In this document: positions 1 to 64,000 of the stretch, piece by piece
Position numbering within the stretch: position 1 is the first letter of the stretch
Layout of the letters: the number at the start of each line of letters is the position of its first letter
From: Dehalococcoidia bacterium
GTDB lineage: Bacteria > Chloroflexota > Dehalococcoidia > Lucifugimonadales > CAYTFF01
Assembly: GCA_965249025.1 (NCBI GenBank)
Contig: OZ252215.1
Location: forward strand, 306,850-370,849
Length of the DNA stretch: 64,000 nt
Reading direction: 5' to 3'
Made by a program: the position numbers and the translations under genes
The notes under the pieces: generated by a model
What the model saw: the letters and a program-made list of their open reading frames with translations, nothing else
Databases searched by the model: none
What the model was told of the DNA's origin: nothing

Positions 1-246
1 GTGCCGCCAGGTGCCCGACACAAAATGGCATACTCCACGCGTTCGGATAAATACTATTATTTAATGGAAGGGCGGCTTCAGTTCACGGTGGACGGCGAGG
101 AGTATCAGTTGAATCCAGGCGATTTCTGCTTGGTTAAATGTGGTCAGCAGTTCGGGTATGAGAACAAAGACTCGCAGTCTGTTATTCTTTTCCTGGTACA
201 CACACCGAGCTTCGACATAGATGCGGAAGTCTTTGTTGAGCAGTAA
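1..246 (+). CDS. Cupin domain protein (5'-truncated by window edge)
   Basis: YYYLMEGRLQFTVDGEEYQLNPGDFCLV cupin motif spacing. Confidence 0.75.
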   Translation: MPPGARHKMAYSTRSDKYYYLMEGRLQFTVDGEEYQLNPGDFCLVKCGQQFGYENKDSQSVILFLVHTPSFDIDAEVFVEQ

Positions 247-278
247 AATAGCAGGCCTGTTGTGATAATATCTAACGC

Positions 279-1586
279 ATGACCCCTTCCGACGAAGCTT
301 CTCCTAAATCGACACCCGCCCCAAGGAAAGGCTTCCAGATACAGACCTTTTCATCTCTTCGTTATCCTAATTTCCGTCTCCTTTGGGGCGGAACATTGCT
401 TATGAGCGCCGGAAACTGGGTTCAGCAGGTCACCCTTGGCTGGCTCATGTTCGATATGACCCATAATGCCTTATTAGTGGGGTCTCTGCTAGGGGTACGG
501 GCTTTGCCATTTCTAATTTCGGCGCCCATCGCTGGCGTAATTGCAGACCGGATGGACCGGCGAAAGCTGCTGATGTTCGATCAGTTCTTCGTCGGTGTGG
601 TTGCCTTGATATTCGCAATAGTAGTAGTCATGAACCTGACGCAGGTGTGGCACCTCTTTGTTTTTACCTTTTTGAGCGGAGCAGGCTGGGCCTTTAACAA
701 CCCTGTGCGTCAGGCTCTGGTGGCCAACTCCGTGCCCAGGCAAGGACTGATGAACGCCATTGCCGTTAATTCGATGGGGTTCAATATCAACCGTGTCCTG
801 GGACCAGCGATAGGTGGTGCGCTCATTGCCTTATTTGGCCCTGCCACCAACTTTTTCATCCAAGCGGCGTGCTTTTGGGGCGTGATCTTGCTGGTGATTC
901 CAATGAAGATCCCTCAGCGGGTGTACGCTGCCAGCAGGCGAGAGCCTGTGCTCTCTAACTTCGTAGAGGGTCTCAAGTACGTCTCCAAGGAGCAGACGCT
1001 CCTTGGCCTTATATTGATGGCTTTTATTCCAGCTACCTTTCTTATGCCATTCGTCACAGGGATAATGCCTGTCTTCTCCGAAGAGGTGCTTCACGCTGGC
1101 CCACAGGGCTTAGGATTATTGCTGTCGGCGCTGGGCGTTGGAGGTCTGCTGGGGGCCTTTATGCTGGCCACCTTCAGCAACGTTCGAAGGAGAGGATTGC
1201 TGCTTATAGTGGCCGCCACGTCGGCGGGGTTCATGATGATTGTATTCTCTCAGACCTCCTGGATGCCGCTGTCCTTGATGTCCTTAGTCTTCCTGGGAGC
1301 AGTCCATATGTCCTATATGACCACTAACAATACCCTAATCCAGACGATAACGCCTGACCAGTTCCGAGGCCGTGTCATGGGTATCTACATGCTCAACTTT
1401 GGTATGAGGCCCCTGGGCGGTCTCGTAGCGGGCGCTATCGCGCAGTTCTATGGGAGCCCCACTGCGATTCTCATTGGGGGGATCATCACCATCGTGTTAA
1501 TTGTATTGTTTAGCCTTAGGTTCAAGGCGGTGCGTCGTGCGGGCGAGCCAGCGCAGGTGTCGAAGGTTACCGATGAAGGGGTGTAA
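279..1586 (+). CDS. MFS transporter (MFS_3/DUF894-like)
   Basis: ~12 hydrophobic segments; FSSLRYPNFRLLW N-terminus; GVIADRMDRR motif A. Confidence 0.9.
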   Translation: MTPSDEASPKSTPAPRKGFQIQTFSSLRYPNFRLLWGGTLLMSAGNWVQQVTLGWLMFDMTHNALLVGSLLGVRALPFLISAPIAGVIADRMDRRKLLMFDQFFVGVVALIFAIVVVMNLTQVWHLFVFTFLSGAGWAFNNPVRQALVANSVPRQGLMNAIAVNSMGFNINRVLGPAIGGALIALFGPATNFFIQAACFWGVILLVIPMKIPQRVYAASRREPVLSNFVEGLKYVSKEQTLLGLILMAFIPATFLMPFVTGIMPVFSEEVLHAGPQGLGLLLSALGVGGLLGAFMLATFSNVRRRGLLLIVAATSAGFMMIVFSQTSWMPLSLMSLVFLGAVHMSYMTTNNTLIQTITPDQFRGRVMGIYMLNFGMRPLGGLVAGAIAQFYGSPTAILIGGIITIVLIVLFSLRFKAVRRAGEPAQVSKVTDEGV

Positions 1587-1617
1587 GAAGCATCAGGGGT
1601 AATGTAGGGTGTCTACG

Positions 1618-2175
1618 TTAGGCGGATACCTGTTTCTTGAGTCTGCTGAAATATGACTTCCGTAGCTTGGCTACTTTTGGAGCGATTATCATCCTGCAGT
1701 AAGACAGGCTTGAGTTCTGTCGGTAGTAGCCCTGGTGGTAGTCCTCTGCCTGATAAAACCGGGCAGGGGGCTGGAGTTCAGTAACGATTGGCTTACTCCA
1801 AACGCCAGTTTCTTCCAGTTTCTTTATCATCTGTTCGGCGATGTCTCTCTGCTCCGGGCTGTGATGGAAAATTGCGGAGCGATACTGGGTGCCTACATCT
1901 GGCCCTTGACGGTTCAATGTGGTGGGGTCATGCACTACAAAGAAGATGTCAAGAAGTTCCTTGAAAGAGATTGCGTCTGGATCGAAGGTGATTTGCACGA
2001 CTTCTGCATGTCCGGTGGCGCCTGTGCAGACCTGCTCGTAAGAGGGATTGTGCACGGTCCCGCCGGAGTAGCCCGATACGACCTGCCTCACGCCCTCTAA
2101 TTGTTCGAATACTGCCTCAATACACCAGAAGCATCCTCCTGCCAAGGTTGCTATGTCAAGTTGGTTGTCACTCAT
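1618..2175 (-). CDS. msrA: Peptide-methionine (S)-S-oxide reductase
   Basis: GGCFWC, TGHAEVV, QYRSAIF and AEDYHQGY motifs. Confidence 0.95.
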   Translation of the reverse strand: MSDNQLDIATLAGGCFWCIEAVFEQLEGVRQVVSGYSGGTVHNPSYEQVCTGATGHAEVVQITFDPDAISFKELLDIFFVVHDPTTLNRQGPDVGTQYRSAIFHHSPEQRDIAEQMIKKLEETGVWSKPIVTELQPPARFYQAEDYHQGYYRQNSSLSYCRMIIAPKVAKLRKSYFSRLKKQVSA

Positions 2176-2352
2176 AACTAATGCCCTCCTCGCTTCTCAG
2201 TATACCAGTTGTCGGGGGACGAACAACAAAGGCCATTGATTGATTTGGCTTTTCTGAACCTTGGGGTTGCGTTTTCCCAATGGATCATATGGAGCACTTA
2301 TTTAGTAGCTTTGAGGTGCCACTCGAAATGTGTTAGTGGGACTACGTTCGCC

Positions 2353-3246
2353 TTACTTAGCTCTCGCCTCTATGCCTGCTAGCTTTTCGTAAACACGTAC
2401 CAGGGCCTGGGTGCCTTCGTCGCCTCGGCCGTCGGCTTCTAAAGACGCGTACAGTTGGTGGACGAAGCTGGAAGAGGGAACGGGTATGTTCAAGTCACGG
2501 GCCATTTCCAGAATAAGGCGCAGGTCTTTCTGCTGCAGTTTCACCATGAAGCCTGGGGCAAAGTCGCCTTTGATGGCGCGGGTGCCCAGATTGGACAGTT
2601 GCCAGGAGCCGGCGGCGCCACCTGAGACGGCCTCGATAGTCGTTTCCAGGTCTGCCCCGGCCTTGGCGGCAAAGACCAGTGCCTCTGCGACGGCGTTCAT
2701 GGTGTTGGATACCAGGACCTGATTTATCAGCTTGGTGGTCTGGCCCATGCCGCTGGGGCCTGTGTAGGTTATATTTTTGCCCATGCCCTGGAACACAGGA
2801 AGGCATCGGTCGAAAATATCTTTCTCTCCTCCGACCATGATGGTTAGTGTGCCGCTTATCGCACCCCAGAGTCCGCCGCTGACCGGGGCGTCCAGCATGT
2901 GCGCACCCTTTTCCTTTAGCCTGGCCGCGATCTCCCTAGTGACCTTCGGCGAGATGGTGCTCATGTCTATTACAACCGCATTCCGATTCACGCCCTCGAT
3001 GACGCCATTACTTCCAAGAACCACATCCTCCACGTCAGGGGAGTCGGTCACCATTATTATGGTGATGTCTGAATTCTCAGCCACTTCTTTTGGAGATGAC
3101 GCCGCCTTTGCGCCCTCCTTTACAACCTCGTCTGTCTTGGAGCGAGTGCGATTGTAGACGGTCAGTTCGAATCCAGCCTTGAGCAGGTTCTTGGACATTG
3201 GGTTGCCCATGATCCCAAGTCCGACGAATCCAACTTTTTGAGTCAA
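2353..3246 (-). CDS. NAD(P)-dependent beta-hydroxyacid dehydrogenase (tartronate semialdehyde reductase/3-hydroxyisobutyrate DH family)
   Basis: GFVGLGIMG, DAPVSGG, catalytic K in TKLINQ; TTG start at 3246 preceded by AAGGAG. Confidence 0.9.
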   Translation of the reverse strand: MTQKVGFVGLGIMGNPMSKNLLKAGFELTVYNRTRSKTDEVVKEGAKAASSPKEVAENSDITIIMVTDSPDVEDVVLGSNGVIEGVNRNAVVIDMSTISPKVTREIAARLKEKGAHMLDAPVSGGLWGAISGTLTIMVGGEKDIFDRCLPVFQGMGKNITYTGPSGMGQTTKLINQVLVSNTMNAVAEALVFAAKAGADLETTIEAVSGGAAGSWQLSNLGTRAIKGDFAPGFMVKLQQKDLRLILEMARDLNIPVPSSSFVHQLYASLEADGRGDEGTQALVRVYEKLAGIEARAK

Positions 3247-3333
3247 TGGATGCTCCTTTCGGTCTTTCTTATTCAAGGTAAAGGCAGAATGTCATTTGTC
3301 CCACCCTTACCCGCCCTGATACGTAAATCTCAG

Positions 3334-3390
3334 GGGCACATCCCCTGAAACCCCTGCCAAAAGGGGACACCCCTTCTGGACTTCCCCGAG
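3334..3390. repeat. Intergenic GGGGNCACCCC-type palindromic repeat
   Basis: ggggcacatcccc and ggggacacccc hairpins, similar to the core of the MITE at 26330/41764/55121. Confidence 0.45.
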
Positions 3391-3449
3391 ATACTCTGTG
3401 TTGCCTTCCGAACATCGCAACTTGAATAGTCAACGAAGTATGCGAGTGG

Positions 3450-4211
3450 CTATCCTTTGATCCCTCGGATGTATTCTTGGGCCGCGCGACTCATCAGGCT
3501 GCTGGCGTTGGCGCAGATGTACTGGAACCCCTCGGACTTCCACTCCATGAAGCCTTTCGGGTCTCTGGCGAGGACTCCTGCGGCCTTGCCTGCCGCTGTG
3601 ACCTGCCTGCCGCACCTTTCGATTAGCTCTACCACCTTGGGGTTGGTGATGTCGCCAGGCATTCCCATGGACGACGACAGGTCTGTGGGGCCAAAGAACA
3701 CCACATCTACATCGTCTACTGTTAGAATGTCGTTCAAGCTCTCTACTGCCTGTAGAGTCTCTATCTGAATCACGACTAGCATCTCTTCGTTGGCTATTTT
3801 CACATAGTCACCTAATGGCATGGTCAGACCGTAATTGGAGGCCCTGGTGGGCGCTAGTCCTCTATTTCCGATGGGCGGATACTTCGTGGATTTCACTACG
3901 TTCAAGGCATCTTCCCTGGTGTTGACAAGCGGAATCTGAATGCCCATGCTCCCAGCGTCCATAAAGCGAAGGATGTGCTGCTGTAGGTTGAGTCCAACCC
4001 GCGTGATGGGCGTGATCCCTGAGGCGTCGGCGGCTCGTATCATGTGCTCACAGGTCTCGTAGTCTGAGATCCCGTGTTCTGCGTCTACTATCACGAAATC
4101 GAACCCCGCATAGCTCAGAATCTCCACAACCATAGGCGATGGTATGCTGCAGAATAGCCCAACTACGGCTTCGCCTTTCTTGATTTTCTCTTTAACTACG
4201 TTCTTGTACAC
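3450..4211 (-). CDS. HpcH/HpaI aldolase family protein
   Basis: VDAEHG, KYPPIGNRG, IQIET, FFGPTDLS motifs. Confidence 0.9.
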   Translation of the reverse strand: MYKNVVKEKIKKGEAVVGLFCSIPSPMVVEILSYAGFDFVIVDAEHGISDYETCEHMIRAADASGITPITRVGLNLQQHILRFMDAGSMGIQIPLVNTREDALNVVKSTKYPPIGNRGLAPTRASNYGLTMPLGDYVKIANEEMLVVIQIETLQAVESLNDILTVDDVDVVFFGPTDLSSSMGMPGDITNPKVVELIERCGRQVTAAGKAAGVLARDPKGFMEWKSEGFQYICANASSLMSRAAQEYIRGIKG

Positions 4212-4963
4212 CTTTCCTCCTTAGTGCCAGTGCCGATTGCCAGAGCCAATGGTATTACGAAGCCGAGGTTCTGGTCAAACAAAGGCGTCTCTTTCATGAC
4301 TTCTTTTATGAAAATGCCAGTCGTTGATGGTGGGATGGAGTGCCTTGGATCAAGGAGGGCTAGAACACACGTAGGGCCAGCGTTATTCAAAGGTGTAGGC
4401 AATATTAGTAGTACACAATCTCTAAATAAGTGACATCAAGAACAGCATCTTAGTATGCGACGTAAAGCATAGCATATTACTATCCATACGCCGAATATGC
4501 TAAGTGACCCTAGCCTGTTGAGCTTGACATGATTTAAGCCCTGTTATAGCCTAGCAAAGAATTAGACGCCGGGGTTCGGCGCTGGTGGTCATAATCGCCG
4601 GCCGAATGGATCCCAGTAAGTGGTACTACCCAGTGCCTAGAAGACACGAGGGGAGGCCCACCGATGGGCCAAGGTATTGTAACAGACGATGTTGGCAATA
4701 GTTCTAAGGAATCGGTAAGCACAGCTTTTTGCCTCGGTTCTTGCATTCTCTCGACGCTTCGCATGAGTCAAGTGCCCTACTTCATTGAGTCCACACCTTC
4801 GACTCTTCCCTATCATTGTTTGTAAGAAATAGATGGCATTTAGAGAAAATACGATACCAGAGATTACAAGTATGCGATATTTGCCGTTTGAGCGTCTAAT
4901 GCTCTTCTTCTGGTTCTGACGCTAAATAGAGTGGACTAAGAGGGAAAGGAGGAACATAGAGAG

Positions 4964-5860
4964 ATGCTTGATTTTCCCGAAGCCTGGATCATCGGGCGAG
5001 ACCTTTCACGTTGGGTGGATAATGTGGTGGACTGGATGCTAGAAAACTGGGACCCCTTTTTCGATGCCATCAACACTGCTGTTCTGTGGGTATTAGTACC
5101 AATGGAGCGCTTCCTGATGGGCGAGCCCACCTATTTCTGGCTACCCTCGTGGCTGGTGCTGCCTTGGTGGCTAGTGGTGATGGTAACCGGATTCCTGGCC
5201 TGGCTGGTAGTGGGAAGAGTGCTAGCGTCGGTTGCTGTAGCCTTGCTGGTGGTGATGGCTGTCCTAGGGCTGATGGACTTGGCAATGCAGACCCTGGCCA
5301 TAGTCATTACCGCCACCCTAATTGCCGTGGGAATCGGCCTTCCCGTGGGTATTCTGGGAGCAAAAAGTGACCGGTTTGACGGGGCTATTCGCCCCATCCT
5401 GGACGCAATGCAGACTATGCCCATCTTCGTCTACCTGATCCCGGCCGTGATGCTGTTCGGCCTGGGAAAGACGCCCGCGGTGATGGCTACGGTCATCTAC
5501 GCCATTCCCCCTTTGATCCGCCTGACCAACCTGGGAATCCGGCAAGTAGACCCTGAGGTGGTAGAGGCGGCGCGAGCCTTTGGGTCCACTCCGGGCCAGC
5601 TACTGGTCAAGGTTCAGCTACCCATGGCGCTACCTACCATCATGGCCGGCGTCAACCAAACCGTCATGATGGCCTTGGCTATGGTGGTCATAGCCTCTAT
5701 GATTGGGGCTAAAGGGTTGGGCACTGAAGTCCTGAACGGCATAGCACGCCTGGAAGTGGGTAGAGGTTTCCTGGGAGGACTTGGCATAGTCATCCTGGCT
5801 ATTATCATAGACCGCATTAGCCAGGGCTTCTCCAAAACTCGCCGGGCCAAGGCTGCATAG
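4964..5860 (+). CDS. proW: Glycine betaine/proline ABC transporter permease
   Basis: PILDAMQTMPIFVYLIP and EAARAFG EAA motif. Confidence 0.9.
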   Translation: MLDFPEAWIIGRDLSRWVDNVVDWMLENWDPFFDAINTAVLWVLVPMERFLMGEPTYFWLPSWLVLPWWLVVMVTGFLAWLVVGRVLASVAVALLVVMAVLGLMDLAMQTLAIVITATLIAVGIGLPVGILGAKSDRFDGAIRPILDAMQTMPIFVYLIPAVMLFGLGKTPAVMATVIYAIPPLIRLTNLGIRQVDPEVVEAARAFGSTPGQLLVKVQLPMALPTIMAGVNQTVMMALAMVVIASMIGAKGLGTEVLNGIARLEVGRGFLGGLGIVILAIIIDRISQGFSKTRRAKAA

Positions 5861-5991
5861 GGAGGTATGATGCTAAAGGCGTACTGGTATTGTTGTCTAA
5901 CTCTGGCTATGGCATGGCCTTGAGAAAAGACCGGAAGTTGGTTCACCGAGGAAAAGATATAGCTTAAGAATGGAATTAGGAGGTATATATT

Positions 5992-7026
5992 ATGAAGATC
6001 TTTTTACACCATTGGAAATGGACAGGCGTACTCTTTGTTGCCTTAACTGTCCTCTTGCTGACAGTTGCTTGCGGCGAAGAGGAGAAGCCTACTCTGAGGC
6101 TCGCCGATACCCAGTTCGAGTCGCTCTGGATCAATAACGCAGTTGCCCAGTTCATCATTGAGAACGGCTACGGATACCCGACGGAAACTATTGAGACAAC
6201 TACACCCATAGCTCAGGCGACCCTGGCCAACGGTGAAATTGACATCTGGATGGAGTTGTGGCAACAGAACTGGATAGATAACTATAACGAGGAGACCGCC
6301 AAAGGAAACATCATTAACACCGGTATGACCTACGAGGGCGGGCCCCAGTTCTGGGTCGTCCCCAAATACACGGCTGATGAGCATAACCTTAGAACAGTTG
6401 ATGACTTGAAGGACCCCCAAATCGCTAAGCTGTTTCAGGATCCGGAAGACTCTAGTAAAGGAGGCTTCATTAACTGCCCTATTGGCTGGCAGTGCGAGGC
6501 GATCAACGAGGCCAAATTTGAGGCCTATGGCCTGGATCAATACTACAACGTCATAACTCCAGGAAGCGCAGGAGCGCTAGACGCTGCTCTGGCTGGCCCA
6601 CAGAAGAAGCAAGAGCCAGTCTTTGGCTACTACTGGGCACCGACAGCTTTAATGGGACTGTTCGAATGGCAAGTCCTGGAGGAGCCTTCTTACTCCAACG
6701 AGTGTTGGGAAGAGGTTGCCAAGGGCCAGGATGACAGATCCTACACACCCAAGCAGGCATGCGCCTATGAGACCTTGCCTATTGACAAGGGGGTCACCAA
6801 GACCCTTCCTGATAGGGCCTCTGATGTGTATGAGATGCTGAAGAAGATGGTGGTGGGACTGGATGCCATCAATAAGACCGCTGCATGGTCCAACGAGAAT
6901 GATGTACAGGACTACAGCAAGGCAGCTGTCTACTATCTACAGAACTTCGAAGACAGATGGACGACCTGGATGCCCAGTGACAAGGTTAAGAAGGTGAAGG
7001 AGGCTCTCGCTAAGTCAGCTCAGTAG
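5992..7026 (+). CDS. proX: Glycine betaine/proline ABC transporter substrate-binding lipoprotein
   Basis: Lipobox TVAC; CPIGWQC and GYYWAPT motifs of OpuAC/ProX. Confidence 0.85.
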   Translation: MKIFLHHWKWTGVLFVALTVLLLTVACGEEEKPTLRLADTQFESLWINNAVAQFIIENGYGYPTETIETTTPIAQATLANGEIDIWMELWQQNWIDNYNEETAKGNIINTGMTYEGGPQFWVVPKYTADEHNLRTVDDLKDPQIAKLFQDPEDSSKGGFINCPIGWQCEAINEAKFEAYGLDQYYNVITPGSAGALDAALAGPQKKQEPVFGYYWAPTALMGLFEWQVLEEPSYSNECWEEVAKGQDDRSYTPKQACAYETLPIDKGVTKTLPDRASDVYEMLKKMVVGLDAINKTAAWSNENDVQDYSKAAVYYLQNFEDRWTTWMPSDKVKKVKEALAKSAQ

Positions 7027-7056
7027 TCGTTCAACTGGTCCATGGACGGCATAAGA

Positions 7057-7089
7057 TGAAGAGGGCGACTACTAAAGTCGCCCCCTTCA
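7057..7089. terminator. Hairpin between convergent proX and proV (likely terminator)
   Basis: tgaagagggcgact-actaa-agtcgcccccttca inverted repeat. Confidence 0.7.
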
Positions 7090-7189
7090 GTCTTTGTAGA
7101 ATTTCCGTTTGAGTTTTCCCCTAACGCTCCGGACATGGTCACCCGCCAGAGCGATTATCAAAACAATGGAGAGCTAAATGTCGTGCTTC

Positions 7190-8452
7190 CTATTGCTCGC
7201 TGGGACGCGCTAGGGAGACATCAGAATGCTCTCCATTCTCATCGGTGGCATCTCTGCTTGCTGCGATGGTGGTCAGGATTGCAGCTCGATGGACTTCTCC
7301 TATAAGGCGGCCGCTTTCGTCGACAACTGCGATGGGATAGTCGTATGCGGCTGCCAAGGGCACCAATTCCTCCACTAAAGTATCAGAAGCCACCTTGGGT
7401 GGTTGACTAACCGCGCTCTTCAATGTGCTGTCGCCCCGTCGCAACGCATTAGCAGCCTCATCCAGAGTCAGGAAGCCTATAAGCTGTCGATTGCGTCCCA
7501 GCACAAAGGCTTCGTCCACGTCATTTGTCTGCATAACGTGCATAGCCGCCCGCGGCCCTTGCCATTCGTACACTATCACTTCTGGCTGCTGCATGATGTT
7601 GGCCGCTCCAAGGACCTTCGCTTTGGAGATGTCCCTCACGAACTCGCTGACGTACGCGTCGGCTGGCACCGTGACGATCTCTTCTGCCGAGCCCATCTGT
7701 ATGATTTCGCCATCGCGCATGATAGCAATGTAGTCTCCCAACTTCAGGGCTTCATTTAGATCGTGGGTGATGAACACGATGGTTTTCTGTACTTGAGCTT
7801 GAAGATTGAGCAACTCATCCTGCATCTCTCTACGAATCAAAGGGTCTAATCCGCTGAATGGTTCATCCATTAACAGGATCTCCGGGTCTAAGGCGAGAGC
7901 TCGTGCGATGCCGACCCGCTGCTGCATACCCCCGCTCAGTTCATCAGGGTAGGACTCTTCCCAACCTACCAATCCAACCGTTTCCAGTACTTCCATCGCC
8001 TTCTCGTTGCGATCTGCCTTCGCTATCCCCTGCACCTCCAAACCGAAGGCCACATTGTCTAGCACATTCTTATGTGGCAGGAGACCGTAGTGCTGAAATA
8101 TCATTCCAACCTTTCCTCTACGCAATTGGATCAGCTGTCGGTCATCGTATTCTACGATGTTCTCGTTGTCTATCTCAATAACACCACGAGTAGGTTCCAT
8201 TAGCCTGATTAGGCATCGGATCAGGGTAGACTTTCCAGATCCAGATAATCCCATTACTACAAAGACCTCGCCTACTCGGACTTCGAAGGAGACGTCTCTA
8301 ACGGCTATCACATGGCCCGTGCGCTCTTGGATTTCTTTCCTTGATGCGCTTGTGACCCATTCCTGTTCCAGTATCGAATGGGATTGAGGTCCGAATATCT
8401 TCCAGAGATTGCGAACAGAGATACGAACATCGCGGGATTTCTGTATGGTCAT
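7190..8452 (-). CDS. proV: Glycine betaine/proline ABC transporter ATPase with CBS domains
   Basis: [10 protein letters not shown] Walker [18 protein letters not shown]; C-terminal CBS pair. Confidence 0.93.
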
Positions 8453-8801
8453 GATTTACCTCCTGTCGGCTTTGGCCCTAAGCTCTGTCAAAGTACATCT
8501 CATGTGAGTTGAATGGGCGCCGAATTGAGAGAGGCCGTTGCGAAACATAAGTCGTGAGATAGGCACAGTAGCTTCCGTCTAGGGTCTCCCTCCATAACAT
8601 ATTCTCTGACATCGACTCCATCAGGTGGAGCGACGAGAGTTTTGGGAGGATGGGGACACCTTACCTAACGGAGGCATTCCTGTCAAGGCAGGGACTTTCA
8701 TTATCCAAGAGCCCAATGGATTGATAGCTACTATACACAATCGTATGGCTGAGATTCTGCCTGGCGAAAGGCTCTGGGCGATTTCTAGGTTTCGGGTTTT
8801 T

Positions 8802-8829
8802 TTGAGCAACGTCACCTTTGTGATATACT
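8802..8829 (+). promoter_or_regulatory. Putative sigma70 promoter for LLM gene, with TCAC-N4-GTGA palindrome in spacer
   Basis: TTGAGC-16nt-TATACT. Confidence 0.45.
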
Positions 8830-8875
8830 TCTGGCGGTAATTCCAGCGTCCATTTTGTATTAGGAAGGACATAGC

Positions 8876-9871
8876 ATGAAATTTGGGATAGGCATTCCTA
8901 CGTGTCGGGAAGGGCTAAACCATCCGGCCCCCTTTGCCGGGCCCGATGAGATTGTGAAGCTGGCGCAAATGGCGGAGCGGTTGGGGTATTACGCCGTATG
9001 GGGAAACGACCATATGGTGCCGCCTCCGGATGCCTTGACCAGATACCCCAAGCCACCTAACTTCTACGAAGCCCTTATATCCCTGTCATACGTCTCCAGA
9101 CATACAGAACGAATCAAGCTAGGGACAGGGGTCGTAGTGATTCCATTGAGAGACCCGGTTTTACTAGCTAAACAGGCGGCCACCTTAGACCAATTCAGTG
9201 GCGGAAGGTTCATGCTGGGCGTGGGGCTGGGAAGCCTTCGCTACGAGTTCGAGGCACTATACCCCAATCGGAAGGACGTGCGCCGAGGCGATGTGCTTAA
9301 CGAGGGACTAGAGGCCCTGAAGCTACTCCTTACCCAAAAGGTGGCCTCTTTCAGGGGCCAGCATTATGAGTTCCAAGACATCTGCATTACCCCTAAACCT
9401 CTACAGAATCCGCTTCCGGTCTACATCTCTGGCAACAACCAGGAGGTGCCCAAACGTGTCGCTCGCTGGTGCACCGGTTGGCTGGTCGGCTCAATAACAG
9501 GGGACGCCATTAGGGAAAGATGGAATATGCTGATTCCGGCTTTGGAGGAGGTAGGTAGAGATCCGTCGGATGTAGATATGGGCACCATAACAACGCTTTC
9601 TATCGGCAGGACCCATGAGGAGGCTGTGGAAAGGCATAAGTTGGCCGCTATTCCTAGAACGAGGAGTGGTAGCGTAGCAAAGGCTGCTACGGGAAACCGA
9701 GGCTACCACTTCCTATTAGGCAGTCCCTCCGAGCTTATAGAGCAGATCGCTGAGATGGAGGAGGCTGGACTTACCCAGTGCATTGCACAAAACGTCGCCG
9801 TGAACACCTTTGAGGAGATGGAGGAGATGGTGCAGATGTTCGGCGAGGAGGTGATACCAGCCTTCAAGTAA
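8876..9871 (+). CDS. LLM class flavin/F420-dependent oxidoreductase
   Basis: MKFGIG start, WGNDH, IKLGTGV..P.RDPVLLAKQAATLD..SGGR. Confidence 0.92.
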   Translation: MKFGIGIPTCREGLNHPAPFAGPDEIVKLAQMAERLGYYAVWGNDHMVPPPDALTRYPKPPNFYEALISLSYVSRHTERIKLGTGVVVIPLRDPVLLAKQAATLDQFSGGRFMLGVGLGSLRYEFEALYPNRKDVRRGDVLNEGLEALKLLLTQKVASFRGQHYEFQDICITPKPLQNPLPVYISGNNQEVPKRVARWCTGWLVGSITGDAIRERWNMLIPALEEVGRDPSDVDMGTITTLSIGRTHEEAVERHKLAAIPRTRSGSVAKAATGNRGYHFLLGSPSELIEQIAEMEEAGLTQCIAQNVAVNTFEEMEEMVQMFGEEVIPAFK

Positions 9872-9971
9872 AATTGGGCTGTTTTATTACCTGACTCGAT
9901 TGTTGTATACTGCCCTTAATTTCGTAAATACTCGATGCCGATACGGGTCATTGGGGGAAGGAGTATTACTT

Positions 9972-10676
9972 ATGACTAGGTCGTGGGATCATCTTTTGAC
10001 AGACCAAGACAGGCAGGTGTTCCAGAACTATGAAGAGAAGGCCGCCAGCAGGGGCTTTGGCACACGACCTGCCATTATTGTCGTAGACGTCAACTACTAC
10101 TTTGTAAGTGACAGGCCGGAGCCTATTCTTGATTCCATAAAGCGGTTCCCCATGAGCTGCGGGTTGGAGGGCTGGGAAGGGGTCCGAAACTTGGCCTCGC
10201 TGCTGCCTGCTGCCAGGGAGGTGGGTATACCCGTCATATACACCACAGGCGGGCTTAAGAAGATATCCAAGGGGGACAATCATGGCACCAGGGTAGACGT
10301 GGAGTTTGGCAACACGATTCCCACCGAGATAGCGCCGCAAGATGAGGACCTTATCGTCTACAAGGATGCCCCCAGCGGTTTCTTCGGCACCTCGTTAGTC
10401 AGCTACCTGAGGGCATTGGACGTGGACACGACGCTAATATGCGGCACAACCACCAGTGGGTGTGTCCGGGCGACCGTCATAGATGCCTTCTCATTTAACT
10501 TCAAGGTAGGAATCATTGAGGAGTGCACCTTCGATAGGGCGCACTTTACCCACATAGTGAATCTCTTCGATATGCACGCTAAGTACGGCACCCTGGTCTC
10601 CGTCGACGAAGTAAAGGAGTACTTAGCGGGTCTGCGGTCTGACAAAAAAGCAACCTTTGCAGCAGCCCATATTTAG
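9972..10676 (+). CDS. Isochorismatase-family cysteine hydrolase (maleamate/N-carbamoylsarcosine amidase-like)
   Basis: VVD, K.APSGFFGT, GTTTSGCVRATVIDA triad; ATG 9972 after GAAGGAG. Confidence 0.88.
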   Translation: MTRSWDHLLTDQDRQVFQNYEEKAASRGFGTRPAIIVVDVNYYFVSDRPEPILDSIKRFPMSCGLEGWEGVRNLASLLPAAREVGIPVIYTTGGLKKISKGDNHGTRVDVEFGNTIPTEIAPQDEDLIVYKDAPSGFFGTSLVSYLRALDVDTTLICGTTTSGCVRATVIDAFSFNFKVGIIEECTFDRAHFTHIVNLFDMHAKYGTLVSVDEVKEYLAGLRSDKKATFAAAHI

Positions 10677-10694
10677 CAACAGGGAGGTAATGTT

Positions 10695-11639
10695 ATGGCA
10701 GAGCAACAGGAGCTTATGGTGTATGTCAACGGGAAGATTGTGCCTGAGAGCCAGGCGGTTATATCGGCCCTGGACAGGGGCTTTCGGTGGGGAGACGCCG
10801 TCTACGACACTGAGCGCACCTTCAACGGGAAGGTCTTCAAGCTGGATGCTCATCTGGACAGGTTGTATCGCTCTCTCAATTACACCCATATAGACCCCGT
10901 GCTGACCTGGGAGGAGATGAAGAAGGCTACCCTAGAGGTGGTTGAGGCGAATCAGTCCCTTGTGAAAAAGCACGGTGATTTCAATGTAAACCAGGTGGTA
11001 AGTAGGGGTAACTTGAGCCCTGATATTCACAAGGGCTCTAACGTGGCCATCTATTGTAGGCCCATTACCCTCAAAGCGTACGCCAAGTACTACATCCAGG
11101 GTGTAAACGCAGCGACTCCGGCGACTAGAAGGACGCCTCCTGCAAGTCTCTCACCCAGGGCGAAGATAGCCAACAAGATGAACCATTTCGTCGCCGAATT
11201 CGAAGCTAAGCATTCGGACCCATCCATGTTTTCCCTCATGCTGGACATAAACGGAAACGTGGCGGAAGGCACTGGAGCCAACTTTATGTTTGTCCATAAG
11301 GGACGTATCAAGGTGCCCAACCGTCGCAACGTGCTTCAGGGCATTACTATGGAGACCATACTGGAGATGGCGGATAACCAGGGGATAGGATGGGATGAGG
11401 GGGACTACACGCCGATGGATGTATACAGCGCAGACGAGGCTTTCTTCTGCACCACCACCGCGTGCCTTATACCCACCAAGAGTCTGAATGGCTTGACGAT
11501 TGGCGATGGAAAGGTGCCAGGCCCGGTGAGCAGGAGCCTATTTGCAGCTTTTAGTGACACCGCGGGGTTTGATGTGATCGAGCAGGCGCTGGGCTTTCTG
11601 TCTCCTGAAGAGCGTCAGGAGCTGATGGCCGGCAAGTAA
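10695..11639 (+). CDS. Aminotransferase class IV (IlvE/Dat/PabC family)
   Basis: DRGFRWGDAVYDT, HLDRL, AEGTGANF, LQGIT. Confidence 0.9.
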   Translation: MAEQQELMVYVNGKIVPESQAVISALDRGFRWGDAVYDTERTFNGKVFKLDAHLDRLYRSLNYTHIDPVLTWEEMKKATLEVVEANQSLVKKHGDFNVNQVVSRGNLSPDIHKGSNVAIYCRPITLKAYAKYYIQGVNAATPATRRTPPASLSPRAKIANKMNHFVAEFEAKHSDPSMFSLMLDINGNVAEGTGANFMFVHKGRIKVPNRRNVLQGITMETILEMADNQGIGWDEGDYTPMDVYSADEAFFCTTTACLIPTKSLNGLTIGDGKVPGPVSRSLFAAFSDTAGFDVIEQALGFLSPEERQELMAGK

Positions 11640-11756
11640 GGTCGACATCCGACGCTGGCGAAAAGGCGTGGTCTTAACAGGATCTCGATGGCTGCATGAG
11701 CAGACCACCTAGCTATAGGTTTGCCTATTTCGTTCGGCGGGACATGAGGTAGCGAT

Positions 11757-11801
11757 ATGAAGTCAGGTATAGGAATCCCCACCTTTCACAAGAGATTATA
11801 G
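11757..11801 (+). pseudogene. 14-codon relic of an LLM gene N-terminus (MKSGIGIPTFHKRL*)
   Basis: GAGGT RBS; matches MKFGIGIPT starts of neighbouring LLMs; stop 2 nt before next GTG. Confidence 0.6.
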
Positions 11802-11803
11802 TC

Positions 11804-12841
11804 GTGAAGATAGACTTCGGCGCAGGAGATGGCCACAGTCTCTGGATCTCTGAAGTAGCTGACCTGGCACAGACTTTGGAAGAGAGCGGGTTATCTCACC
11901 TTACTTTCACTGACTCACAGAATCTCTGCCCCGATATATATGCCATGATGACCATTGCATCGTTGGGCACCCATCGCATTCGAATTGGGCCAGCGGTAAC
12001 CAACACATTTACGCGACATCCCTCTGTGACAGCTAATGGAATGGCCACTGTAAATGAAATATCGGGAGGGAGAGCCTTTATAGGGATCGGTCTAGGGCAG
12101 AGCTCTGTGGGAACTATGGGAATGCCCGCTCGTAATTTACAAGAACTTCGGGAGGTAGTTACGTTCCTAAATAAATACACTGCCGGCGAAGAAGCTGAAT
12201 TCAGAGGGGCAAGGATGCACTCCGAGTGGAGCTGTCGCCGGTTGCCTGTATACATCGCAGCCGAAGGAGCTAGGACATGTCAGCTAGCTGGAGAGATGGC
12301 TGATGGGGTAATCTCCACAGGCGTTGATCCGCGAGTCGTGAAGTGGAAATTGGAGCAAATAGAGAAAGGGGCACAGCAGGCGCAGCGTGATCCCTCTGAT
12401 GTGGACCTTTGGATACGAACCATGTGCTACGTGGCCGAAAGTAAGGAAGAGGCACGGCGGGAAGTCGCCAACTATACCGCACTCTGCGCCACGGCCCTCT
12501 ACTTTTCTTTGAGCCGCGGAGAAAATAACCCACAGATTCAAAAGCTGCGCAAGGAACTGGGGACGGAACTGACGGAAGAGATCAAGAGGGTACACGATTT
12601 TTACCAGACCTCTGACTACCATGACCTATCGCGGGCTGATGATCTGCGTCGTAAGCTTGTGTCACAGAAGCTGATAGACTTGTTCATTCTGAGTGGCACA
12701 CCAGACGACATCTCTGAAGCCATCTATAAAATGGCACGGGCAGGCGTCAAGACGATTTCGATCTCGTTATACACCGTCCAAGATAAGAGAGGCATGGTAC
12801 GGGAGATAAGCAACACCATCATGCCCCACTTCCGCAGTTAA
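11804..12841 (+). CDS. LLM class oxidoreductase (Mer-like subfamily)
   Basis: DSQ, IRIGPAVTN.FTRHP, SGGRAFIGIG.G, AGEMADG. Confidence 0.9.
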   Translation: MKIDFGAGDGHSLWISEVADLAQTLEESGLSHLTFTDSQNLCPDIYAMMTIASLGTHRIRIGPAVTNTFTRHPSVTANGMATVNEISGGRAFIGIGLGQSSVGTMGMPARNLQELREVVTFLNKYTAGEEAEFRGARMHSEWSCRRLPVYIAAEGARTCQLAGEMADGVISTGVDPRVVKWKLEQIEKGAQQAQRDPSDVDLWIRTMCYVAESKEEARREVANYTALCATALYFSLSRGENNPQIQKLRKELGTELTEEIKRVHDFYQTSDYHDLSRADDLRRKLVSQKLIDLFILSGTPDDISEAIYKMARAGVKTISISLYTVQDKRGMVREISNTIMPHFRS

Positions 12842-12931
12842 ATGTACATTCTGGTTCCCCAAATAAGTCGTCGAGGTTCTCGGAATGATGAAACATAAAG
12901 GCCAGCCAGAGCCTAAGGTAAGGGAAAGGTA

Positions 12932-13945
12932 ATGAAGTTAGGGATAGGATTACCCACCTCTCATCAAGGGGTCTATTTGCCCAACCCCTTCGCAGGGCCT
13001 GACAAGATTTTAGCCTTTACCCAGGCGGTGGAGAATTTGGGCTTCTATTCTGCATGGGGCCTCGATTTCATGACTCCGACGGAGAGTCGACGCAGAGCCT
13101 CAGGAGAGCAGCTTGAATGGCATGAGGTCATGGTCAGCCTTTCTTATCTGGCCGCCGTGACGGATAAGATCAAGCTGGGCACCGCAACAGTGGTGCTGCC
13201 TCACAGGGATCCAGTCATGCTGGCGAAGCAGGCAGCGACCCTGGATGTGTTCAGCAACGGACGTCTTCTTCTAGGGATAGGTCTGGGAGGTTCCCGCGAC
13301 GAGTTTGAGGCCATTAGGCCCAGGGATAGTAAGGCGCATAGGGGCAGGATGCTTCTGGAAAGCCTTGAAGCCATGCACCTCCTGTTTACCCAGGACGACG
13401 TCACATTCAAGGGCGAATACGTAGAGTTCAACGGACTGTCGCTGCACCCCAAGCCTGTACAGAACCCGTTTCCTTTTTATATTTCTGGAAAGACCCCGGA
13501 TGTTCCAAGGCGTATAGCCAAGTGGGGCACTGGCTGGCTTCTTTCACGGGCGGACCCAAGGACGGTTCAGGAGAGGGTAGAGACCTTGTATCCATATTTG
13601 CAGGAGATGAGTAGGGACAGGTCGGAGATCGACATAGTGGTCACTAAGGGGTTGAGCATTGGTAGGACCCGTGAAGATGCTGTGAAGCGTTTTCAAAATA
13701 GCATGCTTCCCGGCCGCATGGACGTTATGGCGACAAATATGGGATTTGGCGGCCGCCCGTCTGAGGAAAGGGTCTATCGGCAAAACCTAATAGGGACTCC
13801 TGATGATATAAAGGAGCAGTTGGACAGGGCCAGGCAAGAGGGCGTAGACCACTGCGTGATCTTCTACTTTGCCGTTGGCAATTTTCAGGAGATGATGGAG
13901 CAGGCTCAGTGGTTTGGCGAGGAGATCATGCCGGAGTTTAGCTAA
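12932..13945 (+). CDS. LLM class flavin/F420-dependent oxidoreductase
   Basis: IKLGTATVVLPHRDPVMLAKQAATLDVFSNGR; PKPVQ. Confidence 0.92.
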   Translation: MKLGIGLPTSHQGVYLPNPFAGPDKILAFTQAVENLGFYSAWGLDFMTPTESRRRASGEQLEWHEVMVSLSYLAAVTDKIKLGTATVVLPHRDPVMLAKQAATLDVFSNGRLLLGIGLGGSRDEFEAIRPRDSKAHRGRMLLESLEAMHLLFTQDDVTFKGEYVEFNGLSLHPKPVQNPFPFYISGKTPDVPRRIAKWGTGWLLSRADPRTVQERVETLYPYLQEMSRDRSEIDIVVTKGLSIGRTREDAVKRFQNSMLPGRMDVMATNMGFGGRPSEERVYRQNLIGTPDDIKEQLDRARQEGVDHCVIFYFAVGNFQEMMEQAQWFGEEIMPEFS

Positions 13946-14200
13946 GCCTGAGGACATGCTACGCATTGTTGTGCCCTGATGAAGCAATATTGGATCAGTG
14001 AGCCAAAAGCCAACGCGCTCCGTTGGGTGACTACTTTTTTGGCTCCTTGACGATGCCCTCAGATGCGACAGGCGACCAAAGGGATTTCCTTGCTAATCTT
14101 GTATGCGGTTTGGGTACCCTTTTTTATTGTGGTGCTTTTCGTCTAGCTGAGGCTTGTTCTAATACTTCCAAACTTCTAATAGCTTGGACGACGGTTCCAT

Positions 14201-14812
14201 CTATGCGAAACGCGCTATGAACTTTTTGGCGTCGCTTGACCATGACGGAGAGGCGGCAGATATACAGTCCTCTGGGACAGCTGCAAAATATCCCAAATTG
14301 AAGGCTGTACATACCGTTGGCAAGATTCCCACCTCTGCTCCGAATCCTACAACCACAATCGCTTTAATATCGTTTGAGCGCAGTACCATGTCCAGATTTG
14401 TACCAATGAAGGAGTCCACCCTGAACTTGGGAATGACAACATCGTCTTTCTGAGGCTTTAGCTCAACGATGTTTTCCCAACCCCAGGTTCCATGAAGGAC
14501 GTGATGAACAAAGTTGGAGTTGCTAATTCGATCGTATTCCTTGACCACCATCGGGTCCGAATATGTCCTGTAGTCAGCAAAACGTGTGAAGCGCACATAT
14601 ATTATTTTGACGCGCAACTGGCGGGCCGCTTCCAGTACTTTGACTATAGGAGGAATGATATTTGAAAGGTCGCCCCTACGGTCCTGTTTATCGAACGCAC
14701 CACCTAGCGCTGTGAAGTCGTTTAGCATTTCGTGAACTATAAGGGTTGTGTGAGAAGGTCTAAGGATCTTCCCATAGCTTTCTGGGATATGCCTTCCTTG
14801 AAACGTTATCAT
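14201..14812 (-). CDS. Isochorismatase-fold protein, degenerate active site; frame continues past TAG to 14159
   Basis: GTWGWE, KFRVDSFIGTNLD; nucleophile loop reads GFGAEVGI without Cys. Confidence 0.75.
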   Translation of the reverse strand: MITFQGRHIPESYGKILRPSHTTLIVHEMLNDFTALGGAFDKQDRRGDLSNIIPPIVKVLEAARQLRVKIIYVRFTRFADYRTYSDPMVVKEYDRISNSNFVHHVLHGTWGWENIVELKPQKDDVVIPKFRVDSFIGTNLDMVLRSNDIKAIVVVGFGAEVGILPTVCTAFNLGYFAAVPEDCISAASPSWSSDAKKFIARFA

Positions 14813-15028
14813 CAGCTATAACTCCACATAATATTGCAGTTGAATTTGTAACTTTCGGCTTGCCTGAATCCAAATTGTATACGGATTTTCCGACGAGCAG
14901 ATAGTAACACTTGCTCTAAAGGGCGTCAATTGCTAGATCGGTTCTCCGAATATCTCTCAATTGTACATCTAAAGCACCGTTTTAGCGCGAGCACCCCGAT
15001 ATTTTTGTTAGATACTATATAATGTTAG

Positions 15029-15057
15029 TTGACAGTCCGAGAACCCGAGCGTAACAT
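15029..15057 (+). promoter_or_regulatory. Putative sigma70 promoter
   Basis: TTGACA-17nt-TAACAT upstream of 15129. Confidence 0.6.
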
Positions 15058-15128
15058 CTGTAGTGTTTCAGAACCTTACGTATTGCATTGAATTATGGGC
15101 AGGAATTAGCTATTCATAGGGGGGTTCG

Positions 15129-16160
15129 ATGAAATTTGGAATTGGGATACCCACCCAGCATCAGGGGGTTTACCTGCCCTCTCCCTTCGCTGGGCCTGAT
15201 GAGATTGTGGCTGTCACCCAGCTGGCGGAGAGATTAGGATTCTATTCCGCCTGGGGACTGGACTATAGGATAATTGACAAAAGTAGGATGAAGGTCAAAC
15301 CGCAGTGGCACGAAATAATGATAAGTCTCTCCTATCTAGCGGCGGTGACAAAGAACATCAGGCTGGGCACCGGAGTCATAATGCTTCCAATTAGAGACCC
15401 TATGTTGTTAGCCCAGCAAGCGGCGACCCTGGACATCTTTAGCAACGGGCGTTTTCTTCTAGGCATAGGCCTGGGAGGTTCCAGGGATGAGTTCGAGGCC
15501 ATTAGGCCCAGGGATGCAAAGGCGCATAGGGGAAGAATGCTTTCGGAGAGCCTAGAAGCAATGCACCTCCTTTTTACTCAGGACGATGTCACATTCAAAG
15601 GCGAATATCACGAGTTCCACAACGTTTCGCTGTATCCTAAACCTGTGCAAAAGCCATTCCCAATTTATATCTCTGGCAAGGCACCCGATACTCCTAAGAG
15701 AGTGGCAAAATGGGGCACCGGCTGGCTTCTCTCTCGAATGCAGATTAAGGCAGTCCAGGAAAGAATAGAGGAGCTGTATCCCTATTTAGAGGAGATGGGT
15801 CGTGATAGGTCGGAGATAGATATCGTGGCCAGCAAAGGCTTAAGCATAGGAAGGACCCATGAAGAGGCTCTGGAACGGTTCATGAATAGTAAGCTACCGG
15901 GTCGAATGAATGCCATAGTTAAGCAACCTGGAAACGTAGTCCCTGGAGAGCCTATTAGCGCTAACCCCTCGGTGGAGCGGCTCTATCAGCAAAATCTTAT
16001 TGGCACCCCAGACGAGATAAAGGAGCAGTTGGACAAGGTCAGACAGGAGGGCGTAGACCACTGTGGAATCGAGTACTTCGCCGTTAATCGATTCGATGAG
16101 ATGATGGAGCAGGTTCAGTGGTTCGGCGAGGAGATCATGCCGGAGTTTAGCGGCGACTAA
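15129..16160 (+). CDS. LLM class flavin/F420-dependent oxidoreductase (close paralog of 12932)
   Basis: Same motifs; long near-identical nucleotide stretches with 12932..13945. Confidence 0.92.
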   Translation: MKFGIGIPTQHQGVYLPSPFAGPDEIVAVTQLAERLGFYSAWGLDYRIIDKSRMKVKPQWHEIMISLSYLAAVTKNIRLGTGVIMLPIRDPMLLAQQAATLDIFSNGRFLLGIGLGGSRDEFEAIRPRDAKAHRGRMLSESLEAMHLLFTQDDVTFKGEYHEFHNVSLYPKPVQKPFPIYISGKAPDTPKRVAKWGTGWLLSRMQIKAVQERIEELYPYLEEMGRDRSEIDIVASKGLSIGRTHEEALERFMNSKLPGRMNAIVKQPGNVVPGEPISANPSVERLYQQNLIGTPDEIKEQLDKVRQEGVDHCGIEYFAVNRFDEMMEQVQWFGEEIMPEFSGD

Positions 16161-16175
16161 AGAAGCTAAAGAATG

Positions 16176-16418
16176 TGCACCGCACCTTGACAGGCGTGGC
16201 ACAGGCTACCGCAGATTCTTCACTTCGTTCAGGATGATGGAAAAGGCACATCGAGGATTCTTCGGTCGTCCAATTGGGACTCCCTCAAGAATGACAGAAT
16301 AGGCGGGAGGAAAGATTCCTCGTCGCTCTGCTTCTCGGAATGACATGGCAGGCTCCAGACCCACAGCCCCGATCATCGGGGGATCTTCCTGTATAATGGC
16401 GGTCTTTTGTGCAAAGCG
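16176..16418. repeat. REP-like palindrome mosaic
   Basis: Three GATTC...GAATGAC-type half elements, GCACCGCACCTTGACAGGCGTGGCA hairpin (similar at ~24713) and a MITE-like end TTTTGTGCAAAGC. Confidence 0.7.
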
Positions 16419-16443
16419 GACAGACCACTTTGATGAGGTTGGC

Positions 16444-16794
16444 CTAAGACTGCTTGGCGAATCCTCCGAGCTGGGTTATCTTGCCGTTCTTAAAGGCAAA
16501 GAGGTCGCCGCCATTGATTTCCTGGGGGCCGGCGCCGGTAATGGTCCACTCCGCAAACCCCCACTCGTCGGTGGCGAAGAGAGCGCCTTTAAGGTTACCT
16601 TTAACGTTTGGCGCCTCCTTAAAGAATCCGCCAAGGTAGTCCTTTATGTCCTGCCATCCCTCTATTCTCTTGTCTCCTATGGTAACGAGCATAGCATCAT
16701 TAGCTACATAAGACATGGCCTCTTCCAGATTGTGTCGGTTAAAGGCATCCATGAAATCCTTTATTAACACAACGTTTTTCGCATCGCTTGGCAT
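16444..16794 (-). CDS. SnoaL/NTF2-like protein
   Basis: FMDAFNRH.LE, IEGWQDIKDY, DLFAFKNGKI. Confidence 0.85.
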   Translation of the reverse strand: MPSDAKNVVLIKDFMDAFNRHNLEEAMSYVANDAMLVTIGDKRIEGWQDIKDYLGGFFKEAPNVKGNLKGALFATDEWGFAEWTITGAGPQEINGGDLFAFKNGKITQLGGFAKQS

Positions 16795-17062
16795 ATGACA
16801 CCTCCTATAATAAGGTCATTAGAATGAGAAGCTTCACAAGAAAGCCTCACTAGATTCTTGGACGTCTCGCTATCGCTTAGTATACTGTGTGGCTTCATTT
16901 AAGACCACCCAGCCTGGCTCAAGGCCAAATAAGTAGAGGGTAACCTTAGATATCCTCCTTTCCTGGGGTCTGCACAATCCCTCTTCGAGATTTCAGGGGG
17001 CTCTACTATTTGGTGTCGTGATAGAATTCTAACCGCATCCATTTAACGGTAGGAGGTGCGCC

Positions 17063-18283
17063 TTGACTAGCAGGTACATCGATGCGCTTCTTAAGGAACC
17101 CGTGCCCCGGGAGTGGGCCTTTCCCGAATCCGAGTACCAGGGACGTCTGGTCAGGGTACGCAAGGCCATGAATGAGCAGGGCATAGACATTCTCCTTCTG
17201 CATAGCATTGTCGATATGTGCTATGTAACTGGCTACCAGACCCTCTGGCCCGATGTCTACTCATGTGTCGTGGTTCCCGCAGATGGCGATCCCTTTATGC
17301 AGACCTCGGAGATAGAGGCATCCTGCGCCATTCTTCACGGATATCTAAAGGACTTTGTACCGTTTCACTGGAGCGGCGCAGGGGGTGTAGCCGACCAGCT
17401 GGCCCAGCTATTAGAGGGCCGCGGCTATGGCAAGAGGCGCATCGGCGTTCAGAAGGGACGAATTGAGATAGGCAACCGAGGCCCGCTGGATGCCTCCGCC
17501 TATGAAAGGCTGACGGGGCTGCTCCCCAACGCAGAGTTCGTCGATGCCACGTTCCTGATGTTCGAGGTCAGGCTCAGGAAGTCGCCTGCCGAGGTAGACG
17601 CCCTGAGACGCGCCGCTGGCTTCACCATTGCTGGAATGAATGCGGCCATCGATGCTACCAGCGCCGACGTCCTTGACAACGACGTGGCCGCGGTGGCCGC
17701 CGACGGTATGCTAAGGGCGGGATCCGAGTCCTTTTCCATGGATCCGGTGGTCAGCGCGGGACATCGCTCCGGCTGGTTCCACACGAATTTCAAGCGGTAC
17801 AGGCTACAGCCAGGCGACCACGTACTGCTGGAGATGGGAGGCGTGTATCAGCGATACTGCGCGCCGCTGATGAGGACGGTGGCACTGGGGGAGCTTTCGG
17901 GCCAGGCCAGAAGGCTGGACGACGCCCTATCCGATACCTTGAACCTTCTGTACGAGAATATCAAGCCAGGTCGCACCGCCCACGACGTAGCCGTGGCCGC
18001 TGCCAAAGGACTGAGACCCATTCAGGATATGGGCATATTCCGCTCTGGGATGCTTGGCTACTCTGTGGGCTTGGGCTTCCCCAGCACCTGGACCGATGGG
18101 CCAATGTATCTCATGGAGGGCAACGATAGGGTCTTGGAGCCTGGAATGGTCTTTCATACGCCACCCAGTCTTCGCATCCCCAGGGAGCTGGTCATCGGCT
18201 TCAGCGACACCTTCGTCGTGACCGAGGCTGGATATGAGCTTCTGACCGATGGCAGGCGCAGGACGGTGGTGAAGGAAAGCTAG
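17063..18283 (+). CDS. M24 family creatinase/ectoine hydrolase (DoeA/EutD)-like protein
   Basis: FPESEYQGRL.RVR, RKSPAE, RYCAPLMRT, GYSVGLGFP, LEPGMVFH. Confidence 0.85.
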   Translation: MTSRYIDALLKEPVPREWAFPESEYQGRLVRVRKAMNEQGIDILLLHSIVDMCYVTGYQTLWPDVYSCVVVPADGDPFMQTSEIEASCAILHGYLKDFVPFHWSGAGGVADQLAQLLEGRGYGKRRIGVQKGRIEIGNRGPLDASAYERLTGLLPNAEFVDATFLMFEVRLRKSPAEVDALRRAAGFTIAGMNAAIDATSADVLDNDVAAVAADGMLRAGSESFSMDPVVSAGHRSGWFHTNFKRYRLQPGDHVLLEMGGVYQRYCAPLMRTVALGELSGQARRLDDALSDTLNLLYENIKPGRTAHDVAVAAAKGLRPIQDMGIFRSGMLGYSVGLGFPSTWTDGPMYLMEGNDRVLEPGMVFHTPPSLRIPRELVIGFSDTFVVTEAGYELLTDGRRRTVVKES

Positions 18284-18315
18284 GTTGCTCGTAGATCAAA
18301 GATGCCTCACCTAGG

Positions 18316-18422
18316 TGTCATTGCGAGGCCCGACGAAGGAGGGCTGTGGCAATCTGGTAGGGATAGGTCCCTGCCATCAGATTGCTTCGTCGTCCTGATG
18401 AATCGGGACTTCTCGTAATGAC
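18316..18422. repeat. REP-like palindromic element
   Basis: GTCATTGCGAG...GCAATCT / AGATTGCT...CTCGTAATGAC inverted ends. Confidence 0.8.
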
Positions 18423-18466
18423 AATTCATGGTCATATTCTCAAGGACGTCACTCTAGCACTAAAGG

Positions 18467-19492
18467 CTAGTCAAGCTGGGCGTCTTGGCTTCCTTGTATC
18501 TTAGGAATGACCTCTTCGGCGATTCTTCGGACGGTGGTCATGTAGTGGTCGAAGCTGCGCGCCATTATTTTGAGTTCGATGTGGCTGGCGCCAGCGTCTA
18601 TGTAGGCTTGCAACTTTTCTATGACCTGTTCCGGTGTACCGAAGGCGCTGGCTTTCAACGCCTCCTCGGAGCTGCCGAGTCGGTCCCCTAAAGCAGGGGC
18701 AGCTAGTCGCAATGCCTTTTCATATGAGTCCTCGACTGCCGTAAAGACCTCTGGCCCGCAGGTGCACTCGCCAATCGAGCGACTTCTCTCGGCCAGGGCG
18801 TTGGCGAGGAACTCCATGTATCTGGCGAAAACATCGGGGGGTTCGTGGGCGACAAGCCATCCGTCGCCAAAGCGAGCGACGCGTCGCAGGGCCGCCTCGC
18901 TGCCTCCTACTACCCACCGTTTCAGACCGCGGGGTTTGGGGAAGAATCCTGCTCCTTCAAATGACAGATTCTCTCCCCTGAAGCTAGACAGCGTTTCATC
19001 GCTAAAGGCCGCATCCAGAGCCGCCAGGCGTTCGTCGGCCAGCCGTCCGCGACCCTTCCAGGGTATCTGCATCACGTCGAAGTCGTTTTCAACCCCTCCT
19101 ATGCCCACCGCATATATCAGCCGTCCGCCCGACAGCGCATATACGGTCAGTAGCTGTCTGGCCAGAACCCTGGGGTCTCTAAGGCTAACGACCAGGCCTG
19201 ACACGCCTACCATGATCCGGTTGGTGCGGCTGGCGATGAAGGATAGCGTGGTGAGGCTCTCGAAGAAGTTGGGGTCCTGGTCTGTCCACGCCTCCATCGA
19301 CCCGGCAGCGAAGTGGTCGCGTCTATCGTCGGTCCAGGATATGTGGTCATGGACCCAGACAAAGTCGTAGCCCAGGCTCTCGGCTTCCGTTGCGGCGTCT
19401 ATGACTGCTCGGGCTGTGGCAAAGGGGCCTGAGTTTGGCAGTCGCAACCCAAAGGTCACCCTGGGCTGGTCTTGTGAAGGTGGCTTGCTCAT
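18467..19492 (-). CDS. LLM class (F420-dependent) oxidoreductase
   Basis: FGLRLPNSGP, VWVHDH, SGGRL, RFGDGW; ATG overlaps CMD stop (ATGA). Confidence 0.9.
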   Translation of the reverse strand: MSKPPSQDQPRVTFGLRLPNSGPFATARAVIDAATEAESLGYDFVWVHDHISWTDDRRDHFAAGSMEAWTDQDPNFFESLTTLSFIASRTNRIMVGVSGLVVSLRDPRVLARQLLTVYALSGGRLIYAVGIGGVENDFDVMQIPWKGRGRLADERLAALDAAFSDETLSSFRGENLSFEGAGFFPKPRGLKRWVVGGSEAALRRVARFGDGWLVAHEPPDVFARYMEFLANALAERSRSIGECTCGPEVFTAVEDSYEKALRLAAPALGDRLGSSEEALKASAFGTPEQVIEKLQAYIDAGASHIELKIMARSFDHYMTTVRRIAEEVIPKIQGSQDAQLD

Positions 19493-19914
19493 CCGTCCTC
19501 CTTGGGAGTCTTTTCGTCGTGCAACTCTGCGAGCCTGTCCTCTGCCGCCTTCAAGGCGTACCGGCCGGAGTGCATATAGGTAACCATACCGCCTAGCTGA
19601 ATACACAGCGATACCATTTCTGCCACCTCTTGAGGCGTGGCTCCAGCCTCTATTGCCTTACGGGCGTGATAGTCAGATGGCATCACCCTGGCGCACTCGA
19701 TGGCCACGGCAAGCAGCTCCTTGTACTTCAATGGCAGCGCCCCGCCCTCTGGCGGGGTCTTGAAGGCGCCTTGTCTCAGGGTTAGATAGCCTATGACCAC
19801 CTCTGGGCAGTACTTGGCCAAGCGTTGGAACTCCTGGACGATGGCCTGGTCTTTGTAGTAGTCGCGAGCGTAGTCCAGGGCTGCCTGGAGGCCTTGGTTG
19901 GATGCGTTTTTCAT
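19489..19914 (-). CDS. Carboxymuconolactone decarboxylase (AhpD-like) family protein
   Basis: ALPLKYKELLAVAI, HARKAIEAGATPQEVAE. Confidence 0.85.
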   Translation of the reverse strand: MKNASNQGLQAALDYARDYYKDQAIVQEFQRLAKYCPEVVIGYLTLRQGAFKTPPEGGALPLKYKELLAVAIECARVMPSDYHARKAIEAGATPQEVAEMVSLCIQLGGMVTYMHSGRYALKAAEDRLAELHDEKTPKEDG

Positions 19915-19944
19915 ATCTAACTTCCGCTCTGGGTTTATTTGGCC

Positions 19945-20325
19945 TCGTACTTCGACAGGCTCAGCACGAGCGGGGGCTTAGGACGGTGTACATAGCAAAA
20001 ACCCCTACTCACTCTGAGCTAAGCCTGTAGTGGTTCTGTCGAAGTATCGAAGGGTAAGTATAGTATAAAAACTGCTACTATGTCATTCCGAGCACTTCGA
20101 CTACGCTCAGCATAAACTCCGTGAGGAATCTATCAACTCCCCTTCAAGCAATGAGCAACGACAGATTCCTCGTCGTTTCACTCCTCGGAATGACAGCATA
20201 AGTACTCGACCTCGCCCTAAAGGACGAGGCATCGATGCCCCATGCTTCAGCATGGGGTCGTGAATTCCAACGTCCGCATAAGTGTCATTCCGAGGACGCT
20301 GACCTGTCGGGATCGGAACGACATG
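19945..20325. repeat. REP-like palindrome mosaic
   Basis: CTTCGACAGGCTCAGCACGAGCG, TGTCATTCCGAG...AGATTCCT...CTCGGAATGACA units. Confidence 0.8.
20199..20264 (-). mobile_element. IS200/IS605-like two-hairpin mini-element (copy 1)
   Basis: CCTCGCCCTAAAGGACGAGG + CCCCATGCTTCAGCATGGGG hairpins; repeated at 21809, 23295, 24810. Confidence 0.55.
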
Positions 20326-20341
20326 GGTAACTACATTTCTT

Positions 20342-21343
20342 CTAGTGGCCTATCCACATGACCTCGGCGCCGGTGGCGACGTTAGCTAGCTTGACCACTC
20401 TCATCGCAAACCCTGCCACGGGAGCAAACAGCTCCTCGACGGTGTTGCCGAAGACATCGACGATCTCGGCCAACTTCTGCCCCTTCTCCAGCTCCTGGCC
20501 CAGCTTGATCAGCACTCGTACTCCACCACCCCGATTGGCGTGTACAATGGTGATGTTTTCGAAGGCACGTTGGCTCTCGGGATGCGGCTCCGGCTCGCCG
20601 GGCAGGGCTCCCAGGGATTGCAGTGAACGGCGCACCCCTGCCACTCCTAGAGGGACGACCTCATGCTTTATGCGGCGTGACTCGCCCATCTCCGCCATGA
20701 CGATGGGCTTGTGGGCGGCGTCCGCGTGCATGGCAATGCTGCGTCCCAGGTCGCTGGTGCCAAAGGGGACGCTGCGGGACTTGTAGTAGACGAAGGGCAC
20801 GCCGAAGATGTGGGCAATGCGCTTTCTGGCCTCCAGGGTGCCGTTGTTGTCGTCGGAGGGGATGACGTAGGTGAAGGGCACGATGTCGCAGCCGTCCAGG
20901 GCGGCATGGAGATCCAGGGTGAAGTCGGCCTGGAGCACGAACTCGTTTAGCAGTATGTAGGCAATGCGCTCCGACAGCAGGCCGCCTGCGGAGCCGGGAA
21001 AGACGCGGTTCACGTCTATAAGCCAGCGCTCTTCCAGCAGGTAGCCACGAGCGCGGGTGAGATAGGACGGCACGTTGGCCACCGGGACGATAACCAGGGA
21101 GCCGGTGACGTCTTCAGGTTTGATTGCCCTGATAGTCTGCCTGACTATCTCGATGCCCGTTGTCTCGTCGCCGTGCATCCCGCCCTGGATGTAGACGGTG
21201 GGGCCGTCTTTGCGTCCGGTGATGGTGCAGACGGGTTGGAGGATGGGAGACCCGTCTGCGAACTCACCGATGGGTATGCGCTGGAAGCTCTTTTCACCTG
21301 GGTTTCGGACCGCTCCCAGGAAGGGGCCTTTCTGCTGCGTCAC
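20342..21343 (-). CDS. Succinylglutamate desuccinylase/aspartoacylase (AstE/AspA, DoeB-like) deacylase
   Basis: GGMHGDE, DVNRVFPG, LDLH, C-terminal barrel-sandwich hybrid. Confidence 0.9.
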   Translation of the reverse strand: MTQQKGPFLGAVRNPGEKSFQRIPIGEFADGSPILQPVCTITGRKDGPTVYIQGGMHGDETTGIEIVRQTIRAIKPEDVTGSLVIVPVANVPSYLTRARGYLLEERWLIDVNRVFPGSAGGLLSERIAYILLNEFVLQADFTLDLHAALDGCDIVPFTYVIPSDDNNGTLEARKRIAHIFGVPFVYYKSRSVPFGTSDLGRSIAMHADAAHKPIVMAEMGESRRIKHEVVPLGVAGVRRSLQSLGALPGEPEPHPESQRAFENITIVHANRGGGVRVLIKLGQELEKGQKLAEIVDVFGNTVEELFAPVAGFAMRVVKLANVATGAEVMWIGH

Positions 21344-21507
21344 GACTGGTGCCCTCCTTTGTTTTTTGCATGCGTACGGCTGTGATTGTAGCGGTGGGGG
21401 TGGAGGGCGTCAACGACGTGGAGATGGGTTGTTTAAATCCAGAGGAAGTTTGTGTTCTCTGCTGATAGACAGTAATGAGAATGTGGCTGCCTCAGCGCGG
21501 ATATCTG

Positions 21508-21865
21508 CGACCTCACGCCTGAAGGCAGGGGGCATTGATGCGTTGCGCTGATGATATCGAGTGTTTATGTATGTCATTCCGAGGAGTGAAACGACGAGGA
21601 ATCTTTCGGTACGAGAGATTCGTTCGCCCCGATGGCATAGGGGCTCAGAATAGCACAAGAGTGCAAGGAGGCGTGTGGCCGTGCTTCGACCCCGACAAGC
21701 CGAGGGCAGGCAAGCTCAGCACGAGCGATTATGATATGACTGAGAGGGTGAGTCGATAGATTCCTCACTGAATTCGGAATGACATTGGAGCGGGTATGGG
21801 TGTATGTGCGACCCTATGCTTCAGCAGGGGACATTGATGCCTCGTCCTTTTAGGCGAGGGCGAGG
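21508..21865. repeat. REP-like mosaic incl. IS200/IS605-like mini-element
   Basis: GTCATTCCGAG..GAATCT; ~100-bp unit ACAAGAGTGCAAGGAGGCGTGTGGCC..GGTGAGTCGA repeated at ~24898; two-hairpin element 21809-21865. Confidence 0.8.
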
Positions 21866-21965
21866 TTGCCACGACGAGAGAGGTGTGCTAGTCTGCGGCC
21901 ATCTCATTAAGCCTTAATCAGGCGATAGAAAGCTTAAGTCCGTTTAGCAGCAGAAAGGAGGCATT

Positions 21966-22970
21966 ATGCCATCACGAACCGAATGGACCGCCGTAAAGAT
22001 GAAGCTGATAAAGGGTGCCACCAGCGCAGAAACGGTCAAGGTGGACGACCCTTCCGGCAAAGAGGGCCGCGAATGGTGGCAGGTGGACCTGGTGAACCCT
22101 CTGGACAGCAACCTGATGTTCGTTGTCGGCATTGCACAGCACCGCTCCAAGAAGGTCTTCGACACCATCTTCAAGTGGCATCAGACGGCCTTGATACTGG
22201 AGGGCGAGATGGTGGTGCAGGACAGGGATACGATGAAGGTGTACCGCGCTCGCGAGGGAGATGTCTTTTACTGGGCGCCGGGGCTGAAGGTGAGGATGGG
22301 CGGCGAGTTTCGAGCATACTTTGTGCGCTCGCCGGCGACTCAGCGGTGGCTCAAGACGCCGGACGGCAAGAAGAAACGTCTGAACCTCTTTGACATAGAG
22401 GGGGAGATAAGCTATCCAGGCTCGCCTCCGGAGGAGATACGACAGGACTTGCTAGAGGAAGGAAGGAAGAAGGCCCCGTACCCTGAGCCTGGGCCTCTGA
22501 TAAAGTTCGTTAGGGGGGCGCTGAAGGCCGAGACCATCGAGGTGGCCGACAAGACTCAGATGCCGATGGACCGCTGGCGTCAGGTCGACCTGGTTCAGGC
22601 TAGAGATAGCGACATAATGATGATTGTGGGCATCGCCGAGCATCCAATGAATACTATGAATGAGCACATCGGGCACTTCTACTATCATCAGGCGGCCCTG
22701 ATAATCGAGGGCGAGATGGTGACCTATGATATGAACACTGGCGGGGTCTACCGGGCACAAGTAGGAGACCTCTTTTACTGGGGGCCTGGCCATAGGCTTA
22801 GGATTGGGAACCAGTTCAAGGCCTTCTTTGTGAAGATTCCCATTCCTTTTAGATGGGTCAACACCAACAAGGGCAAGGTGGTCCTGGACATGATGGAACT
22901 GGAGAACGAGACTCGCTATCCAGCCTCACTCCCTGACGAGACCCCGTCCAGCCTAATCGAACATGCGTGA
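21966..22970 (+). CDS. Tandem-duplicated cupin-like (bicupin) protein of unknown function
   Basis: AAAGGAGG RBS; two aligned halves W.QVDLV..HQ.ALI.EGEMV..VYRA..GD.FYW.PG..YP.S.P.E. Confidence 0.8.
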   Translation: MPSRTEWTAVKMKLIKGATSAETVKVDDPSGKEGREWWQVDLVNPLDSNLMFVVGIAQHRSKKVFDTIFKWHQTALILEGEMVVQDRDTMKVYRAREGDVFYWAPGLKVRMGGEFRAYFVRSPATQRWLKTPDGKKKRLNLFDIEGEISYPGSPPEEIRQDLLEEGRKKAPYPEPGPLIKFVRGALKAETIEVADKTQMPMDRWRQVDLVQARDSDIMMIVGIAEHPMNTMNEHIGHFYYHQAALIIEGEMVTYDMNTGGVYRAQVGDLFYWGPGHRLRIGNQFKAFFVKIPIPFRWVNTNKGKVVLDMMELENETRYPASLPDETPSSLIEHA

Positions 22971-23009
22971 GTTGAGTGCTTGGTGGGCTTCTGGCGAAAT
23001 GGCGCTACG

Positions 23010-23444
23010 ACAGATTCCCCCCCAGATGTTTCGTCGGCGGAGGGTATGTTTTGGGCGTACGGGTTCAACCGACTCCTCCTTCGGCGGACAAAGTCCTCAG
23101 CATGACAACCCAAGAAGTATTTTCTGAGGAATGCCAATTGTGAGATGAGGTGTTTTACTAGCGCAGATGAAGGATGATCTCCGAAGAGAAGCCAATTAGA
23201 TAGGCTAACCTTGGTTCACCCCCATCTTAATCTTCCCCCATCGATGCGGGAAGAAGTGATTTTCGGGGCAGTGACAATTAAGCGGGCGTTGTTGTTCACG
23301 ACCCCACGCTGAAGCATCGGGCGTAGATGCCTCGTCCTTTAGGGCGAGGCCGGGTACTTATGCTGTCATTCCGACTCCGTCGGAGAGGAATCTTTCGTAG
23401 CGAGAGATTCGTTCGCCCCGATGCAATTGAGGCTCAGAATGACA
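23010..23444. repeat. REP-like mosaic incl. IS200/IS605-like mini-element (23295-23360)
   Basis: Unit GTCGGCGGAGGG..AACCGACTCCTCCTTCGG..AGTCCTCAGCATGACAACCC shared with 56221-56320; TGTCATTCCGA..CTCAGAATGACA. Confidence 0.8.
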
Positions 23445-23492
23445 GTTGGCGCATGCCGCTTTGAACAGTATCTAAGAGGAGCGGTATAAGAG

Positions 23493-24503
23493 ATGAAATT
23501 CGGTGTGCACCTTCCCAACTCGGGGCCACTGGCGTCGCCTGAGGCCATCGTTACGATGGCGACGGAGGCGGAGCGTCTGGGCTATGACGCCGTACTGCCC
23601 CACGATCACGCGGTCTGGGGACACTCGGACCGCTATCACCATTACGCAGGCTCCAAGGAGCTAACCGACGCCAGGGGAGGGCCTGTGGACTTCTACGAGG
23701 CCTTCACCACCATGAGCTACGTGGCCGCCGTGACGAGGCGCGTCCGGCTGATACCAGGCGCCCTGTGCCTTGGCTGGCGTCCCGTCGGCCTGGTGGCTCG
23801 GGAGGCGCTGACCCTACACCGGCTTTCGAGAGGGCGCTTCGTTCTCTGCGTGTGCGTCGGAGACTCTCGGAGGGACTACGACGCCACCAGGATGTCCTGG
23901 GATGAACGGGGCAAGACTATGGTGGAACACCTAAAGGCTCTACGGCTCATCATAGACTCCCAAGGCCCCATCTCTTTTGGGGGAAGGTACGTCAAGTTCC
24001 AAGGCGAGGAGTGGCTGCCTAGGCCAAGCGGGCTGAAGCTATGGTACGCCGGGGTCAGTGATGTCGCTATCAGGCGGGCGGCCCGCTACTGCAACGGCTG
24101 GATGGGGGAGGATCCCCACATCTTTCGTGAGAAGATACCGATTATTCGACAGGAGGCGGAGCGGGTAGGGCGCGGCAACGTGGACTTCGAGTTCACTGCG
24201 CTAGAGCCGTCCTGCATCGCGGAAACCGATGAGGAGGCGGAGGAGATCAGCCGCGCTACCCTGGAGGTTCACACGAAAGGCCAGTGGCTGGACTACATGT
24301 ATCCCGCCACTATGGGAGTAAAGCCGAGGAAGAATCTGCTGGTGGGCTCTCCCAAGACGGTACTAGCTGGGGCCAAGGAGTACGCAGATGCGGGCGTCGA
24401 CCTGCTGAACCTGCACTTCATAGGGCACTCTCTTGATTCTCTGTTGGAGCAGATGGAGGTCTTTGCGAGGGAGGTGATGCCGCACTTTTTGCCCTCATCC
24501 TAA
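23493..24503 (+). CDS. LLM class (F420-dependent) oxidoreductase
   Basis: MKFGVHLPNSGP, LPHDH, SRGRF, YCNGW. Confidence 0.9.
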   Translation: MKFGVHLPNSGPLASPEAIVTMATEAERLGYDAVLPHDHAVWGHSDRYHHYAGSKELTDARGGPVDFYEAFTTMSYVAAVTRRVRLIPGALCLGWRPVGLVAREALTLHRLSRGRFVLCVCVGDSRRDYDATRMSWDERGKTMVEHLKALRLIIDSQGPISFGGRYVKFQGEEWLPRPSGLKLWYAGVSDVAIRRAARYCNGWMGEDPHIFREKIPIIRQEAERVGRGNVDFEFTALEPSCIAETDEEAEEISRATLEVHTKGQWLDYMYPATMGVKPRKNLLVGSPKTVLAGAKEYADAGVDLLNLHFIGHSLDSLLEQMEVFAREVMPHFLPSS

Positions 24504-24559
24504 CTCTCTCCCGCAGAGCTGGCGAGGGGGCTAAAGCCGTATGTGGAATGAGGAGGGTT

Positions 24560-24998
24560 GCCGAGGGTTCTTCGCTTCGCTCAGAGCTTGTGAGTTTTTC
24601 ACGAATGGGCACCTCTGACACCCTCATGTTGTATCTGGCTGGCGGCCTAAACAGGTCCCCAAAGCCAATTTCTTCACAAGCTCTCAGAACAACAGGATAT
24701 GAAGTGGGTTCAGCACCACACTTTGAAAAGTGTGGCATGTGGGACGACAGATTCCTCGTCGTCCCGACGGATCGGGACTTCTCGGAATGACAGTGGGGCG
24801 GGCCCTGGATTCACGACCCCATGCTTAAGCATGGGGCATCGATGCCTCGTCCTTTAGGGCGATCGAGTACTTACGTGTCTTACTCCAAGCGAGCGACACA
24901 AGAGTGCAAGGAGGCGTGTGGCCATGCTTCGACAAGCTCAGCACGAGCGGTTGTGATATGAGTGAGGGGGTGAGTCGAAAGATTTCTCGGAATGACAG
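24560..24998. repeat. REP-like mosaic incl. IS200/IS605-like mini-element (24810-24873)
   Basis: AGATTCCTCGTCGTCCCGA..TCGGGACTTCTCGGAATGACA; unit shared with 21656-21760. Confidence 0.8.
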
Positions 24999-25312
24999 TA
25001 TAGAGGGCTTAGGTGGTTAGTTGACCAGGTAGAGGGTGGGATAGCCTAGCGATGGCTCTTATTAACCGGGTGTCCTTGTAACTATTTCCAAGCGCCCGCC
25101 TAAGCGTTCCATATGAAAACACTCGATTCTTCTTGGCCCTCAAATTGTGGGAATCCTTTACTTGAAATGCTGTGCTTTCTCATGTTTGCGTATAGGCTAT
25201 ACTACGTAGTGTCGTTTTATCCTGAGGGTAAGGATATTAGGTCAAAGGGCGCTTAGAAAGTCACATCGAGCTATCAAAAAGGGATTGGTTGAGCATGCAA
25301 AGAGCAGACAAG

Positions 25313-26299
25313 ATGAAGTTTGGATTGGGTATTCCCACCGCCTCTGAGGGATATTACTTCACCTCGCCCTTTGCAGACCATGAACAGATTAGCAGACTTT
25401 TCAAGGTAGCCGAGGGTTTGGGCTACGACTCAGCCTGGGTCAACGAGCGGTTCAACATGCCTCAGGACATTCTTGAGGACAGGAGCAAGCAGCCTAACTT
25501 CTATGAGGTCATCTCCTCCCTTTCATATACGGCGGCGATTACCAAGCGCATTCGCCTAGCTACAGGAGTCCTTCAGCCCAGCCTGCGAGACCCCATTTTG
25601 CTCGCCAATCAGATGGCGACTCTGGACGCCTTCAGCAAGGGAAGGGCTATTCTTGGAGTCGGTGTGGGGGCCAACAAGCAGGAGTTCGTTGCTATGAAAC
25701 CGCGGAATGCCAAAGCACACAGGGGTGATATGCTGGACGAGTTTTTGGTGGCCTTAACTCTTCTTCTGTCTCAGGACAACGTTACCCACAAAGGGAGCTA
25801 CTACGAGTTCCATAACGTAACCATCGCCCTCAAACCAATCCAGAGGCCCCTTCCAATATACATAGCTGGTAGGAGCCCCGACACCTTACGTCGGATGGCC
25901 CACTGGTGCGCTGGATGGCTAATGCCTATCTCCAGCTCTCCTGGGGACGTACGCCAGAGAAGAGAGGAGCTTCTGCCGCTTTTGGAAAAAGAAGGTCGGT
26001 CTATATCCGAGTTGGACCTGGCTGCTGTGACTATCTTGAGCCTTGATAAGGACAGAGAGAAGGCGGTGAGGCGTTTCCGCAATAGTCGCTTGACTGAGTT
26101 CATGGGCTCGCGCACTATCGAAGAGTTTACCCAAATTGCTCCTATAGGAACGCCCCAGGAGGCTATCGAAAGGATAGTCGGGCTTAAAGAGGCCGGGGCG
26201 ACGACCTGCATCGTCTCCAAGTCCCCTGTTGACGACTTCGAAGAGCTGGTGGAGCAGTTTCAGATGTTCGCGGAAGAGGTGATGCCCTTCGTGGGGTGA
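25313..26299 (+). CDS. LLM class flavin/F420-dependent oxidoreductase
   Basis: MKFGLGIPT, IRLATGV..RDPILLANQMATLD; start could be 25289/25295. Confidence 0.9.
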   Translation: MKFGLGIPTASEGYYFTSPFADHEQISRLFKVAEGLGYDSAWVNERFNMPQDILEDRSKQPNFYEVISSLSYTAAITKRIRLATGVLQPSLRDPILLANQMATLDAFSKGRAILGVGVGANKQEFVAMKPRNAKAHRGDMLDEFLVALTLLLSQDNVTHKGSYYEFHNVTIALKPIQRPLPIYIAGRSPDTLRRMAHWCAGWLMPISSSPGDVRQRREELLPLLEKEGRSISELDLAAVTILSLDKDREKAVRRFRNSRLTEFMGSRTIEEFTQIAPIGTPQEAIERIVGLKEAGATTCIVSKSPVDDFEELVEQFQMFAEEVMPFVG

Positions 26300-26329
26300 G
26301 GTTCTTCTGCCTAAAACCTTGCCGTTAGC

Positions 26330-26493
26330 TACTTTGCACAAAAAGTCTTATTTTCGCCAGTTCTTAGGAACAACAGACCTCGATTATCCCACCCTCTCCA
26401 CCCTCGGTTCGTATCTGGGGGCACCCCCAGACCCCCGGATGGAAACCCAGGTTTCCGTCGCCTTCCTGAGATTTTGCTTTTTTGTGCAACGCC
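26330..26493. mobile_element. MITE with CTTTGCAC terminal inverted repeats and 9-bp target duplication
   Basis: TACTTTGCACAAAAAG..CTTTTTTGTGCAACGCC flanked by GCCGTTAGC/ACCGTTAGC; near-identical to 55121-55284. Confidence 0.85.
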
Positions 26494-26687
26494 ACCGTTA
26501 GCTAACTAACCCTGTATGCGGGGGTTCCTTAGTAGTTCCTTTTCCCGATGTATCAGGACTTCCCATTCGCCCACTCCTTCGCTGAGCTCAAGGACAGGCT
26601 CCCGTAAAGGCGCTTTGCTTCTACGGGGTTTACGCTGTTCAGCTGTGACAAAACTTGCACATTGGGTTAACTACGAAGGTGTCTCTA

Positions 26688-27467
26688 TCACTGCAAGCTT
26701 CTTGTCGTAAACCACCGTATGTATATATCCCACATCTCCGGGCCGTAGTAAACGATGGCCATCGTGCCGACGGCGAGGAACGGACCAAAGGGCATAGCGT
26801 CTTTTCGTCCCCGAATGCGAAGGGCGATTAACAAGATTGCCAGCAGCCCGCCGAAGACTACGGCCACTTGCAGTGCTATCAAGATCAGAGGAAAGCCCGT
26901 GACCAGCCCAATGAGCGCGGCCAGTTTGACGTCCCCTTCCCCCATTCCTCCTCCGGAGTAGAAGATGTGAGAGGCCGCCCATATGATGAACAGCGCCCCG
27001 AACCCAATGGCTCCTCCCGCTAATGTGCGCCACAAGCCCAAGTCGGGCCAGAAGAAGAAGGAAAAGACCATCGCCAGAGGCAGTGCGGGGTAGATTATCT
27101 TATTGAGCAGCAGCCCGTGCTCCAGGTCAATCACGGCCAGCACCAGGAATATGCCCGTGTATATGGTTGCGATAGCTAGCTGAAGGCTGGGGCCGTAGTG
27201 CCACCATAGAAATGCGAAGAGCAACCCAGTGGTAAGCTCTACGAAAAACACCCTTAATGGAACGGTGGAGCCGCAGGTACGGCATCGGCCTCTCAGGGCG
27301 AGATAGCTTATTAGAGGAACGTTTTCCCACCAGGCCAGGGGTCTCTTGCAGCTATCGCAGTGGGAGGCTGGGAAGACAAGGATCTCGTCTTTAGGGAGGC
27401 GGTCTATCGCTACGTTCAGGAAACTGCCAACGGCCAGACCCAGAAGCGTGTATATGAATATAGCCAA
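26688..27467 (-). CDS. pilD: Prepilin peptidase (A24)
   Basis: GSFLNV, SHCDSC, GRCRTC, IDLE, GMGEGDVKL, MPFGPFL. Confidence 0.93.
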   Translation of the reverse strand: MAIFIYTLLGLAVGSFLNVAIDRLPKDEILVFPASHCDSCKRPLAWWENVPLISYLALRGRCRTCGSTVPLRVFFVELTTGLLFAFLWWHYGPSLQLAIATIYTGIFLVLAVIDLEHGLLLNKIIYPALPLAMVFSFFFWPDLGLWRTLAGGAIGFGALFIIWAASHIFYSGGGMGEGDVKLAALIGLVTGFPLILIALQVAVVFGGLLAILLIALRIRGRKDAMPFGPFLAVGTMAIVYYGPEMWDIYIRWFTTRSLQ

Positions 27468-27714
27468 GTTTTTTCACCAATGAAGCGGGGCTTTTGTCTA
27501 TACGCCCCTTTGATAACGTCCTTCTGCTGGGGGCGGACTCTGCAACTCTACATTGCATTGCATTGGAGTTTACCCGTTCATGATGAGCGTACCTGACTCC
27601 GATTTTCTGGGACTGATCATATGACTGGGGGAGAACCACTACCGCTCGCTTCCTCAAGCAAGGCTAGGTCGAGCGTAGTGGGGCTCTGGTACCGCACCGA
27701 TGTATATTGAGGGC

Positions 27715-28809
27715 CTAGAACTCGATGATACCTCGCCCGTCCTCTCCTTTTTCTAGGTCGTCGAAGGCCTCATTGATCTGGTCTAGCTTATAGTGCCTTT
27801 GGATAAGACTCTCGATATCCAGTTTCCCTTGCTGGTACATCTCTACCAGCTTGGGCATGTCCTGTCTCGGTCTTACGGAGCCGTAGTAGCTACCCATCAG
27901 CACCTTTTCGTTCCGGGTCAGAGCTTGAGGGTCTATGGAGGCCCTGTCCCATTTGGGGGCGAGGCCTACAACAACTATCGTCCCAGATTTTCGAGTCATG
28001 TTAAAGGCGTTTTCTACCGTCTCAGCCGAGCCAAAGGCCTCTATGGCGTAGTCTACGCCGAGGCCGCCTGTTATTTCCATCACCTTCTCTACCACGTTCT
28101 CGGACTTTGCGTTCACGATGTGGGTAGCGCCGAACTTGTAGGCGAATTCCAGCTTATGGTCCTGTATATCTACGGCTATGATTTTCGAAGCGTTGGCTAA
28201 TCTAGCCCCTTGAACGGCGTTCAGGCCAACGCCGCCGCAGCCGAGGACAGCTACGGTGCTACCCGGCCTTACCTTGGCCCTGTGGGTGACGGCGCCCACG
28301 CCTGTTGGAACACAGCATCCAATGAGGGCAGCCACGTCTAGGGGTACGCTCTTTGAAATGGGTATGCAACCAGAATCAGGTACTACTGTTTTTTCCGCAA
28401 AGCAGGCAACCTTTCCCATGTGAAGCAGAGGAGTCCCGTCTTTGCTGAATAGCCTGGTAGTGCCGTCGAACATCCTTCCAGGTGTGGCTGCATTGGTATC
28501 GCACAGCTGGGGGTTGCCAGTCTCGCAAGAGTAACAGTGGCCGCAGTTAGGTATAAAGGATAAGATCACATGGTCTCCAGGCTTTACCCAGGTTACGTCC
28601 TCGCCTATCTCTTCCACTATTCCGGATCCCTCATGGCCTAACACGGCTGGCACCGGATGGTTGCTTTCGTCCTTAAGGATATGATAGTCGCTCCGGCATA
28701 CGCCGGCCGCTGCCACCTTCACCAGGACCTCGTGCTTCTTTGGCTCTTCTAACTGAACCTCCTCTACCTTAAAGGGTTGTCCGCGTTCGTACAGGACGGC
28801 TGCCTTCAT
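27715..28809 (-). CDS. Zn-dependent alcohol dehydrogenase (class III-like)
   Basis: GVCRSD, LGHEGSG, CGHCYSC..C, GCGGVG; ATG 28809 after GGAGAG. Confidence 0.92.
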   Translation of the reverse strand: MKAAVLYERGQPFKVEEVQLEEPKKHEVLVKVAAAGVCRSDYHILKDESNHPVPAVLGHEGSGIVEEIGEDVTWVKPGDHVILSFIPNCGHCYSCETGNPQLCDTNAATPGRMFDGTTRLFSKDGTPLLHMGKVACFAEKTVVPDSGCIPISKSVPLDVAALIGCCVPTGVGAVTHRAKVRPGSTVAVLGCGGVGLNAVQGARLANASKIIAVDIQDHKLEFAYKFGATHIVNAKSENVVEKVMEITGGLGVDYAIEAFGSAETVENAFNMTRKSGTIVVVGLAPKWDRASIDPQALTRNEKVLMGSYYGSVRPRQDMPKLVEMYQQGKLDIESLIQRHYKLDQINEAFDDLEKGEDGRGIIEF

Positions 28810-28876
28810 TCTCGCTCTCCTTCTCACCTTCCTTGATTTGAGGAATTGTAAAGGCCCTTCCCTAAGATGCCAACCA

Positions 28877-29131
28877 TTATAGCTTTTCTTTGATCACGGC
28901 CCTTAGCTCTCGTATCCGCTTCAAATCGGGGTGTTTTCCATCTTCCGCTCTGCGGTCAAAGATATTGTCCCCATCTAAAAAGACTTCCAGTCTTCCACCA
29001 TGCGCGGGGGTGATAGTTATTGCTACTTGCTCCTTGAAATCAGCCCAGAACTCCGTTGCCATCCAGGCAGCGAGGGGGAGGAATCCTCAAGGCGCGCAAT
29101 ACCTTATTTCTATGGGAAGCGGCTTTTCCAT
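28877..29131 (-). CDS. Rdx (SelW/SelT-like) family selenoprotein, CAPU motif
   Basis: AAGGAG RBS; MEKPLPIEIRYCAP-TGA(29087-29089)-GFLPLAAW continuing in frame to GGRLEVFLDGDNIFDR..HPDL. Confidence 0.88.
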
Positions 29132-29168
29132 GTTAGGAATCTCCTTGTTTTGAGTGGATAGTGGCAAA

Positions 29169-29197
29169 AACGTAACATCAAACCCGAATGCTGTCAA
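29169..29197 (-). promoter_or_regulatory. Putative sigma70 promoter for Rdx selenoprotein/ADH
   Basis: TTGACA-17nt-TACGTT on minus strand. Confidence 0.5.
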
Positions 29198-29362
29198 TAT
29201 GGGGTGATTCTAGGCAGGCTAAATACCATAGTTACCTTGAAAAAGTGTAATAAAGTCGTATGGCTCAATGAGGACAATATCTGGTAAAATACCTTATCGC
29301 GTTTGTGGGCGAGAGCGTTCTGAGCACTTATCTGTTAGCTGAATGCTGTTACTCTAAAGGAG

Positions 29363-29980
29363 GTGGCTATGCTACCTGAAGTTAGGTTGGTTGAGATCAG
29401 CAGGGAAGACGTGGAGCGGTTGATTAAATGGCTGGAAGACGACGAGGTCTGCTCTATGTGGTTCGGCAGATATACCTACGGAGACCCTGTCCATCTGGGA
29501 TACCATCCCACGGAGATGCTGAACGCATCTCAAGAGGAGTGGGACGAGGTATTTCAAGACCCTAGCAAGAGGATGTTCTCCATATACACTGCCGGAGGGG
29601 AGCACATTGGTGAAGGTAAACTGCTGATAGACGAGACCCTGGGAAACGCCGAGATGCCTGTCTTAATTGGACGTAAGGATCTGTGGCACCAGGGTTACGG
29701 CACTGCTGCCGTCCTGGCTCTCTCAGACTTGGCCTTTAATGTCTATGGCTTGTACCGGGTATGGGTAGATGTGCCTGACTACAATGAGCACGCACTAAAC
29801 ATGTTCAGGAAGTTGGGATTTATTCATGAAGGCACTCTTCGCAAGAGCCACCCTCATGAAGGCAAGCGGTACGATTCCTCTGTCATGGGCATCCTGGCCA
29901 GCGAGTACGCCGAGCGGATTGGGTACCTCAAGAAGAAGCTGCAATCAGAAGAGGAGACCGACAAGGCCCAGGCGGTGTAG
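29363..29980 (+). CDS. GNAT acetyltransferase (RimJ/RimL family)
   Basis: IG..WHQGYGT, YNEHAL..KLGFIHEGTLR. Confidence 0.88.
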   Translation: MAMLPEVRLVEISREDVERLIKWLEDDEVCSMWFGRYTYGDPVHLGYHPTEMLNASQEEWDEVFQDPSKRMFSIYTAGGEHIGEGKLLIDETLGNAEMPVLIGRKDLWHQGYGTAAVLALSDLAFNVYGLYRVWVDVPDYNEHALNMFRKLGFIHEGTLRKSHPHEGKRYDSSVMGILASEYAERIGYLKKKLQSEEETDKAQAV

Positions 29981-29989
29981 CATCGTTGG

Positions 29990-31018
29990 TTATCCTGTCA
30001 GGGCGCTGACGTACTCCTCTATGAACAGTGCCGGTAGTCCGCCGGTGTGCACAAACACCACCGTGTCGTTGGCGGTCAGTTTGCCCTTTTGCGCGTCGTC
30101 GATTACAGCGGCAAAGGCCTTGCCGGTATAGGTGGTATCCAGCAGAATGCCCTCCGACCTGGCAACGAGCTTGATAGCCTCTATTCCCTTTTTATTGGGT
30201 ATCGCATAGCCTGGGTCGACGTAGTCGAGGTAAAGCTCAAACTCGCCAGGCTCAAGGGAAGTGGGCAGTCCCAACACATCCTTGACACTGTTTGCGTAGG
30301 TCAGAATAGCGTCCTCTATGTTGGGGCGGTCGCCTGAGAATACGCCGGTGATTGCCCAGGGCAAGCCCAGCAGCTTAGCTCCCAGGGCCAGTCCAGTCAT
30401 GGACGTGCCAGCAACCAGATAAATGTGGGCCTTCTCTACTCCCCTATCCTTTAGCTGGTCAGCCAGTTCCATGGTGCATTCCAAGTATCCGATAGTGCCG
30501 GATATTCTAGCGAAGGTCTCCTCGCTGCCGAGGTATGGCTTATGGCCCTCTGCTCTCAGCTTCTCGGCCAGCTCGCGGCAGTAGGCGTTTGCTTTGTCTC
30601 TGTCGTCGATTTCCAGCATGTGGAACTCGGTTCCCAAGAGCTTGTCCAATAGAAGGTTTCCCTGAAATGGCTTGTCCTTGCCGTCGCGTACCACGAAGAT
30701 GTACCGCATGCCTACCTTGGCGCAGGCGGCGGCCACTATGCGGGCGTTGTTGGACACCCACACGTTGGAGTTAATGAAGACATCGCATCCCTTGGCCTTG
30801 GCGTCGGCGATACGAAACTCCAAGTGGCGCGCCTTGTTGCCGCCGAAGGCCAGGCCGGTGTTATCGTCTCGCTTGATGAGGATGCGTGGCCCGCCTATGG
30901 CCTGCGATAGCCTGGGGCACTCCTCCAAGGGCGTGGGCTTCACTGCCAGGGGTATCCTTGGTAGCTTGGATAGGGTTTTCTGTAACGACTCTCTGCTCAA
31001 TAGGGCTGATTGGATCAT
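29990..31018 (-). CDS. D-cysteine desulfhydrase/ACC deaminase family PLP enzyme
   Basis: KRDDNTGLAFGGNKARHLE, LDTTYTGKA, FVHTGG. Confidence 0.9.
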   Translation of the reverse strand: MIQSALLSRESLQKTLSKLPRIPLAVKPTPLEECPRLSQAIGGPRILIKRDDNTGLAFGGNKARHLEFRIADAKAKGCDVFINSNVWVSNNARIVAAACAKVGMRYIFVVRDGKDKPFQGNLLLDKLLGTEFHMLEIDDRDKANAYCRELAEKLRAEGHKPYLGSEETFARISGTIGYLECTMELADQLKDRGVEKAHIYLVAGTSMTGLALGAKLLGLPWAITGVFSGDRPNIEDAILTYANSVKDVLGLPTSLEPGEFELYLDYVDPGYAIPNKKGIEAIKLVARSEGILLDTTYTGKAFAAVIDDAQKGKLTANDTVVFVHTGGLPALFIEEYVSALTG

Positions 31019-31183
31019 AAGAGTAGCTCCTGACTGTTTTCGTAACGGCTAATGTTGGACTAAGTATTGCCATCTGCCATTGGATTGTCAACCGACCCTT
31101 TAGCATTTGCCTCTTGACTAAGTCTAATCGAACACATAAATTCAACTCGTCGTTGAAACTTTGGAAGAAATCGGAGGTGGGTT

Positions 31184-31510
31184 ATGTCCAAGTACCTAGC
31201 TAAAGTCACGTACCATCAGGAAAGTATAAAGGCTCTATTGAAGGAGGGCGGCACTGTAAGGAAGAATAATGTTGAAAGGGCAGTGAGAAGCATAGGAGGC
31301 ACCTTGGAGTCCTTCTATTTCGCCTTTGGCGACACAGACGTCTTCGCCATCATCGACTTTCCAGATGATGCCAGTGCTGCTGCGCTCTCCCTCGCCGTCG
31401 GCTCTAGGGGGGCTATTAGTGTGGAGACCACTGTGCTCATTCCGCCGGAGACCATGGACCAGGCTGCGGGCAAGGCCGCCAGCTATCGACCTGGAGGCGA
31501 TATGAGCTAG
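31184..31510 (+). CDS. GYD domain protein
   Basis: GGTLESFYFAFGDTDVFAI, SYRPG C-terminus. Confidence 0.85.
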   Translation: MSKYLAKVTYHQESIKALLKEGGTVRKNNVERAVRSIGGTLESFYFAFGDTDVFAIIDFPDDASAAALSLAVGSRGAISVETTVLIPPETMDQAAGKAASYRPGGDMS

Positions 31511-31518
31511 GTTAGTGG

Positions 31519-31795
31519 TTAAGTCTTGATCACATCTATATACTTCAGCCAGGAGCCGGTGTTCATTAGCACTATGGTCTCATCAGATGAGAGGGTATCT
31601 TTGGCCAGTAGCTTCTTCAGGCCGGCAAGCGTGGCTGCGCCTTCAGGGCAGGGGTATCCTGGGCAGCTTGGATAGGGTTTCTTGTAACGACTCTCTGCTC
31701 AATAGGGCTGATTGGGTCATAAGAGTAGCTCCTGACTGCTTTCGTAACGGCTAATGTTGGACTAAGAGTTGTGATCTGCCGTTGGATTGCCAACC
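31519..31795 (-). pseudogene. Chimeric relic: dcyD-like 5' end fused out of frame to thrC-like 3' end
   Basis: 31649-31795 copies ~30947-31093; 31532-31652 copies ~33285-33405; CAGG microhomology at junction. Confidence 0.85.
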
Positions 31796-31898
31796 TTTGG
31801 CAGATGGCCAAGGAGCTTGGCCTCGACCGTTGAAAAATCCTGGCGAAGGGCTAGAATAGCGCTAGAGCACACTGGTGTGAGCTAGAAAGGGGGATTCC

Positions 31899-33230
31899 AT
31901 GGCGTCTATAGTCGATCGATATGTGCAAATGCATCCTAAGTCTGCGAAGCTATACGAGAAGGCCAAGGGCATGATTCCCGATGGGGTCTCCCACGAGCAT
32001 ACTCGGGCAGACCCCTTTCCTCTTTATATTACCGATGGCCAAGATTGTCGTAAGTGGGACGTGGACGGCAACGAGTATATAGACTTTCGTTGTGGCAATG
32101 GCGCCCTCATATTCGGCCATGCATATCCTGAAATAGTAGAGGCCGTCACCAGCCAGATGGCCAAAGGCACTCACTACGTCCAGTGCCATGAGGTAGAGCT
32201 CAAGTGGGCCCACTGGATCAAGTCCCTGGTGCCCTCTGTGGACAAGGTGAGCTTCCATAACTCGGGCAGCGAGGCCACCCTGATGGCCATGCGCCTGGCC
32301 CGCGCCTATACCAGAAAGAGCAAGATCCTCAAGTTCAAGGGCCACTATCATGGGTGGCAAGACTACGGGATCGTGGGCGCGGAGCAGAGTCTCGCCGGCA
32401 TACCCCAGGGTGTGCAAGATGCTGTTATCGTACTTCCCCCTGGCGATATCTCCATTGTGGAGAAGACGCTTCAAGAGGATAGGGACATCGCTGCCGTGAT
32501 CCTGGAACCCACTGGCGGACACCTGGGCAACCGGGCCCTGAAGCCTGGCTTTCTCCAGGAGCTACGGGAGGTCACCAAGAGATACGGCGTCTTGTTGATA
32601 TTTGACGAGGTGGTGACAGGCTTCCGAGCCTCCCCTGGAGGTGCCCAGGTCCGCTACGACGTCTATTCCGACGTAACGGCTATGGGCAAAATATTGGGGG
32701 GAGGCCTCCCTTCCGGTGCAGTAGGAGGCAGAGCCGATGTCATGGACATGAGCCGGATAAGCGATGACCCCGAATGGAACGCCACTAGGCGAGTCCCACG
32801 GATGGGCAACTACAATGGTAACCCCCTTTCTGCCGCCGCAGGCAGCACGGCGCTGGAGCTTATTGGCACCAAGCCCATCAACGTCAGGGCCGATGCCATG
32901 GCCAAGTGCCTTAAAGACGGTCTGAACGACCTATTTATTCGGATGGAGGTGCCGGGCTGCGCTACTGGAGTGGCCTCTCTGGTTCATCATAGAATTGGCC
33001 TCCCTCACGATTGCGATAAAGAGGTCTGCATGTTGAGCGACGAGGAGATGTCCAGGGCGCAGAACCCTAGGGTGTTGAGGCCATGGAACTTGGCGATGAA
33101 GAACCATGGGATAGATGTGGGGCCAACCACTTTCTTCGTGTCCACGGTGCATACCGAGAAAGCCGTCGACGCGACTGTGGAGGCCTACGAGAAGGCACTC
33201 AGAGACCTGCGCAAGGAAGGAGTTATCTAA
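31899..33230 (+). CDS. Class III aminotransferase (GSA aminomutase-like)
   Basis: WDVDGNEYID, SGSEAT, FDEVVTGFR, GKILGGG. Confidence 0.9.
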   Translation: MASIVDRYVQMHPKSAKLYEKAKGMIPDGVSHEHTRADPFPLYITDGQDCRKWDVDGNEYIDFRCGNGALIFGHAYPEIVEAVTSQMAKGTHYVQCHEVELKWAHWIKSLVPSVDKVSFHNSGSEATLMAMRLARAYTRKSKILKFKGHYHGWQDYGIVGAEQSLAGIPQGVQDAVIVLPPGDISIVEKTLQEDRDIAAVILEPTGGHLGNRALKPGFLQELREVTKRYGVLLIFDEVVTGFRASPGGAQVRYDVYSDVTAMGKILGGGLPSGAVGGRADVMDMSRISDDPEWNATRRVPRMGNYNGNPLSAAAGSTALELIGTKPINVRADAMAKCLKDGLNDLFIRMEVPGCATGVASLVHHRIGLPHDCDKEVCMLSDEEMSRAQNPRVLRPWNLAMKNHGIDVGPTTFFVSTVHTEKAVDATVEAYEKALRDLRKEGVI

Positions 33231-33277
33231 CAGTGCCTACAGCCTGCAATAGGCAGCCTGGCTTGGTGGCCGGGGAG

Positions 33278-34444
33278 TCATAGTACATCCATGTACTTCA
33301 GCCCGGAGCCGGTGTTCATTAGCACTATGGTCTCATCAGGTGAGAGGATATCATCGGCCAGAAGCTTCTCCAGGCCGGCAAGCGTGGCTGCGCCTTCTGG
33401 GCAGGTGAAGATGCCCTCCAGGGATGCTATCTCCTTCAGCGACTCCATCATCTCGGAGTCCGAGACGGTAAGGGCCGTGCCGCCGCTCTCTCGAATAGCC
33501 TCTAGTATAAGGTAGTCGCCTATTGCTGCCGGCACTCTTATGCCCGCGGCGATAGTACTGGGATTCTCCCAGGGAGTCGCATGGTTGACGCCCTCTTGGA
33601 ACGCTCGAACTATCGGCGCGCACCCCTCCGACTGCACGCAGACCATCTTGGGGTGCTTATCGCCTATCCAGCCCATCTCTTCCATCTCGTCGAAGGCCTT
33701 CCACATCCCGACGATGCCTGTGCCTCCACCTGTGGGATAGACGATGACATCGGGAAGCTCCCAGTCGAACTGCTCCGCCAGCTCATAGCCCATAGTCTTC
33801 TTGCCCTCCACGCGGTAAGGCTCTTGAAGGGTGGACACGTCGAAAAGCCCCTCCTTGGCTGCCGCCTCTCTGGACAGGCGACCCGCATCGTTGATGAAAC
33901 CGTCCACCAGCGTCAGCTTGGCTCCAAAGAGTAGGCACTCCTCCTTGTTAGCCTCCGGAGCGTCCTTTGGCATGAACACGGTTGCCGAAAGTCCTCCCTT
34001 GGCACAGTAGGCTGCCATTGCTCCGGCAGCGTTTCCCGCAGAGGGCATGGTTAGCTTTATCTGGCCTAGCTCTTTGGCCTTGGACACCGCTGCGGAGAGG
34101 CCCCGCGCCTTGAAGGACCCCGTTGGATTAACGCCTTCGTCTTTGATATAGAGGTTGGGACAGCCCAGTTTATCTCCCAGTCGGGCCGACTTGAAAATGG
34201 GGGTGTATCCCTCTCCCAGGGTAATAACGTTGGCCTCATCGCGAATGGGCATGACCTCGAAGTAGCGCCACATATTTGATGGTCGATTTTTCAATGAGTC
34301 TTTGGTTAGCTCGTGGGCTGCAGACGCCAGGTCGTACCTGGGATACAGTACCTTTCCACAGGCGGGACACGTGCGATGAGGCTCCTTTTCTGAGAAGGTC
34401 TCGTGACAGTTGGTGCATTCTAGGTGGCTGATGTGGCTTCTCAT
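33278..34444 (-). CDS. thrC: Threonine synthase-like PLP enzyme
   Basis: N-terminal CxxC..CxxC, KDEGVNPTGSFKARG, SAGNA, PTGGG, NTGSGLK. Confidence 0.85.
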   Translation of the reverse strand: MRSHISHLECTNCHETFSEKEPHRTCPACGKVLYPRYDLASAAHELTKDSLKNRPSNMWRYFEVMPIRDEANVITLGEGYTPIFKSARLGDKLGCPNLYIKDEGVNPTGSFKARGLSAAVSKAKELGQIKLTMPSAGNAAGAMAAYCAKGGLSATVFMPKDAPEANKEECLLFGAKLTLVDGFINDAGRLSREAAAKEGLFDVSTLQEPYRVEGKKTMGYELAEQFDWELPDVIVYPTGGGTGIVGMWKAFDEMEEMGWIGDKHPKMVCVQSEGCAPIVRAFQEGVNHATPWENPSTIAAGIRVPAAIGDYLILEAIRESGGTALTVSDSEMMESLKEIASLEGIFTCPEGAATLAGLEKLLADDILSPDETIVLMNTGSGLKYMDVL

Positions 34445-34615
34445 ACAACCTCGCTTGTTGAAAATTCTATTGTGCGCTAATTACGACGACAATTTTGGGC
34501 TGAACCCTTGCATTATATATGTAAACGGTTAAAATAGCAGGAATTATATCTTAACTTAATGGACAATTCACATTGCAGACCCCTTTTTAACTGGAAGTAA
34601 GAAAGGAGAGACCTA

Positions 34616-35947
34616 ATGGGCGCTATAGAAGACCGCTACAGGGAATCACATACAAAGTCGGAGCAGCTATATGAGAAGTCAAAGACACTGTTTCCAGATG
34701 GCGTTACCCATGATGCCCGCCGCATGGAGCCCTTCCCGCTATACATCACCCATGCTCAGGGGCCTCGCAAGTGGGACGTGGACGGGAATGAGTTCATCGA
34801 CTATTTCGGAGGTCATGGGGCGCTTATTCTGGGGCACAATCATCCCGAGATTGTTAAGGCCGTGAATGAGCAGATGACCAAGGGCACTCAGTTCGCCTTC
34901 AACACCGAGTTGGAGATGCAATGGGCCGAGTGGATCACAAAACTCATCCCTGCAGCGGAGAAGGTGCGCTTCCACTCCTCGGGCACAGAGGCTACTATGA
35001 TGGCCCTGAGAATGGCCCGGGCATATACAGGCAAGACCAAGATCATAAAGTTCGTGGAGCACTTCCACGGCTGGCATGATTACGTGGTTGCCGGAGGTGC
35101 CAAGGGCCTGGGTGGTATACCTCAAGAGACCCTCAGCACCATGATAGTGCTTCCCTCAGGCGACATTTCACTTGTAGAAAAGACCCTTCAAGAAAACGAC
35201 GACATCGCGGGTATCATCGTGGAGGCCACCGGTGCTCATATGGGGAACATTCCAATTAAGGCCAGCTTCCTTCACGAGCTGCGAGAGGTCACCAAGAAAT
35301 ACGGCGTGGTTTTCATCATGGATGAAGTGGTAACCGGCTTCCGCGTTTCGAAAGGCGGTGCTCAGGTGCGATTCGGCGTCGAGCCCGACCTCACGACTCT
35401 GGCCAAGATTGTAGGAGGTGGCCTGCCAGGAGGTGCTGTAACCGGAAAGGCAGACCTGATTAACATGATCGAGATGAGGAGCGAACCAGGCTGGAACGAC
35501 AACAGGCGTGTAGCTCACCAGGGCACCTTTAACGCCAATCCTCTGTGCGCAGCGGCCGGCAGCAAGGCCCTGGAGTTGGTGGCGACCACCGATGTCAATG
35601 CTAAGGCCGATGCCGCGGCCCAGCGCTTCAAGAATAGCATGAACGACCTGCTGGCCAGGATGGAGATCCCCGGTTGCGCCACAGGCCTGGCCTCTATGGT
35701 CCAGCTCAGGTTGGGCTGGCCTCATGAGTGTGACCATGAGATCTGCCTGGTGACCGAGGAGGAGTTGCACAAGGCCCAGAACCCCAAGGTTACCGGCGCC
35801 CTCCGCCTGGCTTTGCTTAACGAGGGAGTGCACACCAGTTCTCACACTAGCCTCTTCTCCTGCACCCATACCGATAAGGATATCGATGAGACAGTAGACA
35901 TCTACGAGAGAGCTCTGACGGCGGTGCGGAAAGAGGGCTTGCTCTAA
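34616..35947 (+). CDS. Class III aminotransferase (paralog of 31899)
   Basis: WDVDGNEFID, SGTEAT, MDEVVTGFR, GTFNANP. Confidence 0.9.
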   Translation: MGAIEDRYRESHTKSEQLYEKSKTLFPDGVTHDARRMEPFPLYITHAQGPRKWDVDGNEFIDYFGGHGALILGHNHPEIVKAVNEQMTKGTQFAFNTELEMQWAEWITKLIPAAEKVRFHSSGTEATMMALRMARAYTGKTKIIKFVEHFHGWHDYVVAGGAKGLGGIPQETLSTMIVLPSGDISLVEKTLQENDDIAGIIVEATGAHMGNIPIKASFLHELREVTKKYGVVFIMDEVVTGFRVSKGGAQVRFGVEPDLTTLAKIVGGGLPGGAVTGKADLINMIEMRSEPGWNDNRRVAHQGTFNANPLCAAAGSKALELVATTDVNAKADAAAQRFKNSMNDLLARMEIPGCATGLASMVQLRLGWPHECDHEICLVTEEELHKAQNPKVTGALRLALLNEGVHTSSHTSLFSCTHTDKDIDETVDIYERALTAVRKEGLL

Positions 35948-36125
35948 ATCCATAGGAGAACGGCCGTCGTAATAGATGCTGTGGGATATTGGCCCCGCTG
36001 ATGGTGAGTCCTTCGTCCGGGCATAAGATGGACTCGTAGAACCTGGGCGGGGCCTTACATATGTTGTTTTCATGACACCAGGTTGGCTGGGTCTTCTGAT
36101 ATAGTGTGTGAGGGTTTTCTGTGGC

Positions 36126-36776
36126 ATGAACTCTTCGAGTCTTGTGTTCAAAAAGGCTGCAATCATAGGCCTCTTGTTCTGTGTCGCTGCCCTGGTCGCT
36201 TGCGGCGGCGCGGCGCCTCCCTCCCCTAAGCCGGCTCCACCGAGCGTTCCATCGCCAGCCGCTGGAGCAGAGGCTTCCCCTACCGCTGCGTCGAAACCCA
36301 CCTCTACATCGCCCAGTAGCGCAACTGCTCCTGAGGTAGGGTATCGCGTCGGAGACCTGGCGCCGGACTTTACCGTCGTTGCCATGGATGGCCGCAATGT
36401 AACTCGGGATGAGCTTTTGGCGGAGGGTAAGCCCTATGTGCTTTACTTCTTTGCCACCTGGTGACCGATATGTCGGGCCGAGTTGCGGTCCCTCAAGTTT
36501 ATCTACCCAGACTATCAGGACAGGGTTAACTTCATCGCCGTAAGTCAGGATCTGACTGAGCCACGAGAAACCCTGGAGGAGCATCGCAAGAGTGAAGGGT
36601 ATCCATGGAATGTCTATGAGGGCAACATTGAGATTCTGAAAGACTATCGAATCCTGAGCCAGGCCAGCAAGGTAATCGTCGACAGAAGCGGTGTGATTGT
36701 GGCCCGCGAGGGCTACGGAGTGCAGAGCGACTCCTTCTGGCAGGGTGTCCTGAGCCAGATATCAAAGGATGGTTGA
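36126..36776 (+). CDS. TlpA/redoxin-family lipoprotein selenoprotein, WUPIC motif
   Basis: Lipobox LVAC, GDLAPDF, YFFATW-TGA(36462-36464)-PICRAEL in frame with ORF 36483..36776. Confidence 0.88.
36475..36491 (+). promoter_or_regulatory. Candidate bacterial SECIS hairpin
   Basis: GGGCCG-AGTTG-CGGTCC stem-loop starting 11 nt after UGA. Confidence 0.5.
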
Positions 36777-36842
36777 CTTCATTTGAAGAATTTGTCCAAA
36801 GACAGTTACGCTAAGGCTTTAATCATAAACTGGGGGCAGTAA

Positions 36843-37775
36843 ATGGCAGAGCGTGAATACGACCTTGTAATCGTTGGGGGAGGCATTGCGGGTCTTACCG
36901 CGGGCCTTTATGGGGCCCGATATGGGCTAAAGACGGTGCTTTTAGAAAGACTCTTGATAGGGGGCCAGATATGCAGTGCGGAGACCGTTGAGAACTTCCC
37001 AGGGTTTCCACAGGGGCTACCTGGCCCTGAGCTGGGGCCGTTGCTCCAGGAACAGGCCACCAAGTTCGGAATGGAAATGGAGATGGGAGACGTCTCCGCC
37101 ATTACTCGCGATGGCTCTTATTGGAGCCTTGAGTCCTTCGATGGCGACTACAGGGCCAAGGCCGTCATTGTGGCTGCAGGCTCAACATTGAGGCGTCTTG
37201 GCGTCGGCGGCGAGGAAGAGTTCGAGGGGCGCGGCGTCTCCTACTGCGCTACGTGTGATGGAGCTTTCTTCGCCGATGAGACGGTGGCCGTAGTGGGCGG
37301 CGGCGACTCTGCCATGGACGAGGCCATTACCCTGACTCACTATGCGTCCAAGGTCATTCTGTTCCATCGCGGCGACAGGCTGGATGCTCAGAAGGCGCTG
37401 CAAGACAGTGTCCTGTCAGATCCCAAAATAGAAGTGCGATGGAACACTGTGGTGGAGCGCATCCTTGGCAACGATCAGGTGCACTCTGTAGCTATCAGGG
37501 ACATCCAGACGGGTGAGACGTCCCAGGTGGAAGTATCTGGTGTATTCATATTCATCGGCCTCGACCCTAACACAGAATCTCTGAAAGACCTTTTGCCTCT
37601 GGACAACGCGGGCCACGTACAGACCAACATCTGGATGGAAACGCCTATCTCTGGGATATTTGCTGCTGGCGATATCCGTCAGCAGTCGGCGTCTCAGCTT
37701 GTCACCGCCGCTGGGGACGGAGCGACGGCCGCTATAGCCGCCCATCGGTATATCTCAGGGCGAAGCTGGGAGTAG
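36843..37775 (+). CDS. trxB: Thioredoxin reductase
   Basis: GGGIAGLTA, GVSYCATCDG, GGGDSA, FAAGD. Confidence 0.93.
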   Translation: MAEREYDLVIVGGGIAGLTAGLYGARYGLKTVLLERLLIGGQICSAETVENFPGFPQGLPGPELGPLLQEQATKFGMEMEMGDVSAITRDGSYWSLESFDGDYRAKAVIVAAGSTLRRLGVGGEEEFEGRGVSYCATCDGAFFADETVAVVGGGDSAMDEAITLTHYASKVILFHRGDRLDAQKALQDSVLSDPKIEVRWNTVVERILGNDQVHSVAIRDIQTGETSQVEVSGVFIFIGLDPNTESLKDLLPLDNAGHVQTNIWMETPISGIFAAGDIRQQSASQLVTAAGDGATAAIAAHRYISGRSWE

Positions 37776-37850
37776 CTTTACGGGGACCGTCCGCTGCTCA
37801 TACTTCGACGGGCTCAGCATGAGCGGGGCTGAGTAGGTGGTGCTCGCGTA

Positions 37851-39260
37851 CTAACGCTTCTTCTGGCCTCCTTCTAGGTCTGCCAGTGCCGAGGCCATCT
37901 TCTCAATTTCCTGGTTCGTTGCTGGAATGTGACCATAGCATGCTCGAATGAAGGCATTGGTAGCCAGCTCTACGGGCTCATCAGGAAGCAGGCGCTGAAG
38001 TGTTCCCTGGTACTCCCTTGGGGTCTGCCATTCTGTTCTCGGATGCCCCATTCTGGCCGCCTTGGAAAGCAGTCGGAAGTATATACGGAATGCCTCTACT
38101 ATACCCCACTCCTCTTGAGGAATCTTGAAACCCTTGGCTCTTCTTGGGTTACGCAGGCTTTTTGGTAGCAGTCCCAGCAGTATGGCGTTTAGATCCTCTC
38201 TGGGCTGAGCCTCGCTCCATAGGGACTCTCTGACTCCTTCGTCGCTGTCTTCGACCCTATACCCTCTGAGACGGAAGGCACGAGCCAGAAAGTAAAGCGC
38301 CGCCAATATAAGTAGTCCTAACAACACCCATAGGAACACGTCTCCTATAAACGCTGCTGAGGCGTTTTCGGTATTTCTCTCACCGATTTCCAAGGCCCCC
38401 TGCTGGACCTGCTGCAGCGTCTCTCTGTCGACGTTCCCACCACTAAGCCACTCCATTATGTACAGAAGGCTCCTAATGAGGAAGCTGACAATGAAGCTCA
38501 ATGGGACAAGGATAACGTAGAAAAGAACGTCAAAAATCACATTGATGACTTTGGAAACGGCAGACACGAACCCAGAGAGGAATCCACCCCTTACAAGGCT
38601 TAATACAATTCCCAAAGTCAGGATGCCTCCGACGGCTCCTACGATAGTTCGGAGCCACGTTCCACCTCGGAACACCCCCTGCTCTGATGAGGCCATGTGG
38701 GACAAAGCTAGGCCCGCCAGATTGGCGCCGAAGAATGGGAAGGCTATCAGCGCCGCCTTCAAATCCAGAGAGGATGAGATGTCCACAATGGCCGCGGCGG
38801 CTATTACTACAATGCCTATCTGGAAGGTGGTCTTTAGCGCCTCTTTGAGTGGCCCCATTGTAGCTATCCTGGAGCCGCGCCACCATAGTCCCAGGGCAAA
38901 TAGCGTTCCAACTACTACCGACGATATATAGCGTGGGTCGCTTGCCTTGTCTCCTATTGAGGCAGGCCACGCTAGGTCAATTTCCGCTCCAAGGGTGAGT
39001 TGCGTCGCTAGCGTCAGGTAGATGGCTGTGGCTCCGGCCGCGGCCTGCAGTCCTCGAACGACACCAATCGGAATCCTGATGGGATGCAATCTGGACGTGG
39101 TAAGAGCGGAGGCGGCCAAAAGTCCAAAAATGGCGGGCCAACTCAAGGGGCTTCTACCTATGCCGAAAAGCGCTCCAAATAGTCTACATGCCGCAAAAAG
39201 CCAACTGCTTTCGGCCACTATCAGTGAAAGATAGATCAGCCTATTTCTCGTCGGTCTCAA
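37851..39260 (-). CDS. Membrane protein with C-terminal DUF4129-like domain
   Basis: Many TM segments; C-terminal R..WQTPREY..FIRACYG; third gene of MoxR operon. Confidence 0.75.
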   Translation of the reverse strand: MRPTRNRLIYLSLIVAESSWLFAACRLFGALFGIGRSPLSWPAIFGLLAASALTTSRLHPIRIPIGVVRGLQAAAGATAIYLTLATQLTLGAEIDLAWPASIGDKASDPRYISSVVVGTLFALGLWWRGSRIATMGPLKEALKTTFQIGIVVIAAAAIVDISSSLDLKAALIAFPFFGANLAGLALSHMASSEQGVFRGGTWLRTIVGAVGGILTLGIVLSLVRGGFLSGFVSAVSKVINVIFDVLFYVILVPLSFIVSFLIRSLLYIMEWLSGGNVDRETLQQVQQGALEIGERNTENASAAFIGDVFLWVLLGLLILAALYFLARAFRLRGYRVEDSDEGVRESLWSEAQPREDLNAILLGLLPKSLRNPRRAKGFKIPQEEWGIVEAFRIYFRLLSKAARMGHPRTEWQTPREYQGTLQRLLPDEPVELATNAFIRACYGHIPATNQEIEKMASALADLEGGQKKR

Positions 39261-40465
39261 TTCTGCGACTCCAAGGCGGCGAAATACTCGCCGATTTCGT
39301 ATAAGGCGATCCGAGCAGGGATCTGAGGCGGCGTTTCATCGCCCGTGTAAAGCACTACCAGCTTGTGCCCTTCTCTGCTCAGGTAGTCTATTGATTCCGT
39401 CAGTTTCTCTGATATCGTAGCCGTCACTAGAGCCAGCGTTGCTCCCAAAGGAAACCTGCCTGCGTAGCGAGCTAAGACATCTGCCATCTGTCCAGAGGTA
39501 ATGGGGCCCACGGTGGCAAGGGCTTCTAGAATGGCGGTCAATTGATGGGGGTTTCTAGCTGGCGGTATGTTCAGTGGCCTCTCTGCCAGGATTGGAGTGC
39601 CGTTGGAAAACAGGCCTACCATGTAGCCCTGGTCGACGGCGTAGCTTGCTATCGATGCCGCCGCTGTTACGACCCTCTCCAACTGCTCTGGGAAATAACC
39701 GCCCAAAAGGTGAGGCGCCGTGTCGACATTGAGCATAACTACCGCAACGTGGCTCACCGACGGCTCAAAGACCCTGACCTGGAGGCTTTGATGTCGCGCC
39801 GTAGCCTTCCAGTCCACCTTCTTCATAGGGTCGCCAGGCAGATAGTCGCGCACGCCCATCGGCCTCGTCAGGTCCTCCAGTATTCGCAAGCTGCCTTTGA
39901 CATCTCCCAGGGGCCTGGCAGGAGGCAGAAGAAGCTCGTCTATGGGCACCACTTTTGGGTAGACCAGAAGGCTAACCTGTTTGTCCTCTCTGCGTTGGCT
40001 GTTAAACAGCCCGAACAGGTCGCCGCTGTTGATGCTTACCGGCCCAATGCGGTAATAACCCCTGCTGCGGGGCCTCAGCTTGTAGCTCCAGTGTACCCTT
40101 TCGTACCAGGCCATGGAGGTAGAGTGGGCGAGGGCATGAGTCGCCGGCTTGCCTGAGGGAACCAGCTTGCCGCCCACCAGTTGGACGGCGTCGGGTATAT
40201 CGTCCTCTGCTTTAAGCCATCCCAGCGGAACGGGCTTCTTATTGGTAATCGCTATCGATAGGGTAATCTCTTCGCCTAAGAAGGCACGCTGGCTGGAGAG
40301 GGTGCGTTCATAGATTACCCCTTCCAGAGATACCCTGTTCCACAGCCAGGAGACTCCGCCTACTAGGAACCCCATGCCACCGACGGCGGTGATTACTCCC
40401 TGCCCAGTGGACAGCCCTACCCCGACGACAACGAGGAAGAAAAGGAGCCATATCTCACTAAGCAT
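39257..40465 (-). CDS. DUF58 family protein
   Basis: RGYY, DLFGLF, VYP, VRDYLPGDP.KKVDWKATAR. Confidence 0.9.
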   Translation of the reverse strand: MLSEIWLLFFLVVVGVGLSTGQGVITAVGGMGFLVGGVSWLWNRVSLEGVIYERTLSSQRAFLGEEITLSIAITNKKPVPLGWLKAEDDIPDAVQLVGGKLVPSGKPATHALAHSTSMAWYERVHWSYKLRPRSRGYYRIGPVSINSGDLFGLFNSQRREDKQVSLLVYPKVVPIDELLLPPARPLGDVKGSLRILEDLTRPMGVRDYLPGDPMKKVDWKATARHQSLQVRVFEPSVSHVAVVMLNVDTAPHLLGGYFPEQLERVVTAAASIASYAVDQGYMVGLFSNGTPILAERPLNIPPARNPHQLTAILEALATVGPITSGQMADVLARYAGRFPLGATLALVTATISEKLTESIDYLSREGHKLVVLYTGDETPPQIPARIALYEIGEYFAALESQN

Positions 40466-40473
40466 GAGTGGCG

Positions 40474-41433
40474 CTACCTCTCTATGGGCACGGTGACTGA
40501 GGAGATGATCTCATCTATGATTTGCTCTGGCGCTCTTCCCCGTAATCGGGCCTGGGATGTCAACACCATGCGGTGGGATAGTACAGGAGACGCCATAGTT
40601 TTGACATCGTCAGGGGTGACGTATTCTCTTCCGTTTATGGCTGCCCACGCCTGAGACGACTTGTGCAAGGCCATGGTCGCCCTGGGACTGGCCCCTAGCT
40701 GGACATTTTCGTGGCGGCGGGTCGCCTGGGCTAGACGCACGATGTAGTCCAAGATGGCTTTCTCCACCATCACATCCTGAACGCTTGTCTGGGACAAACC
40801 AAGGGCATCCCCGTCTGCAACGGCTTCCAGCCCAGGGAGAACCGAGTCTTTCTGAAATCTCAGGAGTATTTTGGCTTCTTCCTCTGGAGAAGGATAGCCC
40901 AGCCGTATGCGCAGCATAAACCTATCTACCTGTGCCTCTGGTAGGGGAAAGGTCCCCTCCATCTCGATAGGGTTTAGTGTAGCCATAACAAGGAAGGGTT
41001 TCGGCAGGGCCATTGTCTCGCCATCGACCGTAACCTGCCTCTCTTGCATGGCCTCCAGAAGGGCCGACTGGGTCCTGGGCGTGGCCCGGTTTATTTCATC
41101 GGCTAGCAGCACCTGGGAGAAGACGGGCCCACGCCTGAACTCGAACTCCCCCGACTTCTGGTTGTAGTAGTTAATGCCAACTATGTCCGAGGAGGTGAGG
41201 TCGGGGGTGAACTGGATGCGCTTGAAGACGCATCCAAGGGACTGGGCCAGGGCCTTGGCCAAAGTGGTCTTGCCGATGCCCGGCACGTCCTCCACAAGCA
41301 GGTGTCCTCGGCACAGCAGGGCAACTATGGCCAAGTTTATCACCTCTTCCTTTCCCACAATAACCAGTTGAACGTTGGTCCGTATCTTGTCGGCCAGGTC
41401 TTTCGCTAGCTTTATGTCTGCTGCGATTTCCAA
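40474..41433 (-). CDS. moxR: MoxR family AAA+ ATPase
   Basis: EDVPGIGKT, RIQFTPDL, DEINRATPRTQSALLEAM. Confidence 0.95.
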   Translation of the reverse strand: MEIAADIKLAKDLADKIRTNVQLVIVGKEEVINLAIVALLCRGHLLVEDVPGIGKTTLAKALAQSLGCVFKRIQFTPDLTSSDIVGINYYNQKSGEFEFRRGPVFSQVLLADEINRATPRTQSALLEAMQERQVTVDGETMALPKPFLVMATLNPIEMEGTFPLPEAQVDRFMLRIRLGYPSPEEEAKILLRFQKDSVLPGLEAVADGDALGLSQTSVQDVMVEKAILDYIVRLAQATRRHENVQLGASPRATMALHKSSQAWAAINGREYVTPDDVKTMASPVLSHRMVLTSQARLRGRAPEQIIDEIISSVTVPIER

Positions 41434-41640
41434 CGAATACCCCTTATCTTAGATGTTCCTGGCGCTCCTACTAAATTGTGGCCATATAGTAAAAGATAAG
41501 CCCTGGTTAGCCAGGACTTATCCACTATGAATAAAGAGTGACTCAACACTCTTAGTTTAACGCATTCTTGGTGTACATGTTTTTTGGATGCGCTTGGCGA
41601 CAATAACTTCTTGCCAAGTGAAGTAGGTTCTAGGCGAGGG

Positions 41641-41917
41641 AGCTTAGCACAGAAAGTCAGATTTTCTGAATATTTATGGTGGCAAACCCCATAAAGATAT
41701 TCTACGGGGCAAACGTCACTATTCCACCCTCTCCACCTTCGGTTCGTATCTGTGGGACACCCAAGCCTTGCACATAAAGTCAATGTTTGTCGATATTCAT
41801 AGTGGCAAGCGCTGCTCTCCCGCCCTCAAAATGTATCTGGGGGACACCCCCAGACCCCCGGACGGAAACCCAGGTTTCCGTCGCCTTCCTGAGGTTTCTG
41901 CTTTTTTGTGCAAGACC
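41641..41917. mobile_element. Composite MITE (truncated copy + copy at 41764-41917) with 9-bp target duplication
   Basis: AGCTTAGCAC and AGCCTTGCAC left ends, GTGCAAGACC right end; flanks AGGCGAGGG/AGGTGAGGG. Confidence 0.75.
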
Positions 41918-41976
41918 AGGTGAGGGCCTTATGCATGAGGAACACTGGTTGCAAGGCGAGGAGCATTGGCTCATAC

Positions 41977-42006
41977 TTGACATACCGACTATGTATTCAG
42001 TATCCT
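41977..42006 (+). promoter_or_regulatory. Putative sigma70 promoter
   Basis: TTGACA-18nt-TATCCT. Confidence 0.5.
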
Positions 42007-42039
42007 CGGCGGTAATTGTCTGCGGTAGGAGAAGTCTAA

Positions 42040-43602
42040 CTGACCACCAAGTGGGCTAAGGTTATCGATCAGCGTAGGTGCATAGGCTGCCACGCCTGCA
42101 CTATAGCCTGTAAGTCTGAGAACGACGTCCCCCTAGGTGTAACGCGTACCTTTGTCAAGCAGGTTGAGACGGGGACGTATCCCTCGGTACTTCGGCATTT
42201 CCAGGTGACCCGCTGTAACCAGTGCGACGATGCGCCGTGTGTGGCCGCGTGTCCAACGGGGGCTATGTACCAGCGGCCCGACGGCATCGTCGACTTCAAC
42301 CGCGATACCTGCATTGGGTGCAAGGCCTGTATCGTCGCCTGCCCCTACGATGCAATCTACATAGACCCCCAGAGCCATAGCGCCGAGAAGTGCAACTTCT
42401 GCGCTCATCGCATCGACATGGGGTTGGAGCCTGCCTGCGTGGTGGTGTGCCCAACTCAGGCCATAATCGTAGGGGATATGAACGACCCTCAAAGCCGTGT
42501 ATCTCAGCTTATCGCCAGAGAAGAGACCCAGGTGCGGAGGCCGGAGAAACACACCTTGCCCAAGCTCTTCTACGTGAACGGCAGTGAAGCGGCGTTGAAC
42601 CCGCTATACGCCTCTGGTCAGCAAGGCTACATGACCTCTGAATCCAGGAGCGGGTCTAATTCTCTAGATGCGCAGTCGTATGTCATGGGTGGTCCTGGCG
42701 AGAAAAAGACCACTTCAGGCTATCCTGAGAAGTCGGCCGCCGCTGCTATATTGGCGTACCAAAGCGAATCCAAACCAATGTGGGACTGGCCTATTTCTGG
42801 TTACCTATGGGCCAAGTCTGTCTCCGCAGGGGTGTTCATGGTGGCGGCTATTGGCTGGCTGATGAATGGGCTTGGCGGCTCTTTGGCCTGGGACGCTTGG
42901 GTAGTCGTCATTAGCGCCATCTTCATTGCCATCACGGGGGGATTTCTCGTACTGGACTTGTCTCATCCAGAGCGGTTCTATACCATTCTGATAAGGCCAC
43001 AGTGGCGCTCCTGGGTGGCTAGGGGGACGTTTCTTATTCTGGGGTTTTCCGTTGCGTTGGCGCTGTTTTTGACTGTAAGGCTGGTGGGAATAGACAGCGC
43101 AGCGCTGGCGCTTCGGTGGGTTGGTCTGGCACTTGCTGTACCGACAGCGGTTTACACTGCCTTTCTTTTATCTCAGGCTAGGGGGAGGGATTTGTGGCAA
43201 AACCCGGCGCTTCCAGCCCATTTTATCGTTCAAGCAGGGATTGCGGGATCCGCCGCTCTCATACTTCTAGGTTGGGGCCTCTCTCTGACTGACACCGAGG
43301 TCCAGTGGCTGCGATGGGCCCTGGGCTTGCCATTAGGGTTCCATTTGCTTTTGAGCCTGAGCGACCTGGTAATGCCCCATAGAACAGAGAACGGCAATCG
43401 CGCTGCCAAGAACATGATTTTTGGCAAATGGGCGTCTTTGTATTGGGGTGATATTGTACAGAGCCTGGCGGCTCTGGTTCTGGTGGCCGTGTCCTCTACT
43501 CTGGCGCCGGGTCTGGTTATTGCGGCATTCCTTTCGCTGATTGGACTGTTCATGCACGAGCACGCATATATCCGGGCGGGGCAATCGGTGCCTCAGAGTT
43601 GA
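42040..43602 (+). CDS. Fused 4Fe-4S (NrfC/PsrB) + NrfD/PsrC membrane anchor subunit; CTG start
   Basis: CIGCHACTIAC upstream of ORF-track start; four ferredoxin Cys groups; DLSHPERF..W; AGGAG-8nt-CTG right after in-frame TAA. Confidence 0.88.
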   Translation: MTTKWAKVIDQRRCIGCHACTIACKSENDVPLGVTRTFVKQVETGTYPSVLRHFQVTRCNQCDDAPCVAACPTGAMYQRPDGIVDFNRDTCIGCKACIVACPYDAIYIDPQSHSAEKCNFCAHRIDMGLEPACVVVCPTQAIIVGDMNDPQSRVSQLIAREETQVRRPEKHTLPKLFYVNGSEAALNPLYASGQQGYMTSESRSGSNSLDAQSYVMGGPGEKKTTSGYPEKSAAAAILAYQSESKPMWDWPISGYLWAKSVSAGVFMVAAIGWLMNGLGGSLAWDAWVVVISAIFIAITGGFLVLDLSHPERFYTILIRPQWRSWVARGTFLILGFSVALALFLTVRLVGIDSAALALRWVGLALAVPTAVYTAFLLSQARGRDLWQNPALPAHFIVQAGIAGSAALILLGWGLSLTDTEVQWLRWALGLPLGFHLLLSLSDLVMPHRTENGNRAAKNMIFGKWASLYWGDIVQSLAALVLVAVSSTLAPGLVIAAFLSLIGLFMHEHAYIRAGQSVPQS

Positions 43603-43632
43603 GCCATTGAGTATCCCGTTGAAGAGGGTTCT

Positions 43633-46542
43633 ATGAAAGAAGTGGAGGCCAACCAAAAGACCAAGCTAAGCTCCTTTCCGCCTGTAGAGAGGTGGGACGA
43701 TTGGACGGAGCAGGAACCCAGGGCGCTCCCCAAGCGAGTGGAGCGCCACTACACCATCGTTCCTACCGTCTGCTTCAACTGTGAGGCGGCCTGCGGCCTT
43801 TTGGCTTATGTCGACAAAGAGACCTTTAAGATTCGCAAGCTGGAGGGCCATCCACTGCACCCCGCCAGTCGTGGCCGCAACTGCGCCAAAGGCCCGGCCA
43901 CTATCAATCAGGTGAATAACCCAGACAGGATACTCTATCCCTTAAAACGGGTGGGCCCTCGCGGCGGCCAGTGGCAGAGGGTAAGCTGGGAGGAGGCCCT
44001 AGAGGACATAGCGGGGCGCATAAGAAAAGCCCTGGATCAAGGCCGCCGTGACGAGGTCGTGTACCACGTTGGTCGGCCTGGGGAGGATATGTACACCGAG
44101 CGAGTCCTCCAGAGCTGGGGCGTTGATGGTCACAATAGCCACACCAACGTCTGCTCTGCTGGCGCCCGCGCCGGATATGCCTTTTGGATGGGCATGGACC
44201 GACCCAACCCGGACTATGGCAGCGCCAAGTTTATCCTGATGTTAAGCTCCCACCTGGAGTCGGGCCACTACTTCAATCCCCATGCCCAGCGCATAGTGGA
44301 TAGCAAGATGTTCGGCACCGGGATCGCTGTCATAGACACACGTTTATCAAACACCGCCTCTCAGGCGAACTACTGGCTCTCTCCTCACCCGGGGACCGAA
44401 GCAGGTCTGCTGCTGGCCATCGCCAACGAGCTGATTCAAAAAGATCAGATAAATCGAGCGTTCTTAGAGCAATGGGTCAACTGGAAGGAGCTGTTGGATG
44501 ATAGAGAACATCTAGCCTACATCGCGAAGAGTGGACTTCTGAAGGGGCTGCCTGATGAAGTCTCCTTCGATGCCTTTGTTGCGTTGCTGAAGGACATCTA
44601 TCGTGACTACACTCCAGAGTGGGCAGAGCAGGAGACGGGCGTGCCCGCCGAGACTATAGTTGCCATAGCCGAAGAGATTGCGCAAGCAGGCACCGCATTT
44701 GCCAGCCACGTCTGGCGCAGCGCCTCGGCGGCTCACCTGGGAGGGTGGATGGTGGCCCGCGCCCTGTTCCTTCTCAACGTATTGACTGGCTCCGTCGGGA
44801 CTCCTGGAGGCACTCTACCTAACTATTGGACGAAGTTCGTTCCCCGACCTCATACTCTACCGTCGCCGCCCAAGATGTGGAACGAGAACCACTTCCCCAT
44901 TGCCTATCCTCTCTCTCACTTCGAGATGGGCTTCCTTCTACCCCACATCCTGAAGGAGCGGGGCAAACGCATCGAGGTCTATTTCACAAGGGTTTACAAC
45001 CCCGTCTGGACCAACCCGGATGGGTTCTCCTGGATCGAGATGCTGGCCGACGAGGCCAGGATTGGACTGCACGTGGCCTTGACGCCGGTCTGGTGCGAGT
45101 CAGCACAGTACGCCGATTACGTTCTCCCTACGGGCTTGGGACCTGAGCGTCACGATCTCCACAGCTACGAGACCCATGCCTCCCAGTGGATAGGCTTCCG
45201 ACAGCCTGTGGTAAGGGTAGCCAAAGAGAGGGCGGGACAGAAGCCAGAATCTACCCTGGGCACCAATCCAGGCCAGGTCTGGGAAGAAAATGAGTTCTGG
45301 ATAGATCTGTCGTGGAGGATGGACCCTGACGGCAAGCTTGGTATCAGGAAGCACTACGAGTCGCCTTTCAGGCCTGGCCAGAAAATCACCATCCAGGAGT
45401 ACTATCGTTGGATATTCGAGCACTCGGTGCCCGGACTGCCTGAGGCCGCTGCAAAAGAGGGGCAGTCGCCTTTGGACTACATGCGCAAGTACGGCGCCTT
45501 CGAGATTACCAGGGACGTGTATAGCCAGCATGAGGCTCCCGTGCCTCCCGACGTCGCTCAACAGGCGGAGGTCGATGAGGAGACAGGCTTCCTTTGGAGC
45601 AAGTCGGCTCCTCCCAAGGTAAACTTCCGTCCAACTCCTGGCCCTTTCTTAGATGATGGTGGACGCACCCGAGTTGGCGTTGTAGTGGATGGCAAGGCCG
45701 TCCAGGGTTTTCCCACCCCTTCAGGGAAGTTGGAGTTCTTTTCCACCACGCTGAGGGATTGGGGCTGGCCTGAATACGCCCTGCCCATATATCCTCGTGA
45801 CAGCGCACAGCGGGAGGCTATGCCTCACATTACCTCTCAGGTTCACCCATCCAGAATTGATCGCTCACGTGGCGAGTATCCCCTTCTGCCCACCTTCCGC
45901 CTGCCGACCTTGATACACAGCCGCAGCAACGGCGCCAAGTGGCTCTACGAGATATCACACATTAACCCAGTCTGGATACACCCCTCCGACGCCGCAGATA
46001 TTGGAGTGGAAACAGGGGGCCTGGTCAAAGTGGAGACGGAAATAGGCTACTTTGTGGACAAGGTGTGGGTTACCGAGGCCATTCGACCTGGAGTAGTGGC
46101 CTGCTCCCACCATCTTGGACGATGGCGTCTCCACGAAGACTATGGCAGCGACCGCTGGAACTCCGCCGTGGTTGATTTAGAGAAGAAGGGAAGCACGTGG
46201 CGAATGAGGCATCGCCATGGCGTGGCGCCCTTCAAGGGCGACGCCGACTCCGAACGCATCTGGTGGAGCGATGGCGGAGTTCATCAGAACCTGACCTTCC
46301 CCGTTCAGGCGGACCCTATCAGCGGACAACACTGCTGGCATCAGAAGGTGCGTGTTACCAAGGCTCCAGCCGACGTCTCTTACGGCGATGTGGTCGTGGA
46401 CACCGAGAAGTCATTGGATAATTACAGGCGATGGTTGGAGCTAACCAGACCTGGCCCCGGCCCTGATGGACAGCGCCGACCTTACTGGCTCATTCGCATC
46501 CTCAAGCCAGACAGAGAATTCTTCGCATTGGAAAATCGCTAA
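43633..46542 (+). CDS. Molybdopterin oxidoreductase catalytic subunit (DMSO reductase family), no Tat signal
   Basis: CFNCEAAC..GRNCAKG Fe-S motif, RILYPLKR, HTNVCS, TPSGKLEF. Confidence 0.92.
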   Translation: MKEVEANQKTKLSSFPPVERWDDWTEQEPRALPKRVERHYTIVPTVCFNCEAACGLLAYVDKETFKIRKLEGHPLHPASRGRNCAKGPATINQVNNPDRILYPLKRVGPRGGQWQRVSWEEALEDIAGRIRKALDQGRRDEVVYHVGRPGEDMYTERVLQSWGVDGHNSHTNVCSAGARAGYAFWMGMDRPNPDYGSAKFILMLSSHLESGHYFNPHAQRIVDSKMFGTGIAVIDTRLSNTASQANYWLSPHPGTEAGLLLAIANELIQKDQINRAFLEQWVNWKELLDDREHLAYIAKSGLLKGLPDEVSFDAFVALLKDIYRDYTPEWAEQETGVPAETIVAIAEEIAQAGTAFASHVWRSASAAHLGGWMVARALFLLNVLTGSVGTPGGTLPNYWTKFVPRPHTLPSPPKMWNENHFPIAYPLSHFEMGFLLPHILKERGKRIEVYFTRVYNPVWTNPDGFSWIEMLADEARIGLHVALTPVWCESAQYADYVLPTGLGPERHDLHSYETHASQWIGFRQPVVRVAKERAGQKPESTLGTNPGQVWEENEFWIDLSWRMDPDGKLGIRKHYESPFRPGQKITIQEYYRWIFEHSVPGLPEAAAKEGQSPLDYMRKYGAFEITRDVYSQHEAPVPPDVAQQAEVDEETGFLWSKSAPPKVNFRPTPGPFLDDGGRTRVGVVVDGKAVQGFPTPSGKLEFFSTTLRDWGWPEYALPIYPRDSAQREAMPHITSQVHPSRIDRSRGEYPLLPTFRLPTLIHSRSNGAKWLYEISHINPVWIHPSDAADIGVETGGLVKVETEIGYFVDKVWVTEAIRPGVVACSHHLGRWRLHEDYGSDRWNSAVVDLEKKGSTWRMRHRHGVAPFKGDADSERIWWSDGGVHQNLTFPVQADPISGQHCWHQKVRVTKAPADVSYGDVVVDTEKSLDNYRRWLELTRPGPGPDGQRRPYWLIRILKPDREFFALENR

Positions 46543-47321
46543 TCTGGTGGCGGTGTCTCTGCGCTATGGTGCGAATGCTCATACCAATTCAGTGAATTAC
46601 CCAAGGACACGACTTTTCCTACCACAAATATAGAAGGGTGCTTGATATTAGCCTGCTGAGCCAACTGAGCGATGTCCTTCAAGGGCGCTTTTACCACACG
46701 CTGTCTGGGAGTAGTTCCCTCTTGAATAATGGCCGAGGGAGTATCCTGGGCCAAGCCCTCCGATATCAAGTCATAGGTAATCTGTGTCAAATTCGAGGTT
46801 GCCATGAGGCAAATAAGAGTGTCCACACGGTTAGCTAAGGCTCGCCATGGCACTTCGGGCCTGCCAGAAGCGGTTCCAAAATGGCCCGTAGTTACAGCGA
46901 AGGACGACGAGAAGCGACGATCGGTGACTGGAATTCCTGCGTATGCTAGCACAGACAGAGGAGACGTAACGCCTGGCACCACTTCCCAAGGGACGCCTGC
47001 ATTTTCTAGAGCTGAGGCCTCTTCACCGCCGCGGCCAAAGACAAATGGGTCTCCTCCTTTAAGACGAACGCACCTCTTCCCTTCTCTGGCCTTTCCAATC
47101 AATAAAGAGTTAATCCACTCCTGGTTTCGGTCGTGGCCTCTGGGCTTCTTGCCTGCAAAAATACGTTCTGCTTCAGGTCTGGCCTGATCCAACAGCCCTG
47201 CCGGGATTAGTCTGTCGTAGACAACCACATCAGCTTCTTGCAACCGACGCAGCCCCTTTACTGTAATCAGATCGGGGTCTCCTGGGCCAGCGCCTACTAG
47301 ACTAACAAAGCCTTCCTTCAC
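46539..47321 (-). CDS. cobA: Uroporphyrinogen-III C-methyltransferase
   Basis: VGAGPGDPDLIT, RLKGGDPFVFGRGGEE. Confidence 0.93.
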   Translation of the reverse strand: MKEGFVSLVGAGPGDPDLITVKGLRRLQEADVVVYDRLIPAGLLDQARPEAERIFAGKKPRGHDRNQEWINSLLIGKAREGKRCVRLKGGDPFVFGRGGEEASALENAGVPWEVVPGVTSPLSVLAYAGIPVTDRRFSSSFAVTTGHFGTASGRPEVPWRALANRVDTLICLMATSNLTQITYDLISEGLAQDTPSAIIQEGTTPRQRVVKAPLKDIAQLAQQANIKHPSIFVVGKVVSLGNSLNWYEHSHHSAETPPPD

Positions 47322-47323
47322 GA

Positions 47324-47980
47324 TTACTCACTCCTGCTTCCGAGGTGCCTCCGTTGGGGCCTCAATAGCTCCATCAAGTATAACTTGATGGCCTTCCAGT
47401 CGCCTTCTTCCAAGTCATTGTTTGCTATCTCAGTCAGGGCCTTCTGCCACTTGTCAGGATGGGGGCGTGTGTTTCGCCTTCGCAGGTTCTTGCGCACTTC
47501 AGCCAGAACTTCTAGTAGGGTTTCATATTTTCTAGGCAAGGCTCGCTCGATCTCTTCCTTCACAAACCGCGCCATAGCAGGGCTGAGACCACTGGTGGAA
47601 ATGGCGACAGTGAGTTTGCCACGACGAACTATAGCAGGAGCAATCCATGTACACAGGTGAGTGATGTCTATGACGTTCAGCAACACGCCTTCTCGCTCAG
47701 CCTCTCTCGCGATCCGTTCGCTTATCTCTAAATCCTCAGTAGTGGCTGCAATGGCCAGGAATGCTCCAGCAAGATCTCCTTCCGAAAATTTTTCCTTGCG
47801 CAAGGTTATTTTTCCTTGAGCTTCCAACTCCTCCAAAGATTGAGATGGGTTGGGAGTTATTACGGTAACTAAGGCACCCGCCTCTATCAGGCCCTGGACT
47901 TTCCTTTCTGCTTCCAGGCCTTCTCCAATGACGACGCAGGGACTTTTCTCTAGATTTAGAAAGACGGGGTAGTAGCCCAT
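47324..47980 (-). CDS. Precorrin-2 dehydrogenase/sirohydrochlorin ferrochelatase (CysG N-terminal/SirC)
   Basis: MGYYPVFL, VVIGEG, AISTSGLSP. Confidence 0.88.
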   Translation of the reverse strand: MGYYPVFLNLEKSPCVVIGEGLEAERKVQGLIEAGALVTVITPNPSQSLEELEAQGKITLRKEKFSEGDLAGAFLAIAATTEDLEISERIAREAEREGVLLNVIDITHLCTWIAPAIVRRGKLTVAISTSGLSPAMARFVKEEIERALPRKYETLLEVLAEVRKNLRRRNTRPHPDKWQKALTEIANNDLEEGDWKAIKLYLMELLRPQRRHLGSRSE

Positions 47981-48005
47981 TTGGGGTAAATTCCTTAAAT
48001 GGTGA

Positions 48006-48863
48006 TTAGATTTGTGGCGATGGCAGTGTAGGGTGGCTTTGGCCGTTACTTTCAAAGTACTCAGCTAATGCCAGCACCAGTGGGCCCATTTTTGGGTGTA
48101 TTGGCGTTACATGAGGAGCAATGCCCTCTTTCGCCAAAGCCTGGACGCAAACTGGGCCAACGGTGCCAACCACCATTGTGGAGCTAAGAGCTTTTTTCAG
48201 GGAGTCCTTGAGGCCCAACCTTTCGGCAACCAGGAAGAGGTGTCGGATTTGGACTTTTGAGGTAAATAGGACGGCATCTGCCTGCCTTTGCACCATAGAG
48301 CGTACGGCATTCTCTATTGGACCGATATCATTTGGCAGCTCCCATTTGTACAGGGAAATCTCGACTATCTCTGCTCCCATATCAGCTAAGCGATCTCTAA
48401 GGTAGGTATTGATTTCACCATAGTGCTGGAGAGCAATGGTTTTGCCCCGCAGGTCCCAGGACTGGGCCTTAATGCTGTTCATCAATACCTCAGAGGTGTG
48501 GGGCTCAGGCGCCACTAAATCAATCGGCACTTTATTAGCGCGCATTACAGCAACGGGTTTAGGCCCTCTGCATACTACCTTCATCTCTGTTAGTGCTTGA
48601 ATTACGTCTTCTTTTTTGCCAATAGCATCTGCAGCGGACAAGACGGCGCGAGCGCCAACGCCAGTGAGAAAGACAAACAACTCAATCCTTCCGGAGCAAA
48701 GCGCGTTGATTAAGTCGGCCACCTCTTGTCTTTCAGGTAGTGGAACTTCCAGTAGAGCAGGCGCAATCATAGTCCTACCCCCATGGCGTTCAATAATTGA
48801 GGCTAACTCCGAGGGCATACGCGCTTCTAATATCACTATCAGCCTATTTTGAAGATTCGCCAT
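48006..48863 (-). CDS. hemD: Uroporphyrinogen-III synthase
   Basis: FLTGVG, RGPKP, YKWELP, FTS..Q, VGPV, PKMGPLV. Confidence 0.85.
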   Translation of the reverse strand: MANLQNRLIVILEARMPSELASIIERHGGRTMIAPALLEVPLPERQEVADLINALCSGRIELFVFLTGVGARAVLSAADAIGKKEDVIQALTEMKVVCRGPKPVAVMRANKVPIDLVAPEPHTSEVLMNSIKAQSWDLRGKTIALQHYGEINTYLRDRLADMGAEIVEISLYKWELPNDIGPIENAVRSMVQRQADAVLFTSKVQIRHLFLVAERLGLKDSLKKALSSTMVVGTVGPVCVQALAKEGIAPHVTPIHPKMGPLVLALAEYFESNGQSHPTLPSPQI

Positions 48864-48884
48864 TTTTATGTGATCACCATATTT

Positions 48885-50702
48885 TCATACAGCGCATTCT
48901 CCCTCGCCGCGCTCCATCTTGTAGAGGATGGTCTTTTCATAGTCCATATACAAGTCAATAGTATCTTTACCAAGCTTTGGCACCTCTCCAAAGGGCGCTA
49001 TTATCTCTTCAAATGGCTCCTTCCCAACCCTAGCAACGAAATCCTTGAAAGCCTCGCCCTCTCGGCGGTTCTCTTTGTAGAACGAGAGGAGCTTAAGAAC
49101 TGCCTCTGGCACTCGTTTGGCAGGGACCTTACCCCTGGGGCGTATGCCATATCGCACGTCGGCGTTCTCGTAACTTCCGCCGATGAAAAGCTCATAGGCT
49201 GGCACCTGGGCTCCAGTGGGTCCCTTCATCATGCCTCCGTGGAAGCCAATGTCAGCTACGTGGTGTCGGCCGCAGCCATTGGGACAACCGCTTGCCTTTA
49301 TGTGCATCTGCTTAATCAGAGGGTCCTGTAGAAGGTCAGCGTTGCCATTGAGGTTTTTGTGAGCCTGCATAATGGCCCGGCCAAGGCCCATCGACGAGGT
49401 AATTCCCAGCTTGCAGGTGTCGGTTCCTGGGCACGTCGTGACATCAGTAATTTTATTGAGATCGGCATCGGCTAAGTTGAGGGCCTTTAGGGCATTATAT
49501 ATGTCATAGAGGTATGTGTCTGGCACCCATCTAAGCATTAGGTTCTGCTCCGCAGTAATGCGAACTCTATGAGTTGAGTACTTGCGAGCGATATCAGCTA
49601 AGCCTCGGAACTGTTCGGGTGTGAGGTCTCCTTGATAGACCTTGACTCCTACGAAGTTGTACCTCCTCTGGGTCTGGGGTATGACGTTGCTAGTCTTCCA
49701 AGACAGGAAGGCCAGATCATCCTGACCGCCAGCCTCAACGCTATCGGGTGCTGCTGGAATATAGGATGCCTCCTCGTCGAAAAAGAGAAGATGGTCACGG
49801 TTCTCGTATTTCTGGGCCCATTCTTGCTGGAGTTCCTCATCCACCTGTTGACGGAAGGAATCCACTCCTTCGGAATGAATAAGCACTTTTATGCGCGCTT
49901 TCATCTTGTTCTTGCGAAGCCAGGCAGTCCGGTTGAAGACACGGAGAACGGCCTCGGACACCTTCAAGAAGTCTTCCACAGGCACAAACTCGTACAGAGT
50001 TTCCGCCTTAAGGGGCTGAATGGATGTCCCGCCGCCTACAGTAACCTTAAACCCCTTGCGTTGCTGGCCCTCTATTTCCCTGACTCTGGCTATAAAACCA
50101 ATATCGTGCATGGGAGTGACGGCACAGTCGTGCTCGCCGCAGGAGAATGCGGTCTTAATCTTGCGGGGCATGGTATGAGTGAAGTCCCGCCGGACGAAGT
50201 TGCGCACGTAGGCGCCCAAGTAAGGCTGGAGGTCGAAAGCTTGCAGGGGATCCAGTCCCACCATGGGGCAGCAGGTGACGTTGCGCACCGTATTTCCACA
50301 GGCATCCCTGGTGCTAAGGCCAACTGTGTGCAGGATGTGCATAGCCTCGGCGACGGTCTCTAGTGTCAGGTGGTGGAGCTGTATGTTTTCGCGAGTGGTT
50401 ATGTGCCCCTTTTTGAGAAGGGTGAACCTCTCCGCTATATTCGCTATGGCCTCTAGCTGGTCGGCGTGGACGAGGCCGCCGGGTATTTTGACCCGAAACA
50501 TCTGAGCATCAGGTTGACGCTGGCCGTATGTCCCCAAGCGTAGGCGGTATTTTTGAAATTCGATCTCATCATACTCACCGCGACGGAAGGATTTGACGCT
50601 GTCTTCAAACTCCTTTATCTCCTTTTCCTTATACTGGATGATGGAATGCGAGAGCTTAGACTGCTCTTTATCGACTTCCCTTACCCTGGTTGGTGTGCTC
50701 AA
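48885..50702 (-). CDS. Siroheme sulfite/nitrite reductase hemoprotein (ferredoxin type)
   Basis: RVKIPGG, TTRENIQ, PRKIK, TCPGTDTC and SGCPNGC ligand motifs; TTG start after AAGGAG. Confidence 0.92.
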   Translation of the reverse strand: MSTPTRVREVDKEQSKLSHSIIQYKEKEIKEFEDSVKSFRRGEYDEIEFQKYRLRLGTYGQRQPDAQMFRVKIPGGLVHADQLEAIANIAERFTLLKKGHITTRENIQLHHLTLETVAEAMHILHTVGLSTRDACGNTVRNVTCCPMVGLDPLQAFDLQPYLGAYVRNFVRRDFTHTMPRKIKTAFSCGEHDCAVTPMHDIGFIARVREIEGQQRKGFKVTVGGGTSIQPLKAETLYEFVPVEDFLKVSEAVLRVFNRTAWLRKNKMKARIKVLIHSEGVDSFRQQVDEELQQEWAQKYENRDHLLFFDEEASYIPAAPDSVEAGGQDDLAFLSWKTSNVIPQTQRRYNFVGVKVYQGDLTPEQFRGLADIARKYSTHRVRITAEQNLMLRWVPDTYLYDIYNALKALNLADADLNKITDVTTCPGTDTCKLGITSSMGLGRAIMQAHKNLNGNADLLQDPLIKQMHIKASGCPNGCGRHHVADIGFHGGMMKGPTGAQVPAYELFIGGSYENADVRYGIRPRGKVPAKRVPEAVLKLLSFYKENRREGEAFKDFVARVGKEPFEEIIAPFGEVPKLGKDTIDLYMDYEKTILYKMERGEGECAV

Positions 50703-50731
50703 TTTCGTCTCCTTTGCCTGAGTCTTACAGT

Positions 50732-50761
50732 AAAAAAGCCCCGAGAGCTATTCGTCGGGGC
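50732..50761 (-). terminator. Intrinsic terminator (attenuator) 30 nt before sulfite reductase start
   Basis: GCCCCGA-10nt-UCGGGGC followed by U6 on minus strand. Confidence 0.85.
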
Positions 50762-50812
50762 CATTGAAGAACGTTGTTTGTTAGTTTCGTTACGGAGTGT
50801 TACACCTGACCA

Positions 50813-50920
50813 TCACACAACTCTCCATGCCCCTATATTCTTTATACAGGAACACATGCAGACCATAAGGCAAACAGGAGCCCCTTCACTAATAGTATAT
50901 GCGATGCCCAACAGATTCAC
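50813..50920 (-). CDS. Cys/Met-rich leader peptide MNLLGIAYTISEGAPVCLMVCMCSCIKNIGAWRVV
   Basis: 35-codon ORF between promoter and terminator; 4 Cys + 2 Met within 9 codons; alternative ATG at 50866. Confidence 0.7.
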   Translation of the reverse strand: MNLLGIAYTISEGAPVCLMVCMCSCIKNIGAWRVV

Positions 50921-50948
50921 GTGATGACTCTTATCCAAATTTGGGCTT

Positions 50949-50977
50949 AGTTTACCCTAAAGCTGTTTTTCTGTCAA
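50949..50977 (-). promoter_or_regulatory. sigma70 promoter of leader-sulfite reductase operon
   Basis: TTGACA-17nt-TAAACT. Confidence 0.75.
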
Positions 50978-51038
50978 TACGCCGCACTACCCGCAGGGAA
51001 ATCGCTTGGAGATCCTAAAGCAGTCCCTCTACCCCCTG

Positions 51039-51386
51039 CTATGAACGCTGTTCAGATGCTTCCTCCAAGAGCCGCTCCAGTAGGGGTTGAATCTCAGGCA
51101 GTCTCAAATCTAAACTTGCGATGGAGATGGCTCTATAAAGGACACCCGTACTTATGGTAGCTTGAACTGATTCGCCAAGGGGTGGCAAATGTACCCCTAG
51201 AGCCTCAGCGACAAATTGAGCAGCTATTTTGCCGGTCTTGCTAGGATAGCACTTAGTAAGGGTTTTTCCTTTATGAAGAAGAGTAACTCCTCCGATGCTG
51301 TGGCGCAATACTACAAGTACGCCCCTGGCAGGGCGGGAGAGTACCCTCTCCGCATATGGCCAGGCTCTTTTCCGACTGACAGACAT
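51039..51386 (-). CDS. Hypothetical protein
   Basis: 115-aa ORF with protein-like composition, fills intergenic space. Confidence 0.6.
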   Translation of the reverse strand: MSVSRKRAWPYAERVLSRPARGVLVVLRHSIGGVTLLHKGKTLTKCYPSKTGKIAAQFVAEALGVHLPPLGESVQATISTGVLYRAISIASLDLRLPEIQPLLERLLEEASEQRS

Positions 51387-51563
51387 ATTACTTTAGTAAA
51401 GTCCTACTTCGTGACTCAGAGAACAGCCTACTCAACTCAACAGGCTACTAGTAATCTTAAAGATGGACACTGCAATCAGTCAACACGTTTTTAGGTGCTA
51501 TCGCCCACATGTGGCGGTGTCACTGCGCTATAATGCGAAAGAAAAAGACGGGGGAGGTGTATC

Positions 51564-52310
51564 ATGTTGCTCGATAATCAGGTTGCAATAGTCACGGGAA
51601 CCGGTCCCAACATAGGTGGAGAGATAGCTCGCACCCTGGCGGCTAACGGCGCTAAGGTAGTCTGCCTTGATGTTAAGTCGGAAAGGGCCGAGGACATAGC
51701 TCAACAGATAATAGGCAAAGGGGGTCAAGCCACGGCTGTGGGCGCCGACATTTCTAAGCCTGAGGATGTTCAGAGGGTGGTGAAGACCGCCGTGGATGTC
51801 TTTGGCGGGGTGCACATCCTGGTCAATAACGCTGCTATAACCAATAGGGCTGGTCTGTTGGATACCACCATAGAAATCTGGTACCAGGTCCTGGACGTTA
51901 TCCTCACCGGCACGTTTCTCTGCAGTCGATATGCGGCGGAAAGGATGATTGCCCAGGGGAGTGGCGGTGCCATCGTGAATATCGCTTCTACGTCCGGACA
52001 CCGCGGCCTGAATGGTGCTCTGGCCTATTCGGCCGCAAAGGGCGGCGTTCTGAATATGACTCGATCCATGGCCATACAACTTGCGCCCCATAACATACGC
52101 GTCAACTCGGTGACTCCCACGGAAACGGGCACACCTGTGATAGGAGGACGTCCCAGAGAGGAGTCGGGTCCTCCGACGAACATTCCGCGGGGAAGATGGG
52201 GCAGGCCCTTTGACCAGGCCCAGGCTGTGCTGTTTCTGGCGTCCCCGAACGCCGACTTCATCACTGGCGCAGACCTCCCCGTTGATGGCGGGCTTATGGC
52301 CAAATTCTAG
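51564..52310 (+). CDS. SDR family oxidoreductase
   Basis: VTGTGPNIG, LVNNA, YSAAK, ITGADLPVDGG. Confidence 0.92.
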   Translation: MLLDNQVAIVTGTGPNIGGEIARTLAANGAKVVCLDVKSERAEDIAQQIIGKGGQATAVGADISKPEDVQRVVKTAVDVFGGVHILVNNAAITNRAGLLDTTIEIWYQVLDVILTGTFLCSRYAAERMIAQGSGGAIVNIASTSGHRGLNGALAYSAAKGGVLNMTRSMAIQLAPHNIRVNSVTPTETGTPVIGGRPREESGPPTNIPRGRWGRPFDQAQAVLFLASPNADFITGADLPVDGGLMAKF

Positions 52311-52331
52311 GGCGGATGAACGACATTGCGC

Positions 52332-52778
52332 TCAATCCTCAAACCCTTCGACTATAGGCTGAAGGACTGCAATCATCTTTGCGATTCTGCCTGCAATCGT
52401 CCCGGCGAAGGCTTCGTCCAGGGTTTCAAGGGGAACGCTCTGGTGCAATCGAGTCCACGACTTTGTCCATTGCTCCGGCTCAACCTCCAACCCCAGGCCG
52501 GCCTGTATCTCCACGAAGTATTCGCTCAGCCTTTCCAGGTATCTGGCGTTGGTCTCAGGATCGGCCTCAAAGTGCAGACCTAGCTCTACGCGCCCGGTGC
52601 GACGCTGCACCCAGACCTCGTAGTGAATGGCAGGCCTGCCGTAGTGGAACTTGATGAGGCTGAAGGCAGGCCCAACCGTCTTGAAGCCCTTTAGGTCTTC
52701 CGGCAGTTCATTCCGCACGAGAGGCGGCAGAAGGCTCAGGAAGTCTCGTATGCGCATTCCTCGCTTTGGAGAACTCAA
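52332..52778 (-). CDS. Hypothetical protein
   Basis: 148 aa, overlaps CoA-transferase stop; HYEVW..ELGLHFEAD..EQW..SWTRL. Confidence 0.7.
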   Translation of the reverse strand: MSSPKRGMRIRDFLSLLPPLVRNELPEDLKGFKTVGPAFSLIKFHYGRPAIHYEVWVQRRTGRVELGLHFEADPETNARYLERLSEYFVEIQAGLGLEVEPEQWTKSWTRLHQSVPLETLDEAFAGTIAGRIAKMIAVLQPIVEGFED

Positions 52779-53929
52779 AACACGACTCCCCTTGATCGCA
52801 GGTCTGCTATCTCTGTCGGCGACCTGCCCATCTCGGACAGTATCTCATCGGTGTGCTGGCCGAGCCTGGGCGCCGGGCCCCAAATCTTCCCTGGCGTTGC
52901 CGACATCTTTATGGGCAGGCCAAGCTGTTTGATGGGCCCTATCGCCGGCGATATGCTGTCGACGCTGAGGCCGTTATGCAGGGCTTGGGGCTCGCTGTGC
53001 ATGTCCCGACTGCTGACTGCGGGGGCGCACTTGACTCCGACTGCTTCCAGCTTGGCCAGCCACTCCGAGAGCCTAGCCCTTTGGAAGGCTTGTCCCAAAA
53101 TCTCTATCAACTCCTGGCTTGCCTCGCTCCGCTTTTCTTGGGTGTCGTAGGTCTGTGAGAGGTCTGGCCTGTTCAGCAGTATGCAGAGATTAGACCAGGA
53201 CTCGTCATCGTCGCAGGATATAAAGAGCCAACCGTCCTGCACATGATAGATCCTGTAGGCAGGCCCCATGCCTTTGGAGTCGTTAAGGAGGCCGCGAGGC
53301 TTGCCTGGATAGGAGAAGAATTCGGCAGCTTGAAAGGCCAGGACGGAGTTTACCAGGGGCACCTCTACGCGCTGGCCTTCTCCCGTCTTCTTCCGGTGAT
53401 ACAGTGCCAGGACTATTCCGTTGGCGGCGAGGATGGCGGCGGCGTAGTCGGATATGGGGACACGGAGAAATACGGGGTGAGGCTCCGTATTGCCCTGGAT
53501 CGCCATAGGGCCGCTCTGGGCCTGCATCAGTGGGTCGAAGGCGGGTCTATCGCTGTAGGGGCCGCTGCTTCCGTAGCCTGTGATGGTGGAGTAGACTATC
53601 TTCGGGTTAATTTCCCTTACGGCATCGTAGTCAACGCCCAGCTTGGTGGACACTCCTGGTCGGAAGTTTTCCGCCAAGACGTCGCTGGCCCTGATCATGT
53701 CGTTGAGGATGGCCTTGCCATCGCTGGTGTTGAGATCCAGGGAGATGGCGCGCTTTCCGCGGTTCCATCCATCGAAGGACCCCGCCTGGACTCGAAAGCC
53801 GTCGCCAGTTGGGGACTCTACCTTGACCACCTCCGCTCCTATGTCTGCCAGTAGGAAGGTGGTATAGGCGCCGGCGATATATGATGTCATGTCCACTACC
53901 TTGACGCCCTGGAGGGGATGCTGAATCAT
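52775..53929 (-). CDS. Family III CoA-transferase (CaiB/BaiF)
   Basis: PLQGVKVVD, NRGKR, ENFRPG, ISDY catalytic Asp, APRLGQHT. Confidence 0.92.
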   Translation of the reverse strand: MIQHPLQGVKVVDMTSYIAGAYTTFLLADIGAEVVKVESPTGDGFRVQAGSFDGWNRGKRAISLDLNTSDGKAILNDMIRASDVLAENFRPGVSTKLGVDYDAVREINPKIVYSTITGYGSSGPYSDRPAFDPLMQAQSGPMAIQGNTEPHPVFLRVPISDYAAAILAANGIVLALYHRKKTGEGQRVEVPLVNSVLAFQAAEFFSYPGKPRGLLNDSKGMGPAYRIYHVQDGWLFISCDDDESWSNLCILLNRPDLSQTYDTQEKRSEASQELIEILGQAFQRARLSEWLAKLEAVGVKCAPAVSSRDMHSEPQALHNGLSVDSISPAIGPIKQLGLPIKMSATPGKIWGPAPRLGQHTDEILSEMGRSPTEIADLRSRGVVF

Positions 53930-55095
53930 GTCTTGACGACCCCTGACGATTCCATTTCGGCTATCTGGCCGCCGGAGTATCCGATGTCCAGCAGAATTTC
54001 TTTGGTGTGTTGTCCTTCTTGAGGCGCAGGCCCATGCACATCCCCCGGCGTCTTGCTCATGGTGACGAATACGCCAGGCTGTTTGGTGGCACCCAGAACT
54101 GGGTCATCGACATCGACCAGTATGCCGTTGTGGACAACCTGTGGATGACTGTAATACTCCTCCCTGCTTCGAACCGGAGCCGTCGGGATGCCGTAGCTGC
54201 CCAGCAGGTCGAGCCAGTAAGACAGGGTGTTCTCTCTGAATATCGGTTCCATAATAGAAGTCATGGCTTTATGATGTTCCAGGGGTATCCCCCAGGGGGC
54301 GTCTAGAAACCTTTCGTCGGCGGTTAGATATTCCATCTCCAGGGCTATACACAGCTTGTTCCAGAAGACACTGTTGCCACAGGCTAGAAAGAGCCAGCCG
54401 TCCTGGCACTGATAAAGCCGATAGACAGGGTTCGACCCAAGCTGGTTGCGCTGGCGTTTGAAGTCTGTCAGGGCCTCGGTGCCTGAGATGAGGAGATGTG
54501 CCTCAACAGCCAGGGTGCCGCTGTACCAGGGTAGCTCTATCTTCTGGCCCTTGCCTGTCGTCTCCCTGGCAAATAGGGCGGTCGATATGGCGTATGAGGC
54601 CATCATGGCTGTGGCGTAGTGGGAGATGGGCAAATGTATGAACACTGGTTCAGAGTCCGGGCCTCCCTGGTCACCGTAAACGCCGGCGTAGGCGTCCACG
54701 ATGCCGCTGTCGGCAGGCTTGCTCGACAGCGGCCCGGAGTCCCCAAAAGGAGGCAGCGCGCAGTATATGAGTCGAGGGTTGAGTTGGCTTAGGCCAGCGT
54801 ACTCCAGGTTCTGCTCTCTGACCTCCTGGGGAAGGAACGTCTCCACCAGGACATCGGCCTTTTCTATCAACTTCTCCAATACCTTCTGGCCCTGGGTGTG
54901 CCGATAGTCTAACGCCAAGCTCTTCTTCCCACGATTCCACAGATGAAAGGCGGGGCTAGAACGCTCCGCTGACCCGTTCGGAGACTCCACTTTGATAACA
55001 CTTGCTCCCATGTCCCCTAGAATCATGCAGGCGTAGGAGCCAGGGACGTCTCTCGATAGGTCTAGTATGGTGATGCCTTTTAGTGGACCGGACAT
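53926..55095 (-). CDS. Family III CoA-transferase paralog (catalytic Asp replaced)
   Basis: PLKGITILD, NRGKKS, ISHY at Asp position, APQEGQHT. Confidence 0.88.
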   Translation of the reverse strand: MSGPLKGITILDLSRDVPGSYACMILGDMGASVIKVESPNGSAERSSPAFHLWNRGKKSLALDYRHTQGQKVLEKLIEKADVLVETFLPQEVREQNLEYAGLSQLNPRLIYCALPPFGDSGPLSSKPADSGIVDAYAGVYGDQGGPDSEPVFIHLPISHYATAMMASYAISTALFARETTGKGQKIELPWYSGTLAVEAHLLISGTEALTDFKRQRNQLGSNPVYRLYQCQDGWLFLACGNSVFWNKLCIALEMEYLTADERFLDAPWGIPLEHHKAMTSIMEPIFRENTLSYWLDLLGSYGIPTAPVRSREEYYSHPQVVHNGILVDVDDPVLGATKQPGVFVTMSKTPGDVHGPAPQEGQHTKEILLDIGYSGGQIAEMESSGVVKT

Positions 55096-55120
55096 TGCTC
55101 TCACTATCTTTGGTTAGCTC

Positions 55121-55284
55121 TGCTTTGCACATAAAGTCTTGTTTTTGCTAATTATAGGAACAACAGACCTCGATTATCCCACCCTCTCCACCCTCGGTTC
55201 GTATCTGGGGGGCACCCCCAGACCCCCGAACGGAAACCTGGGTTTCCATCGCATTCCTGAGATTTCGCTTTTTTGTGCAAAGCC
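55121..55284. mobile_element. MITE with perfect 9-bp target duplication
   Basis: TGCTTTGCAC..GTGCAAAGCC flanked by GGTTAGCTC at 55112-55120 and 55285-55293. Confidence 0.88.
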
Positions 55285-55461
55285 GGTTAGCTCCTTCAAG
55301 AGTCGGTGCGCTGCTATCTACTCATCCAGGTGGCGTCTCAAAGTGGATCGGGCGCGAATGTTGACCCTTAGGCTTAGCCCTTTGGTATGTTAGCCATATT
55401 TACACGAAGTTTCAAAAAGGATACTATACATCAGGCTAACAGACAAAATAAGGAGGACTGA

Positions 55462-56124
55462 ATGATAGGTTTCATCGGAGGCACCGGACCAGAAGGACGA
55501 GGCTTAGCCCTGCGCTTTGCCATGGCGGGTAGGGATGTCTTCATAGGTTCTCGTAATGAGGAGCGTGGTCAGAGCATTGCGCAGGAGTTGGGACAGATAG
55601 TTCCGTCGGTGGCTTCCAAAATTCATGGAGGCGACAACCAGCAGGCGTGCGAGAAGGGTGATCTGGTTCTCATAACCACACCCTTCGAGGGTCAGAAAGA
55701 TACCCTGGAAGCCCTTACTAACGAACTGAAGGGCAAGATAGTGGTGAACGTTATTGCTCCCCTCAAATTCGAAAAGGGCAAGGGTGCAATGGCCATGGAC
55801 GTCCCTGAGGGATCGGCCGCAGAACAGGCCCAGAGTATCTTGAAGGACTCCATTGTTGTCGGTGCCTTCCAGAACGCCTCCGCCGAAGAGTTGCTGGAAC
55901 CTGAAAAGTCCGCCGACTGCGACGTGCTAGTGTGCGCTGATGATAAAGAAGCCAAACAGACTGTGATGGAGTTGGTGGAAACCATAGAGGGCATGCGGGC
56001 CGTCAACGGCGGGAAGCTCTTCAACTCTAAGGTGGTGGAAAGTATCACGGCTCTTATCATTAACATCAACCGCATCTATAAGGCCCACGCTTCCATCAAA
56101 ATAACTGGAATAGAAACGCATTAG
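55462..56124 (+). CDS. npdG: NADPH-dependent F420 reductase
   Basis: IGFIGGTGPEGRGLALR, IGSR, EGSAAE, VESITALII.IN..YK. Confidence 0.9.
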   Translation: MIGFIGGTGPEGRGLALRFAMAGRDVFIGSRNEERGQSIAQELGQIVPSVASKIHGGDNQQACEKGDLVLITTPFEGQKDTLEALTNELKGKIVVNVIAPLKFEKGKGAMAMDVPEGSAAEQAQSILKDSIVVGAFQNASAEELLEPEKSADCDVLVCADDKEAKQTVMELVETIEGMRAVNGGKLFNSKVVESITALIININRIYKAHASIKITGIETH

Positions 56125-56169
56125 GCATTACCATATAAGTATATTCATGTTGCACAGGGGTACCACGAA

Positions 56170-56343
56170 GGATGAAAATGGAGTCGCCCCAGATGCCCTT
56201 CGACAAGCTCAGGACAGGCTTGTCGGCGGAGGGGTGTTGGGTGCAGAGGACTTTAACCGACTCCTCCTTCGGGGGACGGAGTCCCGCCTATGGCGGACGC
56301 AGTCCTCAGCATGACAACCCCAACCCCCACTGGCATTTTCATA
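56170..56343. repeat. Repeat mosaic bounded by ATGAAAATG/CATTTTCAT
   Basis: Contains CCCTTCGACAAGCTCAGG and the unit shared with 23030-23110. Confidence 0.7.
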
Positions 56344-56364
56344 CCAATGATGGCATAGAACCTG

Positions 56365-57591
56365 ATGCGTGAGGCGGTAGTGGTGTTTAGGAGAGCATAC
56401 TTTTCCATAGCAATATTTGCTATTGCTGTTTTAGCTCTGCTGACGCCTCCTCAGAACAGCATAACGGTTATAGCCACCTCCCAGGAGACTCGGTTCCCTG
56501 AGGAGGTGGTCTTTACTTTAGAGGCACAAAGCAGCTCTGAAATAGTTGAGGTAACCTTCTTCTACAGAGTTGCTGGCGCTAAGGTTTCCTCATACAGCTA
56601 TCTAGAGTTTGCCCAAGGTCACCATGTAATTGCGAAGACCACTGTCAAGACCAACGGAGGCTCATACATACCTCCTGGGGTAGACATCAGATACCACTAC
56701 CTAATCAGGGACACTGAGGGAAACGAGTTCGAGACCTCACCCCAGTTATACAAATACCGAGACCCCAGGTTCGAGTGGCATGAGCTGACGGACGGATTCC
56801 TTACCGTTCTTTGGCACGATTATTCAGAGGAGGCCGTTCGGGAGAGGGTGTCCGAAGTCAAGGCGCGTCTTGCGACTGTGGCCAGAGTATTCGGGTTGCA
56901 GGGTGATTTGCCCCAGGTAAGGGCTATTCTATATAGGAGCAGTTCTGGTGCGGCTCAGATATTCCCTTTGGTAAGTGAGACCGCTTCTCAACAGCACATC
57001 TATGGCGGCTTTGCCTTCGCCTAGTATGGTATGTTCCTTCTAGTGGGCCTGGACGTAAATGGAATGGTACACGAGTCGACTCACATTATGCTGGACGAGG
57101 CCATTACCTCTCCTCTGGTCAGGATGCCGGCCTGGCTTAACGAAGGTCTGGCCACCTACTTTGAGAGCGAGGCGCCAGTTCTCGATTCCATTCTAGCCCA
57201 GGCCGCCGCCAGCGATGACCTCCTGCGGCTTCCTCATATGAACAGTGTGCCAGGCAGGCCGCGGGACGTTCGCCTCTTCTACGCCCAGGCGAGGAGTTTC
57301 ATATCCTACCTGATGGACACCTATGGCGAAGACAATATGACCTTGCTCGTTAAGTCGCTGAATAATAGCAACGGTTTAGATAAGGCATTAAAGGATGTGT
57401 ACGGCCTAAGCTTGGACGAGCTGGAGACCAACTGGAAGGCCCACCTGGCAGGGGAACCACCGCCCGTTGTCCCAAGAGACTTTTCGTCTTTCACGCTTGT
57501 GGGAGCTCTGCTCTTGCTCGCCTTGCTATCTATTTTCACATGGGCATATCGCAGGGCTAGGGCGCGTAGTCGCACGCAGCGATTCAGGTAG
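56365..57591 (+). pseudogene. Peptidase MA-like zinc metalloprotease interrupted by in-frame TAG (57022-57024)
   Basis: Two track ORFs in same frame; HESTH and PAWLNEGLA motifs lie after the TAG; N- and C-terminal TM segments. Confidence 0.75.
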
Positions 57592-57621
57592 TATCTACTA
57601 GCGAAAAAGGACGTTATAATC

Positions 57622-57686
57622 AACCGCTCGTGGTGAGCCTGTCGAACCATGAGCGGGTTCCCCTTCGACAAGCTCAGGGTGAGCGC
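57622..57686. repeat. REP-like palindrome
   Basis: CCGCTCGTGGTGAGCCTGTCGAACCATGAGCGG..CCCTTCGACAAGCTCAGGGTGAGCG. Confidence 0.75.
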
Positions 57687-57775
57687 AGTTGAGGCCGGCC
57701 TTATGTACGCTGATTTACGAAACTAAGTGGTAGTGTGTTAGAATAACCTCAATCACCACCTGTGCGGAACAAGTC

Positions 57776-58722
57776 ATGGCTACCACGGCCACCCAACCAA
57801 AGAACCTGAATATCCATAGCGTCAAGCAGGGAGACCTCACCTGGATAGACATCCCTGCCCCTTCTATTGCGGAGATGAAATGGCTAGAGGAGCGGTACCC
57901 ATTCCACTCCTTAGATTTGGACGACTGCCTTAGCCGGGTTCAGCTTCCTAAGCTAGATGAGTACGATACCTATCTGTTTCTGGTGCTCCGCTTTCCCATA
58001 TTCAGCAAGCAGTCACGTATCACCCTACCTGCGGAAGTAGATATCTTCGTGGGCATCGACTATGTGGTTACGGTGCATACTGGGGTACTGAAGCCACTAG
58101 TGAAGCTCTTCCACGACTGTCAACAAAGCGACGTGGTGCGCCAGGATGTCCTTGGCAGAAGCTCTGGATATCTCCTTTATAGGATTCTCGATACCCTGGT
58201 GGACTACTGCTTCCCCATCCTTCGTAAGGTTATTCAGAATGTGGACCAGATAGAAGAGAGGATATTCGAAGAGCGGGAGCGTGAGATGGTTAAGGAGATC
58301 TCCGTAATCCGTCGAGACATCATTTCATACCGTCGTATAGTGCGTCCTCAGAGGGAGGTGCTGGAACTGCTGGAGGAAAAAGAGTACCCTTTCCTCAAGG
58401 TGGACCCGGATGTGTATTTTGGTGATCTGGCCGACCACATGAGGCGCATCCTGGTGGAGCTAAAGGATGTCAGAGAGGTGATGGCCAGTCTGGCAGATGC
58501 CTTCAACTCCTTCGCCGCTCACCACACCAATGAAGTGGTTCGAGTCCTCACTATAATTGCGACTATAATGCTGCCTCTCTCCGTCGTTTCGGGCCTGTAC
58601 GGCATGAACGTCAGGTTGCCCCTCTTGCAAACAGCGGCTACGCCTTTGGAGGAGTCCTTGGGGCTATGGCCCTGATAGCTGTCGTGATGCTCATCTTCTT
58701 CCGAATACGCCGCTGGATATAA
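57776..58722 (+). pseudogene. corA: CorA magnesium transporter with frameshift near 58622
   Basis: FHSLDLDD, PKLDEYD, GLYGMN; last TM helix ending FRIRRWI is in a different frame. Confidence 0.8.
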
Positions 58723-58739
58723 TCGCCGATTCGCATGTT

Positions 58740-59555
58740 ATGGAAATTCGTATCCTTGGCGCTCACAACCTGGAGACCAGAGGCACCCGACTCGCATCCC
58801 TCCTTATAGATGGCGTCCTTGCGCTGGATGCGGGGGGCCTGTCCTCTGGGCTGACCTTGGCTGAGCAAGGAGGAGTGCGCAGCATACTTCTGACCCATCG
58901 CCACTTCGACCACGTTCGAGACCTGCTTACTTTGGGCCTGGCCACCAGAGACTCCGACACTACTGTAGACGTATATGGCATTGAGGATACTGTCCATCAC
59001 GTTCGTTCCTATCTGATTAACGGAAAGCTGTATCCGGACTTCACTCAGGCGACTACCACTGGCTAGCCTAAGTACCGCCTCCATGTGATGGAACCATACC
59101 ATGAGGTATCGATTCTAGGCTACAGCGTGATCCCCGTGCCGGTTCCTCACGGGGCGCCCAGTGTGGGATACCAGGTGGCCGCTCAATCCAATCCTTCACT
59201 CACCCTTCTACAGGCTCAGGGCGAACGGACATTGAAGCGTCTCTTCTACACCGGCGACACGGGTAGGGGAGTGGCTCAGGCTTTGTCTGTAGCTCAGCCA
59301 GATCTGCTAATAGTGGAGGTAACCTTCAGCAACCAGTGGGAGGCCAAAGCAGTTGATTCAGGGCACTTAACCCCTCGGTTGCTGGCCCAGGAGTTGGCCC
59401 TGTTTTCCAAGGAGAAGGGCTACATGCCACGAGTAGTCACCGTACATATGCACCCCGCCATGGAAGACGAGATACGTCAAGAGTTGGCCCAGGTATCTAG
59501 CGAGCTGCAAGTTGACATAACCCTAGGCATAGAGGACATGACTGTTTCTCTCTGA
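58740..59555 (+). pseudogene. MBL-fold hydrolase (cyclic nucleotide phosphodiesterase/RNase Z-like) interrupted by in-frame TAG (59064-59066)
   Basis: THRHFDH, VPH, YTGDT, GHLTP, VHM motifs split over two in-frame ORFs. Confidence 0.78.
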
Positions 59556-59567
59556 GGAGTTGGGTGA

Positions 59568-60044
59568 ATGGAGCGTAAGTTCGTCATAGATGTAAACGTC
59601 GGTCGGTTGGCCAAGTGGCTGCGAGTCATGGGATATGATGCCCTATTTGATCGCGATGCCGATGATGACCTGCTGCTTCGTATTGCTTCAGAGGAAGATC
59701 GAATCCTTCTTACTAGGGACACCTATATCATGGAGCACAGAGTGGTGGCCTCCGGCGAAGTGAAGGCTTTTTTGCTGACCTCCGACTCTGTGTGGGAGCA
59801 GTTGAAGTGTATAGTCCAGTCCCTGGAGCTCAATGACGATAATCGCTTCTCTCGGTGTATCGAGTGCAACGTCCCTCTCCACGACGTGCGTAAGGAGGAT
59901 GTCAAGGACATGGTTCCTCCCTTCGTGTATGCTACTCAGGAGGAGTTCATGAGGTGCCATCGGTGCAGCAAGATATACTGGAAAGGCACCCATTGGCAAA
60001 ACATGCGTTACGAATTGAGTAAGGTGAACGGGGAGGAAGCGTGA
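59568..60044 (+). CDS. Mut7-C RNase (PIN) domain protein
   Basis: DVNVGRLAKWLRVMGYD, RILLTRD, RCIECN, CHRCSKIYWKGTH. Confidence 0.9.
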   Translation: MERKFVIDVNVGRLAKWLRVMGYDALFDRDADDDLLLRIASEEDRILLTRDTYIMEHRVVASGEVKAFLLTSDSVWEQLKCIVQSLELNDDNRFSRCIECNVPLHDVRKEDVKDMVPPFVYATQEEFMRCHRCSKIYWKGTHWQNMRYELSKVNGEEA

Positions 60045-61168
60045 GTCGCAAAGCGGCCTTTATATATGACGATATCCTCTCAGAGCACGTCCTCCGTGAG
60101 GGCCATCCCATGCGGCCTGTGCGCCTTCGCTACACCTACGAGCTTCTTGATTCCTTCGGCGCCCTCGACAGTTCTGACTCCCGGCTCTTCCAGCCCCGGC
60201 GAGCCAGCGAAGACGAGGTTCTATCCTTCCATACCAGAGAGTATGTGGATGCGGTCAAGGGTTTCAGTCAGGGAGAGAGCCTATCTAGCGCCGCCACCTT
60301 TGATTTCAGCCAGGGTGGTGACAACCCTATCTACCCTGGCATGTACGCTGCCGCTATCTGGTCTACTGGCGCCTCCCTTACTGCCGCTCAGCTAGTAGCC
60401 GACGGAGAGGCAGATGCCGCCTTCAACATATCGGGTGGCCTGCATCACGCCATGCCCGACAAAGCCTCTGGCTTCTGTGTTTTCAACGACCCAGTAATTG
60501 CCATCAATGCGCTGCTTGCCAAAGGGGCCAAGGTGGCCTACGTGGACATCGACGCCCACCACGGCGATGGCGTCCAGCACGCCTTCTACGAGACCGATGC
60601 CGTACTCACAATATCACTCCATGAGTCGGGCCAGTACCTGTTTCCGGGCACAGGTTTTGTCGATGAGATTGGCACAGGCAAGGGGCGAGGCTACTCCGTT
60701 AACGTCCCTTTCTATCCATTCACCAACGACGATATATATTTGTGGACCTTTCAGGAGGTGGCGCCGCCTCTCATTGAAGCCTTCCGCCCCGATTATGTGG
60801 TGACGCAGTTAGGCATCGACACCCACTTTCGCGACCCAATCACCCACATGGCCCTTACCGTTCAGGGCTTTGCTCAGGTGGTAGCTGTGCTGTCTCCGCT
60901 GGCACCTCGATGGATCGCCCTTGGGGGTGGTGGCTACGATCTGATGGCCGTCGCTAGGGCCTGGACCTCTGCATATGGGGTGATGTCCGAACAGGATTTG
61001 CCAGACCAGCTACCCGAGCAATTCCAGGAGTGGTATGGCGTGTCTACCCTCAGCGACACCGACGGTCCCCAGACGGGAGAGGACGTTCTACAGCAGGCCC
61101 GCCACTTCGCCGAAAAGAGCGTCCTGGACGTGCAGAAGACGGTGTTCCCGATTCATGGGATAGGATAG
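60041..61168 (+). CDS. acuC: Acetoin utilization protein AcuC / histone deacetylase family
   Basis: HPMRPVR, GGLHHA, SGFCVFND, DIDAHHGDG, GGGGY. Confidence 0.9.
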   Translation: MSRKAAFIYDDILSEHVLREGHPMRPVRLRYTYELLDSFGALDSSDSRLFQPRRASEDEVLSFHTREYVDAVKGFSQGESLSSAATFDFSQGGDNPIYPGMYAAAIWSTGASLTAAQLVADGEADAAFNISGGLHHAMPDKASGFCVFNDPVIAINALLAKGAKVAYVDIDAHHGDGVQHAFYETDAVLTISLHESGQYLFPGTGFVDEIGTGKGRGYSVNVPFYPFTNDDIYLWTFQEVAPPLIEAFRPDYVVTQLGIDTHFRDPITHMALTVQGFAQVVAVLSPLAPRWIALGGGGYDLMAVARAWTSAYGVMSEQDLPDQLPEQFQEWYGVSTLSDTDGPQTGEDVLQQARHFAEKSVLDVQKTVFPIHGIG

Positions 61169-61199
61169 GAACATCAATCTTGTAAGCTCTTACGACAGG

Positions 61200-61320
61200 G
61201 TTCTTCGCCCCAGATTCTTCAGTCGTCCCGAGGAGTCGGGACTTCGTTCAGAATAATATCTCGTGCTCTCGTTTACTCTGAGCCTGCCTGTCCTCGATTT
61301 GTCGGAGTCGAAGGATGAGC
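61200..61320. repeat. REP-like palindrome mosaic
   Basis: AGATTCTTCAGTCGTCCCGA..TCGGGACTTCGTTCAGAAT; CTGAGCCTG..GTCGAAGG. Confidence 0.65.
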
Positions 61321-61374
61321 GCTTCAAATTCAACCCTTTGGATGAAGGATCGTTGAGGGCGAGCCAACGCTAGT

Positions 61375-62823
61375 TTAGCCTACCTGCTCCTTACCAAACC
61401 CAGGCATCTCCCCCAGCACCGCCTCAATAAGCTCTGCGGTGGGCGCTACTACCAGCACAGTCATGTCGCCATCGATACCCGCGAATCGCTCATTTTTGCT
61501 TCCCTCCAGGGGTTCAAGTGCTACCTCATAAAACTCCTGGGCGTCCTCCTTCGTATCCCAGACAATCAGCAACACCAGTATTTGTTCATCGTTGGGGCCT
61601 TTCATGATCACATATGCGTCGCCGCCCCAACCCGCTCCCGCCTCCGTTGCCTCTTCATCGTTGTCTAATCCAGTCTCCAGGTAGGTTCTGAGGAAGAACT
61701 CTCCAAGGATATCGCTGTCCAAATTGGTCCAACCTTCGCCCAGGGCGGTCGGCAGGTCAGGCATGGAGACCTCTATGGGCACCTCTTTATCAAAATATTT
61801 CTGAGGGTGGAGTATCTGTTCTGTCGACACTGGCGGGTCTTTGTAGGCCTCATTGATGGCATCCCGCTGCCCCGACTGCAAGAGCGCGCTGACAAAGGAC
61901 AGTCCCGCTATGTATGGATAAAGCAGTTGCATTCTTAGCACATATGGAGCCTGCTCGAAGACTGACGTGCTGTCATCGGATTGTAGCAGCTCTTGAAGGT
62001 CCACAGTTGGTAGAGACAGAAACATATACTGAAGCTCTACTACTGTGGCGTCTCCCTCGATAAGCGCCCTGAGGGCGGCACTGGCCTCGGCATTACCCTC
62101 AGCCGTCTCTCCCAACGCCCTTATATCGAAGTGCTGCTGCTGAAGGGCATGGACGTATTCGTGGGCGTAGGTGATTTTCTCCTCAGGTCCAAACTCACTG
62201 GAGCTTCCCACCACATATAGCTTGTCGGTCTCGGTGTGATAGAATCCTGCCACTTGCTCGCTGTAGAGGTTCACATAGGTCTTCTGCAACTCCAGGTCGT
62301 CGGGAACCAGGTTCAGGAGAGACAGCAGCTCCTTTTGCTTGGATATGCTCTCCTGGTCCTTTTGAAACTCCTCCGCGAAGAACACCGTCATCTCCTCTCG
62401 TGACATGAAGCTCCTGTCGACCTCCTGTTTCGGCTCTAGGCCTCTCATTCTCACTATCTCCGCCCCAATCTCATCCAGGACGTTTTCTAAGGCGGTTTTT
62501 TCTTTTACCGGGGTGGCAGTAGGGGTTGGGCTGGGGGTCTCTGTTGGAGTGGTCGCGTCAGTGGGCGTAGCCGTGGGAGTTTCCTTAGGGGTTGCTGTAG
62601 GCGTTGGATCGAGTGTAGGGCTAGGTGAAGGTGTGGGTTTGGGGGTGGTCGTTGCAGTTGTAGTAATAGTTGGAGATGCAATGGGTGTGGAGGGAGGAGT
62701 TAAGGTTTCAACAGAGGTTGGCGCAGGTGTCTCTACCAGCGTAGACGTAGGCTCGAACTGCTCGCAGGCGATCCACCCAATGGCCAGTAAGGTGGCTATG
62801 AAGAGAGCTAGGTGTCGTATCAG
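61375..62823 (-). CDS. Lipoprotein: Pro/Thr linker + HEXXH zincin domain; CTG start
   Basis: AAAGGA-7nt-CTG; MIRHLALFIATLLAIGWIAC lipobox; frame open to ORF-track start; AHEYVHALQ..EGDA. Confidence 0.8.
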   Translation of the reverse strand: MIRHLALFIATLLAIGWIACEQFEPTSTLVETPAPTSVETLTPPSTPIASPTITTTATTTPKPTPSPSPTLDPTPTATPKETPTATPTDATTPTETPSPTPTATPVKEKTALENVLDEIGAEIVRMRGLEPKQEVDRSFMSREEMTVFFAEEFQKDQESISKQKELLSLLNLVPDDLELQKTYVNLYSEQVAGFYHTETDKLYVVGSSSEFGPEEKITYAHEYVHALQQQHFDIRALGETAEGNAEASAALRALIEGDATVVELQYMFLSLPTVDLQELLQSDDSTSVFEQAPYVLRMQLLYPYIAGLSFVSALLQSGQRDAINEAYKDPPVSTEQILHPQKYFDKEVPIEVSMPDLPTALGEGWTNLDSDILGEFFLRTYLETGLDNDEEATEAGAGWGGDAYVIMKGPNDEQILVLLIVWDTKEDAQEFYEVALEPLEGSKNERFAGIDGDMTVLVVAPTAELIEAVLGEMPGFGKEQVG

Positions 62824-62915
62824 GGTGAATTCCTTTGTGTGGACGGCGTCCTGGGAGTTGAGGTGCGACTATAGTGAAAACCAGTCGACGGTAATTGTCA
62901 ACCAGTACTTTGCGC

Positions 62916-63878
62916 TTATTTCTGGCTAGGTTTTGCCTCTTCCTTGTCACTGCTCCGATGAGAGAGATTAGGTGCCGTTCTCTCTACCACAAGCTCGTCC
63001 TTCACTTCTCGCACATTTCTGATTGACCTCACGATGGAAATAGTGGACTCTTTAGCCTCGTCGGAGGGCACAGCGCCTCTAACGGTTACCATGCCCAAGG
63101 AGCTATGCACCGTTATTCTGTGATTGCGCCACACTTCTGCTGTGGCAATGGCCGAAGCTGCCACCACCTCGATATCTTCGTCGCTCATTAGCCTGTTTTT
63201 CACATCTGTCACCCCTGGGACAGTCGCAACGACCTCGGATGATATCCCTTTAGTGGACGGCAGCCTTACATTGCCGTCCAGGTTGACAGCCCCTGAACTA
63301 ACAGAGACGGACACACCATCGATGTCTGCATCTATGCTCATGTCTCGGTCGTATAGTTTCTCCCAAATGTCCGTCTCTATATCCTTGTCCGGAATTCGCA
63401 ATGGGTAGCTTAATACCTTGTGATCAGTCACTTTGAGGCTTATTTGCTCTAAAGAGAACCCTTGAATAATCTCTGTGGGAAGGATGCGCTCCCTGCTTCG
63501 CCAACCTCGCCCCCTTACGATGAGGTGAGATATAGCGTGTGAGTTGTTATCGGTTCGGACGCCACTTAGCATAAAAGGCTCCCCAACCTGAGGCTCAATT
63601 CGCGCCTTGAGGCTAAGGACTAACTTGGATGAATCGCCGTACCCTGGGTCTTGTGGCAAAAGTCCAAGGAAGTCCTCTGTGGAAATGGATAGATAGATGC
63701 CCTCATCACCGTGCTGCTCTATCTTCTCAATGTCTACCGCCACCCTCTGTGGAAACAGAAGTCCCCGCTTGACAATAAGGTGCGTAAGGGTTAAAGAGCT
63801 TGTCTCCGCTAAAACGCCCTGTAGTTTGCCAATCCATCGGTCTGTGGTGGCTATCCTTGTGCCCCATATAAGGTCCAA
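62916..63878 (-). CDS. PRC-barrel + tandem BON domain protein
   Basis: THLIVKRG PRC repeats; D.DI..VSVSSGAVNLDG..VPGVTDVKNRL and GMVTVRG..VREVKDEL. Confidence 0.8.
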   Translation of the reverse strand: MDLIWGTRIATTDRWIGKLQGVLAETSSLTLTHLIVKRGLLFPQRVAVDIEKIEQHGDEGIYLSISTEDFLGLLPQDPGYGDSSKLVLSLKARIEPQVGEPFMLSGVRTDNNSHAISHLIVRGRGWRSRERILPTEIIQGFSLEQISLKVTDHKVLSYPLRIPDKDIETDIWEKLYDRDMSIDADIDGVSVSVSSGAVNLDGNVRLPSTKGISSEVVATVPGVTDVKNRLMSDEDIEVVAASAIATAEVWRNHRITVHSSLGMVTVRGAVPSDEAKESTISIVRSIRNVREVKDELVVERTAPNLSHRSSDKEEAKPSQK

Positions 63879-64000
63879 TTCACCGTCTCTTTCACCTGTC
63901 TGTTGAAGTCTGTCTCAGAATGAACTTTGGCCTGGCGCAGAAGGTGTAAGGGTCTATACCTCCCTATACTCCCCTTCCACTGTGTCGTCTCCTCCACTGC

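Follow-up and report, generated by a model that had tools for sequence, protein, structure and literature searches.

In Enterobacteria, the classical leader-peptide attenuators of the trp, his, leu and thr operons carry a promoter-proximal ORF rich in codons for the end product. Attenuators of the trp type have four RNA segments that can form the helices 1:2, 2:3 and 3:4, and a terminator lies before the first structural gene. These systems are also summarised in a study on mycobacteria (10.1101/834739). The leader described here lies on the minus strand of the window, i.e., the whole stretch of 64,000 nucleotides that was analysed, upstream of a gene for a NirA/Sir-type reductase (hereafter sir). 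It resembles the trp/his type in having an ORF with end-product codons, predicted 1:2, 2:3 and 3:4 helices, a terminator and a stop codon so placed that a terminating ribosome would cover segment 2. It differs in that cysteine would be the amino acid sensed, in its sulfite reductase and sirohaem targets and in its Dehalococcoidia host, while the consensus form in this group has its stop codon TAG in the loop of the 1:2 hairpin. Furthermore, the start codon of most relatives is located 6-11 nt past the -10 box, and the sORF is therefore probably leaderless or nearly so.

The mycobacterial 'Cys ribulon' consists of polycysteine leaderless sORF attenuators in which ribosome stalling is the sensor (Canestrari et al., 10.1101/834739). 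It resembles the present case in that a short ORF at the very start of the transcript holds the Cys codons, that several cysteine/sulfur loci per genome are so equipped and that ribosome stalling would be the sensor. However, the mycobacterial case characterised in that study is translational, operating by unmasking of a Shine-Dalgarno site without a terminator, whereas the sORF described here precedes a strong intrinsic terminator. The study defines a polycysteine sORF by at least two consecutive Cys codons; the window leader reads C-L-M-V-C-M-C-S-C and thus has spaced (C-x-C), not adjacent, Cys codons, although CC, CCC or CCCC occur in some relatives. The mycobacterial sORFs are leaderless, a 5' AUG or GUG coinciding with the start of transcription; the first candidate start codon in the window (TTG 50938) is 10 nt past the -10 box. 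The mycobacterial sORFs and those reported here have no sequence relation.

Two further groups of Cys-codon leaders have been predicted. The uORFC-8-2 motif, found upstream of cysS in Rhodobacterales, is a predicted attenuator with conserved Cys codons in its uORF (PMC8632094). Its first stem contains the Cys codons and its terminator carries a U-run, as is the case here, but it occurs only before cysS in this alphaproteobacterial order and has tandem Cys codons at about positions 14-15. The present leaders belong to Chloroflexota and precede sulfur assimilation genes, and in the window the downstream gene is a NIR_SIR reductase rather than cysS. Candidate Cys leader peptides with Cys runs near the stop codon were also proposed for Mycobacterium, Propionibacterium and Bifidobacterium (PMC1262725). 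These are likewise short ORFs upstream of cys or cbs operons; for them, no conserved terminator hairpins are reported and Rho-dependent termination is suggested, whereas intrinsic terminators are conserved here. A preliminary description of this DNA had held that Cys-rich leaders are known mainly from Actinobacteria; the Rhodobacterales prediction indicates that Cys-codon attenuators are not only actinobacterial (PMC8632094). Our literature search, which did not extend to the supplementary motif and taxon lists of PMC8632094 and 10.1101/834739, found no report of such a device in Chloroflexota.

We consider it likely that the element in the window works as a leader-peptide attenuator, in which ribosomes control transcription according to how much charged tRNA-Cys is available. 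Its parts, together with the genes that follow, are as follows:

50972-50977, minus strand: -35 hexamer TTGACA (sequence check and promoter scan)
50949-50954, minus strand: -10 hexamer TAAACT (sequence check and promoter scan)
50813-50938, minus strand: predicted leader sORF, stop TGA 50815-50813, candidate starts TTG 50938 and GTG 50920
50846-50872, minus strand: regulatory codon block (sequence check)
50872-70 (TGC), 50860-58 (TGC), 50854-52 (TGT) and 50848-46 (TGT), minus strand: Cys codons
50866-64 and 50857-55, minus strand: Met codons
50844-50864, minus strand: segment 1, anti-antiterminator 5' arm, holding the last two Cys codons
50809-50838, minus strand: segment 2 (AUAUAGGGGCAUGGAGAGUUGU...), partner of segment 1 or segment 3, with the stop codon inside
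50755-50785, minus strand: segment 3, terminator 5' arm with its upstream flank, partner of segment 2 in the antiterminator
50732-50762, minus strand: intrinsic terminator, stem 50762-50752 with 50746-50737, followed by T6 50737-50732
50715-50708 and 50702-50700, minus strand: RBS AAAGGAGA and TTG start of sir (sequence check)
48885-50702, minus strand: NirA/Sir-type sirohaem-[4Fe-4S] reductase, 605 aa (Pfam NIR_SIR and NIR_SIR_ferr)
46539-48863, minus strand: sirohaem genes in the same operon as sir (Pfam and ORF calls)
48863-48006, minus strand: HemD
48055-47324, minus strand: sirohaem synthase N-domain type (sirC)
47321-46539, minus strand: tetrapyrrole methylase (cobA)

The promoter, the Cys-codon ORF, the GCCCCGA/TCGGGGC-T6 terminator, the RBS and the TTG of the reductase were all recovered on the minus strand at the coordinates where the preliminary description had placed them. 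The promoter hexamers are 17 nt apart and score 10/12 in the scan, and the 1-kb region holds 3 promoter-like sites versus 0.9 expected from shuffles. The length of 35 codons originally given for the leader applies to the frame from GTG 50920 to the TGA, but a start further upstream at TTG 50938 is equally compatible with this frame and would make it 41 codons long; either codon may be the start, the window sORF having neither an ATG nor a clear Shine-Dalgarno sequence. In either case, a short ORF predicted from the sequence runs from near the transcription start through the regulatory codons. The leader is rich in codons for the end product, with 4 Cys per 35-41 codons in the window. Among 30 leaders, Cys accounts for 15.9% of 560 codons compared with 0.84% in the long ORFs of the window's genome, a difference to be read with the fact that these leaders were chosen on Cys clusters, the unbiased comparison being the strict-detector count given below.

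Regarding the downstream genes, the order after the leader is sir-hemD-sirC-cobA, and the N-terminus of sir agrees with that of an ATG-started ortholog (locus L002). The 605-aa reductase reached no NCBIfam equivalog cut-off and its substrate was therefore inferred from context; it is probably an assimilatory sulfite reductase, and the putative attenuator itself argues for sulfite, not nitrite, as the substrate of this NirA/Sir-type enzyme. Seven public sequencing runs contain the locus, all of DNA or unknown type and four of them with all words from one sample; no RNA run was found among those searched.

The terminator that separates the leader ORF from sir, the first structural gene, has a GC-rich stem of 10 bp (-15.2 kcal/mol), of which a consensus scan returned only the inner 5-bp version because its loop limit is 8. 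In the predicted ribosome-free fold, 50864-50844 pairs with 50838-50820 over 17 bp, with a core hairpin 50855-50827 of -12.5 kcal/mol, so that a 1:2 anti-antiterminator forms in the untranslated leader. When a ribosome is placed on a Cys codon, the minimum-energy fold is the pairing of 50833-50817 with 50777-50757 proposed earlier. This antiterminator (50838-50755, -25.4 kcal/mol) comprises 5 bp (50833-29 with 50761-57) and a 17-bp interrupted helix (50827-09 with 50785-65), and its G-run does start at the 13th nt past the last Cys codon. The 1:2 hairpin, in which the last two Cys codons pair with the G-run, was absent from the preliminary description and was found by folding.

As had been suggested for this DNA, the whole window leader was folded under constraints that place a ribosome at the Cys codons or at the stop codon, and also ribosome-free. 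The outcome followed trp-type logic, and the proposed trp/his geometry of Cys-codon ORF, terminator and competing antiterminator is borne out. The terminator probability was 0.96 without a ribosome, 1.00 with the ribosome at the stop codon and also 1.00 with it at the first Cys codon (50872), and it was 0.55, 0.41 and 0.39 when the A site was at Cys 50860, 50854 and 50848, respectively. Stalls at these last three Cys codons gave antiterminator probabilities of 0.42-0.57. In the nascent RNA before synthesis of the 3' arm, the antiterminator reached 0.94 with a stalled ribosome vs 0.00 with the ribosome at the stop codon. In silico, the antiterminator of the window leader is thus freed by a stalled ribosome, and the size of the switch (0.59) was reached in 6/400 dinucleotide shuffles.

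Sequence and computation establish the parts and where they lie, the alternative folds predicted for them, their conservation and their association with sulfur genes (see below); we infer that the sORF is translated, that ribosomes stall on it and that read-through increases on cysteine starvation. Transcription would begin a few bases past the -10 box and the short ORF would be translated immediately. With plentiful cysteine, the ribosome would reach the UGA (50815-13) and cover segment 2, whereupon the terminator (50762-50737) would fold and transcription would stop at the U-tract before sir. Were no ribosome present, segment 1 with the last two Cys codons would pair with segment 2 and the terminator would also fold. 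When Cys-tRNA is scarce, a ribosome would stall when its A site reaches any of the last three Cys codons, covering segment 1 and leaving free the G-run 13 nt downstream. The free segment 2 would then pair with the terminator 5' arm and its flank, allowing read-through into sir-hemD-sirC-cobA. It may further be speculated that the interspersed Met codons add some methionine sensitivity.

Orthologs of sir were collected from the same Dehalococcoidia order (47 loci, 46 of them assessable). A promoter, a Cys-cluster sORF and a terminator are present directly upstream of sir in 29/46 assessable loci. Among the flagged leaders, 28/31 share the TTGACA hexamer, separated by 16-18 nt from a TAnnnT -10 box. 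A lack of Cys-rich uORFs among orthologs had been named in advance as an outcome that would speak against an attenuator, and these 29 loci have both the uORF and the terminator. The canonical form is absent from 17/46, of which 10 have nothing, 3 a single Cys and 1 an in-frame TGA, while 1 is without a U-run and 2 have a leader further upstream. A stricter detector fired in 19/33 loci, 69-205 nt upstream of sir, and 10 times on 151,730 nt of the reverse strand of the same loci, which served as control; the architecture thus recurs among relatives well above the background level. We regard the comparative evidence for the predicted leader ORF and terminator as decisive; nearly all the sequences come from uncultured genomes, and the relatives are not independent samples.

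These counts bear on the simplest alternative, namely that a constitutive promoter, a random small ORF and a non-regulatory hairpin co-occur by chance. In its favour, the leader as a whole is unremarkable in fold energy (z = -0.79; also z = -1.22), and a six-frame scan of the window's genome returned 1070 small ORFs with at least 3 Cys in a 9-codon window. However, the strict detector gave 19 hits in 33 upstream windows compared with 10 on the whole control strand, a second copy precedes a cysteine synthase-like gene in the same genome (see below), and few shuffles reached the predicted switch. Chance co-occurrence is very unlikely.

The attenuator reading must also be weighed against a different output. 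The sORF could act mainly on translation of sir by masking and unmasking its RBS, or the Cys-rich peptide could have a function of its own, the hairpin being a leaky terminator or an RNA stabiliser. A precedent is given by the mycobacterial polycysteine leaderless sORFs, which unmask a Shine-Dalgarno site (10.1101/834739). In the window, the minimum-energy fold of 50770-50680 contains a pairing of UCUUC (50770-66) with GGAGA, which belongs to the sir RBS; in the antiterminator fold, segment 2 occupies this UCUUC. However, the RBS pairing, the only counterpart here of the mycobacterial masking, has just 5 bp and is absent from the centroid, and the fold is no better than shuffles (z = -0.43). 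The strong GC-rich hairpin with a U-run before the gene in the 29 canonical loci also argues against this explanation, as does the leader peptide, which is not conserved outside its Cys codons and varies in length from 12 to ~50 codons. We find translational control or a peptide function improbable, a little more so than the RNA element discussed next.

Further features of the orthologous leaders support termination control by translation of the sORF but leave some room for an RNA element that is not translated (a small riboswitch, for instance, or a binding site for a protein or sRNA), which would control the terminator and in which the Cys codons would be an RNA motif. In line with such an element, nucleotide conservation exceeds coding need: the last Cys codon is TGT in 22/22 aligned leaders, usually followed by A, and TAG followed by GGG is nearly invariant, with the stop codon in the loop of a covarying hairpin. 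The missing ATG of the window sORF also fits. On the other hand, in 26/26 leaders that have a promoter and an ATG, the ATG nearest downstream of the predicted -10 box starts an open frame that includes the Cys codons, a proportion inflated by the selection of this set for some in-frame start codon. Two automatic picks, L021 (wrong ORF) and L047 (wrong frame), were corrected or dropped. The number and arrangement of Cys codons vary freely, from 2 to 9 and as CxC, CC, CxCxC, CCC or CCCC, which suggests that amino-acid identity is kept and an RNA motif is not; the conserved nucleotide block is only ~30 nt long. Moreover, Rfam 15 gave only a chance lncRNA match (E = 6.3) in window positions 50600-51100 and no match at gathering score in 20 orthologous loci, and the targets are exactly the genes of cysteine and sulfur assimilation. 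An untranslated element thus appears improbable, and a translated, Cys-sensing leader is preferred.

Covariation was analysed on a trimmed alignment, since misaligned terminators in the first MAFFT alignment had left RNAalifold with only 6 terminator pairs. Scored jointly, helix 1:2 and the terminator gave 0.221 vs 0.156 in shuffles, and 0/500 shuffles scored as high. The helix around the stop codon is 66% paired in orthologs, 4/6 pairs being changed on both sides. The core of the antiterminator, G-run with C-run, is conserved in 18-21 of 22 leaders, and segments 2 and 3 of the same locus pair better than segments from different loci (permutation p = 0.005). Of the covarying helices sought, the 1:2 helix with the terminator was thus recovered, but covariation of the G-run:C-run on fixed columns was not significant (109/500 shuffles as high). 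Duplex energies beat shuffles in only 6/30 leaders (mean z = -0.89). A clear terminator switch at equilibrium was obtained in 2/30 leaders (L001, L049) and a partial one in L046, so that most orthologs would need a kinetic switch. Averaged across orthologs, segment-3 pairing was 0.61 both in the ribosome-free and in the stalled state, compared with 0.44 for a ribosome at the stop codon, i.e., the ribosome-free state showed no lowering.

A covariance model built from the sir-ortholog leaders (R1) matched in 33/61 genomes of the order. Apart from sirC-cobA-sir and sir paralogs, its matches precede TauE with PAPS reductase (cysH), PAPS reductase alone, ThiF with PALP, TusA with DsrE2, DsrE2, TauE and a CMD-family gene. 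One weak match, L091, resembles a terminator of the ordinary kind that closes a gene. The model had no match in the window's own genome (G000), the window leader included; the kinship of that leader with the consensus family is suggested by its architecture and a short shared block. As a marker, the leader signature could identify sulfur-assimilation genes in metagenomes and points to sulfur roles for its poorly characterised neighbours, such as TauE, DUF4395, DsrE2, TusA and the CMD-family protein.

On a broader reading, one Dehalococcoidia order and one genus elsewhere in the class would place their whole cysteine/sulfur assimilation network (sulfite reductase, sirohaem synthesis, PAPS/APS reductase, TauE permeases, ThiF-CysM, TusA-DsrE2) under probably leaderless Cys-codon sORFs and intrinsic terminators, forming a transcriptional 'Cys ribulon' independent of the translational mycobacterial one. 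The fixed details of the leaders would then be tuned kinetic features: the invariant, wobble-read UGU as last sensing codon would slow decoding there, and the Pro-UAG stop in the hairpin loop before the G-run would hold the terminating ribosome on segment 2. The chances that this reading holds as a whole seem evenly balanced. Chloroflexota hosts are mostly uncultured and abundant in sediments and seawater, and their gene regulation is almost unknown. If the attenuator is real, no amino-acid attenuator and no regulatory device responding to cysteine would have been described for the phylum before it, and cysteine sensing by ribosome stalling would have arisen in at least three phyla with different outputs, a terminator here and RBS masking in mycobacteria.

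The window's genome was also scanned for Cys-cluster sORFs followed by a terminator-like hairpin, which gave 17 crude candidates and later 25 hits. Among those followed up, the architecture fits only the sir leader and a second copy outside the window (G000:C1, ~103503-103370, minus strand), which precedes DUF4395 and a PALP (cysK/M-like) gene. Another candidate, whose sORF reads ...CCPC... and lies ahead of a TrpB-like PALP gene, was set aside as a T-box leader (89.9 bits against a gathering score of 93, E = 2e-20). Similarly, a 9-codon ORF with two Cys directly upstream of ThiF was rejected because it is not followed by a terminator and the single -10-like box there coincides in part with its ATG. 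Homologs of CysH, TauE and DsrE2 were not detected in this genome at E <= 1e-8 (tblastn with queries from relatives). The second copy carries ...C-A-C-M..., with an ATG 9 nt past its -10 box, and a terminator of its own; in its nascent RNA, predicted segment-3 pairing was 0.66 for a stalled ribosome, compared with 0.27 in the ribosome-free state and 0.26 for a ribosome at the stop codon. The device is compact, at ~200 nt.

The 605-aa NirA/Sir-type reductase gene of the window (sir, minus strand, 48885-50702) is preceded by a leader with an upstream Cys-codon sORF and a terminator. The features and coordinates of the preliminary description were all correct on a minus-strand reading, which gives:

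50977-50972, minus strand: -35 box TTGACA, 17-nt spacer to the -10 box (promoter scan score of the pair 10/12)
50954-50949, minus strand: -10 box TAAACT (promoter scan)
50938 to 50815-50813, minus strand: leader sORF; the frame is open starting with TTG 50938, contains GTG 50920 in frame and ends with TGA 50815-50813
50872, 50860, 50854 and 50848, minus strand: four Cys codons, in C-L-M-V-C-M-C-S-C
50762-50752 with 50746-50737, minus strand: terminator hairpin (-15.2 kcal/mol), then six T
50702, minus strand: TTG start of the 605-aa NIR_SIR protein, preceded by AAAGGAGA
3' of sir, minus strand: hemD, a sirohaem-synthase N-domain gene and a tetrapyrrole methylase gene

The reductase falls in the NirA/Sir/CysI group of NCBIfam, and since no NCBIfam equivalog cut-off was reached, sulfite is taken from context to be its substrate. 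No Rfam family matched the window leader. A 969-aa molybdopterin oxidoreductase (43633-46542, plus strand) is convergent with the end of the sir operon.

For folding, the leader (50942-50728) was constrained to be single-stranded as far as 12 nt beyond the start of the A-site codon. With no ribosome, the terminator probability is 0.96 and 50864-50844 is paired with 50838-50820, the last two Cys codons pairing with AUAUAGGGGCAU. This no-ribosome pairing constitutes an anti-antiterminator of segment 1 (50864-50844) and segment 2 (50838-50809), hereafter 1:2, which is missing from the elements listed in the preliminary description. In the comparison suggested in the preliminary description, of a ribosome at the Cys codons with one at the stop codon, the terminator probability is 0.55, 0.41 and 0.39 with the A site at Cys codons 50860, 50854 and 50848, where the antiterminator reaches 0.42-0.57, vs 1.00 at the stop; it is also 1.00 at the first Cys codon (50872). 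The antiterminator proposed earlier is the minimum-energy fold of the stalled state (-25.4 kcal/mol for the region), pairing 50833-50829 with 50761-50757 and 50827-50809 with 50785-50765. In nascent RNA before the terminator 3' arm, its probability is 0.94 for a stalled ribosome vs 0.00 for one at the stop codon. The terminator probability without ribosome exceeds that of the stalled state by 0.59, a difference reached by 6/400 dinucleotide shuffles of the leader part that starts at the first Cys codon and extends to the terminator. By plain fold energy, the leader is ordinary (z = -0.79 and -1.22). The antiterminator modelled in the window leader can be regarded as well supported. In the minimum-energy fold UCUUC (50766-50770), just 5' of the terminator, pairs with GGAGA of the sir RBS (50708-50712), whereas segment 2 occupies UCUUC in the antiterminator fold. 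The pairing is weak, but an additional layer of control at translation is possible.

The preliminary description had made its reading depend on Cys-rich uORFs being present upstream of orthologous reductases. Forty-seven sir orthologs (49-74% identity) were compared, comprising the window locus, 43 other genomes of the order, each from a different family, and 3 further MAG records; three sir paralogs were also examined. The ortholog L027 is truncated at a contig end, leaving 46 assessable loci, and in 29 of these an sORF with a Cys cluster (at least 2 Cys within 5 codons) and a GC-rich hairpin with a U-run lie directly upstream of sir. One more locus (L007) has the sORF and a hairpin without U-run by the rule applied, three (L023, L029 and L047) carry leaders that are clearly homologous but have only one Cys, and in two genomes (G031 and G006) the leader is located farther upstream, before intervening genes. 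At L017 (G043:C7) the conserved block is interrupted in frame, codon 4, after the ATG and ahead of the Cys codons, being TGA; leader decay, misassembly or read-through could explain this. No leader was found upstream of sir in the other 10 of the 46 loci; in several of them sir is directly 3' of another gene. By eye, the gene before sir resembles cysH and sat in L032 and L036, and a TauE-type gene in L003 and L008. A stricter automatic detector was positive 69-205 nt upstream of sir in 19/33 loci, and gave 10 positives in the control, the reverse strand of these loci (151,730 nt). Chance co-occurrence of the parts is excluded, because the same architecture recurs in relatives.

A TTGACA, 16-18 nt, TAnnnT promoter is found in 28 of 31 flagged leaders. 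The start codon, mostly ATG, falls just 6-11 nt past the predicted -10 box in most leaders, and thus the sORFs are probably leaderless or nearly so. In all 26 leaders with both promoter and ATG, the first ATG past the -10 box, frame ignored, shares an open frame with the Cys codons (binomial p = 4e-13 against one third, a figure inflated by preselection of the set for some in-frame start); the window leader is the sole ATG-less leader in the list. Cys represents 89/560 codons (15.9%) across 30 leaders vs 0.84% in long ORFs of G000, the genome holding the window. An untranslated RNA element controlling the terminator is unlikely given these frame statistics and the Cys codons, which vary freely in number and spacing, although invariant TGT-A and TAG-GGG point to some nucleotide-level constraint. 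The last Cys codon is TGT in 23/30 leaders; G000, which has one tRNA-Cys(GCA), uses 4197 TGC vs 2310 TGT. In a trimmed alignment of 22 leaders (A2), the last sensing codon is always TGT, usually followed by A (columns 23-26; window 50848-50845), and TAG then GGG is nearly invariant (columns 38-43). The stop codon is TAG in 21/30 leaders and 14/30 peptides end in Pro. The TGT-A, TAG-GGG and Pro preferences may reflect decoding/termination kinetics or RNA pairing alone. In the short form, which is the common one, ...C-x-C is followed by 2-4 codons and TAG; the stop codon occupies a small hairpin loop, and a G-run comes immediately after. In the window form the frame continues through the same ATAGGGGC block to a stop ~18 nt later, as it also does in L002, L004, L031, L046, L049 and a second G000 copy. 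Met codons lie among or directly after the Cys codons (C-x-C-M) in the window (50864-50866 and 50855-50857) and ~nine relatives (e.g., L002, L004, L007, L021, L022, L039, L044, L076 and L077). Met accounts for 3.8% of leader codons vs 2.4% genome-wide, and a secondary methionine sensitivity is possible.

In A2 the stop-codon hairpin is 66% paired, with 4/6 pairs changed on both sides, and the terminator 81%. Together they are 75.9% paired vs 34-52% in slid controls, and their joint covariation is 0.221 vs 0.156 in shuffles (0/500 as high). The antiterminator core, which joins the G-run to the C-run of the terminator arm, is kept in 18-21 of the 22 sequences and shows no covariation on fixed columns of A2 (109/500 shuffles score as high). 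The duplex energy of the post-Cys region with its own terminator arm has a mean z of -0.89 vs shuffles (p <= 0.05 in 6/30), and own pairs beat cross-locus pairs by -1.11 kcal/mol after double centring (permutation p = 0.005). In nascent transcripts, a ribosome placed at the last Cys gives a terminator-arm pairing of 0.61 and one at the stop 0.44, and ribosome-free RNA likewise gives 0.61; pairing is higher stalled than at the stop in 17/30 leaders, and the reverse in 1/30. At full-length equilibrium a clear switch is seen only in L001 and L049, with L046 partial. Hence, the leader ORF, terminator and 1:2 hairpin are well supported across the order, while the antiterminator is weakly supported in most relatives, where any switch would have to be kinetic.

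The attenuator reading of the preliminary description is supported by the folding switch of the window and the recurring architecture in relatives, and we consider, with good confidence, classical leader-peptide attenuation sensing Cys-tRNA to be the best account. Control solely at translation, as in mycobacteria, is not favoured: a 5-bp pairing does reach the sir RBS, but it is marginal, and a strong terminator is conserved. The Cys leader peptides predicted in Actinobacteria come without terminators (PMC1262725), unlike the leaders here with their conserved terminator; those of M. smegmatis were shown to act on translation (10.1101/834739; cited so in PMC13236596), and in Rhodobacterales a predicted uORF with Cys codons and a terminator precedes cysS (PMC8632094). 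No account of this Cys leader was found in the main text of openly available papers on leader peptides, attenuation or uORFs in Chloroflexi/Chloroflexota/Dehalococcoidia or on sulfite reductase leader peptides; the single Chloroflexi mention in PMC4833913 concerns sparse data. We consider the finding real and the attenuator interpretation supported; the phylum and target genes are new for a well-known kind of device, which is unsurprising in principle.

The Cys leaders probably constitute a whole regulon. R1, a covariance model built from orthologs for the short form, matched 33/61 genomes of the order, usually once and before sir, 5/151 of the class sample, all in one genus of another family and before a ~500-aa ORF, and 1 of 151 in the phylum sample, weakly; these large searches ran with strict filters, so weak matches can be lost. 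R1 did not match the window's own leader. The non-sir matches all have promoter, ATG, Cys cluster and terminator. Leaders were located as follows:

before TauE and PAPS reductase: G045, G013 and G019 (in G019 directly after sir)
before PAPS reductase: G034
before TauE: G020 and G044
before ThiF and PALP: G039
before TusA and DsrE2: G030
before DsrE2: G035
before a CMD-family gene: G056
before sirC-cobA-sir: G031
before sir paralogs: G035 and G053

In G019 the second full leader (L090, G019:C7 467711-467821, minus strand), directly 3' of sir and before TauE-cysH, has five consecutive Cys codons and a terminator, and thus the cluster would hold two candidate attenuators in series.

A scan of G000, a single 3.28-Mb contig with Dehalococcoidia MAGs as its nearest named relatives, revealed a second Cys leader outside the window (L097, G000:C1 ~103503-103370, minus strand; locus ~103370-103560), with a GTGACA-17-TATACT promoter, an ATG 9 nt past the -10 box, a 21-codon sORF (...C-A-C-M...) reading through the same ATAGG-GGGGC block as the window leader, and a 12-bp terminator after it. 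Its targets are DUF4395 and a 321-aa PALP enzyme (cysK/M-like), with ThiF upstream, and its terminator-arm pairing in nascent RNA is 0.27 without ribosome, 0.66 for a stalled ribosome and 0.26 for one at the stop. No CysH, TauE or DsrE2 homologs were detected in the whole genome at E <= 1e-8 (tblastn, queries from relatives). Another candidate of the Cys-sORF scan, also outside the window (L098 27-301, G000:C1 ~2122526-2122800, plus strand), is actually a T-box leader (89.9 bits vs a gathering score of 93, E = 2e-20). It precedes a 464-aa TrpB-like PALP gene, and hence G000 appears to use T-boxes as well as leader peptides. Outside the window, a ~145-aa ORF upstream of ThiF (G000:C1 ~104800-105240, minus strand) presumably resembles, as judged by eye, an Rrf2/CymR-type regulator.
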